A DNA stretch of 64,000 nucleotides, from positions 96,001-160,000 of the IMG/VR virus record IMGVR_UViG_3300028591_000090; one strand, 5' to 3'. Below are positions 1-64,000 of the stretch, piece after piece. Position 1 is the first letter of the stretch, and each line of letters begins with the position of its first letter. Made by a program: the position numbers and the translations under genes. The notes under the pieces were generated by a model. That model searched no databases. It saw nothing but the letters and a program-made list of their open reading frames with translations, and was not told the DNA's origin. Source of the DNA: a virus. Taxonomy: Duplodnaviria; Caudoviricetes.

Positions 1-49
1 AGTTACATCTAAACCTCCTCAAAATACCGTATTGGCATCCATAAAATAA
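1..49 (+). CDS. 3' end of an upstream gene (partial, ...VTSKPPQNTVLASIK*)
   Basis: Frame 2 is open from the window edge to TAA at 47-49, just before the next gene. Confidence 0.4.
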   Translation, partial: VTSKPPQNTVLASIK

Positions 50-52
50 TTT

Positions 53-3000
53 TTGAAAATGAATAATGTTATAGAAGGATTTGAACTATTAAATGAAAAG
101 CAAGAAGTTCTAAGTTATATAATATCTCAAATTGAAAAATTGGGACTTAATGACGATCCATTTAAAATTAAAGATGGTAACGTAAATAATGGCAATAATA
201 ATAATCCTAATGATAATAATGCCAATGGTAATAATATTGACAACAACATGAATCAAAACAACGGTTCTGATTCTCAAGATATTAATGATGCTACAAAAGA
301 AGCACAAAGCAATGCAAATCAAGCATTACAACAAGAACAAAACGAATTAAAACAAGAACAGCAAAACCAAGAAGGAGAAGAAAATAATCCTAATGAAGCA
401 GAAAATCAAAATCAAGATAATAATAATGGTAATGAAAATAAATATTGGATAACAAGTGCAGATACTAACTTTAGACCAAAACCAAATACGCCAATTTATT
501 ATTATAATGAAGAATTATATAACAATAACCAACCAACAGATGAAAATCCAATTGGTAACTTTGAAAAAGATTCTAAAACTAATTATAATATAAACGGAGT
601 AGATTACGCAAAATATGAAGAAGATGAAAATGGCAATATAGTAAAACCATTACTTATGTATCCAAGAGAGCAAGCAGAAAAAGTTAATTTTGATGAAAAT
701 GGTGAAGACATTAATGATACAAATTCTTCTGATTGGATAAAAGGAACAGATCCTAATTATTCTCCTACAGATGGTACGATTTTATATAGATATGATGAAG
801 AAATTTTTAATGGAAATGAAGATGAATCAAACGCTCAACCTTTCGGTGCTTTTATTAAAAAAGATAATGATAAATCATACAGAGTCAAACAAAATGATGG
901 TAAACCTCTAATCATAAACAAAGAGCAGTTTATGTATAAAAAATCTGATGCAAAATATAATTCACAATCTATATGGATTCAAGGTGGAGAATCTGATACA
1001 AACCCTAAAAAGAAAAAACCAAGTCAAGCACAACTACTTTATCAATATAATGAGGATATTTATAAAAACAATGGACCAGAATCGCAAGCAAAAAAAATAG
1101 GTTTTTGGATTAACGAAGACAATACTAATTATACCTATAAACCATTCCCTCAAAATGAAATAAAAAAATATTATCAATCTGATTTTACAAATGATAAAAA
1201 AGGAAATAATTTAAATATATTTAAAGAACTTGCTTTATATTATGATGCACCAAATTTGTTTCCAAGCGTAACAGTAGCACAAGCAATAGTAGAATCTGGG
1301 TGGGGTACAGACAAAAACTTTAAATCAAATAATAACTGTTTTAATATTCATGGACATGGTTATAAAAATGTTGTTTCTGGTACAGATACAGATGCTAATG
1401 GTAATCAATATGATACTGATTTTAGAAGATATGAAACTGTAAATGATGCTTTTCTTAACAGAATTAAATTTTTATACGAAAATCCAAGATATAGAGAGAA
1501 TGGAGTTTTTAACGCAAATACACCAGAAGAACAAATACAAGCATTAAAAAAAGCAGGATATTGGCAAGGAGCAAATGGAGAACAATTACTTCTTGATGTA
1601 TTAAGACAAAATAATTTAACAGAATTAGATAGTCAAAGAAATACACAAACCGTAACAGTACAAAAACAAGAAACAATGTATTTGTTAGGTAATAGTGGAA
1701 GCAATGGTGGTAGTGGTAACGGAAACGACTCTAATGGAAATAATAACAATAATAACGATAATCAAAAAAAATTTGATGAATCTACAGAAAGTGAAAGTAT
1801 GGAAATAAACGGATATATCCGTGGAGATAACTTACGATATATTCCAAAAGTCGGTGCTAAAATGTATGTTAAAGATCCAAAAAACGAAAAACAATTAGTA
1901 GAGGCTACAACAGGAACTTTCCAATATAGACAATATGGTAAAAAAGCAGAAAATAATAAAAAAATTCAAATAGAAAATTATCAATTATCAAAGGGTTCTG
2001 CTCAATCTATGCATATTTGGTACAAAAAGACAGATGCTGACGGAATTGGTCAAAAATATGTAAAAAATGAGACATTCCCAATAAAATATGGTCAAGAATC
2101 TGAAAAAATTAGAAATATTCAAAATGTAATATTTACAGATAAAAAATGTATTGATGGTAGATTTGGTCCAGTTATGTTAGATATTTTCTATAGAGTATAT
2201 GGAATCAAAGATACAAAAGGAAATAAGATAAATGCATTATCTCAAGTATATTATAATAAAATTATTGGTAAAATAAACAAAAATGAAGAAAACGAAAACA
2301 GAAATGAAAAAATTTCTGGAGATAATGACAATGGTCTTATGCCACAACAAAACGCAAAATTATATGCTAATAAAGATTGTCCAAGGTATAGTTTAACAAA
2401 TGGTGGTCTTTATCATGGGAAAAATGAATATAAAAACGGAGACTTCGTTGGCTATATGGGTGATGCATCTGATATAATAGAACAAGATGGAGAAAAATAT
2501 TATAGATTCAGAGATAAAAATAATCAAGAGCAAAAAAGTTATATAAAAGCAAAAGATGTTTCTTTTACAAGAAACGAATCTATTGAAGATAATCCAACTT
2601 GGCTTCTGAATAATTTTACTAAAGACCAATTAGAAACATTACGTAATTTAATTTGGTACTATAAAGAAAAGGCAGGAAGAACAGAAGGAAAGGCTGTTGA
2701 TGGTGCATTATATGATATGCAAGATAAAAACAGAAAAGACATTAAAGCACATCTTGGTGCAGATGAAGCAAATGAAATTTCACAAAGACGTTGTTCTTAT
2801 TCTGATATAAACAACGCTTTTAATAAAACAAAAGCAAAAGAAGAAGAAGAGGAAAGAAACAAACCACAAACAATGACATTCTTATTAGAAAGAAAAGATA
2901 GAATGAGAACATCTTACAATAGAATGGCTGGTGCTATACTTGGTGAAATATCATTAAACGGAGAGAAAACTTTGTTTTATACTATGGAAAAAAGTAATGT

Positions 3001-3433
3001 GTTGGTTAAACCTGGCAAATATCAAATTATATTAGAAACAAGTCCAGATAGAAACTTACACGTTAATACAGACAAAAAGAACGCTGATTATACTCCAATC
3101 GGTAACGGTGAAGTTGAATATGGAGAATACGTTTATGGTAACGATGAAAAAATAAAAAGAAGAGACAAAAACGGATACATCAGAGTTCCTTTATTAAAAA
3201 ATGTTCAAGGTAGAGAAGGTATACAAATACACCCAGGAAAAGATTTAGGGTGGACAAAAGGTTGTATATTAATTTCAAAAAGAAGTGCAGGATATACTGG
3301 ATTTAATTGGTCTGATTCTGTTAATGCATACCATGAATTTTGGAATATGATAAGAAAAGACTTTGATGATAATTTCAACCCTATAAAAGGTGCAGAAGTA
3401 TGGATTGAAATAAAAAATAATTTTAAACAATAA
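53..3433 (+). CDS. Multidomain peptidoglycan hydrolase: Asn/Gln-rich N-terminus, repeated modules, GH73 glucosaminidase domain and C-terminal DUF5675-like (L,D-peptidase-like) domain; ATG start probably at 59
   Basis: GH73 motifs SVTVAQAIVESGWG, NNCFNIHG, FRRY, QALKKAGY; C-terminal PGKY...VPLLKNVQGREGIQIHPG...TKGCILI (His...Cys pair). Confidence 0.8.
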   Translation: MKMNNVIEGFELLNEKQEVLSYIISQIEKLGLNDDPFKIKDGNVNNGNNNNPNDNNANGNNIDNNMNQNNGSDSQDINDATKEAQSNANQALQQEQNELKQEQQNQEGEENNPNEAENQNQDNNNGNENKYWITSADTNFRPKPNTPIYYYNEELYNNNQPTDENPIGNFEKDSKTNYNINGVDYAKYEEDENGNIVKPLLMYPREQAEKVNFDENGEDINDTNSSDWIKGTDPNYSPTDGTILYRYDEEIFNGNEDESNAQPFGAFIKKDNDKSYRVKQNDGKPLIINKEQFMYKKSDAKYNSQSIWIQGGESDTNPKKKKPSQAQLLYQYNEDIYKNNGPESQAKKIGFWINEDNTNYTYKPFPQNEIKKYYQSDFTNDKKGNNLNIFKELALYYDAPNLFPSVTVAQAIVESGWGTDKNFKSNNNCFNIHGHGYKNVVSGTDTDANGNQYDTDFRRYETVNDAFLNRIKFLYENPRYRENGVFNANTPEEQIQALKKAGYWQGANGEQLLLDVLRQNNLTELDSQRNTQTVTVQKQETMYLLGNSGSNGGSGNGNDSNGNNNNNNDNQKKFDESTESESMEINGYIRGDNLRYIPKVGAKMYVKDPKNEKQLVEATTGTFQYRQYGKKAENNKKIQIENYQLSKGSAQSMHIWYKKTDADGIGQKYVKNETFPIKYGQESEKIRNIQNVIFTDKKCIDGRFGPVMLDIFYRVYGIKDTKGNKINALSQVYYNKIIGKINKNEENENRNEKISGDNDNGLMPQQNAKLYANKDCPRYSLTNGGLYHGKNEYKNGDFVGYMGDASDIIEQDGEKYYRFRDKNNQEQKSYIKAKDVSFTRNESIEDNPTWLLNNFTKDQLETLRNLIWYYKEKAGRTEGKAVDGALYDMQDKNRKDIKAHLGADEANEISQRRCSYSDINNAFNKTKAKEEEEERNKPQTMTFLLERKDRMRTSYNRMAGAILGEISLNGEKTLFYTMEKSNVLVKPGKYQIILETSPDRNLHVNTDKKNADYTPIGNGEVEYGEYVYGNDEKIKRRDKNGYIRVPLLKNVQGREGIQIHPGKDLGWTKGCILISKRSAGYTGFNWSDSVNAYHEFWNMIRKDFDDNFNPIKGAEVWIEIKNNFKQ

Positions 3434-3434
3434 C

Positions 3435-3467
3435 AAAAAAGGCTGTTATTTTTAACAGCCTTTTTTT
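3435..3467. terminator. Bidirectional intrinsic terminator between convergent genes
   Basis: AAAAAAGGCTGTTA-tttt-TAACAGCCTTTTTT perfect inverted repeat with A/T tails. Confidence 0.9.
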
Positions 3468-4006
3468 TACAACATAAAATAAGACATTAATTGAAATGTT
3501 GTTGCCATTGTCATTACATCATTATAATGACCTTTCATTATATCATAATAAGGCACTCTAACCATTCTATCGTTATCTTCAAGTTTAACTTTAACTTCAT
3601 CGTCTTGAATCAATCCAGTTAAATTAAAAGCATAACTTGTTGGTTCTGATTTGAATAATGATATATTTACATCTGTTTCTCCCAAAAAGAAGATTCTATC
3701 TTTTTCAATTCTTGTTGTAGGAATACTAAAATATTTTGATATGAATAATCTTATTACATCTATGTTTGAATCAAAATTGTACGGAGATATATCCAATACT
3801 GTTGTTTTTAATTTTTCAAACATATCTGTATATTCGTGTAAGAACAGATATTGAATATTGGTATTTTGAGCGTTCATAACAAACGGCAAAATGAAAATAG
3901 GTGGAGCAACATCTACTATAGCATTAGATTCACCCCTTGAAAAATATGTAAGACGTGGACTTATCTTTTTTGATTCTATGGACGTATCTATAATATTATT
4001 GTTCAT
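3467..4006 (-). CDS. Hypothetical protein (possibly a degenerate Nudix-like fold)
   Basis: 179-aa ORF; IFILPF strand and overall layout resemble Nudix proteins but no Nudix box is present. Confidence 0.55.
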   Translation of the reverse strand: MNNNIIDTSIESKKISPRLTYFSRGESNAIVDVAPPIFILPFVMNAQNTNIQYLFLHEYTDMFEKLKTTVLDISPYNFDSNIDVIRLFISKYFSIPTTRIEKDRIFFLGETDVNISLFKSEPTSYAFNLTGLIQDDEVKVKLEDNDRMVRVPYYDIMKGHYNDVMTMATTFQLMSYFML

Positions 4007-4622
4007 CTACCGAAATCTCTTTTTCTTTATTTATTTTTGTTTCCGGCTCGAATTGCTCTTTAAGAGAATTCATTATATCATCTACCTTTAAATTAGATAG
4101 AATATATTCTCCCAAATCACTTAAAAATTTCTTTTTATCGTCTGCATTATTATACATTACAGTCAATAATTCAGAAGCAGGAAGTTCAATATTCAAAGAC
4201 AAATCAAAATCTCTCTTTGTTTTCTTAAATCCAGCAAATATATCTGTTTTAGTCTCTGTTTTTACCTCCACCTTTGGTTGTTCTACTGTTTTCTTTCCTA
4301 AAATTTCCTCTGGTGTTTTTATTTCTCCTTGTTTTTTATTATTCAAGCCCAAATCCATTGCATCGGCACTAAAATCAATGTCCGTTGGGTCTAAATAATA
4401 ATCTATTCTTGATAATGGTACTGGAACACCAGATGACATATTAAGCACAACACCACCATAGTTTTCACTTTCATAAACACCCATACAACGAACAGGGTCT
4501 CCTATTTTAATTGGCATTGGCGAATCTGGAGCGACTTTCCAACGGAAATTTTTCCCCATATACTGTTTTTTTAATAAAGATAAATCCATTCTATGTAATA
4601 TTTTTTGAATTAGTTTCCACAT
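3996..4622 (-). CDS. Hypothetical protein
   Basis: 208-aa ORF overlapping both neighbours, operon-like packing. Confidence 0.7.
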   Translation of the reverse strand: MWKLIQKILHRMDLSLLKKQYMGKNFRWKVAPDSPMPIKIGDPVRCMGVYESENYGGVVLNMSSGVPVPLSRIDYYLDPTDIDFSADAMDLGLNNKKQGEIKTPEEILGKKTVEQPKVEVKTETKTDIFAGFKKTKRDFDLSLNIELPASELLTVMYNNADDKKKFLSDLGEYILSNLKVDDIMNSLKEQFEPETKINKEKEISVDEQ

Positions 4623-5989
4623 TGTAATTTTTTGTATTCTGCTTTTCTTTCATTCATCATTCGTTTATATTCAAATCTTTTATCCAAATATCTTGTAAAC
4701 ATTCTTGCTGTTACAGATTGTTTTGATGTATCAAATATTGTTCCTACTGCTGTCTTAACATATTGTTTTCCAACACATTTTGATTCATCTCTACCAAGAT
4801 ATGCCTCAGGTGAAATATCGAATTGTATACCAAGAGAGATATACATTGCTCTAAAATCAAACGAACCGATGTTTTTCTTAAATCCTTTTTCTGGCTCTTT
4901 TATGTAAGCACCCTCATAAGTATCTATTTTTTTATTATTTGAACCTTTTTGTACTGGAAAATATAATCCATCTTTTGCAAATTCTCTACAATATATCAAG
5001 TTAGATACATATACATTCGAGAATATCTTACTTATTTCTACTTGAGAAATCGTACATAAAGACGCTATAGCCTCCGATATTAACAAGGTTTCATTAATAT
5101 ATTTAACGAGACAACTATCAATTATGTTATAAAGCATAAAACGATATTCGTCTTGCATAAATTCTTTCATTGTATTATACGGATTTTCCAATTTATCCAA
5201 TCCAAATAGATAATTTGACACCGTACCCAATTTGAAATTTTCAAGTTTCTCTATAAATCTAAACTCTTTTGTTGCCTCACAAAAATCAACAATACCTAAA
5301 TGAGTAGGAATATGATATTGACCTTGCGTCGTCATTGTTGGCATTCTACCTAATAAATTAACACCTAATTTTACACAACGATTATAAATATAAGTCCAAT
5401 CATATTCAACGACTTTCCAGCCTGCTATAAATCCAAGTTTAGGTAACACAGCATTGGCAAAGAAATTAAGCATATCTCCCTCTATTGGGAATCTTCTAAA
5501 AAAGATTGAAAACTTTGCATTAAATTGTTTAAAATACTCATTTAATTCTTTTTCAAGAGATTTCATTTCCTCTATTGATAACTGCTTTAAAGTGCTTAAT
5601 ATTATCACATTATCATTATTAACAATAGAGATTGTATTTATAGGATATTCTGCTAAATTTGCTTCTGTAAATTCACCACTATCTGGAACATCGTTTTCTA
5701 TGTCAAGATAAGTAATACGTGGCATATTACGAGCATATATCTTATCGTGAAATTCTCCCTTAAAATATTTTAATAGTAATTCTTCTATTCTATATCGTGT
5801 TAATGATTGTGTTGCAATAGGCATAATACTATTGCCATTCCACGATTTATAATTCGTTGGTTTATCAGAATCATACCAATTAAACATTTCTCCGTCTGGT
5901 AAATTCAACTGCAATAATTCAAGTTTACCTTCTTCGTTATAGAAAGAAACCCTCATTATTTTATCAACTATATCACAACCAACAAGCAT
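4610..5989 (-). CDS. Family B DNA polymerase, N-terminal half only (3'-5' exonuclease plus motif A), gp43A-like
   Basis: ExoI YLDIEN, ExoII-like GWKVVEYD, ExoIII YNIID, YEGAYIKEP, motif A SFDFRAMYISL...DISPE; stops in the first finger helix; ATG at 5989 lies just downstream of a promoter. Confidence 0.85.
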   Translation of the reverse strand: MLVGCDIVDKIMRVSFYNEEGKLELLQLNLPDGEMFNWYDSDKPTNYKSWNGNSIMPIATQSLTRYRIEELLLKYFKGEFHDKIYARNMPRITYLDIENDVPDSGEFTEANLAEYPINTISIVNNDNVIILSTLKQLSIEEMKSLEKELNEYFKQFNAKFSIFFRRFPIEGDMLNFFANAVLPKLGFIAGWKVVEYDWTYIYNRCVKLGVNLLGRMPTMTTQGQYHIPTHLGIVDFCEATKEFRFIEKLENFKLGTVSNYLFGLDKLENPYNTMKEFMQDEYRFMLYNIIDSCLVKYINETLLISEAIASLCTISQVEISKIFSNVYVSNLIYCREFAKDGLYFPVQKGSNNKKIDTYEGAYIKEPEKGFKKNIGSFDFRAMYISLGIQFDISPEAYLGRDESKCVGKQYVKTAVGTIFDTSKQSVTARMFTRYLDKRFEYKRMMNERKAEYKKLQCGN

Positions 5990-6004
5990 AATTATTTTTT
6001 TTCG

Positions 6005-6035
6005 CAAAAATAAAAAAGAAAGTTGACATTTCAAA
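6005..6035 (-). promoter_or_regulatory. Bacteroidota-type sigma70 promoter for the polB fragment
   Basis: Minus strand TTTG (6035-6032), 19-nt spacer, TATTTTTG (6012-6005). Confidence 0.75.
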
Positions 6036-6055
6036 GAAAAACATCAACTTTCTTT
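6015..6055. repeat. Perfect 12-bp inverted repeat (terminator or operator) overlapping the polB promoter
   Basis: AAAGAAAGTTGA (6015-6026) N17 TCAACTTTCTTT (6044-6055); followed by a T-run on the minus strand. Confidence 0.7.
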
Positions 6056-6084
6056 CAAATAACCTTTTAAAATAATTTTTAAAA

Positions 6085-6561
6085 TTATTCTTTTCTTGTA
6101 ATTCCTGCCTCTTCTGGAGTAATATCTTGAGCAGGAGTATTATTTTTCTTGCTATCTTCAAGTTGTTTGATTGCCAAATAACTTGCTTCAAGAACATTAA
6201 CGGCAACTTCACCGTATTTTTTACGCATATTGAACAAAGGTACAAATGGATTTGATTCAATATTGATTTTCTCTTTTTCAGAATCAAAAGATACTGCACT
6301 CAAAGCCATTTCAATCAACAATAATTGTGATTTTTCGTCCATAAGAGCAAATGCATCCTCATAGATAAAAACTTGCACCATATCTTCTTTTTGTGCGATA
6401 AATTCAGTTGCTGCTGACGCTTTACTTACTTTTATCATATCCTTTGCTTTTGTTAAAGACATAACACGTAAATTAAGTCCATAACTTTCAAGCCCGGTCT
6501 TTGCAAACTGGTCTTCAACCATCTTTACAATATCCTCATCTGTTTCGTAAATTTTTCCCAT
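6085..6561 (-). CDS. Phage metallopeptidase-like protein lacking HExxH
   Basis: DMVQVFIYEDAFALMDEKSQLLLIEMALSAV matches the layout of phage metallopeptidase helices but has no His ligands; ATG at 6561. Confidence 0.5.
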   Translation of the reverse strand: MGKIYETDEDIVKMVEDQFAKTGLESYGLNLRVMSLTKAKDMIKVSKASAATEFIAQKEDMVQVFIYEDAFALMDEKSQLLLIEMALSAVSFDSEKEKINIESNPFVPLFNMRKKYGEVAVNVLEASYLAIKQLEDSKKNNTPAQDITPEEAGITRKE

Positions 6562-6587
6562 AATCAAATAACTTTTAATTAACTCGG

Positions 6588-6619
6588 CAAAAATAATACA
6601 AAAATATCAAAAAAGCAAA
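6588..6619 (-). promoter_or_regulatory. Bacteroidota-type promoter
   Basis: Minus strand TTTG (6619-6616), 20-nt spacer, TATTTTTG (6595-6588). Confidence 0.7.
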
Positions 6620-6620
6620 A

Positions 6621-7202
6621 TTATTGAGGATTATTTTCTTCTTCTCCGATTTCTTCACCTCTAAACATTGCTCTATCAAACAAATCAAACATTTTTAATA
6701 GAACATTATAGTATTCAAGAGTTTTCTTCAAAGATTTCTTATAAACATCAACTAATTGTTGTGGTAAATTTGCTATCGTATTACCAGAATAAGCATAATA
6801 TAATTTCTTCAAATCTTCTTTTGAAATAGAATCATTACCCAACCATTGTGTTATAACAGAATACTTTTCACGATATAATTCACTAAAGCCAAACCAATTG
6901 ATAATGTCTTTTAATTGTTGACACAAATAAGTAGGATCGTCATTTGCCAAAATATTATCTATTCTACTAATATAATCCTCATATTTACGTATCTTTTGGA
7001 TTGTTTCATTAAAAATGGTGTAATAGTATTTAATTGATTCGTCTGGTATCACCACATTTCCGTGAGGTGTCATAAACTGTACACCATTACCCTTAATGAT
7101 AACTCTCATTTGAGAATTATTCATACCATCTTTAATCATTTGCTTTACACCTTGTAAATCAAGTGAACGAGCCTCTTCCTCTCTTTCTGCTTTTGTTGAC
7201 AT
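6621..7202 (-). CDS. Hypothetical protein
   Basis: 193-aa ORF in operon with the sigma factor gene. Confidence 0.7.
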   Translation of the reverse strand: MSTKAEREEEARSLDLQGVKQMIKDGMNNSQMRVIIKGNGVQFMTPHGNVVIPDESIKYYYTIFNETIQKIRKYEDYISRIDNILANDDPTYLCQQLKDIINWFGFSELYREKYSVITQWLGNDSISKEDLKKLYYAYSGNTIANLPQQLVDVYKKSLKKTLEYYNVLLKMFDLFDRAMFRGEEIGEEENNPQ

Positions 7203-7208
7203 TCTAAA

Positions 7209-7700
7209 TTATTTTTTCTCCGATTCGGTTTCTTCTTTTTCTGCCTTTTCTGCTTCTGCTTTAATTTTCTCCAACTTTTGTTTTCTATGGCTAATATCAG
7301 CAGAGATAATCATTTTAATTATTTCAGCTAAAAGGTTTTCTGTATAAGTAATAACCTCTTCGTTATTATTTAGTGATTCAATCAGTTTACTTCCAAATTG
7401 TCTTATCATTGCAACCATATCTTCGGCAGCAATAAACACATCTTCTTTACCAATTTCATTCACTTTATCTACCGTTCTTAATTGAACTTGCAATTCTTCT
7501 GCTTTTTCATTAAAACTTTTGTCTGGAACAAGATTTTTTACCATTCCTTTCCAATCACAATTACTACAAACAGCAGTATTAACATCATCAGAAAAATTAT
7601 TTTCGTCTGTTGCAATTACTCCTTTAGCTGTTAAAACAACATTTTTACTTCCACATTTAGGACAATTCGTATGTCTTAAATACCATTCATTTCTTTTCAT
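7209..7700 (-). CDS. Zinc-ribbon protein
   Basis: CPKC...CSNC pair, C-terminal charged helix. Confidence 0.65.
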   Translation of the reverse strand: MKRNEWYLRHTNCPKCGSKNVVLTAKGVIATDENNFSDDVNTAVCSNCDWKGMVKNLVPDKSFNEKAEELQVQLRTVDKVNEIGKEDVFIAAEDMVAMIRQFGSKLIESLNNNEEVITYTENLLAEIIKMIISADISHRKQKLEKIKAEAEKAEKEETESEKK

Positions 7701-7715
7701 TTTAAATATATTTTT

Positions 7716-8222
7716 TTAAATACTTTCTTTTAATAGATATTTTTTCGCAATATTCTTCGATTTCATATAATCAACCCTTACTGTATTTACATTCATATTA
7801 TATTCTTCCGAAATCTCCTTATGCTTGTAATTTTCTATTGCGTAAAGTTTGAATACGTCACAACAAACCTTGCTTTCTGATTCTATAGAACTTGTAATGT
7901 ATTGTTTCAAATCGTTATATTGGAACTCATCAAAATCTGTTGAATATTCTCTCAACGATTCATAACAATCATCTATATCTTCTTCTTTCTTTTTATACTT
8001 GTTGTGCCTAATATAATCTATTGTATTGTTTATTGCTATTCTTGTAATATAAGTTTTACAAGATTTCAAATCTATTTTATCCAACACTTTAGATATTTTC
8101 AGAAACGCATCTTGAGCACAATCCTCTGCGTCTTCTACATTTTTTGTATACTTCAAACAAACATTTTTTATATACGACCAATATTTTTCATATAACAAAT
8201 TCAACTTATCATTATTATTCAT
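7716..8222 (-). CDS. ECF-type (sigma70 family) RNA polymerase sigma factor
   Basis: Region 2 DAEDCAQDAFLKI...ITRIAINNTIDYIR; region 4 VFKLYAIENYKHKEISEEYNMNVNTVRV; ATG at 8222. Confidence 0.85.
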   Translation of the reverse strand: MNNNDKLNLLYEKYWSYIKNVCLKYTKNVEDAEDCAQDAFLKISKVLDKIDLKSCKTYITRIAINNTIDYIRHNKYKKKEEDIDDCYESLREYSTDFDEFQYNDLKQYITSSIESESKVCCDVFKLYAIENYKHKEISEEYNMNVNTVRVDYMKSKNIAKKYLLKESI

Positions 8223-8246
8223 CAGAAAATCATTATTTCTGCAACG

Positions 8247-8254
8247 CAAAGATA
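8247..8254 (-). promoter_or_regulatory. Bacteroidota -7 box upstream of the sigma gene
   Basis: TATCTTTG on the minus strand, 24 nt before the ATG. Confidence 0.65.
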
Positions 8255-8274
8255 CCAAAAAATAAAAAAAATAC

Positions 8275-8280
8275 TAAATA
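8275..8280 (+). promoter_or_regulatory. Candidate T4-like late promoter (TAAATA)
   Basis: TAAATA 22 nt before the neck gene; the same motif recurs at similar spacing before other structural genes. Confidence 0.5.
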
Positions 8281-8302
8281 ATAGAAAAGAGCATTATTTA
8301 CT

Positions 8303-9037
8303 ATGACTTTGAAAGAATTAGAAACCGATGTAATGAATGAAATCACCTTTAGTGGTGCACTTCCTTTCAAACTTCCAATGAAAGAACTTGAACGTATTAT
8401 AACAAATGCAAAAAGATATTTTTACGACTATTGGAGATATGGACTTGAAAAAACACATATAATTATTCCATTAGACGTTTTCAAGTCACCTCTATATGAG
8501 AAACAACACGGTATTTTCTTACCAGAATGTATTCAATATGTTACAGCGTGTGAAGAATGCAAAGGTAGTTCTATTTTTGGCTCTATTGATAGAGATTTAG
8601 GAGACCAGAAATTCGTTGGTTCTGAACTATTCCTAACACCTTTTATGGGAGAAGCGTTAGTATATAGATTAGCAATGTTTTCGTTTCTTGACTTGACAAA
8701 AAACCTGACTATTTCTACTTTGTCATACGATTACAATAACGGTTCACATTTCTTGAGAATATTAGGTAGAAGTCCAAAAGTAAATGTACACCTTGCTGTT
8801 TCAAAAAGAGTAGAAGATGAATACTTATATAACCTTGAAATATTCCAAAGATATGTCCGTGCAAAAGCAAAGATAAGAACGCAAGAAATGTTATCTATTC
8901 TTGATTTTAATCTTCCTGGTGAATTTAAATATAACTATTCAGAAATGGCAAATTTTGCAAAAGACGAAATGACACAACTTGAAGAAACCATAAAAGGTGA
9001 AAACGTGAACGATTTCATTATTATGACAAATTATTAA
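8303..9037 (+). CDS. Neck / head-tail adaptor protein (T4 gp13-like)
   Basis: Size and motifs ELERIITNAKRYFYDY, QRYVRAKAK, FNLPG...NY...A.DE..QLEE typical of gp13-like proteins. Confidence 0.7.
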   Translation: MTLKELETDVMNEITFSGALPFKLPMKELERIITNAKRYFYDYWRYGLEKTHIIIPLDVFKSPLYEKQHGIFLPECIQYVTACEECKGSSIFGSIDRDLGDQKFVGSELFLTPFMGEALVYRLAMFSFLDLTKNLTISTLSYDYNNGSHFLRILGRSPKVNVHLAVSKRVEDEYLYNLEIFQRYVRAKAKIRTQEMLSILDFNLPGEFKYNYSEMANFAKDEMTQLEETIKGENVNDFIIMTNY

Positions 9038-9041
9038 TATT

Positions 9042-9401
9042 ATGAAAGATTTTTATTTCAGAAATGAACAAGACCCCAATTATCTGCCTGATATATTAGA
9101 AACATCAGACACTATAGAATGTTTAATTACTCAAATAAGAATGTGTTTAGAAACAAAAAATGGTGATGTTTTGGGTGCTTATTATTTTGGTGTTGGTTTT
9201 GATGAATTATTATTCAAACAAAATATCGACTTGAATAATTTATGCAGAAGAGTTAAAACTCACATAAAAGAATATAGTTTGGTTTCTCACGATTTTGTCG
9301 TTGATTGTGGAGCAAAAACAATATACAACGATTCGTATAGAGAAGACGCTATTTTAGATATATCAATCAACGGACAATCAATTTTAGGTTACGCAATGTA
9401 A
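9042..9401 (+). CDS. Baseplate wedge / sheath initiator (gp25-like)
   Basis: QIRMCLETKNGDVLG...FGVG..ELLF matches the gp25/GPW signature. Confidence 0.7.
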   Translation: MKDFYFRNEQDPNYLPDILETSDTIECLITQIRMCLETKNGDVLGAYYFGVGFDELLFKQNIDLNNLCRRVKTHIKEYSLVSHDFVVDCGAKTIYNDSYREDAILDISINGQSILGYAM

Positions 9402-9404
9402 CAA

Positions 9405-9432
9405 AAAAGCCAAATCAAATGATTTGGCTTTT
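9405..9432. terminator. Bidirectional intrinsic terminator
   Basis: AAAAGCCAAATC-aaat-GATTTGGCTTTT between convergent genes. Confidence 0.9.
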
Positions 9433-9435
9433 CTG

Positions 9436-9813
9436 TTACTCTACTCTTTGTAAAATTCTTACTATCTTTTCTTTGAGTTTTTGTCCTAATCCATCTCTTG
9501 TACCTAATGCGTTATCCATTGCGTCAAAAGACAAATAATTACAGCAAACATCATTGTCAAAATCTTGCGATTTGCGATAAATACCCTTTATTTTAACCTC
9601 GCCATTTTCCAATAACCCAGATATACGATAATTATCGCCATCAAACTCAAAAGTTATATCAAAAGAATTATCCTCGTTTATATTTTTACTACAAATTCCA
9701 TCTTGTACGTTACAAAATACAGAAGCACACGAAACAAGGTTTGCGTGTTCCTCTGGATTTCCTAACATTTCATTTAAAATGTCATCGTATGAATATATTA
9801 CACTCTTACGCAT
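9436..9813 (-). CDS. Hypothetical protein (likely start MRKSVIY at 9813)
   Basis: ORF overlapping the stop of the upstream 986-aa gene. Confidence 0.65.
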   Translation of the reverse strand: MRKSVIYSYDDILNEMLGNPEEHANLVSCASVFCNVQDGICSKNINEDNSFDITFEFDGDNYRISGLLENGEVKIKGIYRKSQDFDNDVCCNYLSFDAMDNALGTRDGLGQKLKEKIVRILQRVE

Positions 9814-12766
9814 TTTCTTTTGGTTCTTCTTGTTTAGTTTCTTCTGCTTTAGGTTCTTCATTAGTTGTCTTTTCTACAGAAACAACGTCTTCGTCATTAA
9901 CAGTAGATGTAGAACCATCTCCATTTTCAACTTCTATCAACATATCTGCTACTGTTTTTTCAGAACCATCTTCTAATTTAATTTTGTCACCCTCTTGTGG
10001 ATTAACGCCATTATCTTCGTTAGATTCGCCATTAGTAGCATCATCTTTTAGTTTTTGTAATTCGCTCGAAACTTTTTGCTCAAGTTCTGCAATTTTCTTA
10101 TCGTCTGCTTCTCTTAATGATTTATATTTGTCATCAGAAAGAATTTCTTCTCTTAATTGTGCTAAAGTATCAAGCATTAAACCTTCTGCTTTCTTTTTCA
10201 TACGATTAGCGGCACGACCACCTTTATGTGTTGAACTTGCTTCTCGAATACCGTTATTAAATTCATCTTTTATTTCTTTTTCTTGTCTTTTGAAAGCTGC
10301 TATTGCATTATCAATATTTTCTCCATCGTATTCTTTTTCACCAAGTTTTTTATCGTACTCTGCTTTCATTCTATTGGCTATAACCTCTGGCAATTCTTTT
10401 GTATATTTGTGAATTGCATATTTTACTTGTGCACTACCAAGAAGACCAAGTTCTTTCAAATCAGTAGCATAGTCAAAACCTTTCTTTAATGCACCACCTA
10501 AAGTCAATGCACCACCTAAAGCACCCATAGCTGCTTTACCAATTCCCTTACCTACTTTTCCAAGACCTTTACCAACAGTTTTCATTGCATCAAGAAAACC
10601 CTCATTGACTGGTTTTAAGTCTTCTACGCAAATATTATAACCTCTACTGTCGATTATAAGAGAATCTTCACCTTTTTTATTTTTACCAAAATCTACACTA
10701 ACCCAATCAGAAGTATATGCACCTTCTAATACTTGTGCTTGTGTACCATCTTGATTAAATTTCACTCCTAAAACATAATCATCATCTTCAAAATAATGAG
10801 TTGGTCCAAAAGATTCAACAACTTTGTCGTAATCCTCTTTTATTTCAGTATCATCTACAGGGATGTCATTTTTTTTTTCGGTATCTGTTATATCAGTTGT
10901 TTCAGTTTGAAAATCTTCGTTTTCGTTTACTTGCCCTTCTGGTTTTACCTCCTCGCATTTAGCGTCTCTTTCGTGTGCTTGACCACATTTAGGACATTTG
11001 ATTATTTGATTATCTTCATTTGTAGATTCCAAACTTTCAATTACAGTATAATCAGTACCTTCACCCTCTTCATTTACCGTACCCTCAATTGGTTGGTTTG
11101 AACTATTGTCACCGTTTTCTGTAGAGCCATTATCACCACATTCATTACATTCTTCGCTTTCTTTGATTGGTTTTGCAAATCTCAAAGCGTCACTTGCTTT
11201 ACACAATTTTTCATAATTGCTCTTCAAATCGTTCATTCCACCGAATAAAACATCTTTAAGACTTTCAACATCTTTTCTATCTTCTTCATTCAAATCAGTA
11301 TAAGTAGCCTCATTTAACTTATTATAGGCTTCTTTATATTCTTCAATTTTCTTGTTGATTTCAGCCTTTTGTTCTTCGATTTTAGCAATATCTTTACGAA
11401 CATCTTTAATACTCATTTCAAAAACATTCGATACATCAAAACCAAACTTATTCAAACAAAACTCATACAATTTATATGCATTCATTTTATAAACGTCTGT
11501 TTTTGATTCTGAAACATAATCATATACAAAATATTCATTACCAATATTGAATATCATAGAAGATGCTCCACGTTTTTCGTTAATCATAAATTTAACAAAC
11601 GGCATATTGTATATGTTACTAACATTTTCCAATATTGTATACAAGCAAGATTTTGCTGTAGTGCTTTCAACAACTAAACTTTCGTTTTTCTTTGCCTCAT
11701 CAACATTAGTAACTTTCTTACCATTAATAAAGAAATCCAAGCATTGATTTTCGTTCAATTTGAAATCAACTGTTGAGTGAGATAATTTAGTTGTAACACC
11801 ATTATTAGTCAAATGGAAACCAAGAGATTCAAATGCTTTAACAGCACCATAGAATTTACTATTTTTATCAAATACATCTAAATCACTTATTTCATATACA
11901 TTAACTTTACCCTCTGAAATAACTCTTGCAACACCACTTTGTTTTTCTGGTGTAATTTTAATAAAGGTATTATCAACATAGAATGTAACATTTTTACCTT
12001 CTCTCAATACTGGACCAACATAATTATATACTTTAGTTTCTCCATTGCTTTGACCTAAATCAAAAGTATTAATTCCTTTTGATGCTCTTATACCACGCAA
12101 TGTAGATAACATATTGATAATAGAAGCGTTATTAACTGATTCTCCAAGTCTTATTGCCAAAACCTCTGGATTATATTCATTATCAACAACACTTTGTTTC
12201 AATGTACTAACTGCACTTGGATTCATACAATATCCACCCATTGAATCAGCATATTTAATAGTGTCAAGAACGCAAAGTTTTTCTTGATTATCATTTACAT
12301 AATTATTGATTTCATCTTGTGCGTTTCTTACAGCATCATAATCTTTATACTTGTCTAACAAACCACTAAGAGAATTCAAATACAAATATGACGGTCTTTT
12401 TGACGTTTGACAATCTTTCTGAATATCATTTAAACAAGTAGTCAATTCTGGTTCTGATTGAACTTCTGCTTTTACTTTATCGCACAAACCATTAACGTCA
12501 AATTCATTGCAACAAGCATCAATATATCCGTCAACGTCGTTTTTCTTTTCGTCTTCAATTTTATCATCAACAGAATTAATAATAGAAGACAAATCGCTAT
12601 TATTCATATATTGATTTACATCAGTTAAACCTTCTTTAAGGTCTGTCAAAAACTGCATATTGTTTTCAAACTTAATGTTCTCTAAAACTGCACGTAATAC
12701 TTTACTGTTATTCAATTCAGCGTTACTTTCAATGACCATCTGAATTTTGTTAATAAATTCTCTCAT
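9806..12766 (-). CDS. Large acidic protein, probable internal head/core or ejection protein
   Basis: 986 aa; coiled coil, acidic linkers, many (L/I/V)xE-(S/G/A) sites, Gly/Lys-rich amphipathic segment. Confidence 0.55.
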   Translation of the reverse strand: MREFINKIQMVIESNAELNNSKVLRAVLENIKFENNMQFLTDLKEGLTDVNQYMNNSDLSSIINSVDDKIEDEKKNDVDGYIDACCNEFDVNGLCDKVKAEVQSEPELTTCLNDIQKDCQTSKRPSYLYLNSLSGLLDKYKDYDAVRNAQDEINNYVNDNQEKLCVLDTIKYADSMGGYCMNPSAVSTLKQSVVDNEYNPEVLAIRLGESVNNASIINMLSTLRGIRASKGINTFDLGQSNGETKVYNYVGPVLREGKNVTFYVDNTFIKITPEKQSGVARVISEGKVNVYEISDLDVFDKNSKFYGAVKAFESLGFHLTNNGVTTKLSHSTVDFKLNENQCLDFFINGKKVTNVDEAKKNESLVVESTTAKSCLYTILENVSNIYNMPFVKFMINEKRGASSMIFNIGNEYFVYDYVSESKTDVYKMNAYKLYEFCLNKFGFDVSNVFEMSIKDVRKDIAKIEEQKAEINKKIEEYKEAYNKLNEATYTDLNEEDRKDVESLKDVLFGGMNDLKSNYEKLCKASDALRFAKPIKESEECNECGDNGSTENGDNSSNQPIEGTVNEEGEGTDYTVIESLESTNEDNQIIKCPKCGQAHERDAKCEEVKPEGQVNENEDFQTETTDITDTEKKNDIPVDDTEIKEDYDKVVESFGPTHYFEDDDYVLGVKFNQDGTQAQVLEGAYTSDWVSVDFGKNKKGEDSLIIDSRGYNICVEDLKPVNEGFLDAMKTVGKGLGKVGKGIGKAAMGALGGALTLGGALKKGFDYATDLKELGLLGSAQVKYAIHKYTKELPEVIANRMKAEYDKKLGEKEYDGENIDNAIAAFKRQEKEIKDEFNNGIREASSTHKGGRAANRMKKKAEGLMLDTLAQLREEILSDDKYKSLREADDKKIAELEQKVSSELQKLKDDATNGESNEDNGVNPQEGDKIKLEDGSEKTVADMLIEVENGDGSTSTVNDEDVVSVEKTTNEEPKAEETKQEEPKENA

Positions 12767-12791
12767 TAAAATAAAAATTTTTTCTTTTTTG

Positions 12792-14792
12792 TTATTTATT
12801 ATCTATTTCCGATTTTGGTTTCATTGTAACGATTGGAGATATTTCACTTCCGTCTTCAACATAACCAGGAATATGAACGTCTGACGCTATTTCATCATCT
12901 TTTTCATATGCCGATTGTAATTCTTGTATTTTTCTTAATCTTGTTTCCTCTATAGAGTATTCTTTCATAACTTGATTAAGATTATCTTTATATTCACCAA
13001 TTTGATATTGATTCAACCAAAAACCAGTATAGATTGTATTGCTTGCTCCTGTTGCATAATTAGTTGTTACAATATAGAAATCGTTAGTCGTTGATGTTAA
13101 AATTTGTGAAGCAAGTTTTTCATCAATATAAAACATAACTTGACCTTTATCTGGTCTTATAGTTTTATCTTCTGTGGAAGCCTCAACAGTTATTTTTGCA
13201 GAATTATTATTAATATCGAATACAAGTTTAACATCTGTACCACTACCACCAAAATTCAAGTTTTTAGGTTGCAATACACCGTTCTTTTCTTCATATATTG
13301 TAAACTTATAATACGAATCCATTGGCTTTAATATAATACGTAAATCATATTGTTTATAGATTATTCTACTATCTGTTAGATTCTCGTTCAATACAACGTC
13401 AGGCTCAACAGATACTTTATTATAATCTACATATAACGGATAAGAGAATTTTGTATTTATAACATTAGAAGAATCCTCTCTTAATGGTCTATCCATAAAT
13501 ATCTGTTCTTCGTACAATTCCGTAGCGTCTGCAGCACTCTTGAATACTCTGTTATAAATCTTATTTGGTGTTACATCGCCAAGACCAAAAATACCAACTG
13601 TATTCTTACCATATTTGTTTACATTTAATGACATACAACTACTTGTTCTAATTACTTGTTCACCAGTATTTTCATTCAATAAACGTGCTTGGTAATCAAT
13701 ACTAAAACTTGTATCTATTGGTGCATTTTTAAGAACAGGTCTAAATGTCATATACTCATCAAAATCATCTTCTTGGTATGAAGTCATTGTATATGTTTTC
13801 TTAATTTCACCATTTCTATCGTTTTCATATAATATAATTTGATGAATTATATCCCATTTATCGCCAGTAGAAGCAAGACGATTCATAAAATTCTCAACAG
13901 AACCATCTCCGTAACGCATACCGTATGTAAAATAATTACCGTCTGTTGCTTCTTCTATAGAAGCATTTACCATTTCATATTCATTAAATTGAGATATAGA
14001 AGCCTCGTAATGTTCCGATAAATTAAAGAACAAATAACTGTGGTCTTCTGTTTTTAACGTATAATCAGTTGAACATTCTTCCACAGAAATTGTTATCGGT
14101 GCATTTTTAGTAAAACCTTTATATCTTGTTTCATTTGTATATTTGGTAATATCTTCCCTCGACAACCAAGCAGCCGACGTATCTTTTCTTGATATTGCAG
14201 AATAATATTCGTTGTTTAACGCTTTTATTGACGGAATCTTAAACTCTACATATCTATCAAATTTTGCATTCGTTAAAAAGATTGGAAATGAATTATATGT
14301 AACCAAATCTGCATAATTTGCCGAATTAAGGTAAACTGATAAGAAATAATTATAAGTTCCGTCTGTCATTAAATTTCTTACCGTAAACACAAGTGCTGCA
14401 AAATTTGTCAATGTATATCCAGATATAAAATGAAATCTAACTGTATCAACATTGGTATGTATATAATCAATCATATCTCCACCCATTAAATCTGATTTAA
14501 TGAGTTTTTTATTATACTCAAATATATCATTCTTTTCATCAAATGTAGCAAATCTATCATTTTCGTATGGAAAAACAGTATATTTCTCAACATTATTTGT
14601 ATAATATGTTGCTCTTGGATAAGAATGTTTATCAGAACAATAGCATTGCTTTATTTTAGCAATTTGATTGTCTACAAGATACATTGCATAATCTTCTGTC
14701 TCGTTGTTTACGGTTACATCATTAAATATGTATTCAACAAGGCAATAGTCTGTTATTCTAATAAATTTACTGTTATTTGAGTTTGATTTCAT
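12792..14792 (-). CDS. Hypothetical beta-rich protein, probably a virion component
   Basis: 666-aa ORF within a structural operon. Confidence 0.6.
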   Translation of the reverse strand: MKSNSNNSKFIRITDYCLVEYIFNDVTVNNETEDYAMYLVDNQIAKIKQCYCSDKHSYPRATYYTNNVEKYTVFPYENDRFATFDEKNDIFEYNKKLIKSDLMGGDMIDYIHTNVDTVRFHFISGYTLTNFAALVFTVRNLMTDGTYNYFLSVYLNSANYADLVTYNSFPIFLTNAKFDRYVEFKIPSIKALNNEYYSAISRKDTSAAWLSREDITKYTNETRYKGFTKNAPITISVEECSTDYTLKTEDHSYLFFNLSEHYEASISQFNEYEMVNASIEEATDGNYFTYGMRYGDGSVENFMNRLASTGDKWDIIHQIILYENDRNGEIKKTYTMTSYQEDDFDEYMTFRPVLKNAPIDTSFSIDYQARLLNENTGEQVIRTSSCMSLNVNKYGKNTVGIFGLGDVTPNKIYNRVFKSAADATELYEEQIFMDRPLREDSSNVINTKFSYPLYVDYNKVSVEPDVVLNENLTDSRIIYKQYDLRIILKPMDSYYKFTIYEEKNGVLQPKNLNFGGSGTDVKLVFDINNNSAKITVEASTEDKTIRPDKGQVMFYIDEKLASQILTSTTNDFYIVTTNYATGASNTIYTGFWLNQYQIGEYKDNLNQVMKEYSIEETRLRKIQELQSAYEKDDEIASDVHIPGYVEDGSEISPIVTMKPKSEIDNK

Positions 14793-15082
14793 TACTCTCC
14801 ATTGATTTTTTGTGTTATAAACTTATCTATATTTCTTTCTATTATCAAATAAGACTGAAAATCTTTATCTTTCAACAAATTAAAAAAATCTTTTTCTCTT
14901 TTCTTTATTATTTCCTTTTCGACTGTTAATGAATGGCTTTTTAGTTCCAAATCATTCAATTTTTCCTTTAATTCGCCTATTTCTTTAGAAACAACAGAAT
15001 ATTCGTCTCCGACTCTTTTATACTCGGAAATAATTTCATTAATTTCGTCTTCATATTCCTTTTTTACACCTTCAACTACCAT
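14792..15082 (-). CDS. Small coiled-coil protein
   Basis: 96 aa, heptad-like E/K/L pattern. Confidence 0.6.
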   Translation of the reverse strand: MVVEGVKKEYEDEINEIISEYKRVGDEYSVVSKEIGELKEKLNDLELKSHSLTVEKEIIKKREKDFFNLLKDKDFQSYLIIERNIDKFITQKINGE

Positions 15083-15094
15083 AAACTACATTTT

Positions 15095-17362
15095 TTACAC
15101 GATTAAATTAGAATTATTACTTGCAACTATAAACATATTGTTTTTTATCTCTTCCAACAAAGCATTTGTTTGTTTAATGAAGGTTGCAAGACCAATAATA
15201 CCACTTGAATCACTATTATTTAACGGAATAGGAACAACTGTTGTTGTGTTTCCAGTTTCTTTTTCTCCTTCTTCTGTTGTTTCTTTTACCGGCTCTTCAA
15301 CTTTCGTTGTTTGTAGTGATAGACTCTGAATAGAATTCAATAATTCTTTTTGATTTACAGAAAAGACATCTATCAATTTATCTAATTTCTCCGTAATAGT
15401 TTCATTACTTCTATTATTAGAGATATTTGGCTCTATTGTTGTTTTATTTTCGGTTGTTTCAATAGGACGCAAGTCATTACTATATTTTTCTGATAATTTT
15501 GTCGAAATTTCGTTTTTATTTTGTATTTGTGTTAAATCTTTTACCTCTTCAAAGTTCTTTAACGCCTTTTTTAAGTCTTTTTTGTCTATCGTAGCATATG
15601 TTTCTATCAATTTAGACAAATTTTCCTTTGCATTATCAAAATTATAGTTATTAACTGTATTTAAAGAATCGGCAAGAGTTGTTATTGTTCCAGTAAAGTC
15701 CTTAACATTGGCATCTTTCAAATAATCAACGACATTGTTTATCGTCTTTTTAACACCTTTAATATCTGTTTTATCAATAGAAGACAAAGTATCTGTAATT
15801 GTCTTAAAATTAGATGAAAATTGGTCTATATTATTTGCTTCTGATATAGATTTGAATGCTTCTGTTAAAGATTTTGTTTTTGTAGAGAATATTTCTATAT
15901 TTTTATCTTTAACACCATTTAACGATTTAACAATATCATTGATAGAAGACTCCATTTTACGTAAATCCGACTTTTCAACGCTTGTTAAATTATTAACAAT
16001 AGTATTCATTTTGTCATTAAATGCGTTTGCTTCTTCTTTATCTGGCAATCGAGTAAAAGATGAATATAATTTATCTACTTTTTGATTAAATTCTCTTAAT
16101 TTACCAATTTCTACACTATCTAAAGAAGAAATCATTCTGTTTATATTCTTTCCTGCTTTAGAAAAATCACCTTTATTCATATCAGAAAGTGTTTCAACAA
16201 CATTATTGAAACTATCACTAAAATCACTTATCTTTTCTATGTTTTCTAAACTACCAAGATTATCACTTATTGTTGTAATATTATCGCCAAGTTGTTTTGT
16301 TGATTTTGTTATATCAACAAGTTCTGCGTTTATATCATTTGTATTTGATAAAGACTTAATAAGACGTTTAATCCCTTTCAAACCATCTTTCAAATCAATT
16401 TCTCCAACAGAAACAAAAGCATCATTAATATTTTTGAACTTCAAATCCAAATCTGCAATTCCTTTATCGTTAATAGAACTAAAAGAATTGATTGTTGCAT
16501 TCATTGATTTAGCAGATTCTTGCAATCCCTTATAATCTATACCTTTCATCATTTCAGAAAAAGTAGTAATACTATTTTCTGCATCAATGTTAAATACATC
16601 AAAGATATTTGTAAGATTATTCTTTGCTTTTTCTACTTTTTTCGGTGATATTTTATTTGTCGCTAAATCACTAAATGTTTTTGCTAATCCGTCTGCATTG
16701 ATTTGTTCTACCAGACTAGCAGCCTTATTTACAGTATCAATATTATTAAATTGTTCTTCTGTTATAGGTTTTATTTTCGATAAAGAACCAACTAAATCTG
16801 TTATATTTGTAGAAAAATCGGCAACAACTTTTGAGTTTATATCATCATTAAAGTTCTCCAAGAAATCAAAATTGAAATCTTTTAAATTCGCTAATCTTTC
16901 AAATATTTTTGGTATATTATCAAGTTCATCTACCTTTGTCGTTTTAATTGAATTAAGTACATCTAAATTATTTTGCAATCTTTTTAAGAATCTATCTAAC
17001 TTATTCATTTTACCGATATTCAAATCTTCTAATGACATAAAGGCATTGCCTAACATACCAATCTTGTCAGAGAAAAGTGAAATATCTTCTTCATTTATGA
17101 CATTCATATAAGACACAACTTCGGACATATCCTTTGTAGAATCTTTCAACGCCTTTGTTGTTTCTTCGTTTATATTTTCAAAAGATTGAACTTGATTATT
17201 ATTGTTTTCTCTTTCTTTTTGTTCGGCTAAAGTATCATTAATTCCCTCTAACAAAGAGACCATTCTTTGTTTATAACCGTCCGCATCAGAATTTAATATA
17301 GATTCTAATGAGTTATTAAGGAATAAATTTATATCTTCTAAAGATTCTTCTACCGATTGCAT
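15095..17362 (-). CDS. Long helical repeat protein, tape-measure / baseplate hub (gp29-like) candidate
   Basis: 755 aa with imperfect amphipathic helical repeats; located near the gp26/gp51-like genes. Confidence 0.5.
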   Translation of the reverse strand: MQSVEESLEDINLFLNNSLESILNSDADGYKQRMVSLLEGINDTLAEQKERENNNNQVQSFENINEETTKALKDSTKDMSEVVSYMNVINEEDISLFSDKIGMLGNAFMSLEDLNIGKMNKLDRFLKRLQNNLDVLNSIKTTKVDELDNIPKIFERLANLKDFNFDFLENFNDDINSKVVADFSTNITDLVGSLSKIKPITEEQFNNIDTVNKAASLVEQINADGLAKTFSDLATNKISPKKVEKAKNNLTNIFDVFNIDAENSITTFSEMMKGIDYKGLQESAKSMNATINSFSSINDKGIADLDLKFKNINDAFVSVGEIDLKDGLKGIKRLIKSLSNTNDINAELVDITKSTKQLGDNITTISDNLGSLENIEKISDFSDSFNNVVETLSDMNKGDFSKAGKNINRMISSLDSVEIGKLREFNQKVDKLYSSFTRLPDKEEANAFNDKMNTIVNNLTSVEKSDLRKMESSINDIVKSLNGVKDKNIEIFSTKTKSLTEAFKSISEANNIDQFSSNFKTITDTLSSIDKTDIKGVKKTINNVVDYLKDANVKDFTGTITTLADSLNTVNNYNFDNAKENLSKLIETYATIDKKDLKKALKNFEEVKDLTQIQNKNEISTKLSEKYSNDLRPIETTENKTTIEPNISNNRSNETITEKLDKLIDVFSVNQKELLNSIQSLSLQTTKVEEPVKETTEEGEKETGNTTTVVPIPLNNSDSSGIIGLATFIKQTNALLEEIKNNMFIVASNNSNLIV

Positions 17363-17396
17363 TTATATATAGTATTTTAATTATTTAGTTTTTTCT

Positions 17397-17948
17397 TTAT
17401 TCTATCTTTGGGTTGAGTCCAATCATTGACTCATTCCATTGAACCGTCTTAAAAACACCAGTTGCTTTATCTTTTGAAACAACACCGAACAAAGCATCTA
17501 TGTTTTTTGCATAATTACTAGCCGCCTTAAATTTTGCAATATTAACCAATGTAGTGTTATATGTTTTATAATAATTTTTCATTGCCTTTTCTGTTTTCTT
17601 CTTCGGCAATTGTGGGAATAAAGTATATTTTTGCGGTTTTATTTCAATAAGCCATTTAACAGTACCACCATACTTTGATTTTGTTTCCATAAAAACATCT
17701 ATATAATAAAAATGTTTTTTCTGGTCCAACGGACTGATATATTGCACTTTTACATTTTCTATTGAATAACGTATAACAGCATCACACCTATCTAACCATT
17801 TATAATATTCAAATTCCCAACCAGAACGGTAATATATCTGCTTTGTATCACCAATATACTTGTTTGTGTTTATTGGGTGAAACACTCCTTGATATGTTTG
17901 AGCATTTGGATTCGGCTTCAAAAAATCTTGTATACGTTCTCTTTCCAT
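17397..17948 (-). CDS. Head completion nuclease (T4 gp4-like, TnsA-N PD-(D/E)xK family)
   Basis: YQGVFHPINTNKYIGD, YRSGWE, YISPLD..HFYYIDV, LIEIKP..Q, VNIAKFKAA. Confidence 0.85.
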   Translation of the reverse strand: MERERIQDFLKPNPNAQTYQGVFHPINTNKYIGDTKQIYYRSGWEFEYYKWLDRCDAVIRYSIENVKVQYISPLDQKKHFYYIDVFMETKSKYGGTVKWLIEIKPQKYTLFPQLPKKKTEKAMKNYYKTYNTTLVNIAKFKAASNYAKNIDALFGVVSKDKATGVFKTVQWNESMIGLNPKIE

Positions 17949-17954
17949 TTTAAC

Positions 17955-17983
17955 AAAAAGAGGGGTATTTTTTCCTACCCCTC
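17955..17983 (-). terminator. Intrinsic terminator after the gp51-like gene
   Basis: Minus strand GAGGGGTA-N8-TACCCCTC-TTTTT. Confidence 0.75.
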
Positions 17984-18187
17984 AAAATTATTTATGTCAT
18001 TTTCTTCTGTCTCTTTTTGTTTCTTTTTCAATTCTTCTTCTATCTCATTAATAATATCCTCTCTAACTTCAAGACGATAACAGAACTCATAATATGGCAT
18101 TTTATTTATATCTCCTAATGTTATGCCAGGATAATCATGCATTAGAATCATTTCCTTTCTAAATAAGGTCATCAAGTTCACCTGCAT
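17975..18187 (-). CDS. Baseplate hub assembly / tail chaperone C-terminal unit (gp51-like); possibly made as a frameshift fusion
   Basis: LMHDYPGITLGDINKMPYYEF resembles the gp51/GT-type motif; overlaps the upstream gene in the +1 frame; internal ATG at 18187. Confidence 0.6.
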   Translation of the reverse strand: MQVNLMTLFRKEMILMHDYPGITLGDINKMPYYEFCYRLEVREDIINEIEEELKKKQKETEENDINNFEG

Positions 18188-19202
18188 ACGAGAAAAAATC
18201 TGCCACCGTGAATCCTCCCCGAAAAAAGAGTGGTCTCTCCAAGACCACACCACATTTAGGACATTTAGTCTTCACAGTAAACATATTAACACCGTCATTA
18301 AATTCTTTAATGAAACCATCAATAAAGAAGAATTTATTTCTACTCCAAGAAACAATATTACTTCTCATTTTATCAAAAGAAGATTCTCTTAATTTTCGCC
18401 AATCTCGAACAAAGAACGGCATCATCTTTGTCGCAAGTTTATCAACATCTATCCCCTCTGCTCTTAAATTCATTACATAATTTGTTAAAAACGTCAATGT
18501 ACCAAGAGTAGGAGCAAAAATATTTATATCTTCATTAAGTTTTTCAGAATGAATAGTAAAACATTTTTGTTCTGGATTATAATATTTCCAAATCTTTTCA
18601 CTTATACTAAATGATTCCATAAACATATCAGATACCAAAGGAATAGTACCCTTCCAACCACAAGTATCACTACAAACAAAAGGAATACCAAGTTGATTTG
18701 AACCGTCAGCAAAAGTTAATTCTCTAATTTTTGTCAATAGTGGAATACGGTCAAATTCAACCAAATCTTTCCAACTAAAATCTGTCTTTTGACGGCTTCT
18801 TGCTTGAAAACATCTTTCAAGTATCATGTTTAATTTTTCAGACACATCAAGTTTGTCTGATTTATCAATCGTGGACCATTGTTTCAATTCCATATTGTTT
18901 GCAGAACGAATAGATATTTCTATATCGCTTGGATAAAAATATCCTCTACTTGGAATCATATTCTTATCAATTACAACCCAACCAAATTCATTTGAAGCAC
19001 TTATATTAGACCCATCTTTAACAATTGGTTCTAATTCCCTCAACATAAGTTTTCCTTCTTCATTACGATAAGTCATACCATTGTCTTCGTATTGTATACT
19101 TGACTTTGGCTTCTCTTCTTCTTGTGTGAAATTTTCTGGGTTTTCCTTTTCGAGCATAGCCAATAATTCCTCTTGTGAGGAAGCAGTTGTTTTCTTTGCC
19201 AT
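18159..19202 (-). CDS. Baseplate hub assembly chaperone (gp26-like)
   Basis: IPSRGYFY, DLVEFDR..LL.KIRELTF, two Cys pairs (CSDTC, CPKC), ends near DFF. Confidence 0.7.
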   Translation of the reverse strand: MAKKTTASSQEELLAMLEKENPENFTQEEEKPKSSIQYEDNGMTYRNEEGKLMLRELEPIVKDGSNISASNEFGWVVIDKNMIPSRGYFYPSDIEISIRSANNMELKQWSTIDKSDKLDVSEKLNMILERCFQARSRQKTDFSWKDLVEFDRIPLLTKIRELTFADGSNQLGIPFVCSDTCGWKGTIPLVSDMFMESFSISEKIWKYYNPEQKCFTIHSEKLNEDINIFAPTLGTLTFLTNYVMNLRAEGIDVDKLATKMMPFFVRDWRKLRESSFDKMRSNIVSWSRNKFFFIDGFIKEFNDGVNMFTVKTKCPKCGVVLERPLFFRGGFTVADFFSYAGELDDLI

Positions 19203-19233
19203 TATAAAAAATTATTTTTCTATTAAACGGATA

Positions 19234-19707
19234 TTAACCTAAAATTGTTTTAATAGAATCATCAAAATTTCTTTTTAATGATTCATACAATCCGTCGTTA
19301 TTGAATAAAGTCTCTGGGTATACTTCTGATACTGACATATCTTTGTCATCACGAACATAAACACGTATTCTCTTATTTTGATAATCTATACGATAGTCAG
19401 AAATTTTTCCTGTAATACTCATATTTTTATTTCCGTCTGGACTTATTCTTATAGCGTTTACACTATCGCCAACCTTAAATGTTTCTTGAAATTCAGTCAC
19501 CAACTCATCAAACATATCTATCTTGTTCGTTTCTGGTCTTGACATATCATGTAACGGCAAACTATATACCTTAAAAGCAGGGTTGAATGCGGCACAAGAT
19601 GCCGTTATACCCATACCAAAATCTCCAGTCCACGGAAAACCTTGATATGGATTTCTCATTGCTCTAAATATACGTTCTGGTTCTTGACCGATACGAAATG
19701 GTGACAT
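19234..19707 (-). CDS. Hypothetical protein (SH3/KOW-like C-terminal part)
   Basis: 157 aa; FKVGDSV...ITGKI beta-barrel-like pattern. Confidence 0.6.
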   Translation of the reverse strand: MSPFRIGQEPERIFRAMRNPYQGFPWTGDFGMGITASCAAFNPAFKVYSLPLHDMSRPETNKIDMFDELVTEFQETFKVGDSVNAIRISPDGNKNMSITGKISDYRIDYQNKRIRVYVRDDKDMSVSEVYPETLFNNDGLYESLKRNFDDSIKTILG

Positions 19708-19713
19708 ATATCA

Positions 19714-20052
19714 TTAAATATTTTTTAACGGAAAATCAATAGGCATAACTGCTGTTTGATATGCAAGAATTTTTAATTCTCCATCCCAAGTTAGTTTACC
19801 TATTGCAATTTCATACTCTTTTCCCTCGGTAAATGCACTTGATGGAATATCTATTGCTTTATTTTCATCATCGACATCAACTGCATTAGTCCACAATTTA
19901 ATATTTTTGGCTTTATTTTCCATTACCAAAAATTTAGTAATCCAATAATTATTATAACCTTTTAGGTCTTTGTCAAATACTGGTTTGTAAGACTTCCCAT
20001 TTTCTATCACTTCTAATCTGTACGCTGCCATACTACTATTTTTTTTTAACAA
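19714..20052 (-). CDS. Hypothetical protein
   Basis: 112-aa ORF in operon. Confidence 0.6.
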   Translation of the reverse strand: MLKKNSSMAAYRLEVIENGKSYKPVFDKDLKGYNNYWITKFLVMENKAKNIKLWTNAVDVDDENKAIDIPSSAFTEGKEYEIAIGKLTWDGELKILAYQTAVMPIDFPLKNI

Positions 20053-20588
20053 CCACTCGGAATATATTCCGAATTTAATCCAACACCATCTTTGTGAATT
20101 ATCGGTAATAATACGCTAACATTCACAAAATAGTTATTGTTGTTTATAATCTCTAATTTATTTATTAAATGACTATGATCTGTTGTAACTGGATTACTCA
20201 ATAATGTAAAGAAAAGATAAAAAGGAATATCAAATGTTACACCTTCATTATTAGTAATACGTGCAATAACATTTAAATCTTCATCAAATACTTCTACACC
20301 AGCGTCATCAACGCTTGGATAACTTACATATAATATCCAACCTCTTGTCTGCATTGCTACTGTATCATCTGGACTAATATCAAACTTGTTATCAAAAACA
20401 ACTAAAGAACTATGGCTTGGAATAACCTCTTGTGCTCTTTTATAACTATCAACAGGAGAAACAAGTCCCTTAAAACAGCATAATTCAGCAAGAATATCAG
20501 CACCTCTAACTATAGAAAAACAACCCTCTATAAGTCTTAAATTAAGTGTTCCGTCTAATGCGTCACAAATATGTTGAATATCGTACAT
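20046..20588 (-). CDS. Hypothetical protein, probably virion-associated
   Basis: 180-aa ORF preceded by TAAATA at 20619-20614. Confidence 0.6.
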   Translation of the reverse strand: MYDIQHICDALDGTLNLRLIEGCFSIVRGADILAELCCFKGLVSPVDSYKRAQEVIPSHSSLVVFDNKFDISPDDTVAMQTRGWILYVSYPSVDDAGVEVFDEDLNVIARITNNEGVTFDIPFYLFFTLLSNPVTTDHSHLINKLEIINNNNYFVNVSVLLPIIHKDGVGLNSEYIPSGC

Positions 20589-20621
20589 TATAAATATATC
20601 TTTTCTTTTATTTTATTTAGT

Positions 20622-20654
20622 AAAAAAAAGCGAAACCATTTTTGGCTTCGCTTT
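20622..20654 (-). terminator. Intrinsic terminator
   Basis: Minus strand AAAGCGAAGCCA-aaaa-TGGTTTCGCTTT-TTTTT (one G-U pair). Confidence 0.85.
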
Positions 20655-20665
20655 ATTGTGGTGAA

Positions 20666-21616
20666 CTAAAAAAATGTTTTTCTCGAAATATCAAATCCTT
20701 GTGGTTTCTTTTTAACCTTTTTAACTTCTTGTGTGTTGTCTTTGTTTTTAATACTGTTGTCTATAAACTGTTCTTCATTTAATTCAAAATCATTATTACT
20801 GTCGTCTACATTTATTTGTTCACCTTCATTATTTATTTCACTTTTTGTATTAAATTTTGCAACGTCTTCTTGAATCTGTTCTAAATCATCTTCTATCGGT
20901 TTTTCATCTTTAGCCAATGTTTCTTCTAAATACTCATCTGGAAATTCTTCCTTTTCTTCGTATTCTTCGTGTTCTGTACCATCACTCATATTTTCATATG
21001 CATTCTTAAACCAATCAGATTCTGTAACTTTTTTATATCTTTCTTTAAAATCTTCTTTCGGTTTCTCTTCTTTGGTATAATACGATAAATCAGTTCTTTT
21101 TACATCATCGCTATAATCTTTATTTTTCATTAACATTGGATTCTCGCCCTCATATTCTTCTTCTTTTCTTTTTCCTTTTTTAGATTTCAAATAATCAACT
21201 AAACATTTAATATATCCAAGTGCAACAATAGGTAATATAGCACCAGATATGATTGCAAGATAACGCTTCTGTTCTATTACACTTAAATCATTTAATGCAA
21301 ACAATTCCGACCAATCAGAATATTCTGCAAGGTTGTGATAAGCATAATAAGTATTACCCATCATTTGAAATAACGTCAATATGATAAACAATGACCACAC
21401 AATAAACTTGTTCATTGCATCTTGAGTTACAACGGTTGCAAGCGAAGCAGCCGCACCAAGTTCAAAAGCAACAGCAAGTGATATTGCTAATATTTCAACG
21501 GGATTACTTAATTGGAAAAACTCTACTGTATGTATCATTGATATTATAGATACAAACAGATACAAAAGCGTAAAAGTACCAATTATAAACCAATTTGTTA
21601 ATTTACTCTTATTCAT
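20666..21616 (-). CDS. Multi-pass membrane protein (about 4 TM) with long acidic C-terminal tail
   Basis: Four hydrophobic segments in the first ~140 aa. Confidence 0.75.
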   Translation of the reverse strand: MNKSKLTNWFIIGTFTLLYLFVSIISMIHTVEFFQLSNPVEILAISLAVAFELGAAASLATVVTQDAMNKFIVWSLFIILTLFQMMGNTYYAYHNLAEYSDWSELFALNDLSVIEQKRYLAIISGAILPIVALGYIKCLVDYLKSKKGKRKEEEYEGENPMLMKNKDYSDDVKRTDLSYYTKEEKPKEDFKERYKKVTESDWFKNAYENMSDGTEHEEYEEKEEFPDEYLEETLAKDEKPIEDDLEQIQEDVAKFNTKSEINNEGEQINVDDSNNDFELNEEQFIDNSIKNKDNTQEVKKVKKKPQGFDISRKTFF

Positions 21617-21933
21617 TATTTCTTCATTATTTTTGTTAATACACTATCTTTTTGTATTTGTTCTAATGTACGTGGAGAATTAACAGCAGTATTCAAGTAT
21701 AACTGCATAACATCTTCACCGTCAATTTGATTATCTTTCAAAAACTTCAATTCTGTATTCGCTTTTTCTAAATCTTTATAAAGCAAATTAATTGAATCCT
21801 TTGCCTCTGATAATTCAACTTTTATCTTTTGTGTATTCTTTTTTGCTGTACAAGAGTTACACATACTCAAAAAAGAACAACAAAATACAACTATTACACC
21901 AATAAAAATGTGTTTAATCTCTATCTTTTCCAT
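21616..21933 (-). CDS. Membrane-anchored or lipoprotein coiled-coil protein
   Basis: N-terminal hydrophobic stretch ending in CNSC, then a coiled coil. Confidence 0.6.
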   Translation of the reverse strand: MEKIEIKHIFIGVIVVFCCSFLSMCNSCTAKKNTQKIKVELSEAKDSINLLYKDLEKANTELKFLKDNQIDGEDVMQLYLNTAVNSPRTLEQIQKDSVLTKIMKK

Positions 21934-21942
21934 TCTTAAAAA

Positions 21943-22434
21943 TTATTTATATATAAAAAACAATGTAAGCAACACAATAGATAACACATATATAAAAAGA
22001 TATATTGTGTTTCTTCTATTTATCTTTCTAAAAAGGAAATCACACGTAACACCATACGCATAATAATCTTTCGTCAAGATTCTTTCATATTTAAACTTGG
22101 TTATATCATACAATTCATAAGGAACAAGTTCATTCTGTACGTTTAATACTTCTCTCGATAAAGAACCTCTTTCATATTCATCTAACGAAGTCTTATCCAA
22201 AGAAATAAGATTCTCTGGCATTAAATTAACAGCAAAAGCAAGTCTTTTTCCACCATTTACAATATTCCAATTCTTTCTCTTTGCTAATCCGTCTTCGTCT
22301 ATTTTTCTTATCTGATTACGAAAAAATACAAGATTTTCAAACTCTTTCATATAATCAAATATCATCTTGAAAAAATATGATGGCAACAAATACTTTACTA
22401 TGCCGAATTTTGAGTGATATTTTTCTAATGTCAT
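21943..22434 (-). CDS. Protein with C-terminal membrane anchor
   Basis: C-terminal TIYLFIYVLSIVLLTLFFIYK. Confidence 0.65.
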   Translation of the reverse strand: MTLEKYHSKFGIVKYLLPSYFFKMIFDYMKEFENLVFFRNQIRKIDEDGLAKRKNWNIVNGGKRLAFAVNLMPENLISLDKTSLDEYERGSLSREVLNVQNELVPYELYDITKFKYERILTKDYYAYGVTCDFLFRKINRRNTIYLFIYVLSIVLLTLFFIYK

Positions 22435-22464
22435 TATTTTATATTTTTTTTTACAATACGTATT

Positions 22465-24432
22465 TTACTGCATATCCATTACCTCATTCAAATCAAATTT
22501 TGCCCCAGTACCGTTTCGTTCTTGATTTGCCTCAATTACATCGTGTTGAACAATTCTTCTATATTCAGTAAATGCACTATCTCTTTCTAATTTATCCCAA
22601 TAATCCCAACCAATTTCTTTGTATTGTGGCGAACCGATAAAAACATTTGCATGAATACAACTCAAAGCAATATCATCGTGACCTGTTTGACAACGATAAA
22701 TTGTACGACCTTCATTAGAACCAAAGTTAGATAATTCTGCAAAGGTAATCTCACTCGTTGTTATTACCTTATCAATAGAAACATTTTGTTGGAAACTTTC
22801 ACAATATTTAACCTTCATTTTATTTGAAGATAAATTTGTTCCTGGTTCATAATATAAATCATCTTCTTTTTCCTTATTAAATATTATCATACCAGTCCAA
22901 TAATTTGCATTCCTCAATAATTTATCCCTTACAACAATACCTTGATTATTCAACTCAATACCAATCCTTACGTTTTCGTAATTAAACAAATCAAAAACAA
23001 TAGTATTAACGACATCGCTAAAAGTTTCTATGTTTATCGAATTACACCTAAACATACCAATCTGAATAAGAGAAAAGACATCTATCTCTTCCTCTATATT
23101 GTTCTTATTCATTAACACTCTATTAAGAGGCATTGGTGCAACCTTAAATATATTACATACATGATAATCTTTTCCAACACCTTTCGAGGTATCTATTCCA
23201 AAAACATAATAATTATCGTCTTTCTTTAAATCATCTATATCAGAAGTAAAATTATGTTTCAAAAATATTGGATGCCACGTTAAAAATTGTGAAAAATCTG
23301 TTTTTACTTTATGAATTTCTCCTTTTTTGAAATATGTCTTATCTATATTCATACAAGGTATCGCCCTTGAAACAAATTTTGTCTTTATATTATACAATTT
23401 CTTTATATCAGAAGAGTTTAATAACAAATTGTCACCCTTAAAAAACTGTAAACCATATTCTTGATTAAAGTCTTCTACAGAACCAAGGTCTGCAATTGTC
23501 TTCTGCTTCCACTCTTCATCTCTACCTTTTACTTGCCACCAATCAACTCTCAAAGGATAGAAATTAGAATCTCCCTCTCTTTCAACAGCATCTATTGCAC
23601 TATTCCATAAGGTATTAAATTTATTCATACCATTTGGTGTTGAAGTAATGATAATTCTACTACCTGGTGTACCAGAAATTGTAGGATATGTTGAACGCCA
23701 AAAGTCATCAATAAAGTTTGCAGAAATATGTGCAAACTCATCCATATATAACAAGTCAATACTCAAACCGATAGCAGATTTCTTTGTTGTTGAACGACCA
23801 ATTATACGACAACCATTATCCAATTTCATTGATTGTACGTTGTTAATCAATATACCCGGCTTCATAAAGAACGGTAAATTGTTCATAATCTGCTTTACCT
23901 TATCAATAATTTCTTTTGTCGTATCCAAAATATCACCCAACATCAATACGTTCTTTTCCTTATGGAACAATACAAACCATAAAATAAAGATTGCAGAAGT
24001 TGTTGTATTATGTGATAAAACATCCCCTGTATAATAAGAATGCTCACCACTATCAACACTTATATCATACATATAAAACTTATATGGATGTCTTACAACC
24101 TCAAGAACAACTTTTGGCTTATCCTTACCATATAAAACTTGACCATATACTAAATCTTTAGCATATACCGTCCTTAAATTTATATCAAAAAATAAATGAT
24201 TGTCTGCACACTCTATCGACGTTCCATCTGAAAATTTTACCTCATATACTTGATATGGCTTCGTTATATACAAATCTGTTGCTTTATGATAACCATCTCG
24301 TGATAAAACCTCTACATCTTCAAGACTTTCATGATACACAAACTTATTATCCATAATAACAGCATTACGAAACATTAAATATTCCGTAAACTGTATCAAA
24401 TATCCTATTATGGTCTTTAATATTTGCTTCAT
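22465..24432 (-). CDS. terL: Terminase large subunit, C-terminal fragment preceded by a 142-aa C-intein
   Basis: After SHN: TTTSAIFILWF, Walker B LLYMDEFAH, ITSTPNG, FNQEY, nuclease motifs GIDTSKG and HDDIAL (T4 gp17-like). Confidence 0.95.
   Translation of the reverse strand: MKQILKTIIGYLIQFTEYLMFRNAVIMDNKFVYHESLEDVEVLSRDGYHKATDLYITKPYQVYEVKFSDGTSIECADNHLFFDINLRTVYAKDLVYGQVLYGKDKPKVVLEVVRHPYKFYMYDISVDSGEHSYYTGDVLSHNTTTSAIFILWFVLFHKEKNVLMLGDILDTTKEIIDKVKQIMNNLPFFMKPGILINNVQSMKLDNGCRIIGRSTTKKSAIGLSIDLLYMDEFAHISANFIDDFWRSTYPTISGTPGSRIIITSTPNGMNKFNTLWNSAIDAVEREGDSNFYPLRVDWWQVKGRDEEWKQKTIADLGSVEDFNQEYGLQFFKGDNLLLNSSDIKKLYNIKTKFVSRAIPCMNIDKTYFKKGEIHKVKTDFSQFLTWHPIFLKHNFTSDIDDLKKDDNYYVFGIDTSKGVGKDYHVCNIFKVAPMPLNRVLMNKNNIEEEIDVFSLIQIGMFRCNSINIETFSDVVNTIVFDLFNYENVRIGIELNNQGIVVRDKLLRNANYWTGMIIFNKEKEDDLYYEPGTNLSSNKMKVKYCESFQQNVSIDKVITTSEITFAELSNFGSNEGRTIYRCQTGHDDIALSCIHANVFIGSPQYKEIGWDYWDKLERDSAFTEYRRIVQHDVIEANQERNGTGAKFDLNEVMDMQ
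24007..24432 (-). other. Split intein C-fragment (residues 1-142)
   Basis: Block B IECADNH, block F MYDISV, block G YYTGDVLSHN followed by Thr+1. Confidence 0.92.
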
Positions 24433-25571
24433 TTCTCTAAAAACTCTTTACACTCTGCTATAACAGATTCTTTGTTTTTTTTATAATCATTTTCCCATAC
24501 AACCAATACATCAAAACCTAATGACTCTGCATATTGTTTCTTTTTCTTGTCGTATGCCCACCTTTCTTCTGCTTTCATTTTATTATTTGAAAAAGAATCT
24601 TTATCTTTAAAAGTTTCTGGATTATAATGCCAAAAATCTCCATTAAATTCTATTATCTTATTTTTATAACAAAAATCATAAGCATAACATCTACTTTCTA
24701 TATTATCAAAGACAAAAAATTGTCTATTACCAACACAAGAAAAACAATTTTTTGATTCTATTTTTGTTTCATTTAATAAATTTGATATAAACTCTTTTTC
24801 TAAATTAGAAGAAAAACCATCTTGTTTTTTGGGTATTTTTGAGAATAATCCTTGTTTATACATTCCTTCTACTTTTTCAGACCATTTTCTTTGCCTTTCA
24901 TAAAAACGTCTTTCTCCTTCTTCTTTACCATATTTTTCTATACATTTATCTAATGTAAATGTTCTTTGTCTTTCTGATAATGCTTCTTTTGCGTCTTCTT
25001 CTGACATTCCCTGATTTAAATAATATTCTATTTGTGTTGGACCAATCCTATCTTTTAATGATTCTTTTGCAAATTCATGAACTTTATTCTCTGCTTCCTC
25101 TTCGCTATATCCCCTTTTTATATAAAAATATTTAGAAAAAGGTGAATTTTCTTTCAATTCTTGCTCCGTATGTTTTGATTTGTGCATTGGATTCTTTTCT
25201 CCTTTAAACTTTTCTGAAAACATTTTCTTATACTTTTCATTTTTCATATGTTTTCCAGAATTTTTACTTGTATTTTTATAATCGTTTTCACAATACAAAG
25301 GAGCCTCTGGAAATTCTTTCTTATACTCATCAAGAGTTCTGTCTGGGTGCATATTTCTCATCCAAACACCATAAATTCTTGGAGTAACTAATCCATTCCA
25401 TCTATCAACAACATAATCAACCCCTTCTACACCTTTTCTTAACTCTTCTTGTTTCTGCTTAAAAAGATATTCCTCTCTACAAGACGGTTTACAATATAGT
25501 TGAGTTTTACATTTTTGTTCAAATTCTTTTCCGCAATTTGGACAAATAATTATTTTATGTTCTGCCTTCAT
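24429..25571 (-). mobile_element. Free-standing homing endonuclease, Vsr-like (EDxHD-type) with Zn-finger and NUMOD3-like DNA-binding modules
   Basis: N-terminal CPNC...YCKPSC, KGEKNPM, C-terminal YDFCYKNKIIEFNGDFWH...DKKKKQYAESLGFDVLVVWEND; sits between the two terminase halves. Confidence 0.85.
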
Positions 25572-25572
25572 A

Positions 25573-26127
25573 TTAACTTAATTTTTCATATATTCTATAA
25601 AGAAAATTACGTATCCTTACAAGTATATTTATTTTCAATTTTGTTGGCATCTCGCCAAGTTTTATTTTCCTATTATTTACTTGAATATCAGTATTATAAG
25701 GGCAACACTTCCCAATTTGACGGCTTGCGAGTACAATACACTGGGGATGTTTTATAAACCCTTCCAAAAGTCCTTGTTGATAATCTCTTAATTTAATACT
25801 TTCATATCCAGTTCCAGTTTTTAATTTACAGAATTTATCAGCAAAATATATCGGGTCTGCAGCACATTTACGTAATTCGTCCATTTCTTCCCTTGTATAT
25901 TCAAAGGTAATTCTTGGTTTTCTAAATGTAATATCATTTTGTAGAAATGGGGAGTTTTTAATTCTGCTTAATTCAATAAAACCATCTTGATATTCTTTAA
26001 TAACTTGATTAACTTTTTCTGTGGACCAAGCAATATCTTCGTGTCCTTGATTATTTTTATCAAAGCCATCTAATTTAGTAACGTCGATATTAGTAAATGT
26101 TCCACCTTTTTTGAAATAGTTAATCAA
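25573..26127 (-). CDS. terL: Terminase large subunit, N-terminal fragment (140 aa) followed by a 44-aa N-intein
   Basis: KCAADPIYFA, LRDYQ, partial Walker A ASRQIGK then intein block A CCPYNTDI. Confidence 0.93.
   Translation of the reverse strand: MINYFKKGGTFTNIDVTKLDGFDKNNQGHEDIAWSTEKVNQVIKEYQDGFIELSRIKNSPFLQNDITFRKPRITFEYTREEMDELRKCAADPIYFADKFCKLKTGTGYESIKLRDYQQGLLEGFIKHPQCIVLASRQIGKCCPYNTDIQVNNRKIKLGEMPTKLKINILVRIRNFLYRIYEKLS
25576..25707 (-). other. Split intein N-fragment (residues 141-184)
   Basis: Cys1 immediately after GK; CCPYNTDIQVNNRKIKLGEM resembles block A of atypically split TerL inteins. Confidence 0.88.
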
Positions 26128-26142
26128 AGTACATCAATTATT

Positions 26143-27066
26143 TTATAGCATTTGAAGAATATCTGAATCATCGTCCATTTCGTCTTCGGCACGAATTGTT
26201 GTTGCATCAACATCATATTCTTCTACTAAATCATTTTTATTTGCGTGATTTACATATCTTGAAACGTCTCCACGTTCTTTAAGATAATCGCTTCGTTGTT
26301 CTTTAATTTCTTCTTCTGTAAACTTATTTTTAGATATTTCTTCAATAAGTATTAACGGGTCTGATGTAATAAAGAACTTTTCTTCTTGATTTGTTTCTTG
26401 TGGAAGTTGTTTTGTTTGTTGTTGTGGTTCAATATCCTCTACTGGAACAGAAACATTCTTTTTACCAGAATATGTTGTTTTAAGCATATTATAATCTTGA
26501 GCCTCGATTTTTGCCTTTTTATAGGTTTCTTCAAGGAATATCATATAATTTGCTTGTGTTCTTGTAAGTTCAGACATTTGTGAATTAAGGTTACAAAATG
26601 CCTCTATAACTTTAGGATTAGTATTTCCGGCATCAATATCTTCCATTATTCTCGCTAAAACGACTTTTGTCATTTTTAATTGGAACAATGTATTAGACAT
26701 ATTGAGCGTATCGAAACTTTTTTTCTTTTCGATATATTCTGGCTTATCAATAACACCAAAAGCAAAATAGAAATCATACATTGACTCTATTAAGTTCTTT
26801 GCTTGTGTTTTGAATCGCTTATCTAATTCTGCAATATTAAGTGGTGCTTGTGATTGTGATGGCGTTCTATCTGATTGGCGTATTTGAGCACCAATATCAA
26901 CTTTTGGTATATCAGGGATAAAGTCTTCCTTATTTTCGTCGTTTTTAGCGTCGAAATCAATTTCTTCTTGTGAATTATCGAATTGTGAAGGATTTATACC
27001 CTTCAACAATTCGTCTAATTCATTTCTTAACTGTTTGTCTCTATCATCTGATGGTTTAGTTGCCAT
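26143..27066 (-). CDS. Probable terminase small subunit (gp16-like)
   Basis: Immediately upstream of terL; helical core with NPKVIEAFCNL resembling the gp16-type PRxxEV helix. Confidence 0.5.
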   Translation of the reverse strand: MATKPSDDRDKQLRNELDELLKGINPSQFDNSQEEIDFDAKNDENKEDFIPDIPKVDIGAQIRQSDRTPSQSQAPLNIAELDKRFKTQAKNLIESMYDFYFAFGVIDKPEYIEKKKSFDTLNMSNTLFQLKMTKVVLARIMEDIDAGNTNPKVIEAFCNLNSQMSELTRTQANYMIFLEETYKKAKIEAQDYNMLKTTYSGKKNVSVPVEDIEPQQQTKQLPQETNQEEKFFITSDPLILIEEISKNKFTEEEIKEQRSDYLKERGDVSRYVNHANKNDLVEEYDVDATTIRAEDEMDDDSDILQML

Positions 27067-27515
27067 TATAGTTCAATTAAGCCCAATTCTATCATAATAT
27101 TAAGAACGCTTGCTTCAATATTCGTATTAACAAAATCTTCAACAGTTCTTTTTTCTTTCATTTCTGAATCAAAGTAAGTTTTCGTTAAATCAATCTTTTC
27201 AACTGTAAAATCTACTTGTTCACGGTCTAAATCATTCAATGCTTTAACCAAACCTTCTCTATCTTCGATTTCAATATCATCTAAAGTTTGAGGGTTTTCT
27301 TTACGAGTACCATCTGCTTGTTCTACACCAATAAAACTACCGTTTTCATCAAGAACAGCGAATTTATTGATAATATCAAGACGTTTTTCGTCATATTCCT
27401 TTATGATTTCATCTACCTTTTTAGAATTTTTAGTCAAAATGATAGAAAAAGGAACTTTTTGATCTGCAAAATGTTTCAAAACATTGCTTAAATTTAAAAT
27501 TTGAATGTAATTCAT
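27066..27515 (-). CDS. Hypothetical protein
   Basis: 149-aa ORF, stop overlaps the next start. Confidence 0.7.
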   Translation of the reverse strand: MNYIQILNLSNVLKHFADQKVPFSIILTKNSKKVDEIIKEYDEKRLDIINKFAVLDENGSFIGVEQADGTRKENPQTLDDIEIEDREGLVKALNDLDREQVDFTVEKIDLTKTYFDSEMKEKRTVEDFVNTNIEASVLNIMIELGLIEL

Positions 27516-27546
27516 TTTATTATAGATTATTTTTATTATTACAACG

Positions 27547-27554
27547 CAAATATA
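27547..27554 (-). promoter_or_regulatory. Bacteroidota -7 box upstream of the terS/terL operon
   Basis: TATATTTG in the context TTTTGGTATATTTGCGTTG, nearly identical to the sigma-gene promoter (TTTTGGTATCTTTGCGTTG). Confidence 0.7.
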
Positions 27555-27564
27555 CCAAAAAATG

Positions 27565-28194
27565 TTATTTTTTAATAATAAATGAGTTCACCTCTATTTT
27601 CCCATTAGGTCTTGTCATCGTTGCTGTTGTTGAATAGACAACTTTACGTGGGATAAAGATGTTTTTTAGTCTAAATTTGCCGATTTTTTCTTTGTGTGTA
27701 ATAATATCTATAGTGTCTGCTGTTGATAAGTCAAAATTTAGTGTATCTTTTGATACATAGAAGAAAATATCAGTCCAAGTATCGTGATAATGTCCTGTTT
27801 TATATAAAATACCACCATTTGATAGAGAATCTTTAAGATATACAGTATCTTTTATATAAATTTTAGTAGTTCCTGTTGCTGCACCACTAATTTTCTTCAA
27901 TTTAATATTCAAATCATCTATTATTTTCTTTAAATGTGCTATTTCTTTATTGGAACTTGTCTTAAATTCTTCGAGAGTAAGTTCTGCTTGTTTCGTTTTA
28001 GCGGCATTTTTGCCACTTTCAGTCTTATAATACACAACAGAATCACTTACAGCATAAAAATTCGTTGTGAGTCTATCTATTTCCTTACTTTGATTACAAG
28101 ATTTTGTCATAAAAACGGCAACAACAACAGAAAGAGCCAATATAATTAGTTCTTTAGAGTATTTTTGCAAATATTTCAAAAAAAAGTTTATCAT
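27565..28194 (-). CDS. Membrane-anchored coiled-coil protein (DUF6549-like; spanin-like lysis accessory candidate)
   Basis: N-terminal TM, N...DSV.YYKT..G, ELTLEEFK, D.WT motifs common in Bacteroidota phage lysis modules. Confidence 0.6.
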   Translation of the reverse strand: MINFFLKYLQKYSKELIILALSVVVAVFMTKSCNQSKEIDRLTTNFYAVSDSVVYYKTESGKNAAKTKQAELTLEEFKTSSNKEIAHLKKIIDDLNIKLKKISGAATGTTKIYIKDTVYLKDSLSNGGILYKTGHYHDTWTDIFFYVSKDTLNFDLSTADTIDIITHKEKIGKFRLKNIFIPRKVVYSTTATMTRPNGKIEVNSFIIKK

Positions 28195-28197
28195 ACT

Positions 28198-28272
28198 TTA
28201 CATATTAGAGGTTATCGCTATAGAAACCAATATCACAGTTATATAAACTCCAACCCAAATCGCTCCAATCAT
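28198..28272 (-). CDS. Unannotated 24-aa hydrophobic micropeptide MIGAIWVGVYITVILVSIAITSNM
   Basis: ATG 28272 to TAA 28198; fills the gap between a TAAATA motif and the next gene; no charged residues. Confidence 0.5.
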   Translation of the reverse strand: MIGAIWVGVYITVILVSIAITSNM

Positions 28273-28312
28273 GACATTTTTTCTTTTATTTAGTTATTTT
28301 TTTACCAAAATA

Positions 28313-28344
28313 TTTGCATTTGTTAAAAAATATGTTTATATTTG
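28313..28344 (+). promoter_or_regulatory. Bacteroidota-type promoter for the lipoprotein gene
   Basis: TTTG (28313-28316), 20-nt spacer, TATATTTG (28337-28344). Confidence 0.8.
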
Positions 28345-28372
28345 CATTGTTAAATTAAAAAAGATAAAGGTT

Positions 28373-28927
28373 ATGAAAAAATTAGTATTCTTATCGGCAG
28401 TTTTAATGGTAATAACATTAATGTCAAGTTGTAAACAAAGTTCTACAGTTATTAATAACATTGACCAATCAGAAAGTTATTGTGGTGAACTTGATAGTTA
28501 TGAAACTAAGGATATTAAATATGAAGATGCATACTTCAAATTTTTTATATACAAAACAGGAGAAAGGGAAATGATTGATTTTTATCAAAGAACAAATGGT
28601 AGTTCAAAAGGAATTTATCTTGGAAATTCATCTAAAGCAGAAATTATAAATTTATTTAAATTTTTAAAAAATTTTGCAGAAAATGAATATTTATATGACA
28701 CCATACGATTTGATTCAAAACTTTATTATATAGAACATACATATAATAATTATAATAAAGTAACTATTAGAGAAATTATAAAAGACAAAAATTTTAATCC
28801 ACATAAAGAATGTGGTAAAAAATTACGTGAAAAAGACACAATAAATGACTTTATTATAGATTATATAGATATAAAAAGAGTTTCTGATTGGATAGAAGAT
28901 TTTGATGGTGATATTATCAACAAATAA
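28373..28927 (+). CDS. Lipoprotein (true start MKKLVF at 28373)
   Basis: MKK, hydrophobic core, MSSC lipobox; start lies downstream of the promoter. Confidence 0.75.
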   Translation: MKKLVFLSAVLMVITLMSSCKQSSTVINNIDQSESYCGELDSYETKDIKYEDAYFKFFIYKTGEREMIDFYQRTNGSSKGIYLGNSSKAEIINLFKFLKNFAENEYLYDTIRFDSKLYYIEHTYNNYNKVTIREIIKDKNFNPHKECGKKLREKDTINDFIIDYIDIKRVSDWIEDFDGDIINK

Positions 28928-28932
28928 TAATA

Positions 28933-29481
28933 TTATTCTTCTTTAGATTTATTTTCAATCATAAAAACATCAGAGAAATCAACGCCCATATATTCAGATG
29001 GAGGTCTTCTGTATCGGCAATTCCGAACAAGACACTTCATCTTTTCTAATCGTTCTACTTCTAGTTTAAGTTCAGATAAATCGTGAAGAAAAACATCTTT
29101 TTCATTACGTAAAGCAACTTTATCGTCTCTATGTTTAGTGACCTCTTCATATAACATATCTATTTTTCTATCTTTTTCTTCTATTCTTCGTTCCCATTCT
29201 ATAATTCTTTCATCGAGTTTCTTTTCTCTTTCATCTAATTTAGCGTATACTTTATCGTATTCTTCTTTACGTTCTGTAAGTTGTTTATCACAATCTTCTT
29301 TTGTCGTTGTAATTTGTGCTATAGCAGCCTCATATAATTTTTTCCATTCTTCCCCTTCAAATGCTTCGTTTTCTAAATGTGCATGTTTTTTTTGGTATTT
29401 ATTCATAAGGAATCCTCCGCCTGCAAAAGTAACAATTATAGTTATAACTTGTGGTAATATTTCTAATATATAATCTAACAT
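28933..29481 (-). CDS. Holin-like / lysis-associated protein: N-terminal TM, coiled coil, C-x4-C-x2-R-x-PP tail
   Basis: ILPQVITIIVTFAGGGF TM; KCLVRNCRYRRPP. Confidence 0.55.
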   Translation of the reverse strand: MLDYILEILPQVITIIVTFAGGGFLMNKYQKKHAHLENEAFEGEEWKKLYEAAIAQITTTKEDCDKQLTERKEEYDKVYAKLDEREKKLDERIIEWERRIEEKDRKIDMLYEEVTKHRDDKVALRNEKDVFLHDLSELKLEVERLEKMKCLVRNCRYRRPPSEYMGVDFSDVFMIENKSKEE

Positions 29482-29520
29482 AATAAAAATTCTTTAACAG
29501 AATTATTTATTCTAAAAAAA

Positions 29521-30222
29521 TCACCTCAAATACTTCTCTAAATCATACAGTATCAATATATCAGAGACTGTTCGACCAAATCTTATCTCCTTATCAAATC
29601 CTGCAAAATGCAAAAATGTACCTATTTTCATTTGTTGTATAGATAAATCGTTATCCAAAGCATAATGATAACTCCAGTTTTCTTCTAACGAATACAAGTC
29701 ATCAAACACAACTTCTTGAGATAAATCTTCCACACATTCTTGTTGTGCTTTTTCATACATAAGGTCAAACATTCTATATGCTTTATCTGTTGCTCCACCC
29801 AATATACCAGAGCACATTACACAACCATTTGATAATTCTTTTGGATAATGTTTATATGGTGCTTGAGTTTTTTCCAACATTCTTATATTTTCAGAATACA
29901 AATCAAAACCATCATCTACCTTAAATGTTGGCATTACAAATATATCCAAATCAACGTGTAAAAATGGTTTTCTCTGTAATGTATATGTCTTTAGTTTTGG
30001 TATATTCCAATATCTTCTATCCCAATTCCAATCAAAAAAATCAACGTCGATAATATCATCAAACGGTAAATGTTCAAAATCTTCCCTACAATCTGTATAA
30101 AGTATCGTGTTGTTCTTTGTATGTTTTTTCATAGAACCAACAGCAAGAGTAGCCAATTTCATAGTTATATCTGAAATTGGTTTTAATTTATCTATTTGAC
30201 AGTATGTATAAACTATATTCAC
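29521..30222 (-). CDS. DUF6734-like, GT-A-type glycosyltransferase-like protein
   Basis: LAVGSMKK...LYTD, WNIPKL.TY..Q.KPFLHVDLD (DxD), CSGILGG. Confidence 0.6.
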   Translation of the reverse strand: MNIVYTYCQIDKLKPISDITMKLATLAVGSMKKHTKNNTILYTDCREDFEHLPFDDIIDVDFFDWNWDRRYWNIPKLKTYTLQRKPFLHVDLDIFVMPTFKVDDGFDLYSENIRMLEKTQAPYKHYPKELSNGCVMCSGILGGATDKAYRMFDLMYEKAQQECVEDLSQEVVFDDLYSLEENWSYHYALDNDLSIQQMKIGTFLHFAGFDKEIRFGRTVSDILILYDLEKYLR

Positions 30223-31304
30223 TATTTCAATATTATTGACTTATACCAAACACCTTTCTTTCTACCACTTGAAGAAGAACTTGCATTTTCTTTCATATAC
30301 ATAAAGTTTATACCAACAACATTTGTTTTATCAAAACCAGATGAGGGTAAACTTAAAGTATATGTAACAGAATCTTCTGTCTGAGGAGAATCATTGTATT
30401 TTTCATGGTTAAATGTATGATTTGCATCATCTTCTTTATAAGTAGTTACACTACCATTTCAATCTACTAATTGTACGTATAATATTAAATTGTTGTTATA
30501 TGTTGTTATTTGTGTTGTTGTTGCTGAACGTGTATTATATCCATTACGCACAAGACATGTCGTAGAAGATGTATTTGTATAATTAAATACTTTTGCTTTT
30601 ATATCTAATGTAGTTATATTTGTAAAATCTATACCACTACCAAAACGATATTCTAAATGTCCGTGCTGACCAGAACTTGCAGAAGATGGTTCATTACACA
30701 TTGCATATACTTGACCAAGTTCTATATCACAAGGGTAAGTATCTGTTGAAGCCTCTGTACCAACAAGATAATATCCGTCAGATGCCGTATTAAATTTAGA
30801 TTGTGTTTTACAATCGTCATAATAATAGATATTATACGTAGGAACAAAAGTCCAACCGTTTGTTCTTGCCGTTGATATATACGATTGACATTGAAAATCA
30901 TTAGAAGCAAGATACCAAGCAGAATCAGCAAATCTACATTCGTGTGCTGACGTTGTTGATAAGTGTGATAAAATATCTCTTGTACGACGTTTTTTTTCAA
31001 CTTCCTTTATAATTTCTTTATTTACTATCAAAGTATCGTTAGAAGCCTTAAAAATGGTATCTGTTTTAACCAAATATTTAATCTTCTCCTTCCATTTTAT
31101 ATAATAAACAGTATCTGCCTTTGAATAAATATAAACACTATCCTTCAAATAAACACTATCCTTTTCGACCTTGCTCAAATAAACGGTGTCATAATTGTTT
31201 ACATATTCAACCTTTTCTACTGTTTTGCATCCATTGAATGTCAAAAGAAATGTAATGAATGCAACAAACATCAATATCAATAATATTCTCTTAAATGTTT
31301 CCAT
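30222..31304 (-). pseudogene. Lipoprotein/spanin-like N-terminus fused to a Thr/Ser/Asn-rich domain, interrupted by an in-frame TGA at 30459-30461
   Basis: FNGC lipobox and DSVY/DTV repeats; the frame stays open for 78 more codons after TGA to TAG at 30222-30224, which overlaps the next GTG start. Confidence 0.55.
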
Positions 31305-31332
31305 TTGTATAAGTTAATTTTTATGTTTTAAA

Positions 31333-31390
31333 AAAAAATACGACTGACCAAAAGGCTCTCCTCGTCCTAATTTTCCCAGCCGTATTTTTT
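31333..31390 (-). terminator. Long-loop hairpin directly after the LRR gene (terminator-like)
   Basis: Minus strand AAAAAATACGGCTG-N30-CAGTCGTATTTTTT (one G-U pair). Confidence 0.6.
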
Positions 31391-31391
31391 A

Positions 31392-32588
31392 TTATAAGTT
31401 ATCGAAAATCCAACCAATCGCCTGCTTTGCAGTTACCATAGCCATCAATGCCGCATCATTACGTATCATATTTAGAACAGTGTTGTGGAATGCGATATGA
31501 CATCCGCCATATGAAGTTACAACTTGCAATTTGCTTATTACAAGCTCCACTGAATCCCTCGACAACAATCCACAATATGACAACGATATGTCGTTTGAAA
31601 TATTACCGCAGGAAATTATGTCGGTAATTCTGGTATTATATCTGACAATTGCCGATGATGTATCTATACCGTTAGGCATATTAGGAATGGACATAACATT
31701 TAATTGGTAGAATGGGATATTGCCAGTGGCTGCCTGATAATTGTTATATGCCGAAGTTGAATTACATCCATACATATAGTTTACTGATGACGCTGTTGTA
31801 CCAGATATGTTAAGGCAATTCAAACTATTGTATTTCAATGAGAAGCAATCCCTAAACAAACTATTATAGTTTATTGCGGATGACGGAAATGAGGATGATA
31901 GATTCCATATCACATCCTCCAAATAGTAACAACCGTTAAATGCCCCACTGTAGTCGGTACATATGGACAAATCAACATTGCTCAAATCGACATATGTCAA
32001 ATCTTCTCTATTCTGTGAGCAAATGTTTGATATTGATGGTGGCTGTATTGGATTAGGAAACTCCAATCTTTTAATTTTTGTGTCGTTAAACATATAAGAC
32101 ATTATTACGTTGCCTGCTGCCCTTTGATATAAACCACTTGTGTCAAACTCTTCCAAACTTGTACAAAGTCTGCATAATGAGTGGAAACCAGATGATTTGA
32201 CTTTCCAACCCTTTACAGATTTCAAGTTAGTGCAGGCGAATGTGCCAGTTTGGTTGTTTGCATATTGACCGAATGTAGATGTGGTTGTTGCATACGCACC
32301 CTTTCCAATCTTCCAGTTGTCGCTAAACCTTACTGATACGAGTTTATCAGCTTCTGCTTGACTTTGATGAGAAAACATATATGAATATGATGATATGTAG
32401 TAACCATCTGTGTAGTATCTCCAATAGCCATTAGCATCAGTAGGTACTGTTATTACCTGAAGCCCTGGCGTAATATAATCATTTGTGTATGTCAACTCAA
32501 AAGTCAATGTGCTGTTTGCAACATTGCAATACCCTTCTATGTATTGTCTTCTTGATTGAGCCATCAAATTTGTCTTCCATCCGCTCAT
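31392..32588 (-). CDS. BspA/DUF285-like leucine-rich-repeat receptor-binding protein
   Basis: Repeats such as YSGAFNGCYYLEDV, YNSLFRDCFSL, MSYMF; C-terminal cap LSRDSVELVISKL...AKQAIGW. Confidence 0.7.
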   Translation of the reverse strand: MSGWKTNLMAQSRRQYIEGYCNVANSTLTFELTYTNDYITPGLQVITVPTDANGYWRYYTDGYYISSYSYMFSHQSQAEADKLVSVRFSDNWKIGKGAYATTTSTFGQYANNQTGTFACTNLKSVKGWKVKSSGFHSLCRLCTSLEEFDTSGLYQRAAGNVIMSYMFNDTKIKRLEFPNPIQPPSISNICSQNREDLTYVDLSNVDLSICTDYSGAFNGCYYLEDVIWNLSSSFPSSAINYNSLFRDCFSLKYNSLNCLNISGTTASSVNYMYGCNSTSAYNNYQAATGNIPFYQLNVMSIPNMPNGIDTSSAIVRYNTRITDIISCGNISNDISLSYCGLLSRDSVELVISKLQVVTSYGGCHIAFHNTVLNMIRNDAALMAMVTAKQAIGWIFDNL

Positions 32589-32593
32589 AACAA

Positions 32594-34066
32594 TTATAAC
32601 ATTTTTACAATTACACCGTTTCCATTTTGAAAACAGAAACTATAAGTGGCGTTTGCCTCTATTGTTACGTCACCTTGCCATTTTGTAATACTACTCAAAC
32701 CAGTATTATTCCTTATGTCACCACTTGTAGTTGAGGTAAATGTGCCGTTATATTCGGCAGTACCAGGATTTGCCGGAAGTGCAATAGTTGAGTAGTTAAT
32801 TGTGCCCAATTCGTTAAATGAGCCTGATACCAATGTCGCTGTTGATGAAACAGGTGGTGCTATCTGTAACCATCGGGCGTCACCATCTGACCTTTTTAAA
32901 ACTTGATTATCTGCTGTTGCTGCCCCTGTTGTAATATATAATGCTCTAACCGCTAAACCATTTGTAAATACTCTTGCTAATATTAAATCCGCACTATCAC
33001 CATTTGTCCTGCCAATACTTAAATTTGCTCCAAATTTCTGTAAAAAATATGTTTCGTAACCATTTGATGGGAAATTTATCTTTATCGACTCAGACATATT
33101 CAAAGCACCTGTCATAGTGTCTCCAGACTTGTTCACTTTGTTTGGCATGTCAGCAACAAGTTCCGCTATCTGACGGACTTTTGTAGCATTGATTCCGCTG
33201 TTCAGTGCGTCTATCCACTCTTGCGAGAATTCTGTATCATTAAGAGTCATAAGCAACGCCCATACAGGGGCTGTCGTCTCTGTCTGTGCCACTGAACAAA
33301 AGTACTTTGCTGCCGGAAATATCAAGTCGTATGTATGTTCCGGCAATGTACTATCTGCAATATCATCGATAGTATCAGTTTGCTCGACAACAAACTCCAT
33401 AACTGCATCTACTTTAGAAGGCATATTTTCAAAGAATGTAACAAATATTACTCTCTTTCCTTCGTGCACTGTCTCTGAGTCATCATAGAAGTACAATGAC
33501 ATCTTCGTTCTGAAAGTTGTCTGAATCAAGTCTGTCTGATTGCCATCAGGAAGATTTATTTTTCCCCATCCACTTCCTGTCTTTATTCTTTGGTATTTAA
33601 TGCTGTGTGCGTAGAAGAAGAACTTCGACTCATCTGCGAGAACTATAGTGGTATCATTTGTAGACACATAGACTCCTGATGCACTACCACATTCATGCAC
33701 AACGCCGTCTTTTACCTTGTACCACGGACCTATTTCAAGGCATGTCACTGTTCCTCCAATCAAACTCTTGTAGGTAGATGACTGCACTGCGAATGGTGAT
33801 GTAAAATCTTGATTTGCAAGAACTGGCTGGTTTGCATTTCTCTGGATTGCTTCCGACATTTGTGTGTTTGTCACAAGTTTGTCCATAGTAGATGCAGACT
33901 CTGGTATAACCTCTTGAATGTCAGATATATTACCACGTATGTCAGAATGCGTTGAATTGTCGGTGTTATGCGTTGATATTGCAGATCCGATAGAACCACT
34001 TGTAAGTGATTTTATTTTGCTCCACACTCTTATAAGACCTTCCTCATTTAAAATATCATTTAACAT
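32594..34066 (-). CDS. Tail fibre protein
   Basis: N-terminal LNEEGLIRVWSKIK, HNTDNSTHSDIR, ALNSGI, VNKSGDTMTGAL fibre motifs; small C-terminal beta domain. Confidence 0.75.
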   Translation of the reverse strand: MLNDILNEEGLIRVWSKIKSLTSGSIGSAISTHNTDNSTHSDIRGNISDIQEVIPESASTMDKLVTNTQMSEAIQRNANQPVLANQDFTSPFAVQSSTYKSLIGGTVTCLEIGPWYKVKDGVVHECGSASGVYVSTNDTTIVLADESKFFFYAHSIKYQRIKTGSGWGKINLPDGNQTDLIQTTFRTKMSLYFYDDSETVHEGKRVIFVTFFENMPSKVDAVMEFVVEQTDTIDDIADSTLPEHTYDLIFPAAKYFCSVAQTETTAPVWALLMTLNDTEFSQEWIDALNSGINATKVRQIAELVADMPNKVNKSGDTMTGALNMSESIKINFPSNGYETYFLQKFGANLSIGRTNGDSADLILARVFTNGLAVRALYITTGAATADNQVLKRSDGDARWLQIAPPVSSTATLVSGSFNELGTINYSTIALPANPGTAEYNGTFTSTTSGDIRNNTGLSSITKWQGDVTIEANATYSFCFQNGNGVIVKML

Positions 34067-34085
34067 TTCTTATATTATGTTTTTT

Positions 34086-36878
34086 TTACACACAAATTTC
34101 GTCTATTCTTTCATTAGTAATATAAGATATATATCCTCCTAACGATTCATATCCGTTTTCTGTTTTAACGAAATTGGTTGACGGTGGATAAACACCTATA
34201 ATAGTTTCTGGTGTAAAACCATCATATACATCTACTGCTTCTTGTATAGAATATACATCACCAACATTAGCATTATCTGGTAAATCTTCATACGTTTGAA
34301 CTTCTCCAGAAAAGTTCATTTTTTTCAATATAGAAATTCCGTTTACTTTTACATCTGTAGAAATTAAATCTATATATCCAATAGAAGATATTGTTAATGG
34401 ATTTATTGTAGATGTTATTTTTGAACTACCATTTCCAAATTTTATTTCATCTAATACTTCTATATTGATAGATTTTAATTTATCTGTATATAAAGTATAC
34501 GATTCGTTCATTGTCATTCTTCCGTGATGCATAGCAATAGCAGCCGAATGTGTTACATTTGCATCTACAGTTGTTAATTCAGAAGCAATTATTGCTGTAT
34601 AGTTTCCTAATTTATCATTCGGATTACCACCATTTGAAGATAATATAGTATTATAACTACCTGTAATTTGTGGATTACAATTTGATGTTGAAACTAAATT
34701 ATAATTACCTAATATTTGTGTGCCACCTGTTGTATTAGAAGACAACACAGTATTGTATACGCCATTTATATCTGAACCACTATTAATACGACTTGATAAA
34801 ACAGAAGTATAATTACTGATTATATTCACTCCACCATCCAAAAAAGAAGATGATATTTTAACAAATTCACCAGCAATATACGGTGCAATAGTTTCTGAAC
34901 TATCAATAGAAGAAAATTTTAGAAAATTATATGAATCATCAATATATTTACCTATATAAAGATTAGAATGTGCATAGGTTGTTGATATAGATACATATTC
35001 AGAAGACTCTTCATTATCTGTATCTTCACATATAGTAAAAGCAGAATTAAAATTTACAGACGAAAAAGTAAAATATTTATGAAATTCTGCTTGAGAACCA
35101 TTTTGATTATTTCCAAAACCTCCATTTGTTATATTAACAGATGAAAAAGTCGAATAAGATTGTTTATAGGAACCAGCAGTAATATAAGATGTTAAAATCA
35201 ATGAATTATTACCATTCATTACAAAACCGCTTGCATTTGTTAATAAAAGTCCGACTTTTTCTCCTCTCAAATCGAAAGCAGATATATCAGAACTTATTAT
35301 TGCAGATTGACTTAAATCTTCTGTTGAACCATCTGATATATTTGATGTTGTAATAAAAGATTTACTTCCATACATGCCAACAGAATGTATATCAGATGCA
35401 AAAATAGCAGAGTCATTGAAATAAAATCCCATACCTGACGCACCTAATCTGTTTGCTGCAAGGATAGAACGAAATGCAGAAATATACGAATTTCCCTCGA
35501 AAATATTGTTAAAAAATGATGTATAAGAACCATCATATCTTATTTGATCATTAAAGACATTGGAACTTATAAGTGTTGACTTACTTTCTGAATATGAACC
35601 AATATATGTAACAGCAGAATTACTCATCTCGTTACCTATAATAACAAGAGACTTTCCTTTTATTCTCATATGCTGTAAATCATCTGTAGAATAGTTTGCA
35701 GATATTAAACTATATGTAATATCTCCATAATTTAACAAACCAGAAGATCCAGAACCTTGCGTTGCTGTTGACGTTATCTGTGTTTTATTTGCAATAAAAG
35801 CAGAATATGAAAAACCATCAAGTTTAATATTTTCAGATGCTATTAATGCATCATAATTATTGTAATTACCTATATTTATATTATTACAACTTATAATAGA
35901 AATATTACTACTCCTTTCATTTTCTATAGCATCTGGTGCAACTATGGTATTAGAAGAAAGTGCTGTTGATTCTGGTATTAATAATAAAATAGAATCTGCT
36001 CCATCTATATAACCTTGTCTTGTTGGTCGTATTGATGTTTCAAATCCAGTTCCACCGTGTTTCCAAATTTCTTCTTTTGTAATTGGTCCTAATGATTCCC
36101 ACGTACATGGAGGGGTATCATCTATACAAACATACTCTGAAAATTCTTCGCTTCCTTCTAAACCAACAAGATACACATCTCCTTTTTCTGCATATGGTGG
36201 TAAATCTTCAACTGTATCAACTCTACCTTTAATATTAAATACACTCGGAATTTTCTTAAAAGATACATTGTGATTTTCATCAACATATAATATATCTCCG
36301 ATATTCGCTGATTCAGAAGCAGTTATGTTTTTTAATGCTGTTTGTCTATCTGCAACGTCTGATAAATTGGCAGATTTTAATAAAAAAGAATTTGATAAGT
36401 TTAGCATTACAATATCAACATATCTTGTTGAACCACCTTGTGCCGTTTGTATAGAAATATCAGAACCTTCACCATCAAATTCAGTACCATCTGTAATAAA
36501 TTTATATATTCTGTTTGTTCCTGAACAAGCAACAAAAGGCTCATCTTCACAAAGACATTGGTCTTCGATTACTTCTTTATTTGGATAAACGTGTATTGTG
36601 CTTATTGGTAATCCATCGTCTGCAATACCAAATTGAAACCAATTTGATTTTTGTCCCCAATCTGAATCAGCAACCGTATTTCCATAATATTGATACAACG
36701 AACCTTTAGCAACAACAATATAATTTATTTTTCTTCTACCCTCTGTAATAGATATAGGTTGAAAATCAGACCATCTTGATTCTGTAATATAAAAACCTCT
36801 TACATCGTTAGAATCAACAATAGCATAATTTTCATTTTCGTGTTTTAATATATCTGGAAATTTAACTCCGTTGCTCAT
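34086..36878 (-). CDS. Fibre/spike protein with beta-helix (Ser/Asn/Ile/Gly repeats)
   Basis: NLSDVAD knot motif, two G.V.T..DLP modules, long beta-solenoid-like region. Confidence 0.7.
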   Translation of the reverse strand: MSNGVKFPDILKHENENYAIVDSNDVRGFYITESRWSDFQPISITEGRRKINYIVVAKGSLYQYYGNTVADSDWGQKSNWFQFGIADDGLPISTIHVYPNKEVIEDQCLCEDEPFVACSGTNRIYKFITDGTEFDGEGSDISIQTAQGGSTRYVDIVMLNLSNSFLLKSANLSDVADRQTALKNITASESANIGDILYVDENHNVSFKKIPSVFNIKGRVDTVEDLPPYAEKGDVYLVGLEGSEEFSEYVCIDDTPPCTWESLGPITKEEIWKHGGTGFETSIRPTRQGYIDGADSILLLIPESTALSSNTIVAPDAIENERSSNISIISCNNINIGNYNNYDALIASENIKLDGFSYSAFIANKTQITSTATQGSGSSGLLNYGDITYSLISANYSTDDLQHMRIKGKSLVIIGNEMSNSAVTYIGSYSESKSTLISSNVFNDQIRYDGSYTSFFNNIFEGNSYISAFRSILAANRLGASGMGFYFNDSAIFASDIHSVGMYGSKSFITTSNISDGSTEDLSQSAIISSDISAFDLRGEKVGLLLTNASGFVMNGNNSLILTSYITAGSYKQSYSTFSSVNITNGGFGNNQNGSQAEFHKYFTFSSVNFNSAFTICEDTDNEESSEYVSISTTYAHSNLYIGKYIDDSYNFLKFSSIDSSETIAPYIAGEFVKISSSFLDGGVNIISNYTSVLSSRINSGSDINGVYNTVLSSNTTGGTQILGNYNLVSTSNCNPQITGSYNTILSSNGGNPNDKLGNYTAIIASELTTVDANVTHSAAIAMHHGRMTMNESYTLYTDKLKSINIEVLDEIKFGNGSSKITSTINPLTISSIGYIDLISTDVKVNGISILKKMNFSGEVQTYEDLPDNANVGDVYSIQEAVDVYDGFTPETIIGVYPPSTNFVKTENGYESLGGYISYITNERIDEICV

Positions 36879-36889
36879 TATGATACAAA

Positions 36890-38647
36890 TTATTTAAAAG
36901 TAATTTTTGTTCCTGTTCTATATGAACCTCTCGTTGTTGATTGATATAAAACATATAAAACAGAATGTCCCCATTGATTTGTAAAGTTATATGTACCAAC
37001 ATTTTCAAATGTATCAGCGATTGGTACACCGTGCATAAACACTTTTGTAATATTTCCCCAAGAAGCAGGATAAGCAAAATATGTATAATTTGCTACACTT
37101 TTATTCTCACTATCTGTAACAAAAGATATGCCTTTACCAATAAAATCATCAGATAAAACGTAATTAAGATTATCTATAACACTTTGTGCATTTGTACTAT
37201 CATTTTTAATATCGTATACACTTGAACCAAAACGTACAGAATTTCTACCATATACAGTAAAAGTTCTTACTGTTTGTGTTATAGGTGTTACATCTATATC
37301 TTCATCTGTTGCAATAGTCCATATATAAGAACCCTCTTCTATATTAAATGTTTTTGTTGCTTCCGTCGCCTCTATTGGACTTTCTTCATAAGCAACAGTT
37401 GAATCGAAACCATTACCATCAATATATGCCGAATCTAAATTGAAATTTGTTGAAAATACAGCATCAGAAACTGTTACTGGCTGACCAACCTCTAAACTAT
37501 CACCATCTTCCGCATAAGCATTTTCAAAATTAATATAAAATTCATCAAACATATTTGGTGAGAATATCTTTTTAACTACATCAGAAAGAGTTTCACCGTT
37601 CTTAAATACATCTCCCTCTTTGACACCACCGATAGTATAATAACTTGTTATATCAGAATTGATATAAGAATCACCACTATTAGAATCTAATGGCAACCAA
37701 ACACTACCATTATATCCCATAAAGTGACCAATGCTGGTATCAAATATTATATTACCTACCGTTTCATTATTCGATTGACCTAATATCAAACCATTTGTTA
37801 CAAATAAATCGCCTTCTCTATTTGTACCAAATACAAGAGAATTATTCTGTATTACGTTCAAATGTGCGTTATTTGTCGAATTTATTGCAAAATCATCGTC
37901 TGCAATTACCTTAATAGAAAACACATTCTCAAAATTTGAAATTTCATTATGTATTTCTTTCGCACCAAATGTATCTATTGAAGATAATACTTGTGTTGCT
38001 TTTACTGGCAACGAATTAACACCATTAGAACCAATTGCATTATTATCAAAATAAGCATAAAAACTTAAATTTGGAGAATAATCCAAATCATTAGAAGATG
38101 CTATAATAGCAATATCTGGCGTTTGTGCTTTATTTTTTGCAGAATAGATTCTTAAATTTATATTTTTTAACGCATTATTATTAGCATCAAAGTTTCCATA
38201 TTGTTGTATATCAACACTTCTACTCGTTGTATCTTCACTTAAATATGTAGCAGAAACAAATTTTTTCCCTTCACCAACTTTAAGTAATGTTCCCTCTGTA
38301 ACAAGTTTTAAATCTACTTTTGCTTGTATTTTATTATTATTAATTTCCCAATATATTGTATTTGTATTCTCTACTTTTGCGTTTTCTCTATTAACGTCAA
38401 AATCATTTACAGATAAGAAATTCTTTATTGCATCATTCAAATAAATTTTATTTACAGCGTCTAAATCATCAACTGGTGCATTTATTTTTATTCTACCATT
38501 ATTGTCTCTCATTACAAGAGAATTAGAACTATATTCTGCACTATATGTCAATCCATTTTTAATAACATTATTGTTATCTACAATTAAAATGGTGTTGGTT
38601 TTTGTGAAATCAATATTAAATTCTTTTATCTGTTTTATTCGTATCAT
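36890..38647 (-). CDS. Virion fibre/structural protein
   Basis: SLVMRD..G, DAVNK.Y, FMGYNGSVW, TIGGVKEG motifs typical of phage fibres. Confidence 0.65.
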   Translation of the reverse strand: MIRIKQIKEFNIDFTKTNTILIVDNNNVIKNGLTYSAEYSSNSLVMRDNNGRIKINAPVDDLDAVNKIYLNDAIKNFLSVNDFDVNRENAKVENTNTIYWEINNNKIQAKVDLKLVTEGTLLKVGEGKKFVSATYLSEDTTSRSVDIQQYGNFDANNNALKNINLRIYSAKNKAQTPDIAIIASSNDLDYSPNLSFYAYFDNNAIGSNGVNSLPVKATQVLSSIDTFGAKEIHNEISNFENVFSIKVIADDDFAINSTNNAHLNVIQNNSLVFGTNREGDLFVTNGLILGQSNNETVGNIIFDTSIGHFMGYNGSVWLPLDSNSGDSYINSDITSYYTIGGVKEGDVFKNGETLSDVVKKIFSPNMFDEFYINFENAYAEDGDSLEVGQPVTVSDAVFSTNFNLDSAYIDGNGFDSTVAYEESPIEATEATKTFNIEEGSYIWTIATDEDIDVTPITQTVRTFTVYGRNSVRFGSSVYDIKNDSTNAQSVIDNLNYVLSDDFIGKGISFVTDSENKSVANYTYFAYPASWGNITKVFMHGVPIADTFENVGTYNFTNQWGHSVLYVLYQSTTRGSYRTGTKITFK

Positions 38648-38706
38648 CGGACTAAAAATACTTTACGCTTTTATTTATTTATGAAAAAGCATATAGTATT
38701 TTCTAC

Positions 38707-39375
38707 CTACCAAATAACATTCAAAGGTAATCTTTTTTTTACTCTCGCTCTCCAAGCATCAAGAGGTATTCGCTTTTCCTTGTCAAAATGACCATTTAAT
38801 CTTATTTTCCAATATATATCACAAGTTAATCCTAAATGAAAACAAACATCACCTAAATGTACATCTTCTACACCCCAATAACCCTCAATAGATGTATCAA
38901 AAAGTTCCCCTTGGAAATCTAATACTCGATTTATTGCAGAACGTCTCATATATAACCCACAAGAATAAAATCCATTATGTAAATGACCATACACTTGGTT
39001 ATATTTCTTAAACCATTTTGGATCGTCTCTTTCGTCGTCTTCAACAGGAAATAATACAATATCTTTTTTTATTTTTGTAAACCCATTACAAAATGTTTTA
39101 ATAAAACGGTCTCCGTCCATAAAAATCACATCTGATTCAGAACGAGTATTTTTCAATCCTAAATTTCTGCAAGAAGAAACCTTTCTACCATCTTCTTTAT
39201 TAAAATCAGTTGTTACAAAAAATTCATTAAGTGATTCTAATATTTTATCACTTCCGTCTGTACAACGGTCCAATACCCAAACTCTACGAGCATTTGGTAA
39301 GCACCGTTTTAAACTCGATAGCATTTTTTGTATACTATCCTTTTCGTTTTGCCCTATAATTACAATATCAATCAT
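38707..39375 (-). CDS. Glycosyltransferase family 2 (GT-A fold)
   Basis: IVIIGQNE, VLDRCTDGS, CRNLG, IFMDGD, FD.....WGVED. Confidence 0.85.
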   Translation of the reverse strand: MIDIVIIGQNEKDSIQKMLSSLKRCLPNARRVWVLDRCTDGSDKILESLNEFFVTTDFNKEDGRKVSSCRNLGLKNTRSESDVIFMDGDRFIKTFCNGFTKIKKDIVLFPVEDDERDDPKWFKKYNQVYGHLHNGFYSCGLYMRRSAINRVLDFQGELFDTSIEGYWGVEDVHLGDVCFHLGLTCDIYWKIRLNGHFDKEKRIPLDAWRARVKKRLPLNVIW

Positions 39376-39381
39376 ATTCAA

Positions 39382-42300
39382 CTAAAATGGCGTTCCTTGT
39401 GCTTGAACATATTTAGTAGAACTTAACCACCATTCTTCTGAATCCCAAATAAGAGTCACCATGCATCTTTCTAAAGAATTTCCTATAGTAAAATCTACAT
39501 TATCTGGGTTGTTTACTGGTGCAAAATCTTCTGATTCAAACATCAAGTCTCTGTTCCCTATATTATCTTGTATTACTTTTACGTTTATAGTTATTGATTT
39601 GTTATTTGGCATTGTCGGCAATGTTACAACTGTCATATTTGATGTTAAATTAACAATCAACATTTCAGTTAATTCCTCTAATGTTGGTGCAATATTATCA
39701 TCATTAGAAACAATTACATTTGTATATTTTTTATCTGTAATTATCTCATTTGTATCTATATTACGAATATAAGTAACATCAGATTTTTCTGCAACTTTAT
39801 TGTTACAATTTATCATTACAACATTATCAAATGTATTCGTATTACCACAACCAGAAATTATTGCAGAATTATTACCACGATTTAATGAATTCAACGAGAA
39901 TACATAAGAATAATCTGCATTGTTTATATTTCCACAACCAGATGTATACGAACAATTACCAAATGTTATATTTGATTTACCTTCTGTATGAGAGGCATTT
40001 CCTGATGTAGAGTTTGTTATACCCTCAGTATGGATTCCAATTCCTGAATTATAACTTAATACATACCAAGTTTTAGTCAAATCAATTGGCTTATTGGTAG
40101 TATAAGTTTCAGTAAGAGAATCATATCCAGTTATCTTAATGATATTTGATTCATTACCGTTGAATCCAAGATCTATATTGTCAGGATCGTCTGTAATAAA
40201 TGCAATATCTTGAATGAATAAACCATGTTCATGTAATCCAACTGGAACTATATAATAGCCACCTTGATTTTCTGATATATTCAATTCAAATGAAACACCA
40301 AGACCTTCTATACTAGATGCAGTTACATTTATAGAGCGATTTCCAATACCGGACATAGAAATACTTCTTGAATTATTCAAAATATTTTCTTCACCAGACA
40401 TAATAAATCTAGAAGAACCGTCAAGAGATTTATTAACACACCCAAATATAGCGGCACCTGTAACATTTTCAATAGTATGACCGTATCCAGATATTGTAGA
40501 TAGATTATTCCACCCAGAAAATCTAAAATCTGTACCAACAATTATACTTGTTAAAATTGATATATCTTCATTTTCATCTATCTTTCCAAAGTTATATCCA
40601 ATTAAACATGCACCAGTTATAGACGTTATGTTATTATTATAACCATTTACAACAGATTGAATTATACTATTTATCGTATTATTAGATCCACTAAATAACG
40701 CCTGGCTTGCAGAGTCAATCGTATTATTATTACCAGATAATACAGAACCACTAACAGATGTTGTAATTGTATTTGTTTGACCAATAACTAAAGAAGAATA
40801 CAAGTTATTCGTTGTATTATTATTACCAGATAATATAGAAGAGCCTGCAAAATTGTTTATTTTATTTAAAGTACCTGATACAAAACTACTTTGTGTATTA
40901 TACACAACATTATTACTACCTGATACTAATGACGCACCATTTGAAAAATCATTTCCAGTATCCCTCATAGTATTGTTTTCACCACAAATAAGGTTATTAC
41001 TCATATAATAACTTGATTCGTTTGTGTTTTCTAACAAGTTATTATGACCAAACATAGCACACCCTCTTAAATCAGTATGCTCCCAATCTGTTGCACGAGA
41101 ATTCATGTCGTATCCAACAATAGCATTACCAGAACCTCTAACTTTAGAATTACTAGAAACAATCAATGAAGATGACGTATATTGAATGTTAAGATTGTAA
41201 CCTACAACAACTGAATAATTAGAACCATATGATATAGTTGAATTACCAATATTCAATATTGACTTATAAATAGAATTAGATGTCTGACTTCCCTCTTTAA
41301 ATTTTATATAATTTAAAGCTGCAAAACTATATACTATTTCTCCATAAACTCTATACGTATCTTCCGGCTGTCTATATACATCAGAACTACCAGTTACAAA
41401 ACTACCAACAAATTTATTTGCATATAACTCGATACCGGTTACTACAGAAGACGTTACATTGTTTATCTTATTTCCAGCACCAGAAACAACAGATTGAGAT
41501 ATTTGACCTAAAGGATCATCTATATTAGATAATGTATGACCATAACCTGTAATTAAACTATGATTAGCATTATATACCTTACAAGAATTTCCCAATACAT
41601 ACGTTTCAGGAGAATTATATACCCTATTTAAACTTCCTGCAATTAACGTACCGTTGTTCGGATAATAAGTAGGCTTTGTATAATTTAATTTATTATTTAT
41701 ACCAAATATAGCAATACCACCAAACCATTGCCTATTATTAGAATCAAAAGTCTGATTTAATTCATGTTCTGAACCAACAACAATACTACAATTAAGTATA
41801 GTGTTATTAAAATTAGATGCTTGATTATTATAACTTTGACCAACGATAACACTAGAATGAGAAGTAATCCTATGATTACTTCCAACAGAAATTGTAGAAT
41901 ACGCATATTCAATTGTTGGATTATAACAATTTAATAGAGAATTTTCAATACCAGTTGTTGTTGCGGTAAACATATAATAACAACCAAGTAACGCACTAGA
42001 TGTTATATAAGGGAAGTTATTATCACCTCCATATGTTAATAATACAAGTCCTCCATTTATAGTGTTATCTGTCTTAAAATAATTTGATGATATAATTGAA
42101 CTTATCGAAGATCCAACTTCATTAAAAGAACCTGTTATAATACTATTTGATGCCGAGTTTATTGTGTTTTCTGAACCTTCAACAAAAGAACAACTTATAT
42201 TTTGTGCTTTATTTTTATAACCGGTCAACATAGAACATGTTGATTGTGCAGACGTAGAATTTCCTATTGGTTCTACAGAATTTTTCTTTCCAAACAAGAA

Positions 42301-45300
42301 AGTATTATCTATAGAAGCAGATATAATTTTATTATCATCTCCAAATAAGAAATTTGATTCTGAACTAGTATAATTAGTTGATTGTAAACTTATTGCTTGA
42401 TTTCCATAACCAAACATATATAATCTTTCTCCACCAGATGTATAAGATGAATTACAATCACCAAATATTATCTGCATTCTACCATTATCAACATTATTAC
42501 CAGTACCACTAATAAATCCGTATGAAGTTCCGTAAATATTATTTGCTGTTCCAAATACTGTTGTTAAGTAAACACTATTACTTGGATTTCCAACATAGTT
42601 TGTAGTACCAAATATATTTGAATATGATACATTTTCAATATAATGGTTTACACCCATTATTGAACTGAATGAAATATTCTTAATATAGTCTCCACTACCA
42701 GCATAACCATCACCCCATATAAATGAATATGCAGAACTATCTATTTCCAATCCAACACCAAAAACAGATAAATTATGACATGAACCAGTAATCGTATTTT
42801 TTGTACCAAAAACAAATTGATAATTTCCACTTGTATTTAAAGTATTTTCAATACCAAATACATATTGTGCCTCATAATTTGTTGTATTTTTACATCCAAC
42901 AACCAAAGAGTATTGACCACCTACATAGTTATGGCTACCAAAAATAGTAGACATTTGTGACGTATTTGTGTTCTTACAACCATACACAACACCTAATTCA
43001 CCATAATTGATATTATTTTGACCACTAACATGACCCAAAAATGCAGTATTCCAGTTTCCTTGCCCCTCGATATGAGCAATATTACCATAATTAACATTGC
43101 TAACACCCTCTATATGTGATGCATATGCAGTACAAGCTTCAAGCAAGCACCATTCTTTAGTTACATCAATTTCTTTACTTAATTGTACAGTATAAAATGA
43201 TCTTTGATTTTCACTTCTCCAATAAGGATGAGTTTCTATTTTTACAGCACTACCACTACCAGGATCTATAACACTTGTTCTTCCTATGGCAATATACATA
43301 CCTTCCCTAATAAGATAATTATAAGAACTCATTGTAATATCGCTATTAGAAGAATCATAAAATTCTATTTCATATACATTATTGTTTACATCATACTCTT
43401 TGAATTGTAATCTTAGACCACCAACACCTTCTATATGACTAAACGACGTATATATTGATTTATGACCAACACCTTCAATATGTAAATTTCTTGTAGAACC
43501 AATAATATAATTATCTTCACCCTCAACAAACGTACTTCTTGTTGTTCCACTAAGATAATTACAAGCACCAAGTACAACAGAATTATGAGTATTTTCACCT
43601 ATATGATTCCCATAACCAGCAATTATTGCTGAACGATATGAACCATTAGTAATTATATTGTTTATACCAGATAAAATAATATTATTTTGGCTACCATTAT
43701 TAATTGTATTGTAACAACCGTTAATAATTGTAGAATAACAAACACCATCTGTTATATTATTAGTACACCCATTAATTATCGTAGCAGTTCCAGCATTTTT
43801 AATTTTATTACTAATACCACCTACAATTGTATTATATCCTATATCTGTACCACCCCAAGTTTTTTTCCATTCAGACAAATCTATTTCGTTTGAACATCCT
43901 GTTAATATACTATTAAATTGAGAATAATAAGAACTATTATTTAAATCTTCTTCTTTATAATAATATCCTTTAATTCTTGAAGAAGATGAATTTAATATAT
44001 TAGAATACATTGTTTCGCCAGAAACATCACAATATGATGATGTAACAATTGCATTAAATTGAAAATGATTACCTGGATGAAGTGTATCTAGAGTATCACC
44101 AATACGAGATTGTGTTGTAGAAATTAATGTAGAATAATTACATTTTTGATAAATGTCAATAAAATTAGATGTTAATACCGTCGACCAATCACTCTCATTT
44201 GTAGCAATAGCAAATCCGTTTATAAAATTATAACTACCATTTATTTTGTTTCTATAGTTTCCATTATCAATCCAACCAGATGCAAATATAACATTATGTC
44301 CTACCGTACTACCATTTAAAGGTTCGATTTTATTATAATCACCAAAAATAAAATTTGAAGCATCATAATTCGTTGGATAATTACCTCTAATAATATTACT
44401 ATTACCACTTATAAAATTTAATGTAGATGTTTGAATTTCACTAGAAAAAGCATTTATCATAATAGAATCACATGCAGCATTTGTAATTTGATTTGTAGCA
44501 CCACCAAAAATCAAACTTCTATGTGAACCATTAGTTATTAAATTATGATTACCTAAAAATATTCCACTTATATCTACGCCATTATTAATTCTATTCCAAT
44601 TACCATATATTATTACTGCGTTTGTTGCACCTGAATCTATTTTATGATTACTTCCTCCTAATATTGTATTAAATTGTCCAGCACTATCTGTAATATTACT
44701 ACTATCAGAAGAAATTATAGAATGAAAATTATTGTTATTAGACAAATTCTTTATATTACAACGATTAGAACCCAATATTAAATTAAAGTGATGACTGCCA
44801 CTATCTATATTTGATGAAGCAGATACAATGATACTAGAAAACCTTACTGCTGCTTCTATATTAGAATTTACTGAATTAAATACATTTGAATATTCACAAC
44901 TACCACTTATAACGATATTTGAAGATCCTAAAATATTAGAAAATTGAACACCATCTTTTATTTGACTTGAATAAGTATTTAATACACTATTAAAACCACC
45001 GGTAGATGTTATCTTTATAGTATTACCATGAAAAAAACCATTATGACCATATACAGTATTTCTATTTCTACTGTCTGCTGTCAAAAGAGAAAATGTTCCA
45101 TCTCCATTTGGATAAAAATCAGTATGTCCACTAATGAAAAGGTTATATGCATTTCTACCACTACAATAAACATTATTATTAGAACCAGCAAGAATACTAG
45201 ATTGTATTTCTCCATATACTGTATTACTTATACCAGATATTATATTATTATTAGAAGAATATGTTGTTGTATAACCTTGCTGTGATACAGTAGATTTATA

Positions 45301-46125
45301 TGTTTTATTATATGTACCAAAAACAAAATTAACATAACCATTTATCTCATTTCCAATACCATGAACTGCACTACTATACGAATCAACGGTATTTTGTTGA
45401 CCTGTTACAGTTGTTGCTATTGCACTACCTTTAATTTCATTATTAATACCTTCTACATGAGATGCGTATGCTCCCTCACTTATCTTATTATTTATACCCT
45501 CTGCATGAGAATATTGTGTTCCACCACTTATTGTATTACCATGTCCCTCTGCGTGTGAACCATATGCTCCATCTTCAATTGTATTCAAAAAACCTTCTGC
45601 GTGTGAACCATATGCTCCATCAACTATCTGATTTCCACCACCTTCAACGTGTGATTCGTGACAATCTCCACTATCATCAGCATTTCCAATTGTGTTTCTT
45701 GCTCCCTCTGCAAAAGATTCTGGTGCTGTTGCATTTATTGTATTCAAATAACCAACATTTACAGAACGTCTTGCTTCTGTATAAGAGCCAAATTCTTTAG
45801 CATTTATAGAACTTACCCCTTCTCCTCTTTCAAAAAGTTCTTCTTTTTGAACAGGACCTATATTTTCAAACTTGACAGGATTATCTTCTAAACAAACATA
45901 TTCATCAAATTCTGCACTTCCTTCTAAACCAACAAGATAAGTATCTCCGATTTTAACATTTTCTGTAGGCAAATCATCAACAGTATCAACCCTACCTGAT
46001 ATTTGCATAGGATTCGTTATATTGTCAAGTTTTATTTTGTATTCATCAGTAAAAACATTAGAAGAGATAAGTTTTGGCTTACCATTTTCTATTATATTAG
46101 TTAAAGCAGATTGTTTCTTTGCCAT
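39382..46125 (-). CDS. Giant (2247 aa) beta-solenoid adhesin / tail fibre with YadA-head-like SHAEG repeats
   Basis: Repeated SH(A/V/I/T)EG and G..N.(I/V) units over ~2000 aa; C-terminal QDNIGNR domain. Confidence 0.75.
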   Translation of the reverse strand: MAKKQSALTNIIENGKPKLISSNVFTDEYKIKLDNITNPMQISGRVDTVDDLPTENVKIGDTYLVGLEGSAEFDEYVCLEDNPVKFENIGPVQKEELFERGEGVSSINAKEFGSYTEARRSVNVGYLNTINATAPESFAEGARNTIGNADDSGDCHESHVEGGGNQIVDGAYGSHAEGFLNTIEDGAYGSHAEGHGNTISGGTQYSHAEGINNKISEGAYASHVEGINNEIKGSAIATTVTGQQNTVDSYSSAVHGIGNEINGYVNFVFGTYNKTYKSTVSQQGYTTTYSSNNNIISGISNTVYGEIQSSILAGSNNNVYCSGRNAYNLFISGHTDFYPNGDGTFSLLTADSRNRNTVYGHNGFFHGNTIKITSTGGFNSVLNTYSSQIKDGVQFSNILGSSNIVISGSCEYSNVFNSVNSNIEAAVRFSSIIVSASSNIDSGSHHFNLILGSNRCNIKNLSNNNNFHSIISSDSSNITDSAGQFNTILGGSNHKIDSGATNAVIIYGNWNRINNGVDISGIFLGNHNLITNGSHRSLIFGGATNQITNAACDSIMINAFSSEIQTSTLNFISGNSNIIRGNYPTNYDASNFIFGDYNKIEPLNGSTVGHNVIFASGWIDNGNYRNKINGSYNFINGFAIATNESDWSTVLTSNFIDIYQKCNYSTLISTTQSRIGDTLDTLHPGNHFQFNAIVTSSYCDVSGETMYSNILNSSSSRIKGYYYKEEDLNNSSYYSQFNSILTGCSNEIDLSEWKKTWGGTDIGYNTIVGGISNKIKNAGTATIINGCTNNITDGVCYSTIINGCYNTINNGSQNNIILSGINNIITNGSYRSAIIAGYGNHIGENTHNSVVLGACNYLSGTTRSTFVEGEDNYIIGSTRNLHIEGVGHKSIYTSFSHIEGVGGLRLQFKEYDVNNNVYEIEFYDSSNSDITMSSYNYLIREGMYIAIGRTSVIDPGSGSAVKIETHPYWRSENQRSFYTVQLSKEIDVTKEWCLLEACTAYASHIEGVSNVNYGNIAHIEGQGNWNTAFLGHVSGQNNINYGELGVVYGCKNTNTSQMSTIFGSHNYVGGQYSLVVGCKNTTNYEAQYVFGIENTLNTSGNYQFVFGTKNTITGSCHNLSVFGVGLEIDSSAYSFIWGDGYAGSGDYIKNISFSSIMGVNHYIENVSYSNIFGTTNYVGNPSNSVYLTTVFGTANNIYGTSYGFISGTGNNVDNGRMQIIFGDCNSSYTSGGERLYMFGYGNQAISLQSTNYTSSESNFLFGDDNKIISASIDNTFLFGKKNSVEPIGNSTSAQSTCSMLTGYKNKAQNISCSFVEGSENTINSASNSIITGSFNEVGSSISSIISSNYFKTDNTINGGLVLLTYGGDNNFPYITSSALLGCYYMFTATTTGIENSLLNCYNPTIEYAYSTISVGSNHRITSHSSVIVGQSYNNQASNFNNTILNCSIVVGSEHELNQTFDSNNRQWFGGIAIFGINNKLNYTKPTYYPNNGTLIAGSLNRVYNSPETYVLGNSCKVYNANHSLITGYGHTLSNIDDPLGQISQSVVSGAGNKINNVTSSVVTGIELYANKFVGSFVTGSSDVYRQPEDTYRVYGEIVYSFAALNYIKFKEGSQTSNSIYKSILNIGNSTISYGSNYSVVVGYNLNIQYTSSSLIVSSNSKVRGSGNAIVGYDMNSRATDWEHTDLRGCAMFGHNNLLENTNESSYYMSNNLICGENNTMRDTGNDFSNGASLVSGSNNVVYNTQSSFVSGTLNKINNFAGSSILSGNNNTTNNLYSSLVIGQTNTITTSVSGSVLSGNNNTIDSASQALFSGSNNTINSIIQSVVNGYNNNITSITGACLIGYNFGKIDENEDISILTSIIVGTDFRFSGWNNLSTISGYGHTIENVTGAAIFGCVNKSLDGSSRFIMSGEENILNNSRSISMSGIGNRSINVTASSIEGLGVSFELNISENQGGYYIVPVGLHEHGLFIQDIAFITDDPDNIDLGFNGNESNIIKITGYDSLTETYTTNKPIDLTKTWYVLSYNSGIGIHTEGITNSTSGNASHTEGKSNITFGNCSYTSGCGNINNADYSYVFSLNSLNRGNNSAIISGCGNTNTFDNVVMINCNNKVAEKSDVTYIRNIDTNEIITDKKYTNVIVSNDDNIAPTLEELTEMLIVNLTSNMTVVTLPTMPNNKSITINVKVIQDNIGNRDLMFESEDFAPVNNPDNVDFTIGNSLERCMVTLIWDSEEWWLSSTKYVQAQGTPF
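45548..45621. repeat. Two identical 26-bp copies at 48-bp period (DGAYGSHAE)
   Basis: TCTGCGTGTGAACCATATGCTCCATC at 45548-45573 and 45596-45621. Confidence 0.85.
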
Positions 46126-46152
46126 AGTTAAATACTCGTTTTTTATTATTTA

Positions 46153-48228
46153 TTATATTTGATCCCTCAATATCACAGGCTCATATATGTGAATATAAAG
46201 TTTATCAGAATCTACAATTGAAGCAACATTTTGCAAAACACGATTTGTATCTGCGTCAAAAATAGAACTATATCCACCATCTTCTTGTAAATAAACATAA
46301 TCGCCTACATCTCCATTAACAGACGGAACTTCCAATACACCACTTAAATATACAGTTACATTTTCTCCCTCTGCAACACTATCCAATATAAATCCATCTG
46401 CCTCATTATCTGTTTGTGTTGAATCGGCTTTATATACTTTTCTATCATTTACAATATGAACAAAAGAATTGGCAGTAAGATTTTCTCCTGCAACCAATTC
46501 AACGGTAACACTTCCACCACCAGGTGTTGGTGTAGGACTTGGTGATACTCCACCACTATCTCCATCGTTTACAAGATAATCAAATGTTATAACATCATCT
46601 TCGTCAAGAATAAACCCAGCATTTTGTGTATTCCAAACAAGTTCGTCACCTTGTTCTATATTTTCAAATGTTTTTGCAGTATTTACTTTATTGAAATAGC
46701 AGTCTTTTGTTTTCCCAACAACAACAGATACTCCATTAACTTTTACAACAAAATCACTTTTCTTTCTTGGTTCTTCACTAACAATAATACCAGTTAAGAA
46801 CGGAACATTTGGATTTCGTCTCATATTGTTTGCGATAGAACTTGATATATGTCTTTCATTATCTGCATAAGATAAACGAACAGATGTTGATTTAACAATA
46901 TCATTAACAGTTTTGCCAATATAAGCATACAGAGAAACTTTTGTTGGCGTTATATCTTCTGGTAATTCTTTTGTGAAATAAATTACACCAGAAGCATATT
47001 GTAAAGAATAATATTTAGGTTCTATTTCAACACCATTTTGGTCATAAACTTTTATACGATAATTTTCACCATAATACGGACTTACAACATTTGTTATATA
47101 TTGTTTTTGACCTGAAACTCTTTTGTATGCCTTATAAGAAGAATCTTTATCTTTTTGTATTAATTCAAGAGAGCCATTACTTATATACTCAACAACACCA
47201 TCTTCGATAGCAATACTTGGTTCTGCATTTATATAACCAACCAAAACGTGACTACCGTCTAATACAATACCACCACCAATTGCTTCATCGTATTCTTCTG
47301 TATAATTAGATGTGCTTGCAACACCCATAATGTTTTTGTATGCAATTAGATTTTTACCATACAAATATTCTATTTCTTTATTAAATCTATCAACAGCAGT
47401 ACCTATTGTTGTTTTTTCTGTAAAATCGGTATTGAATCCATCATTATATCCGTCTTTATTTTCGCTTTCACCGATACCCAATGTAGATTCTACTTTCCAA
47501 TTATTTTCTTCGGAATTATATACATAAGTTGTTCCAGTCTCCTCGTCAACAATATATGTACCGTCGTCTGGTGTTATAAACTCATATCCTTGTGTCAAGA
47601 AATTATATTGTGCTATTTGTCCATTATGCTCACCATCTGTTATAACATATCTACCATATCTTTCTGCTGGGTTTGGCAAATCATCTTCTGTAACAAACTT
47701 TAATACTGCTCCATTCCAATTAACTACTTCGGAAATAGAAGGCGTACCACCTCCACCACGACCAGTTAAAGATAACCAACCAAGATTTTGGATATATCCA
47801 TATAAATCAATCTCTGGATGGTCTGAATTTCGACCATAAACAACATCGCCTGGATTACCAAATTTAGGGAATCCTTCATAATATACGTGTCTATGTATCA
47901 AAGCAGAATTAACTGTTCCTGCATAAATATTTTTAGCAAATAATTTACCGTTTGAATCAACAGTAAACATATCAGTATCATTAATAGTAAGTTCTATTTT
48001 AGAATTTAATTTTACTACATTAGCAGTAACACTACCCAAAGAAATGCTTCCCAAATTTTTTAGATTTTCGTCATCATCTCTATCAAATTCTTCAAAACCA
48101 ATCTGATAAGCCAAAAATTCATACAATGCTTCTGAAATTTTTTCAAAGTTATTATTCGATAACTCTGTAATTCCAGTTGTTGAATTTGCACTTATATTCG
48201 CTAAACTATTTATGTTGTTTATTATCAT
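46153..48228 (-). CDS. Multidomain virion fibre / head decoration protein
   Basis: DUF2793-like block (RYVI...HNGQIAQY...FITPDDG), Pro/Thr/Gly linker, C-terminal capsid-cement-like domain (AGENL...VYKADS...VTVYLSG). Confidence 0.6.
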   Translation of the reverse strand: MIINNINSLANISANSTTGITELSNNNFEKISEALYEFLAYQIGFEEFDRDDDENLKNLGSISLGSVTANVVKLNSKIELTINDTDMFTVDSNGKLFAKNIYAGTVNSALIHRHVYYEGFPKFGNPGDVVYGRNSDHPEIDLYGYIQNLGWLSLTGRGGGGTPSISEVVNWNGAVLKFVTEDDLPNPAERYGRYVITDGEHNGQIAQYNFLTQGYEFITPDDGTYIVDEETGTTYVYNSEENNWKVESTLGIGESENKDGYNDGFNTDFTEKTTIGTAVDRFNKEIEYLYGKNLIAYKNIMGVASTSNYTEEYDEAIGGGIVLDGSHVLVGYINAEPSIAIEDGVVEYISNGSLELIQKDKDSSYKAYKRVSGQKQYITNVVSPYYGENYRIKVYDQNGVEIEPKYYSLQYASGVIYFTKELPEDITPTKVSLYAYIGKTVNDIVKSTSVRLSYADNERHISSSIANNMRRNPNVPFLTGIIVSEEPRKKSDFVVKVNGVSVVVGKTKDCYFNKVNTAKTFENIEQGDELVWNTQNAGFILDEDDVITFDYLVNDGDSGGVSPSPTPTPGGGSVTVELVAGENLTANSFVHIVNDRKVYKADSTQTDNEADGFILDSVAEGENVTVYLSGVLEVPSVNGDVGDYVYLQEDGGYSSIFDADTNRVLQNVASIVDSDKLYIHIYEPVILRDQI

Positions 48229-48233
48229 CTCGC

Positions 48234-49523
48234 TTAATTATTTAACGTCTCACTCTTTTCATCTATATAAGATACTAAATTAACTGGTCCTTTTACTATC
48301 GACTTTCTAATATCTGCTTCAATAAGTTTATCGTCTGGATTACATACAAAGCAACCCTCTATCGTATTACCAGTTCCGTGAAAATATGTATTGTATACCT
48401 CACAATTCTTTAATGAATTACAATGAAATAATTCACTATTTTTAATAACAGAACTACTTATTTCACATTCGTAAAACTTACAGTTTTCAAAATTACCGTT
48501 TATATGTGAATAAAAGAACTCAATATCAGAAATATTATTACCATTTGTTATAACAGCGTCTCTAACTTGGAACATATTTCTTTCCGGGTCATAGTTTACG
48601 CTTCCACTATCAAATCCACAATAACTAATCAAATCAAATAACTTATCTTTAATAATATTGTAATAAGTTTTGATAACATCATCTTCTGATTTTAGGTCTG
48701 CCAACACTTCTATCTTCGGATAATTTAATCTCAAAGCGTCAATAGTTCCGATAGTATTCATTATTTTCTTTTGTAGTCCCAAAACTCTTTTAATTTTAGC
48801 CATTTCATCGTCAGTATAACTAAAATTATTCTTTAATACATTAACAACAACACTCAATAGTTTAACCAAATACTTATTAAATGTCTTTTTTGCCTTTTGA
48901 TAGTCTTTATGAAGAGCATATTGAACTGTTACAATGTTTGATTGAATATCTTTTGAATATAAATTAAAATTTTTATTATTTGGATAACCAAAATTCTTAT
49001 CATTCAATAGTTGATTCATTCCACCGTCGGTTAAAACAGCAACTTTTGGATAAATGTACAGCAAAGAATTGATATACATTCTTTCATGTTGGTTTTTATA
49101 CATTTTTTGAGATTGAGACATATTATCTATTGAACTAATCAATTTTAATAGATTTATATCACTAATTTTAGGCAATTTTAGGTCATTATTGCCAATCTTT
49201 AGAGATACAATTGCTTTACATTTTGCATTTGTAAATCCGTATGTATCAATAATATCAAAAACCTTAAACGCAACATTTATTGCCTCAAAATATGGTAAAA
49301 AACCAATCTGTATTTGAGACATTTTACTACCACCTATATCATTTCTGCAAATGTTTATACCAGTTTGTTTCGGCTTAACGTATTTATCACAATACGTAAC
49401 TCTCTGATTAGTACCTTTAATAATATATTCAGCGATTTTCTTTCTGTTTATCTCCGAAAAAAAATCGAAACAAAAGGCAAACTGTGTACAACCCATTAAC
49501 GCAATAGACTCTTCCTTCGTCAT
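48234..49523 (-). CDS. Degenerate amidoligase-like protein with C-terminal beta-helix/pentapeptide-like region (likely ATG at 49523)
   Basis: FAFCFDFF, GGSKMSQIQIGFLPY and GFTNAKCKAIVSL align by eye with GFEFEF, ELVTGPLPY and GxTxxxCxxH motifs. Confidence 0.5.
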   Translation of the reverse strand: MTKEESIALMGCTQFAFCFDFFSEINRKKIAEYIIKGTNQRVTYCDKYVKPKQTGINICRNDIGGSKMSQIQIGFLPYFEAINVAFKVFDIIDTYGFTNAKCKAIVSLKIGNNDLKLPKISDINLLKLISSIDNMSQSQKMYKNQHERMYINSLLYIYPKVAVLTDGGMNQLLNDKNFGYPNNKNFNLYSKDIQSNIVTVQYALHKDYQKAKKTFNKYLVKLLSVVVNVLKNNFSYTDDEMAKIKRVLGLQKKIMNTIGTIDALRLNYPKIEVLADLKSEDDVIKTYYNIIKDKLFDLISYCGFDSGSVNYDPERNMFQVRDAVITNGNNISDIEFFYSHINGNFENCKFYECEISSSVIKNSELFHCNSLKNCEVYNTYFHGTGNTIEGCFVCNPDDKLIEADIRKSIVKGPVNLVSYIDEKSETLNN

Positions 49524-49550
49524 TATTGTAAAATAATTATTATACACCTT

Positions 49551-49568
49551 TATTTATTAAAATAAATA
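49551..49568. promoter_or_regulatory. Back-to-back TAAATA late-promoter candidates at a divergent junction
   Basis: TAAATA on minus (49556-49551) and plus (49563-49568). Confidence 0.55.
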
Positions 49569-49593
49569 ACGATAGAGTAAAAGTTTTCTACTT

Positions 49594-51249
49594 ATGGCAT
49601 TTAATATTTTCAAACACGATAGAATAAGAGCAACAGAGATATTGCAAGATACAATAAATTTTGTTGTCGATAAATTTAAACAATCTAAAAAAGTTTTCAC
49701 CGTATCATCTGTATATGGACAAATATTATATGTATTGGAAAACCTTTCAAATTTTATCTTTTACTACATCGAAGATTCTACAACAGAATTTTCTATCAGA
49801 GAAGCATCTCGTGCTTCTTCTATTTATAGTATTGCTTCTTTAGCAGGCTATAATCCCTCTCGTTCTATTGCCGCAAGTGGTCAAATTTGCCTAAAAAGAA
49901 AACAAACAATAGATGTTGATATAGCAGGAGATATTATAAGCATACCGAATTATCTAAAAATTACGTGTAAAAACACTAATAAAGACTATATTTTAGACCT
50001 TGGTATGGACGATATGAGAATAGACACTACAAGTACAGAACCAATATACATTAACATCCTACAAGGTAAAATGGAAACACAACAGTTGGCAAGTGGTACT
50101 GGTATGCCATTTGCTTCATACTCTATGCCGTTCAAAAAGAACTTTTTTGTAGATAATAAAATGGTTAAAGTATATGTAAACGATGAATTACAGCCTGCAT
50201 ATGATAATCTATTAAAGATTCCACAAGGTGAGCCTGGTTGTATGATTCGAACTGGTATCAACTCTGGTGTAGATATATTCTTTGGAAACGGATTCTTCGG
50301 TAAAATGCCACCTTTAGGTGCTGATGTCCGTGTTGAATATCTTGTAACCGACGGTTTTTCTGGAAATATGCACGTAGAAAACGCAGAAGATATAAATTGG
50401 GAATTTACAGAAACTGGATTTGATAATGCTGGTGTTGAAGTAGAACTAAATGATGTGTTTGATATTTCAACAACAATAGTTCCTAACTTTGGTTCAAATG
50501 CAGAACCAGGAAAACTAACAAGAATGTTGTTGTCAAAAGCAAACGATAGACTGATGATTGACGCTGATTACGAATTGTTATTTAGACGTATGCAAGCATT
50601 CTCAATAATTCGTGTTGGTAGAGATAAAGATAATGATAGAATCTTTAATGTAATGTTAGTGCCTGATATTAAACGATACATTACTGGAAATATAAACTAT
50701 TTTAATATTGACACAAATAGATTTATACTTTCTGCTTTACAAAAAAATGAAATTCTAAAATACATTAAAAGAATGGGTACAGAAACAATATCGACAGATA
50801 TAAATTTCGTTGACCCTGTTATGAAAAAATATGTAATTAACGTAAGTTTGGTTATTTTCTCTGGTTATGACGAAAATGTAATAAAAAATACTATTGTATC
50901 TCGTATTAGTGATTACTTTATAAACTGTTCACGACAAGATAGAATACCTCGAAGTGATTTGGTCAAAATCATTGAAGAAGTTGATGGTGTAGATTCTGTA
51001 AATGTTATATTCGTTTCAAAAGAAAATGAAGATTATCATATGAGCATTGGTTCAAATCCAAATATTCTTAAAGGACTTGATGAAATTAATGATATTATCA
51101 TAGATAAACACGATTTAGTTGTAATCCGTGGTGGTTGGAGAGATAGAAACGGAAACTATTATGCAGAAAATTATCAAACTGACCAAACACTTGGTGCAAT
51201 AAATATATATATAAAGGATATTAATCCTAACGTACAACAAAAAAATTAA
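49594..51249 (+). CDS. Baseplate wedge protein (T4 gp6 / baseplate J-like)
   Basis: A.RASSIYSIA...GYNP.R..AA.G, IFFGNG.FGK.P, VEYLVTDG..GN, DYE, VDGVDSV. Confidence 0.85.
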   Translation: MAFNIFKHDRIRATEILQDTINFVVDKFKQSKKVFTVSSVYGQILYVLENLSNFIFYYIEDSTTEFSIREASRASSIYSIASLAGYNPSRSIAASGQICLKRKQTIDVDIAGDIISIPNYLKITCKNTNKDYILDLGMDDMRIDTTSTEPIYINILQGKMETQQLASGTGMPFASYSMPFKKNFFVDNKMVKVYVNDELQPAYDNLLKIPQGEPGCMIRTGINSGVDIFFGNGFFGKMPPLGADVRVEYLVTDGFSGNMHVENAEDINWEFTETGFDNAGVEVELNDVFDISTTIVPNFGSNAEPGKLTRMLLSKANDRLMIDADYELLFRRMQAFSIIRVGRDKDNDRIFNVMLVPDIKRYITGNINYFNIDTNRFILSALQKNEILKYIKRMGTETISTDINFVDPVMKKYVINVSLVIFSGYDENVIKNTIVSRISDYFINCSRQDRIPRSDLVKIIEEVDGVDSVNVIFVSKENEDYHMSIGSNPNILKGLDEINDIIIDKHDLVVIRGGWRDRNGNYYAENYQTDQTLGAINIYIKDINPNVQQKN

Positions 51250-51254
51250 GTATA

Positions 51255-52088
51255 ATGGACTATATTTCAGATTTTTATACATATTTGACAGAAAATGCTA
51301 ATGGTGCAAACAACAACCAAGACCTTCACGAATGGACAAAAGAAGAAGTTCAAATGGCAGGACAGCATCTTGGTATCAATTTGAGTAAATATGATTATAA
51401 TGAGGTTATGCTCGGTATGAAAATCGAATCAAAACACGGTTCACAATATGGTAACGATGTCAATGTAACTGGAGACCAAGCAGAACCAACACTTAAACTT
51501 GTAATCGGAAATTTACGAAGCAATAATCATTATTATTCGCAAATGCAACAACTTGAAAATCAGCAGAATAAACAACAAGTAATGGAGTCTGTATATGCTC
51601 TAAACGATTTCGGTAAATATATCGACGTTGTAAAAAAAAAATCTGAACCAATAGACGCTGTTGTAGCAGCAGGCGTTCTTCCTATCTGTAAAGAAACTGG
51701 TAGAATATTACTCGTTAAACGGTCGGACAATTCATCTGAACCAGGAACTTGGGCTGGTATTGGTGGTAAAATAGAAGAAAAGAATGGTGAATCAGAAGAA
51801 CGTGTTATTGATATTGTAAAAAGAGAATTCTTTGAAGAAACGGCTTGTAAAGAACATTATAGTTTAATTCCGTCATACGTTTATATTACAAAGAAAGGAA
51901 AATTCAAATATTATAACTTTATAGGTATCTTCGACGAAGAATTTATTCCAGAACTTAATGAAGAAAATTCAGATTATCAATGGATTTCGTTAGAAGATTT
52001 TAGAAATATTGACTCAAAAGATGTTCACTTCGGTATAAAACTTTTATTCTTACACGACCCGAATATAATAAAAAAATACGCAAAATAA
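51255..52088 (+). CDS. Nudix hydrolase fused to an N-terminal DUF5661-like domain
   Basis: TGRILLVKRS, PGTW..GGKIE...REFFEET Nudix box, LNEENSDYQW; N-terminal GMKIESKHG...HYY. Confidence 0.8.
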   Translation: MDYISDFYTYLTENANGANNNQDLHEWTKEEVQMAGQHLGINLSKYDYNEVMLGMKIESKHGSQYGNDVNVTGDQAEPTLKLVIGNLRSNNHYYSQMQQLENQQNKQQVMESVYALNDFGKYIDVVKKKSEPIDAVVAAGVLPICKETGRILLVKRSDNSSEPGTWAGIGGKIEEKNGESEERVIDIVKREFFEETACKEHYSLIPSYVYITKKGKFKYYNFIGIFDEEFIPELNEENSDYQWISLEDFRNIDSKDVHFGIKLLFLHDPNIIKKYAK

Positions 52089-52333
52089 TGTTAAAAAATA
52101 GCGTCTTTTATAAACCAATACATAGAAAAGAATCTAAAGCATATAGAGGTTATGACTATAAAGGTAAGATTCTTAAAAATACTATGTCAGAAGCAATGTT
52201 CAATAATGGTGAATTTCTATACAATTTCCTTATGAAAATTGACGATTTTGTATATAATCTTATTGAGGGTGTAAAGACAATACACGTATTCAATATGATT
52301 GCCGTTGATAAAAATGATAGAAGCATAAATTAG
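52088..52333 (+). CDS. Hypothetical protein
   Basis: 81-aa ORF coupled to its neighbours. Confidence 0.6.
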   Translation: MLKNSVFYKPIHRKESKAYRGYDYKGKILKNTMSEAMFNNGEFLYNFLMKIDDFVYNLIEGVKTIHVFNMIAVDKNDRSIN

Positions 52334-52334
52334 T

Positions 52335-52910
52335 ATGATATTAGATTCAAAAAATAATCAGTTTGTCTTTTATTTTTCTCCAGATTTCTGGTGTGAAAAA
52401 GTATTGGATTTTTATAAGTCTTTTTATAAATATCTATTGCTACCTTATGAAAACGTAGATGATTATGTTTTATCTACTCTACAAACGGTAGAATTTCCGG
52501 GAATTACAAACCAAACAGTATCACAAACAAGATACTTGGGAAAAGAAATGATATATAAAGGTGCACAACCAGTAAAAGACCTACAAGATAAAAAATTTTC
52601 CTTGTCGTTCAAAATGACAGAAGGGTTTATGAATTATATGATGATATATCATAACTATCTCGAATTTATGGACCACATGAATAAAAAACAAAACTATGAT
52701 TGTTTTACTTTGGGTGTACTTAATAATGAGGGATTTCTAATGTATACTATTGATTTCTTAAAAGTATTACCTGTTAGTATTTCAAGTTTTAATTTGGACT
52801 ATACAGCAGTTGATAATAATCTAAATAAATTCACCGTAGGATTTAAATATGTCGATTGGAATATTACATTACAATACGATAAAATGCTTAATCTATACGA
52901 AGAAAGTTAG
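52335..52910 (+). CDS. Tail-tube-fold protein (gp19/gp3/gp54-like)
   Basis: QTVEFPGI, FSLSFKMTEGFMNY, P.SIS...LDY, FTVGFKY. Confidence 0.6.
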   Translation: MILDSKNNQFVFYFSPDFWCEKVLDFYKSFYKYLLLPYENVDDYVLSTLQTVEFPGITNQTVSQTRYLGKEMIYKGAQPVKDLQDKKFSLSFKMTEGFMNYMMIYHNYLEFMDHMNKKQNYDCFTLGVLNNEGFLMYTIDFLKVLPVSISSFNLDYTAVDNNLNKFTVGFKYVDWNITLQYDKMLNLYEES

Positions 52911-52916
52911 ATTTTT

Positions 52917-52947
52917 TTTGGATTATACATTTTTTTTACTATTTTTG
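52917..52947 (+). promoter_or_regulatory. Bacteroidota-type promoter
   Basis: TTTG (52917-52920), 19-nt spacer, TATTTTTG (52940-52947). Confidence 0.75.
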
Positions 52948-52965
52948 CACCAAAAATAAACAATA

Positions 52966-53694
52966 ATGGGACTTAATGAAGAATTAAAGGCGGCTCAGGA
53001 GATACAGAAAATAAACATCAAGGTCAGAAGAGCTTGGGGTACTATTTTCTCATCGTGGGCGAAAAAATTTTGGATAATGATTAAATGGCAAAGGAAGCAA
53101 TTATTCAAAAATATTTTAATAATTGGTCTTGGCATTTCAACGATTTGTTTGGTTTATCATACATTATACAAACCAATGGAACAAGAAAGAACCATTGCAC
53201 AAATCGAAAAATCATTAGAATCGGATTCTCTTAATCAGTTATTGCCAAAAGAAAACATTGAGTTTATGCTTGCTGTTGGTATGATTGAATCTCGTTGTAA
53301 ATGGAATGCTATTGGTGGTAGTGGTAATGCCTATTGGGGAGCATTTCAATTTGGCAAATCTGCATTATCTTCTGTTGGATTATCAAATGTACCACAAAAA
53401 GTATTCTTGGGTGATACACTATTGCAAATGTGGGCAATGAATAGTCTAATGAAAAAGAATTACTATATTCTACAGAACGATATAGAAAAATATAATATCC
53501 CAATGAAAGGTGGTGTACTAATAGGTAGATATATGTGCACGGTATCTGGGCTTTTAGCTGCAAGTCATTTAGTAGGTGTTAATGCCGTTAAAAGATTTAT
53601 CGAAAGTAACGGTAAAGAAATTGCACACGATGGTAACGATGTACCTCTAACAGATTATTTAATGTTAAACGGATATTTTCTTAATCTACAATAG
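52966..53694 (+). CDS. Membrane-anchored lysozyme-like / lytic transglycosylase
   Basis: TM ILIIGLGISTICLVY; catalytic IES, GAFQFG, SGLLAASHLVG, DGN. Confidence 0.75.
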   Translation: MGLNEELKAAQEIQKINIKVRRAWGTIFSSWAKKFWIMIKWQRKQLFKNILIIGLGISTICLVYHTLYKPMEQERTIAQIEKSLESDSLNQLLPKENIEFMLAVGMIESRCKWNAIGGSGNAYWGAFQFGKSALSSVGLSNVPQKVFLGDTLLQMWAMNSLMKKNYYILQNDIEKYNIPMKGGVLIGRYMCTVSGLLAASHLVGVNAVKRFIESNGKEIAHDGNDVPLTDYLMLNGYFLNLQ

Positions 53695-53714
53695 TTTTTT
53701 TCAAAAAAAATTAT

Positions 53715-53722
53715 TATATTTG
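53715..53722 (+). promoter_or_regulatory. Bacteroidota -7 box 4 nt before the ATG
   Basis: TATATTTG-CAGT-ATG. Confidence 0.55.
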
Positions 53723-53726
53723 CAGT

Positions 53727-54536
53727 ATGGGTTATAAGAGAATTACAATAAAGAAAACATTTGAACCAAATTGGTTCTTATCCGAAAAAGAAGAGGATAT
53801 GTATGACTTTGAATATCAACAATTAAAAATGTTGGCTATTCAAAGAGATTCATACAAAGAAATAAACAAGCAAAACCACGACATTTTTATGGAACTTATG
53901 TTCAATGGTTTAAGAATGAATACCCTCATTTCGGATAACAAATACTATGACGAATTTTATAGTTCATACGACAAAGATTATAAAATCAATAACCTTATTC
54001 GTAATATAAGAGAAAGAAACTATAACGGGAAAAGATTTATTGACATCGCTTTATATTTCCAACAAGTCATAAATAATTCACTCTATGACGAAACAATGTT
54101 ACTATACGAAGATGGCGGAATCATTGATGTCTATAAAAAGAATAAATTTCTTCATACTATCAATGGAATATATGTTATCGTATATGAGAAAGAACATATT
54201 TATCTATATAAAGTAGTTTCTTCAAATGAATCACTATATTGCGTTCACATATACAAACTAATGGAAGAAAGGAAATCACCCAAACAAATAAAACGCTTTG
54301 AATTATTTGTAAGAGAATTTAACAGTATGAATAACGATATTATTGACGAAAGTAATGTTGTTGCTCTGGATAATTCAGAAGAAAAAATTGACGCTCTCAA
54401 TGTTGTTAAATGCTTCCGTAATATATATATAACAAACAAATGGTTCAACAAAAATGGAGAATTTAACATCCAATTGCCTTACCATTTGTTTTGTGAAAAT
54501 TTTATACTTGACGATAAGTTTAAGTATAAATTCTAA
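53727..54536 (+). CDS. Hypothetical protein
   Basis: 269-aa ORF. Confidence 0.7.
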   Translation: MGYKRITIKKTFEPNWFLSEKEEDMYDFEYQQLKMLAIQRDSYKEINKQNHDIFMELMFNGLRMNTLISDNKYYDEFYSSYDKDYKINNLIRNIRERNYNGKRFIDIALYFQQVINNSLYDETMLLYEDGGIIDVYKKNKFLHTINGIYVIVYEKEHIYLYKVVSSNESLYCVHIYKLMEERKSPKQIKRFELFVREFNSMNNDIIDESNVVALDNSEEKIDALNVVKCFRNIYITNKWFNKNGEFNIQLPYHLFCENFILDDKFKYKF

Positions 54537-54575
54537 AGCACTTTCATTTTCTATAAAATAGAACATATATTTATA

Positions 54576-57272
54576 TTAATATTCAAATGATTGACACATA
54601 TCATTATAAATTTTATCAACACTACTGCCGCTTATAGAAATATTAATAACAATAGATAATTCTCCTTTTTTAACTTTTCGTTGAACCAAACCAACAGGAA
54701 CGAACAAATCAATATCTGTATTATTATAAAGACATTTCATAGAAATATCACCTGTTGTGGCAAGAGTAGTATCTGCACAATGAATTGTAAAATCTTGTAT
54801 TGGTTTTGATAAAATATTTAAAGAGCCAACATTATATATAAACGCAAAAGAAAATAATAAAGATCCTCTAATATCAAATGCTGCGAAAACTTGGAAAAAT
54901 TTTTCATCTATTCCAATATAAAAATCACCATCTTTTGTAAAATTAATAATAGGTGGTTTTATGAAATAACTATACACGTTTACATTATTCACAAATTTAT
55001 AACCTATATAATCATCACCACCATCTCCTTCGAAATTAAGACAATACCAATTAAAAACTTCTCTACCTCCATTCTTTTTTATTAGATACGGTCTTCCTGC
55101 GTTACCAGCAATATTTACAACAGAATTAGCATCACCTATTTCAATAGAACTAGCAGTAATAGAAACTTTACTATTTGAATTTATTTTTAAATCTGCACCA
55201 GAATATAGTTCTAATCCATAATTTGTATAAACCTCTTTTGTTTGGTTTCTTAAATTTTTTCGATTTATTTTACTTGAATCAGAAGAAGGAATTAAATACA
55301 AACCACCAACCCATTGGGTTTTTACTTCTTCCGACACACTAGTATCATAAGTTCTAAATTGTACAAACGCTTCTCTCTTTACTGTCGGTCTATCTGTTGG
55401 AATTAAAGGATAAACTAAATTTAGCACATCTCCACCATAAACATTTGTAATTGTCAAATTTTTATTATATGTATTTAACCAATAAGAATATGTTAAATCT
55501 CTTTTATACAAGCCTTCATTATCCAACCATACAGTACTATTAACATATTTACTTTTATCTAATATATAAGGGTTGAATTGACTTGTAATATGCAATGGTG
55601 AATAAATAGTCTCAAAATATTGAGATTGAGGATTATCGTTCTTATCTACCTTAATATCATAAATATTAATTCTTAAATCATATATATCATCATTTCTATT
55701 TGTTTGAATAACAGTACAAACATCATTATTAACACTATTTGTTATTGTTCTGTTTGATATTTTACATTCAGCATTATTATTAACACTATTTGTTATAGAA
55801 GCATTAGAAGCAGTAACATTATTTTTTATTCCTTGATGAAAAACTTCTGTTTTTGCTGTATTATCTCCTTTTTTAACTTCTTGAGTTATTTGTGTATCTA
55901 ATTTTATATTGCACGATGCCTCATTTTCATTTGTCAATAATATGCTTTTATCATTGTTGATATATAAACCACGTTCTATTGAACCATCTACAGAATAAAT
56001 TTTTATGTTTTGATTTTTAGTATATATTTTATTACCGTCAGTATCATATGAAAAAGTTAAAAAAGTATCATAACCTCCAACTACTAAATCACCAGTCTTT
56101 ACTTTTACCTTTTCTCCTACTCTAGATTCTGTACGAATAAAACCTTTTATCTTATCATTACCATTAATATCCTTATCATATTCTGTACCAATAGAAAAGA
56201 ATCCACCAAATTGATTATCTGTTACTGGTTCTGCATTACCTCTTGCAAATGTGATAGCATTTTCTACATTATCGCCACCATATCCATTCATTAACATACC
56301 ATTAGTAAATTTACCATCGCCAATGGTAACTATATTATTCTTTTTAGTATTAGAATTTATATCTGAATCTTTTTCAGCTTTTGATATAAATCTAAAACCT
56401 GATGTCATGTTGTCTCTATTACTAGAACTTGTTTGTGGTGCAACAACAAATAAACCTTCAACATAATCTATTTCATCTGTATTATTTTTGTCTTTTCTTA
56501 TACTTCTTTGTGTAATACGAAATTCTCTATCTTTATCTTCAACATTATAATCTCCATTCAAGACATAGATTGAATTTAACGATATACCAGATTGATAACT
56601 ATAAATATCATTAATATTACTACTACCAATATGAGAAAAAATATTTAACGGTGCTTCTGCCAATTTATTAGCAACATAACCTTTTATATTCTCATTATTA
56701 ATCATATCTGGTGCTAATACAATCTTTGCATCTTCTCTACTTTTTTTATAATCTATTTTTAAATATTGTTTTAATGTAATAATATCTCTATCTTGGTCTA
56801 TTCTATCCCAAAATTCCGAACTTTTTGTTTTTTCGTCTACAAAATCACTTATAATTTCAGATAAATCAACAACCAAATCTTTTTTTATATCGGGAACTTT
56901 TTCTTCATTATTAACTCCCGACTTATAGATTGCTTCTTTATCCATAAAAAGTACTAAATCACCGTCTGTGATTCCATTTTCTTCACACCAAGAAACATAT
57001 TTTTCTTTTAAATCTTTGTATGTTTTTTCATCTGGAGAAGGAAATTTTTGTCCTTTTTCTTCATCTCCATATACAAATAAAGAATTACCTCTCTCGCCTT
57101 GAATACCTTGACGACCAGTAGCACCAGGCATACCAACATTACCTTTATCACCCTTAATAGTTTTTACACCATTAATGTAATCAGCCAATAAATGAAAGTT
57201 ATAATTTGCTTTATCAGAATATGTTTTTTGTGAATCTGATGCCTGTAGTGTCTGTAGTATTACCTTTGCCAT
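54576..57272 (-). CDS. Collagen-repeat virion/baseplate fibre protein
   Basis: N-terminal DKANYNF then Gly-X-Y repeats GDKGNVGMPGATGRQGIQGERG. Confidence 0.7.
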   Translation of the reverse strand: MAKVILQTLQASDSQKTYSDKANYNFHLLADYINGVKTIKGDKGNVGMPGATGRQGIQGERGNSLFVYGDEEKGQKFPSPDEKTYKDLKEKYVSWCEENGITDGDLVLFMDKEAIYKSGVNNEEKVPDIKKDLVVDLSEIISDFVDEKTKSSEFWDRIDQDRDIITLKQYLKIDYKKSREDAKIVLAPDMINNENIKGYVANKLAEAPLNIFSHIGSSNINDIYSYQSGISLNSIYVLNGDYNVEDKDREFRITQRSIRKDKNNTDEIDYVEGLFVVAPQTSSSNRDNMTSGFRFISKAEKDSDINSNTKKNNIVTIGDGKFTNGMLMNGYGGDNVENAITFARGNAEPVTDNQFGGFFSIGTEYDKDINGNDKIKGFIRTESRVGEKVKVKTGDLVVGGYDTFLTFSYDTDGNKIYTKNQNIKIYSVDGSIERGLYINNDKSILLTNENEASCNIKLDTQITQEVKKGDNTAKTEVFHQGIKNNVTASNASITNSVNNNAECKISNRTITNSVNNDVCTVIQTNRNDDIYDLRINIYDIKVDKNDNPQSQYFETIYSPLHITSQFNPYILDKSKYVNSTVWLDNEGLYKRDLTYSYWLNTYNKNLTITNVYGGDVLNLVYPLIPTDRPTVKREAFVQFRTYDTSVSEEVKTQWVGGLYLIPSSDSSKINRKNLRNQTKEVYTNYGLELYSGADLKINSNSKVSITASSIEIGDANSVVNIAGNAGRPYLIKKNGGREVFNWYCLNFEGDGGDDYIGYKFVNNVNVYSYFIKPPIINFTKDGDFYIGIDEKFFQVFAAFDIRGSLLFSFAFIYNVGSLNILSKPIQDFTIHCADTTLATTGDISMKCLYNNTDIDLFVPVGLVQRKVKKGELSIVINISISGSSVDKIYNDMCQSFEY

Positions 57273-57276
57273 TTCC

Positions 57277-60200
57277 TTATATTAATTTCATTACTGCAAC
57301 TAAATTTATCAATGAATTATAATTCTGTTTTACACTATATTCAAATGATATGACATAGTTGTCTTCTTTATTTATTTTTACGTTCCTATCAACGATAAAG
57401 TTACTTATTTTTTTAGATTCAAAGTCTTCATCACTTATCTCTACCGTTTGTTTTGATTGAACTCTTTCATAATATACATAAATTGAATTTATATCATATA
57501 AATTAAGTATATTCTTTGTTATATATTCATTGATATAATCCATTTTAGGCATACCATAATATGTGTAATAATCGTCAGAAGAAACATCTAAATAATCAAA
57601 TGCTTTTTCAATTCCAAGTTTTAATAATTTTGAAATCATTACATTATTCATATTAACTCGAACAGATACTTTACCGTCGTAAATACTATAAACAATTTCT
57701 TTATCTTTCATATCAACAACGGAAACATCATTAACTAATTCTGTTTTGAATTTAGTTAAATTAACCTCATCTGGTAACACAATAACATTGTTTATCATTG
57801 TATTATCTTCTTCTATTCTTAATGTACCAGGAACATTTTCATAAGAATTTTTATCCGTATATTTCATATGAAAATCCAAATCCCAACTTGTATGTAATAC
57901 ATTCAAATCCTTTTTACCAATTGGTGTTTCTCCAACAAGTTCATACTCAAGATTATATCTCTTATCATTCAAGAAAGAATAAATATCTCCATCAGATACT
58001 TTCATATGACCAAAGTTCTCTATCGTCGCAAACTTACCAAGAGAAGAATTAAATACCGTATTATAACCAGTATTACTATTATTAGACATAGATATTACAT
58101 TGTTAAACAAAGGAATATACTTTCCTGAATATCTATAAATATAACTGTCATTTACTTCTTTTGTATCATAATTATAACCAATAACGGTATTTGAATTATC
58201 CATTATAGGTGTTGTTATTACACTACTACTTTTCTTTATTTCTGTTGATGGCTCAATGTACAATGCACATTTTGTATTCCCCATATACGATACCGTAAAA
58301 TCTCTATTGTTTATAAAAGAGAATATTGTTCTTGTTGTTATATTTTTAAAAAAATGTTTATAATATTCCTTACCACCAAAAATTTGCTCTACTTCTTGCA
58401 ATATAATATCAGAAACAAAATTTCTATCTAAATCAACAAGACTTATATTTCCAAGTTCATTATTTAATCTTACATAATTAATTGTCGAATCTTCTAATAT
58501 TTTAGTATCTATTGGTATTTTATTTTCTTTTGAACATAAATGAGTAAATAATTTATCTTTATTGCGATTAACACCACAAATTATATTTTCTGACTCAAAA
58601 TTAAACACCTCATTAGATAAATCATAATCAATATAACTAAATGTTTGCATTCCAGTAAGATACATACCATTCAAAATCAAATTTGTTGGTATTTTTATCG
58701 TAGAAAAATCATCTTCTCCCTCATAAAATTTCTTATCTGTAATTTTATATAAATCAGTATATGTTATGTTACATAAGTTATCTTCAAAGATAAATCTATA
58801 ATCTCCACTTATACAAATATCTTTATCTTCATATAAATGTTTTTCTAAATCATAAAAGACATCTTTGTTTACAATAAATTTATCACCTTTTTTATAAATA
58901 GAATCACCTTTGTATATTGTTTCAACTTTATTACCATCTTTATCTTTAAAACGAGTTTCGTCGTCATTTACTCTTATATAATTATCATTAAAAATAACGT
59001 ATTGATTTTCTGATAAAGATGATAATTTATCTATAGAATCAACAAAGCCAACAAAATTTGCATGTTCAAATATGTTTTTACGAACATTTGGTTTTTGAAT
59101 TTCTTCTTTATTAGCATCATTTATTACCTTTTCTTCTTTATTTTTCTTTTGTAATTTTATTCTCGAAACACTACCAATTTGTACGGTTACATAAAAAATA
59201 ATATATTTCTTTTCTTCGTTTTCAATGACTTTCATTTCATACACATTATCAGCATTACCATCAACCTCTTCGACAGGCTCTAATATTGCACAAAATTTAT
59301 AACCGTCATATTTTCTACTCTTTTCTACATATTTAACATTATCTGTCGAATAAAAATCAAGTCTGTCTGTAGATAATTCTCTTATCTGTAATTTCAATCC
59401 TCTAAAAAATGTCTCACAACAGCCAGACGCTGAATTATATTTGATAATACTATATCTATAATACGCAATACCACTATTTACATATACCAAATCTTTATCA
59501 AAATCAGCATTATAAACATCAAAGTATCTATTCAAATAGCAATAATTTTCGTCACTTATTGCATTTGAAAACATATACATCCACTCCAAATTCATTGCGT
59601 TCACATCTATATCAATTTTAGATGTGTTTGGTGACATATTATATTTTCCAAAAGCAAAAGACGTATTTAATCGGTATGGATTACCTCTCAAATCATTACC
59701 ACAATCATAACCCCATTTACAAATATATGGAATTGTTTTGCTAACTGTTTCATACGTTGGATAATAATTTTCTTTATTATAATCATATTCACAATCAACG
59801 TCACCATTCAATGTAGGTATATTATCAACATCTATATCAATATCAGGAACTAATAAAATATCATAGTCTTCTTTTTCTTCATTAAAGTTTATACCACCAA
59901 CAAGATATGTTCCTTCTTCTTTATACACATCAGAAATCGTATAATCAACTTCACCATAAGAATTTACAAAAGCATATTTTTTTGCTTCTCCTTGTGTTAT
60001 ATAATTATCATCTTCAATAACATAGAAAAGATAATCATCAATCCACTTAACTTCTTTTTCAAAAGTTGGTCTTTCTGTACAACTATAAATATATTTTTGA
60101 CTTAATTTTTCGTTTGGTCGAATAAGATTTTTGTTTGCGTCAAAATCATTTTTAACGTCATATCTTTTTGAATAAAAACTAAAATCAAAATCTTTTATGT

Positions 60201-62484
60201 TATAAATTGACATATAAGACATTGGTATCTTGTACTCGTGTGTTATTGCGACTTTTTTTGACGACAACAAAGCATCATAAGTTGTTTCCAATATAACAGC
60301 AACATAATCTGATATTGCAGTAAACGCCTTACCAAGTTCTTCATCTGTCATATTTCTATGGAAATAACCAGCATATTTTTGTGTTCTTGCAACCATTGAA
60401 TAGCCATCTTTGGTTCTTACAACACAAGTATTATCTATATTATCTGTCAATCTATAATCCAACAACAATACATTAGGACTATCACTACCACCTATTGCAT
60501 TATATCTGTCATAGCCATCAAACTCGCCATATACTGAATATGATTTTTCATTATCTATATCTATCGAAACAGACAATCTATCATCATAAGAACCACTCGC
60601 ATTGTATACGATTGCAAAGAATCTACCATAACTGTATGCAGTAAATTGTCTTTGTGGCATTTCATTTATACAATCTGCCAACCCTTGTGTAAATTTACTA
60701 ATATTTGTTTCATTACCCTCTACACCAACATAATACGAATTACAATATTGTTCTGAATCAATACCAACAATACGTTTACCGTCAATAAAAGCGACAACTT
60801 TTCCTTCCTCTATTGTGTATATATCTTCTTTTACCAACTCACCGTTTTCATCATAATGATAAATACCGTTTTCATCATTATATCCGTCTATTTGTTTAAC
60901 AACATTAACATAATCACCCTCTTCAAATACATTATCAATAATTTCTTGTTGTGTTGTTACATTTGCTCGATAATATAAATCTGGTGTGTAAACCAACTCA
61001 TAATTATCATAAGTTACTATATCATAATAATATTCTGATACATCACCATAAATCTTTTCTTCACCAAAACCAGTAAAAAAGTTTATTATATCATATTTTT
61101 CACCTCTCGCATTTACGTGTGAGCCACCAATATGATAAATAATCATTTTTTCACCGTCTTTTGGTAACTCATTAAAATCTATTCTAATAAATGTTTTACC
61201 AGGATTTTCTGGTATTTCTGCAAAATCGTTTATAGCAACAACATCGTCACTACCAAGAAAATTCTTTACATTTATCTCTTTATTTGTTACTTGAATAGAA
61301 GTAATATTTCTACCGTCACCCTCTAATCCTTTAATTCTGTAAAAATCACCTTTCTTATCTTTTAAAACAGAAATAACTTGATTATCTTCTCTTAAAAGAA
61401 TATTATCGTAACTTTTACTTGTATCTGTATCTTCAACACTACCTATAGCCAACTTACAACCATCTTCATTATTAATGAATAAATCAGATGTTGGTAATCT
61501 TTTTATTTGATTATAAAAATGTGGTGTGTTTTTAAAATAATCTTGATAATCTTTTTGACCTCTATAATCAACCATCAATTTAGAAAATTCAACCTCATTA
61601 AGATAGAAACCAATATATCTATTATGGTCAAAAATTTCAGCAGAATCATCGTTAAACAAGAACTCAAAATTTATTATGTTTGGATATAAAAGTCCGTGTC
61701 TCTGAAATCCATTAGTAATATATTCTTCAAAAACCTTTAATGGCATATCTTTAGAATAAAAATCTTCATACATTAGTTCAGAAGCACTACTATATACGCC
61801 ACTTTTAATATTAAGTCCAGAGAAAACAGTTTCCATTCCCTCATTGAAATTAACACTCAATGGAGACTCTGGAAAATCATCGCTACAAACAATCTTTCTA
61901 ATATATCTACCAATTCTTGTATCTGTTTTCAAAGAAACTGTTTTTATTATAGTCGAATTATTGATTATATCAAACATATATTTCTTTGTGTCATACAAGG
62001 CTTCTTTATTCTGAATCAAATTAGTTAAAGTTGCATTCAGTGGTCCATCAATTCTTAATATGACAAAATACTCTGGTATATCTTTTCCTCTAAAATAAAA
62101 TGGAGCAAAATAAGAAAACTTCTCTGTATAATTTACATCTTGTAAATATCTTGCACCAGAAAAGTACAAAGAAAAATCATATTGTTTTGAATAATCAAGA
62201 TTAGTTACGGCAGACGTTTGGTCTACATCACTCTTAATATCAAAAAATACATTTACAATAGAGTCATTTCCTGATATAAGTTTATTAACATTAGCAGGAT
62301 ACGTCCACTCATCAACGATAGGACTATGTTTATAAGAAGCGTTTGCCAACTCATCATTACTATCAATAGTGTTGAGCCAAATATCTCCTTTTGTGTCAAC
62401 AGTTAATTTTATATTTCCCGTAAGTCTTACATCTGTTCTTACTAATGCAAAACTTGAATTTATATCAGAATTATTAGTCTCCAT
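57277..62484 (-). CDS. Large (1735 aa) virion structural protein, probably baseplate-associated
   Basis: Size, composition and position in a structural operon. Confidence 0.55.
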   Translation of the reverse strand: METNNSDINSSFALVRTDVRLTGNIKLTVDTKGDIWLNTIDSNDELANASYKHSPIVDEWTYPANVNKLISGNDSIVNVFFDIKSDVDQTSAVTNLDYSKQYDFSLYFSGARYLQDVNYTEKFSYFAPFYFRGKDIPEYFVILRIDGPLNATLTNLIQNKEALYDTKKYMFDIINNSTIIKTVSLKTDTRIGRYIRKIVCSDDFPESPLSVNFNEGMETVFSGLNIKSGVYSSASELMYEDFYSKDMPLKVFEEYITNGFQRHGLLYPNIINFEFLFNDDSAEIFDHNRYIGFYLNEVEFSKLMVDYRGQKDYQDYFKNTPHFYNQIKRLPTSDLFINNEDGCKLAIGSVEDTDTSKSYDNILLREDNQVISVLKDKKGDFYRIKGLEGDGRNITSIQVTNKEINVKNFLGSDDVVAINDFAEIPENPGKTFIRIDFNELPKDGEKMIIYHIGGSHVNARGEKYDIINFFTGFGEEKIYGDVSEYYYDIVTYDNYELVYTPDLYYRANVTTQQEIIDNVFEEGDYVNVVKQIDGYNDENGIYHYDENGELVKEDIYTIEEGKVVAFIDGKRIVGIDSEQYCNSYYVGVEGNETNISKFTQGLADCINEMPQRQFTAYSYGRFFAIVYNASGSYDDRLSVSIDIDNEKSYSVYGEFDGYDRYNAIGGSDSPNVLLLDYRLTDNIDNTCVVRTKDGYSMVARTQKYAGYFHRNMTDEELGKAFTAISDYVAVILETTYDALLSSKKVAITHEYKIPMSYMSIYNIKDFDFSFYSKRYDVKNDFDANKNLIRPNEKLSQKYIYSCTERPTFEKEVKWIDDYLFYVIEDDNYITQGEAKKYAFVNSYGEVDYTISDVYKEEGTYLVGGINFNEEKEDYDILLVPDIDIDVDNIPTLNGDVDCEYDYNKENYYPTYETVSKTIPYICKWGYDCGNDLRGNPYRLNTSFAFGKYNMSPNTSKIDIDVNAMNLEWMYMFSNAISDENYCYLNRYFDVYNADFDKDLVYVNSGIAYYRYSIIKYNSASGCCETFFRGLKLQIRELSTDRLDFYSTDNVKYVEKSRKYDGYKFCAILEPVEEVDGNADNVYEMKVIENEEKKYIIFYVTVQIGSVSRIKLQKKNKEEKVINDANKEEIQKPNVRKNIFEHANFVGFVDSIDKLSSLSENQYVIFNDNYIRVNDDETRFKDKDGNKVETIYKGDSIYKKGDKFIVNKDVFYDLEKHLYEDKDICISGDYRFIFEDNLCNITYTDLYKITDKKFYEGEDDFSTIKIPTNLILNGMYLTGMQTFSYIDYDLSNEVFNFESENIICGVNRNKDKLFTHLCSKENKIPIDTKILEDSTINYVRLNNELGNISLVDLDRNFVSDIILQEVEQIFGGKEYYKHFFKNITTRTIFSFINNRDFTVSYMGNTKCALYIEPSTEIKKSSSVITTPIMDNSNTVIGYNYDTKEVNDSYIYRYSGKYIPLFNNVISMSNNSNTGYNTVFNSSLGKFATIENFGHMKVSDGDIYSFLNDKRYNLEYELVGETPIGKKDLNVLHTSWDLDFHMKYTDKNSYENVPGTLRIEEDNTMINNVIVLPDEVNLTKFKTELVNDVSVVDMKDKEIVYSIYDGKVSVRVNMNNVMISKLLKLGIEKAFDYLDVSSDDYYTYYGMPKMDYINEYITKNILNLYDINSIYVYYERVQSKQTVEISDEDFESKKISNFIVDRNVKINKEDNYVISFEYSVKQNYNSLINLVAVMKLI

Positions 62485-62489
62485 TAACT

Positions 62490-64000
62490 TTAATTTTTAT
62501 ATTTACAAGTAGCAATAACATCAAAAGAAATTATATCTTTTATAGAAGAATTTCTTGCAACAACATCTAATCCAATGATTTTCTGATAAGTAATATTTTC
62601 TCTTTCTGTATTACCATAACCACCAACAACGCCTAATACATCTGTGCATCTAAATTGGAATACAATAGGTATCTGAATAGAAACTCCGTGTTCTAATTTT
62701 CTAACAGAAGAAGCAACATTACCTGATACAGATATTGCAGAATAACTTGATGGTCTCAAGAATAAATATGCACCACAAGTATATTTTCCACCAAAATATT
62801 TATCTTGTTCTTCAAATCCACATTTTATTGGATAATTTGCTGTTTTTTTATCTGATTCTGTCGATGCTGTTCCTGGAACAAAACTTTGTTGTTGGTAATA
62901 TTGTATAGTTGTTTGTGTTCCTTCTATTACTTCGCTTCCTTCTTCTTTACAAATATGCATAGCATAACTATGTGAAAATAACATATAATCTTTACTTGCT
63001 GTTCCACCATCTGTTTGCATTGAATCTGCCCAACCTGTTTTAGTATTTTTAAAAGTATGAATTATAGCATTGTTGTTATTCGTTTTTACAAAGAAATTTG
63101 ATTTTAATCCATAATCACTACCTTTATCTGCACCAACAGGGAAGCATAAGATATAACTTGGTTGTGTATCTGGACTCTTTCCTGAATAAGGGAATGTCTT
63201 TAATCTATCAGTACAATTAGTTGAATATTGATCTGATATTGAATCTACACTATCAGTATATAAAGTTTTAGAACCACCATAATTAGTATTTCTACAATAA
63301 ATAAACTGACTCCTTGCTTGTCCAGATTGGAAACTTTGTTGTGCTTGTAAACTTGCCCACGAGGTATCACTATTTCCCTCTATACTAATGCTTCCTTTAT
63401 CATAAGGTGCTTCTGCTTGAATGTCAGATAACGGACTACTAAAATAAGAAACAAGTTCAAGTATAGAAGCAGAAGTATTTTCAAGTTTTAGAGTATAAAT
63501 CTTTTCAATTATATCTCCATCTGTTTCTATACTGTTCTTATAGTATTCAACAGGTAATTCAATAACATTACCTGGAGATACTTTTATAATCGTTCCATCT
63601 TCACATACAATAGAGATTTTCAAGTTTGCAACCTCTTCTTTTACTTGTGATTCTAATAATGAAATTTTATCATTTAAAATTTTTAAATAATCGTATGCAC
63701 TAATATTCTTATAATCATCTGTATAAAAACCAGATGCAATATTATTCAAATTATGTGCATAGTATTTTTCATTTGTCCAAAAACTATCCTCTAAATGTTT
63801 GTCCAACATCATAGATATAAGTTCTTCATTAAAATTACTCAATGCATTTTCAATAAGCAATTGCTCTGCTAAAAATGCACTTTCGTTTGTAGTTTCAAAT
63901 TCTTCTGGAAAACTCATTGTTATCGTATTAGACCAATCCGATTCAAGTGGGTTAATCGGATAACCAGCCTCTGATACAGATTTAACACGAATTTCAACCA
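62490..64000 (-). CDS. Virion structural protein, 5' end outside the window
   Basis: Frame is open upstream of the listed Met to the window edge (VEIRVKSVSEAGYPINPLESDWSNT, resembling the end of an FN3-like domain). Confidence 0.7.
   Translation of the reverse strand, partial: VEIRVKSVSEAGYPINPLESDWSNTITMSFPEEFETTNESAFLAEQLLIENALSNFNEELISMMLDKHLEDSFWTNEKYYAHNLNNIASGFYTDDYKNISAYDYLKILNDKISLLESQVKEEVANLKISIVCEDGTIIKVSPGNVIELPVEYYKNSIETDGDIIEKIYTLKLENTSASILELVSYFSSPLSDIQAEAPYDKGSISIEGNSDTSWASLQAQQSFQSGQARSQFIYCRNTNYGGSKTLYTDSVDSISDQYSTNCTDRLKTFPYSGKSPDTQPSYILCFPVGADKGSDYGLKSNFFVKTNNNNAIIHTFKNTKTGWADSMQTDGGTASKDYMLFSHSYAMHICKEEGSEVIEGTQTTIQYYQQQSFVPGTASTESDKKTANYPIKCGFEEQDKYFGGKYTCGAYLFLRPSSYSAISVSGNVASSVRKLEHGVSIQIPIVFQFRCTDVLGVVGGYGNTERENITYQKIIGLDVVARNSSIKDIISFDVIATCKYKN

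Follow-up and report, generated by a model that had tools for sequence, protein, structure and literature searches.

A fractured large terminase gene with a split P-loop intein and a putative EDxHD/Vsr-like endonuclease gene between its halves in a large phage from sheep gut

Fractured genes were described in 2009 by Dassa, London, Stoddard, Schueler-Furman and Pietrokovski, including the Lake Gatun gp17-like terminase locus GOS-TerL (PMC2677866). In these genes, two same-strand ORFs carry the halves of a split intein, and a free-standing Vsr-like endonuclease lies between them. GOS-TerL, which is of phage origin and has the large terminase as host protein, is divided into fragments of 37/115 aa, while in AceL-TerL (25/104 aa) and in Cat, an engineered consensus intein (30/104 aa; PDB 6DSL), the break separates block A from block B, the short IntN holding block A only. 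The AceL, GOS and Cat inteins are listed with Cys+1, GOS-TerL being Ser1/Cys+1 (PMC11766414). The TerL1-a 'classic' P-loop inteins of mycobacteriophages are contiguous, some of them with nested endonuclease domains, and their insertion site in the large terminase has the invariant Lys of Walker A on one side and the nucleophilic Thr on the other (Kelley et al. 2016, PMC5050341). On the endonuclease side, the prototype of the EDxHD homing endonucleases is I-Bth0305I, whose gene resides in a recA group I intron (Taylor et al. 2011, PMC3239194; PDB 3R3P).

The locus considered here belongs to a large phage from sheep gut. Within the window (the whole stretch of DNA that was analysed, 64,000 nucleotides), ORF translation of positions 22465-26127 gave three tightly coupled ORFs at the terL locus, all on the minus strand, with the following features.

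25573-26127, minus strand: N-fragment ORF, 184 aa, made of 140 aa of TerL-N and the 44-aa IntN
25708..26127, minus strand: TerL N-extein, residues 1-140, ending in ASRQIGK, the first half of Walker A (from the gp17 and phrog_5989 alignments)
25576..25707, minus strand: IntN, 44 aa, with Cys1, block A, the short helix alpha1 and then helix A
25576..25629, minus strand: helix A, NILVRIRNFLYRIYEKLS, the IntN C-terminal tail, a conserved tail motif of the family
24429-25571, minus strand: endonuclease ORF, 380 aa, free-standing, between the TerL halves
24432..24719, minus strand: predicted C-terminal nuclease domain of the endonuclease, approximately residues 285-380, with D299, E308, D312, H315 and D341
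24423..25578, minus strand: 1156-nt cassette with no counterpart in a sibling phage, from comparison with the X4 contig
22465-24432, minus strand: C-fragment ORF, 655 aa, made of the 142-aa IntC and 513 aa of TerL-C
24007..24432, minus strand: IntC, 142 aa, with helix B, block B ADNH, block F Asp123 and block G His141-Asn142
24364..24429, minus strand: helix B, KQILKTIIGYLIQFTEYLMFRN, the IntC N-terminal head, conserved and corresponding to a helix of the folded homolog
22465..24006, minus strand: TerL C-extein, C-fragment residues 143-655, starting with Thr+1 of TTTSAIF and comprising the rest of the ATPase domain and the nuclease domain

The fractured terminase with an endonuclease between its halves, proposed by an earlier sequence-only reading of this DNA, was reproduced in all its parts: three ORFs, a 1-nt gap between the N-fragment stop (25573-25575) and the endonuclease ATG at 25571, and an ATGA overlap in which the endonuclease TGA (24429-24431) meets the C-fragment ATG (24430-24432). 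As read from the sequence, this layout matches the definition of a fractured gene, with same-strand host ORFs whose broken ends each carry half of a split intein and the endonuclease gene between them, and it resembles GOS-TerL in its phage origin and its host protein. However, unlike the genes described in 2009, this locus has tightly coupled junctions with no intergenic hairpin region, and a near-identical contiguous allele without the endonuclease is on record (X4, discussed below). The cassette comprises the last IntN codon and its stop, the endonuclease ORF, and IntC codons 1-3 with the first base of codon 4; the GC profile revealed no clear compositional island at the cassette.

The N-fragment ends in ASRQIGK/CCPYNTDI and the junction of the C-fragment reads VLSHN/TTTSAIF, so that joining the exteins (140 + 513 = 653 aa) restores the Walker A GK/T. 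This restoration, already part of the sequence-only reading, was borne out by three gapless comparisons. First, in T4 gp17 the Walker A Lys is the counterpart of K140 and the residue after it that of T143, the C-extein matching gp17 from the Walker A Thr onward at E 3e-30. Second, the N-fragment matches positions 97-169 of the phrog_5989 profile and the C-fragment positions 170-331, with a gapless 169/170 transition. Third, an intein-less, contiguous and syntenic TerL (L006, 655 aa), 45% identical, reads ASRQIGKTVTT at this site. A Pfam match to Terminase_6N was also found in the C-extein. Intein removal would therefore yield a contiguous, conserved host protein.

The intein residues identified were Cys1, the block B His, the block F Asp, the terminal His-Asn and Thr+1, by which the intein can be assigned to the class-1 HINT type, at the P-loop site between the Walker A Lys and Thr. 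Cys141 directly follows RQIGK in the N-fragment, and GK/C is kept in all homologous N-fragments (P0018-P0028; invariant, n=10), while A76, D77, H79, D123, H131, S140, H141, N142 and T143 are invariant in an alignment of six diverged C-fragments (A1), the first three also in alignment A4. The Cys1/Thr+1 pair that had been proposed is thus both present and conserved in relatives. In phmmer searches, the IntC matched the gp41-1 intein (E 2.7e-6) and CatC (6dsl_B, E 2.3e-6), with IntC residues 33-142 aligned to CatC residues 10-112. Most inteins have a Thr at the first position of the block B motif TxxH; here block B is ADNH (IntC 76-79), in which H79 is present and invariant and Ala occupies the Thr position. 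As for the fold, the structure modelled was that of a contiguous homolog (L045, 185-aa intein), approximately 30% identical to the IntC of the window; it folded as a HINT domain (pLDDT 84.9, pTM 0.81) matching the gp41-1 intein (TMt 0.90) and Ssp DnaB (TMt 0.81). The alignment used for folding (A7) was built without the N-fragments; an alignment of whole TerLs and fragments (A5) was dropped due to misaligned intein parts, and another (A6) was not used given its misplaced N-fragment tails.

The split falls between blocks A and B, as in AceL-TerL and Cat, leaving block A alone in a short 44-aa IntN, and the atypical split claimed earlier therefore stands. However, at 44/142 aa the window fragments are larger than those of GOS-TerL, and compared with AceL and Cat the IntN is approximately 14-19 residues longer and the IntC approximately 38 longer. 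Helix B accounts for about 23 of the additional IntC residues, and helix A is part of the additional IntN sequence. Additionally, whereas GOS-TerL has Ser1/Cys+1, the window intein has Cys1/Thr+1 at Walker A GK/T, and its Thr+1, against Cys+1 in AceL, GOS and Cat, sets it apart from these three and would make it a different intein allele. The insertion point is the one used by the TerL1-a inteins, but the window intein is split and its endonuclease is free-standing, at a non-canonical position within the intein.

The endonuclease is predicted to consist of an N-terminal Cys4 zinc finger (C10, C13, C27, C31), a Ros/MucR-like module, helical repeats and a C-terminal nuclease domain, and its AF2 model reached a pLDDT of 89.7. 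Its homologs comprise 5799 cluster representatives at E<=1e-3, with the Pfam families REase_MTES_1575, DUF559 and ROS_MUCR among its relatives. The ROS/MucR-like module was present in 5/25 relatives and NUMOD3 in 1/25; at the Ros-type ligand positions, the window endonuclease carries D56, N59 and W70. In Foldseek, ranks 1-3 and 6 were occupied by 3r3p_B, 3r3p_A, 1vsr and 1cw0, with probabilities of 0.92-1.00 and a TMt of 0.66 for 3r3p_B, the E-values being weak because the 380-aa query is multi-domain. The best fold matches are I-Bth0305I, whose catalytic domain is 3r3p, and Vsr. Among 25 relatives, D299, E308 and H315 were kept in all, D341 in 22 and D312 in 21. Since both a single-sequence phmmer search of the PDB and the A3 profile missed 3r3p and reached Vsr only at E ~0.6, the family assignment draws on fold ranks and motifs. 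These agree with the Vsr-like endonuclease previously proposed and place the protein in the EDxHD/Vsr-like homing family. Like I-Bth0305I, it has a C-terminal Vsr-like nuclease domain bearing Glu/Asp/His/Asp, and its N-terminal part may be a modular DNA-binding region, although its gene lies within intein coding sequence rather than in a group I intron of recA.

A family survey of IMG/VR loci and published huge phages recovered several states of this intein. It is contiguous in L051-54 and L045/46, fractured with a homologous endonuclease in L048, L050, L001/L060, L047 and L055/56, split without an endonuclease in L049 and L059, and dispersed in L002 and L038, which are ~12 kb apart; for L057/L058, no N-fragment was found within 3.5 kb upstream. 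In the 735-kb phage LR756501.1, unrelated genes lie between the distant halves of the intein relatives, an arrangement similar to that of cyanobacterial DnaE, a dispersed natural split intein. In the window, unlike in DnaE, the halves are adjacent and the split is N-proximal (atypical), rather than in the canonical endonuclease-insertion loop. Across the family, the break always lies between two conserved helices. In the predicted structure of the contiguous L045, helix A (H40-56) and helix B (H61-75) together form a hairpin, which the AceL, GOS and Cat-TerL inteins are too short to hold. Both helices are very hydrophobic and well conserved, with a mean pairwise identity of 0.54 for helix B, against 0.55 for block F/G and 0.42 across the intein as a whole, in a MAFFT alignment considered without L045 and the P0014-type inteins, which are register-shifted in the helix region. 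Some relatives have non-canonical intein C-termini (Ser-Gln in L001; Leu-Asn in L002, L055 and L057), which could reflect weakened splicing. The state series and the helix pair at the break, together with the endonuclease-less allele, go beyond what the sequence-only reading contained.

We consider it highly probable that this is a fractured terL, in which an intein at the P-loop was broken by an EDxHD endonuclease gene and whose halves are rejoined by trans-splicing. According to this mechanism, an EDxHD/Vsr-like homing-endonuclease gene would have landed within the intein, between the two helices, dividing it in two. The three ORFs are arranged for translational coupling, and the cassette provides the stop codon of the upstream half and the start codon of the downstream one. 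After translation, IntN (block A and helix A) and IntC (helix B and blocks B, F and G) would associate; Cys1 would undergo an N-S acyl shift, Thr+1 would accept the N-extein and Asn142 would cyclise. Splicing would yield a TerL of 653 aa whose ASRQIGK-TTT P-loop is intact, as ATP-driven packaging of DNA requires. Intein alleles that lack the endonuclease are probably cleaved by it, at the DNA of the helix A/helix B junction, and it probably copies itself into them during co-infection.

Alternatively, the TerL halves could act unligated, with the intein fragments, chiefly the helix pair, serving as a non-covalent dimerisation module. The conservation and marked hydrophobicity of helices A and B and the non-canonical C-termini of the relatives named above speak for such a role, and the fragmented NrdA of an Aeromonas phage, reported to assemble non-covalently through mobile-element remnants (PMC3045599), would be a precedent. 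However, the window intein retains every class-1 catalytic residue, each invariant across diverged relatives, and the break lies inside the P-loop, so that in unligated halves the Lys and Thr of Walker A would sit on separate chains with ~186 intein residues between them; unligated action is hence unlikely.

Comparison with other samples bears on the age and the function of the fractured gene. The source contig corresponds to the whole stretch with zero differences. In an independent DNA sample (X2), contigs cover both gene junctions and keep the fractured layout, with 20 synonymous and 5 nonsynonymous changes in the C-fragment among the differences listed. In contrast, an 11,320-nt contig from DNA of another study (X4, record 19) joins 24422 to 25579 via AGAA, the 1156-nt endonuclease cassette being replaced by 4 nt. 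This empty-site allele is in frame and encodes a TerL of 836 aa, in which the intein is contiguous and 183 aa long; it differs from the window allele by a few percent in DNA, and the two come from different gut samples. An exact-match scan for the 24-mer at the X4 junction retrieved nothing from viral or metagenome contigs, and a scan of metagenome contigs for close relatives of the IntC found one distant fragment only. Since neither scan added support, the endonuclease-less allele is known from the contig-comparison table, not from contig letters. The depth and cover gaps of the X2, X3 and X4 contigs were kept out of the evidence. As a sibling phage carries the unbroken version, the break may be recent, both gain and loss of the endonuclease being compatible with the two alleles.

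A recent insertion would also suit a dead or dying terL, hit by the endonuclease in a defective or satellite-dependent phage packaged by another terminase. The record is an incomplete 183.6-kb fragment, and a second terminase could lie elsewhere. Nevertheless, no other TerL, and no second intein, was found in these 183.6 kb, at an estimated completeness of ~69% (together with relatives that are phages of 462-735 kb, this makes the 'jumbo' label given earlier plausible). Moreover, X2 shows the fractured layout again, its differences being mostly synonymous, and many diverged phages share it with intact ORFs, which fits long-term function and makes a dying gene very improbable. Finally, excision of the interruption from RNA, as part of a group I or group II intron carrying the endonuclease, or an assembly artefact in one contiguous intein, either of which would have undone the sequence-only reading, is scarcely credible: although EDxHD endonucleases also reside in group I introns (PMC2677866, PMC3239194), no Rfam intron match was found at the locus at E<=1 (the sole hit being a chance miRNA outside it), a ribozyme core has no room because only 1 nt and a 4-nt overlap separate the ORFs, intein blocks lie in frame on both sides of the break, an RNA-library contig, which could be contaminating DNA, crosses the N-fragment stop and endonuclease start unspliced, and the agreement of two DNA samples at both junctions indicates that the stops are not assembly errors.

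Beyond trans-splicing of the fractured terL, a wider joint reading, to which we give somewhat less than an even chance, would unite docking by the helix pair, homing into hairpin DNA, switching between cis and trans splicing, and drift to dispersal. In its terms, the helices at the IntN tail and the IntC head would be a built-in docking module that makes the intein break-tolerant, and the target of the EDxHD endonuclease would be the intein DNA coding for the hairpin, not the terminase gene. Present phage populations would alternate between the 183-aa contiguous (cis) and the 44 + 142 aa (trans) forms, and in the largest phages known, later drift would lead to split inteins that are dispersed or lack the endonuclease.

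The layout itself is of a known kind, but here an unbroken counterpart is on record in a sibling phage. In 2009, fractured genes were proposed, from fragmentary metagenome reads, as a missing link between contiguous and split inteins (PMC2677866). The present locus offers a matched natural pair, one terminase intein that carries the endonuclease cassette in one allele and lacks it in the other, within a family showing every later stage, up to the widely separated halves of the 735-kb phage. The gene-breaking model therefore becomes directly testable, as regards cis versus trans splicing of one intein, the endonuclease target and the role of the helix pair in association. Additionally, with its atypical split, its Cys1/Thr+1 pair and an N-fragment of 44 aa, the intein is a possible protein-ligation tool. 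As for annotation, a terminase gene of a large phage that seems truncated or duplicated may code for one half of a single spliced protein.

The large terminase (TerL) locus is occupied by three minus-strand open reading frames, and both the ORF listing and the raw sequence returned the coordinates, lengths and junction motifs that the sequence-only reading had proposed:

25573-26127, minus strand: N-fragment (TerL-N followed by the 44-aa IntN), 184 aa
24429-25571, minus strand: endonuclease, 380 aa
22465-24432, minus strand: C-fragment (142-aa IntC followed by TerL-C), 655 aa

A single nucleotide separates the N-fragment stop from the endonuclease ATG, and the endonuclease TGA overlaps the C-fragment ATG (ATGA). 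The N-fragment reads ASRQIGK and then CCPYNTDI..., with 44 residues to its stop, and the C-fragment carries 142 residues to ...VLSHN, followed by TTTSAIF. At the sequence level, the locus shows every hallmark of a fractured gene as Dassa et al. 2009 defined it; a gp17-like terminase and Vsr-like endonucleases featured in that study (PMC2677866).

An assembly artefact is disfavoured and the stops were verified as real, since the contig of the source run spans the whole stretch with zero differences and contigs of X2, an independent DNA study, cross both gene junctions. One of these, of 1571 nt, has the length recorded for the contig of the 184-aa protein P0018, which therefore probably derives from it. 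Removal of the interruption by RNA splicing is likewise disfavoured: contigs of the RNA-library run X3, which may stem from DNA carry-over, lie at 100% identity on all three ORFs, and one (25438-25701) runs from IntN into the endonuclease gene, across stop and start codons, with no joint. Moreover, no RNA joint was seen among the contigs aligned to the locus, no intron was matched in Rfam at E<=1, and almost no non-coding sequence exists there to house a ribozyme.

The joining of both exteins into one TerL, as first read from the letters, was upheld by alignment of the fragments to solved structures (T4 gp17), a PHROG profile and IMG/VR relatives. N-fragment residues 68-141 match gp17 through the Walker A Lys and one residue beyond, and C-fragment residues 142-305 match it starting at that same Lys; because both alignments meet there, K140 and T143 are neighbours in gp17. 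The terminase profile phrog_5989 is similarly shared: the N-fragment matches its positions 97-169, and the C-fragment continues with positions 170-331. In the closest IMG/VR relative, L006 (45% identity over C-fragment residues 143-654), TerL is a single 655-aa ORF reading ASRQIGKTVTT, preceded by a gene homologous to that upstream in the window, and the site is an intein-less, empty one. In a profile search of the 183.6-kb record, Pfam Terminase_6N had one match, at the fractured locus, and the intein profile matched at this locus only. The halves would very probably be trans-spliced into a functional TerL.

The claim of an atypically split intein was sustained by the separation of blocks A and B and by the match of IntC residues 33-142 to CatC (E 2.3e-6), the engineered consensus of AceL/GOS-TerL; residues 42-142 also match the gp41-1 intein (E 2.7e-6). 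Since IntN carries a single splicing block, A, and block B is located in IntC, the split is of the N-proximal atypical type that AceL-TerL (25/104 aa) and GOS-TerL (37/115 aa) also show (PMC11766414). RQIGK|C is kept in 10/10 N-fragments, and A76, D77, H79 (block B), D123 (block F), H131, S140, H141, N142 and T143 are invariant in six diverged C-fragments from P0001-P0013. The window block B, ADNH, departs from TxxH. Some family inteins lack the His-Asn end, with Ser-Gln in L001 3369-3809 (LR756500.1) and Leu-Asn in L002 3501-3938 (LR756501.1), L055 and L057; these C-terminal residues are non-canonical, and splicing there may differ.

At the break, every IntN fragment ends in an amphipathic segment, helix A (window, NILVRIRNFLYRIYEKLS), and every IntC fragment starts with another, helix B (window, KQILKTIIGYLIQFTEYLMFRN), the two being linked in contiguous members by four or five residues, such as KRKN or NGNNN. 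AF2 modelling of the contiguous intein from L045 (pLDDT 84.9, pTM 0.81) places these segments in a helical hairpin (H40-56, H61-75), with the first intein helix on one side and the beta-rich HINT core on the other, and solved mini-inteins align around this region (127-141-residue targets over 187-201 alignment columns). Across ten well-aligned members, helix B is conserved as much as the catalytic block F/G (mean pairwise identity 0.54 and 0.55), with 0.42 for both helix A and the whole intein. The lengths of the AceL, GOS and Cat fragments leave no room for such helices, and the IntC-CatC alignment begins at residue 33. We infer a putative role of the helix pair in helping the fragments find each other, and its coding DNA is a putative homing site of the endonuclease.

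A sibling allele without the endonuclease was found in X4, a fourth run from another study, whose contig of 11,320 nt aligns to 22300-24422 and to 25579-26300, with four letters (AGAA) between the two parts and 1156 nt skipped. With flanks taken from the window's letters, the junction is in frame (...RIYEKL-FL-LKTIIGY...) and yields an uninterrupted TerL reading frame of 836 aa that includes a contiguous intein of 183 aa; the listed X4 indels in IntN cancel, and the single other one lies outside the ORF. What X4 lacks (window 24423-25578) is precisely the final codon of IntN with its stop, the whole endonuclease ORF, and IntC codons 1-3 with the first base of codon 4. This cassette therefore supplies a stop for the upstream half and a start for the downstream half. 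The X4 allele is either the state before insertion or that after precise loss. X2 differs from the window C-fragment at no fewer than 25 positions, 20 of those listed being synonymous (extein 12/13, intein 8/12), a predominance that is only indicative. In its protein P0018 (95% identical overall), roughly the first 16 IntN residues read CLIFNELAESNNKKIR versus CCPYNTDIQVNNRKIK in the window (25660-25707); the small indels listed at 25678-25692 cancel, which makes this a locally reframed patch right at block A, and Cys1 is kept in both versions.

The middle gene, read at first as Vsr-like, was borne out by fold matches, invariant residues and motif as an EDxHD/Vsr-like homing endonuclease of predicted activity. 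Its AF2 model (pLDDT 89.7) best matches 3r3p, the I-Bth0305I catalytic domain (probability 1.00, TMt 0.66), followed by Vsr (1vsr, 1cw0), with weak E-values because the alignment spans just the last ~100 residues. In a 25-sequence alignment, D299, E308, G311 and H315 are invariant and D312, D341, W359 and E360 nearly so, and the window motif EFNGDFWH fits the Vsr-like signature of Dassa et al. (PMC2677866). Pfam domains among relatives were REase_MTES_1575 (13/25), DUF559 (7/25), ROS_MUCR (5/25) and NUMOD3 (1/25). Ros/MucR-type zinc-finger ligands (Cys, Cys, His) are present in 14/25 relatives; at these positions (residues 56-70, window 25362-25406) the window has Asp56, Asn59 and Trp70. Because these recur among the 25 sequences, window included (in 11, 9 and 7, respectively), the module looks like a zinc-less variant rather than decay. 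An exhaustive HMMER search returned 5799 cluster representatives at E<=1e-3 (260 at E<=1e-30), and homologs occur in other phages too. In Caulobacter phage Cr30 (KF301602.1; L003 3486-4508), a 340-aa 'hypothetical protein' (33% identity, 94% coverage) stands free between terS and terL, the large terminase being intein-less; this placement points to an EDxHD homing-endonuclease lineage that is associated with terminase genes.

Profile searches with purpose-built N-fragment, endonuclease and C-fragment HMMs show this intein family in IMG/VR and in GenBank huge phages, with every state represented:

States of the TerL intein locus across the family
Contiguous intein: L051-54 (840-aa TerL, 195-aa intein); L045/46 (940-aa TerL, 185-aa intein)
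N-fragment, endonuclease and C-fragment tightly packed: window; L048; L050; L001 (LR756500.1, 462 kb)
N-fragment, endonuclease, 1.1-1.6 kb of extra ORFs, C-fragment: L047; L055/56
N- and C-fragments adjacent, without endonuclease: L049 (~150 nt between)
N- and C-fragments 1.5 kb apart, without endonuclease: L059 (antisense ORF between)
Dispersed: LR756501.1, 735 kb (N-fragment 623.9-624.3 kb, C-fragment 609.4-611.5 kb); L057/58 (N-fragment not found within 3.5 kb upstream)

The ORFs accumulated before the C-fragment encode a DUF7487 protein in L055 (2348-3493) and two paralogs of no known function in L047 (1901-3498); a DUF7487 protein also lies antisense between the intein halves of L059 (1956-3488, minus). 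Directly downstream of the fractured TerL of LR756500.1, a 270-aa ORF (L001 5347-6159) with TerL ATPase-domain profile matches and an altered P-loop, SSRQMGIS, is followed by a 615-aa ORF (6253-8100) with the Vsr-like motif EVDGVYWH; the window's endonuclease has four matches in this genome. In the 735-kb phage LR756501.1, a radical SAM gene (L002 2496-3449) immediately precedes the isolated C-fragment.

The window intein is inserted between the Walker A Lys and Thr, the 'classic' P-loop site of mycobacteriophage TerL1-a inteins (PMC5050341). The locus is predicted to work in the same way as AceL/GOS-TerL, but it represents a different allele: its +1 residue at the P-loop is Thr, its fragments are longer, and it has the helix pair. 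A literature search found no paper on this huge-phage TerL intein family. The locus is of interest mainly for the helix pair and because alleles that carry the endonuclease and one that lacks it occur as a natural pair.
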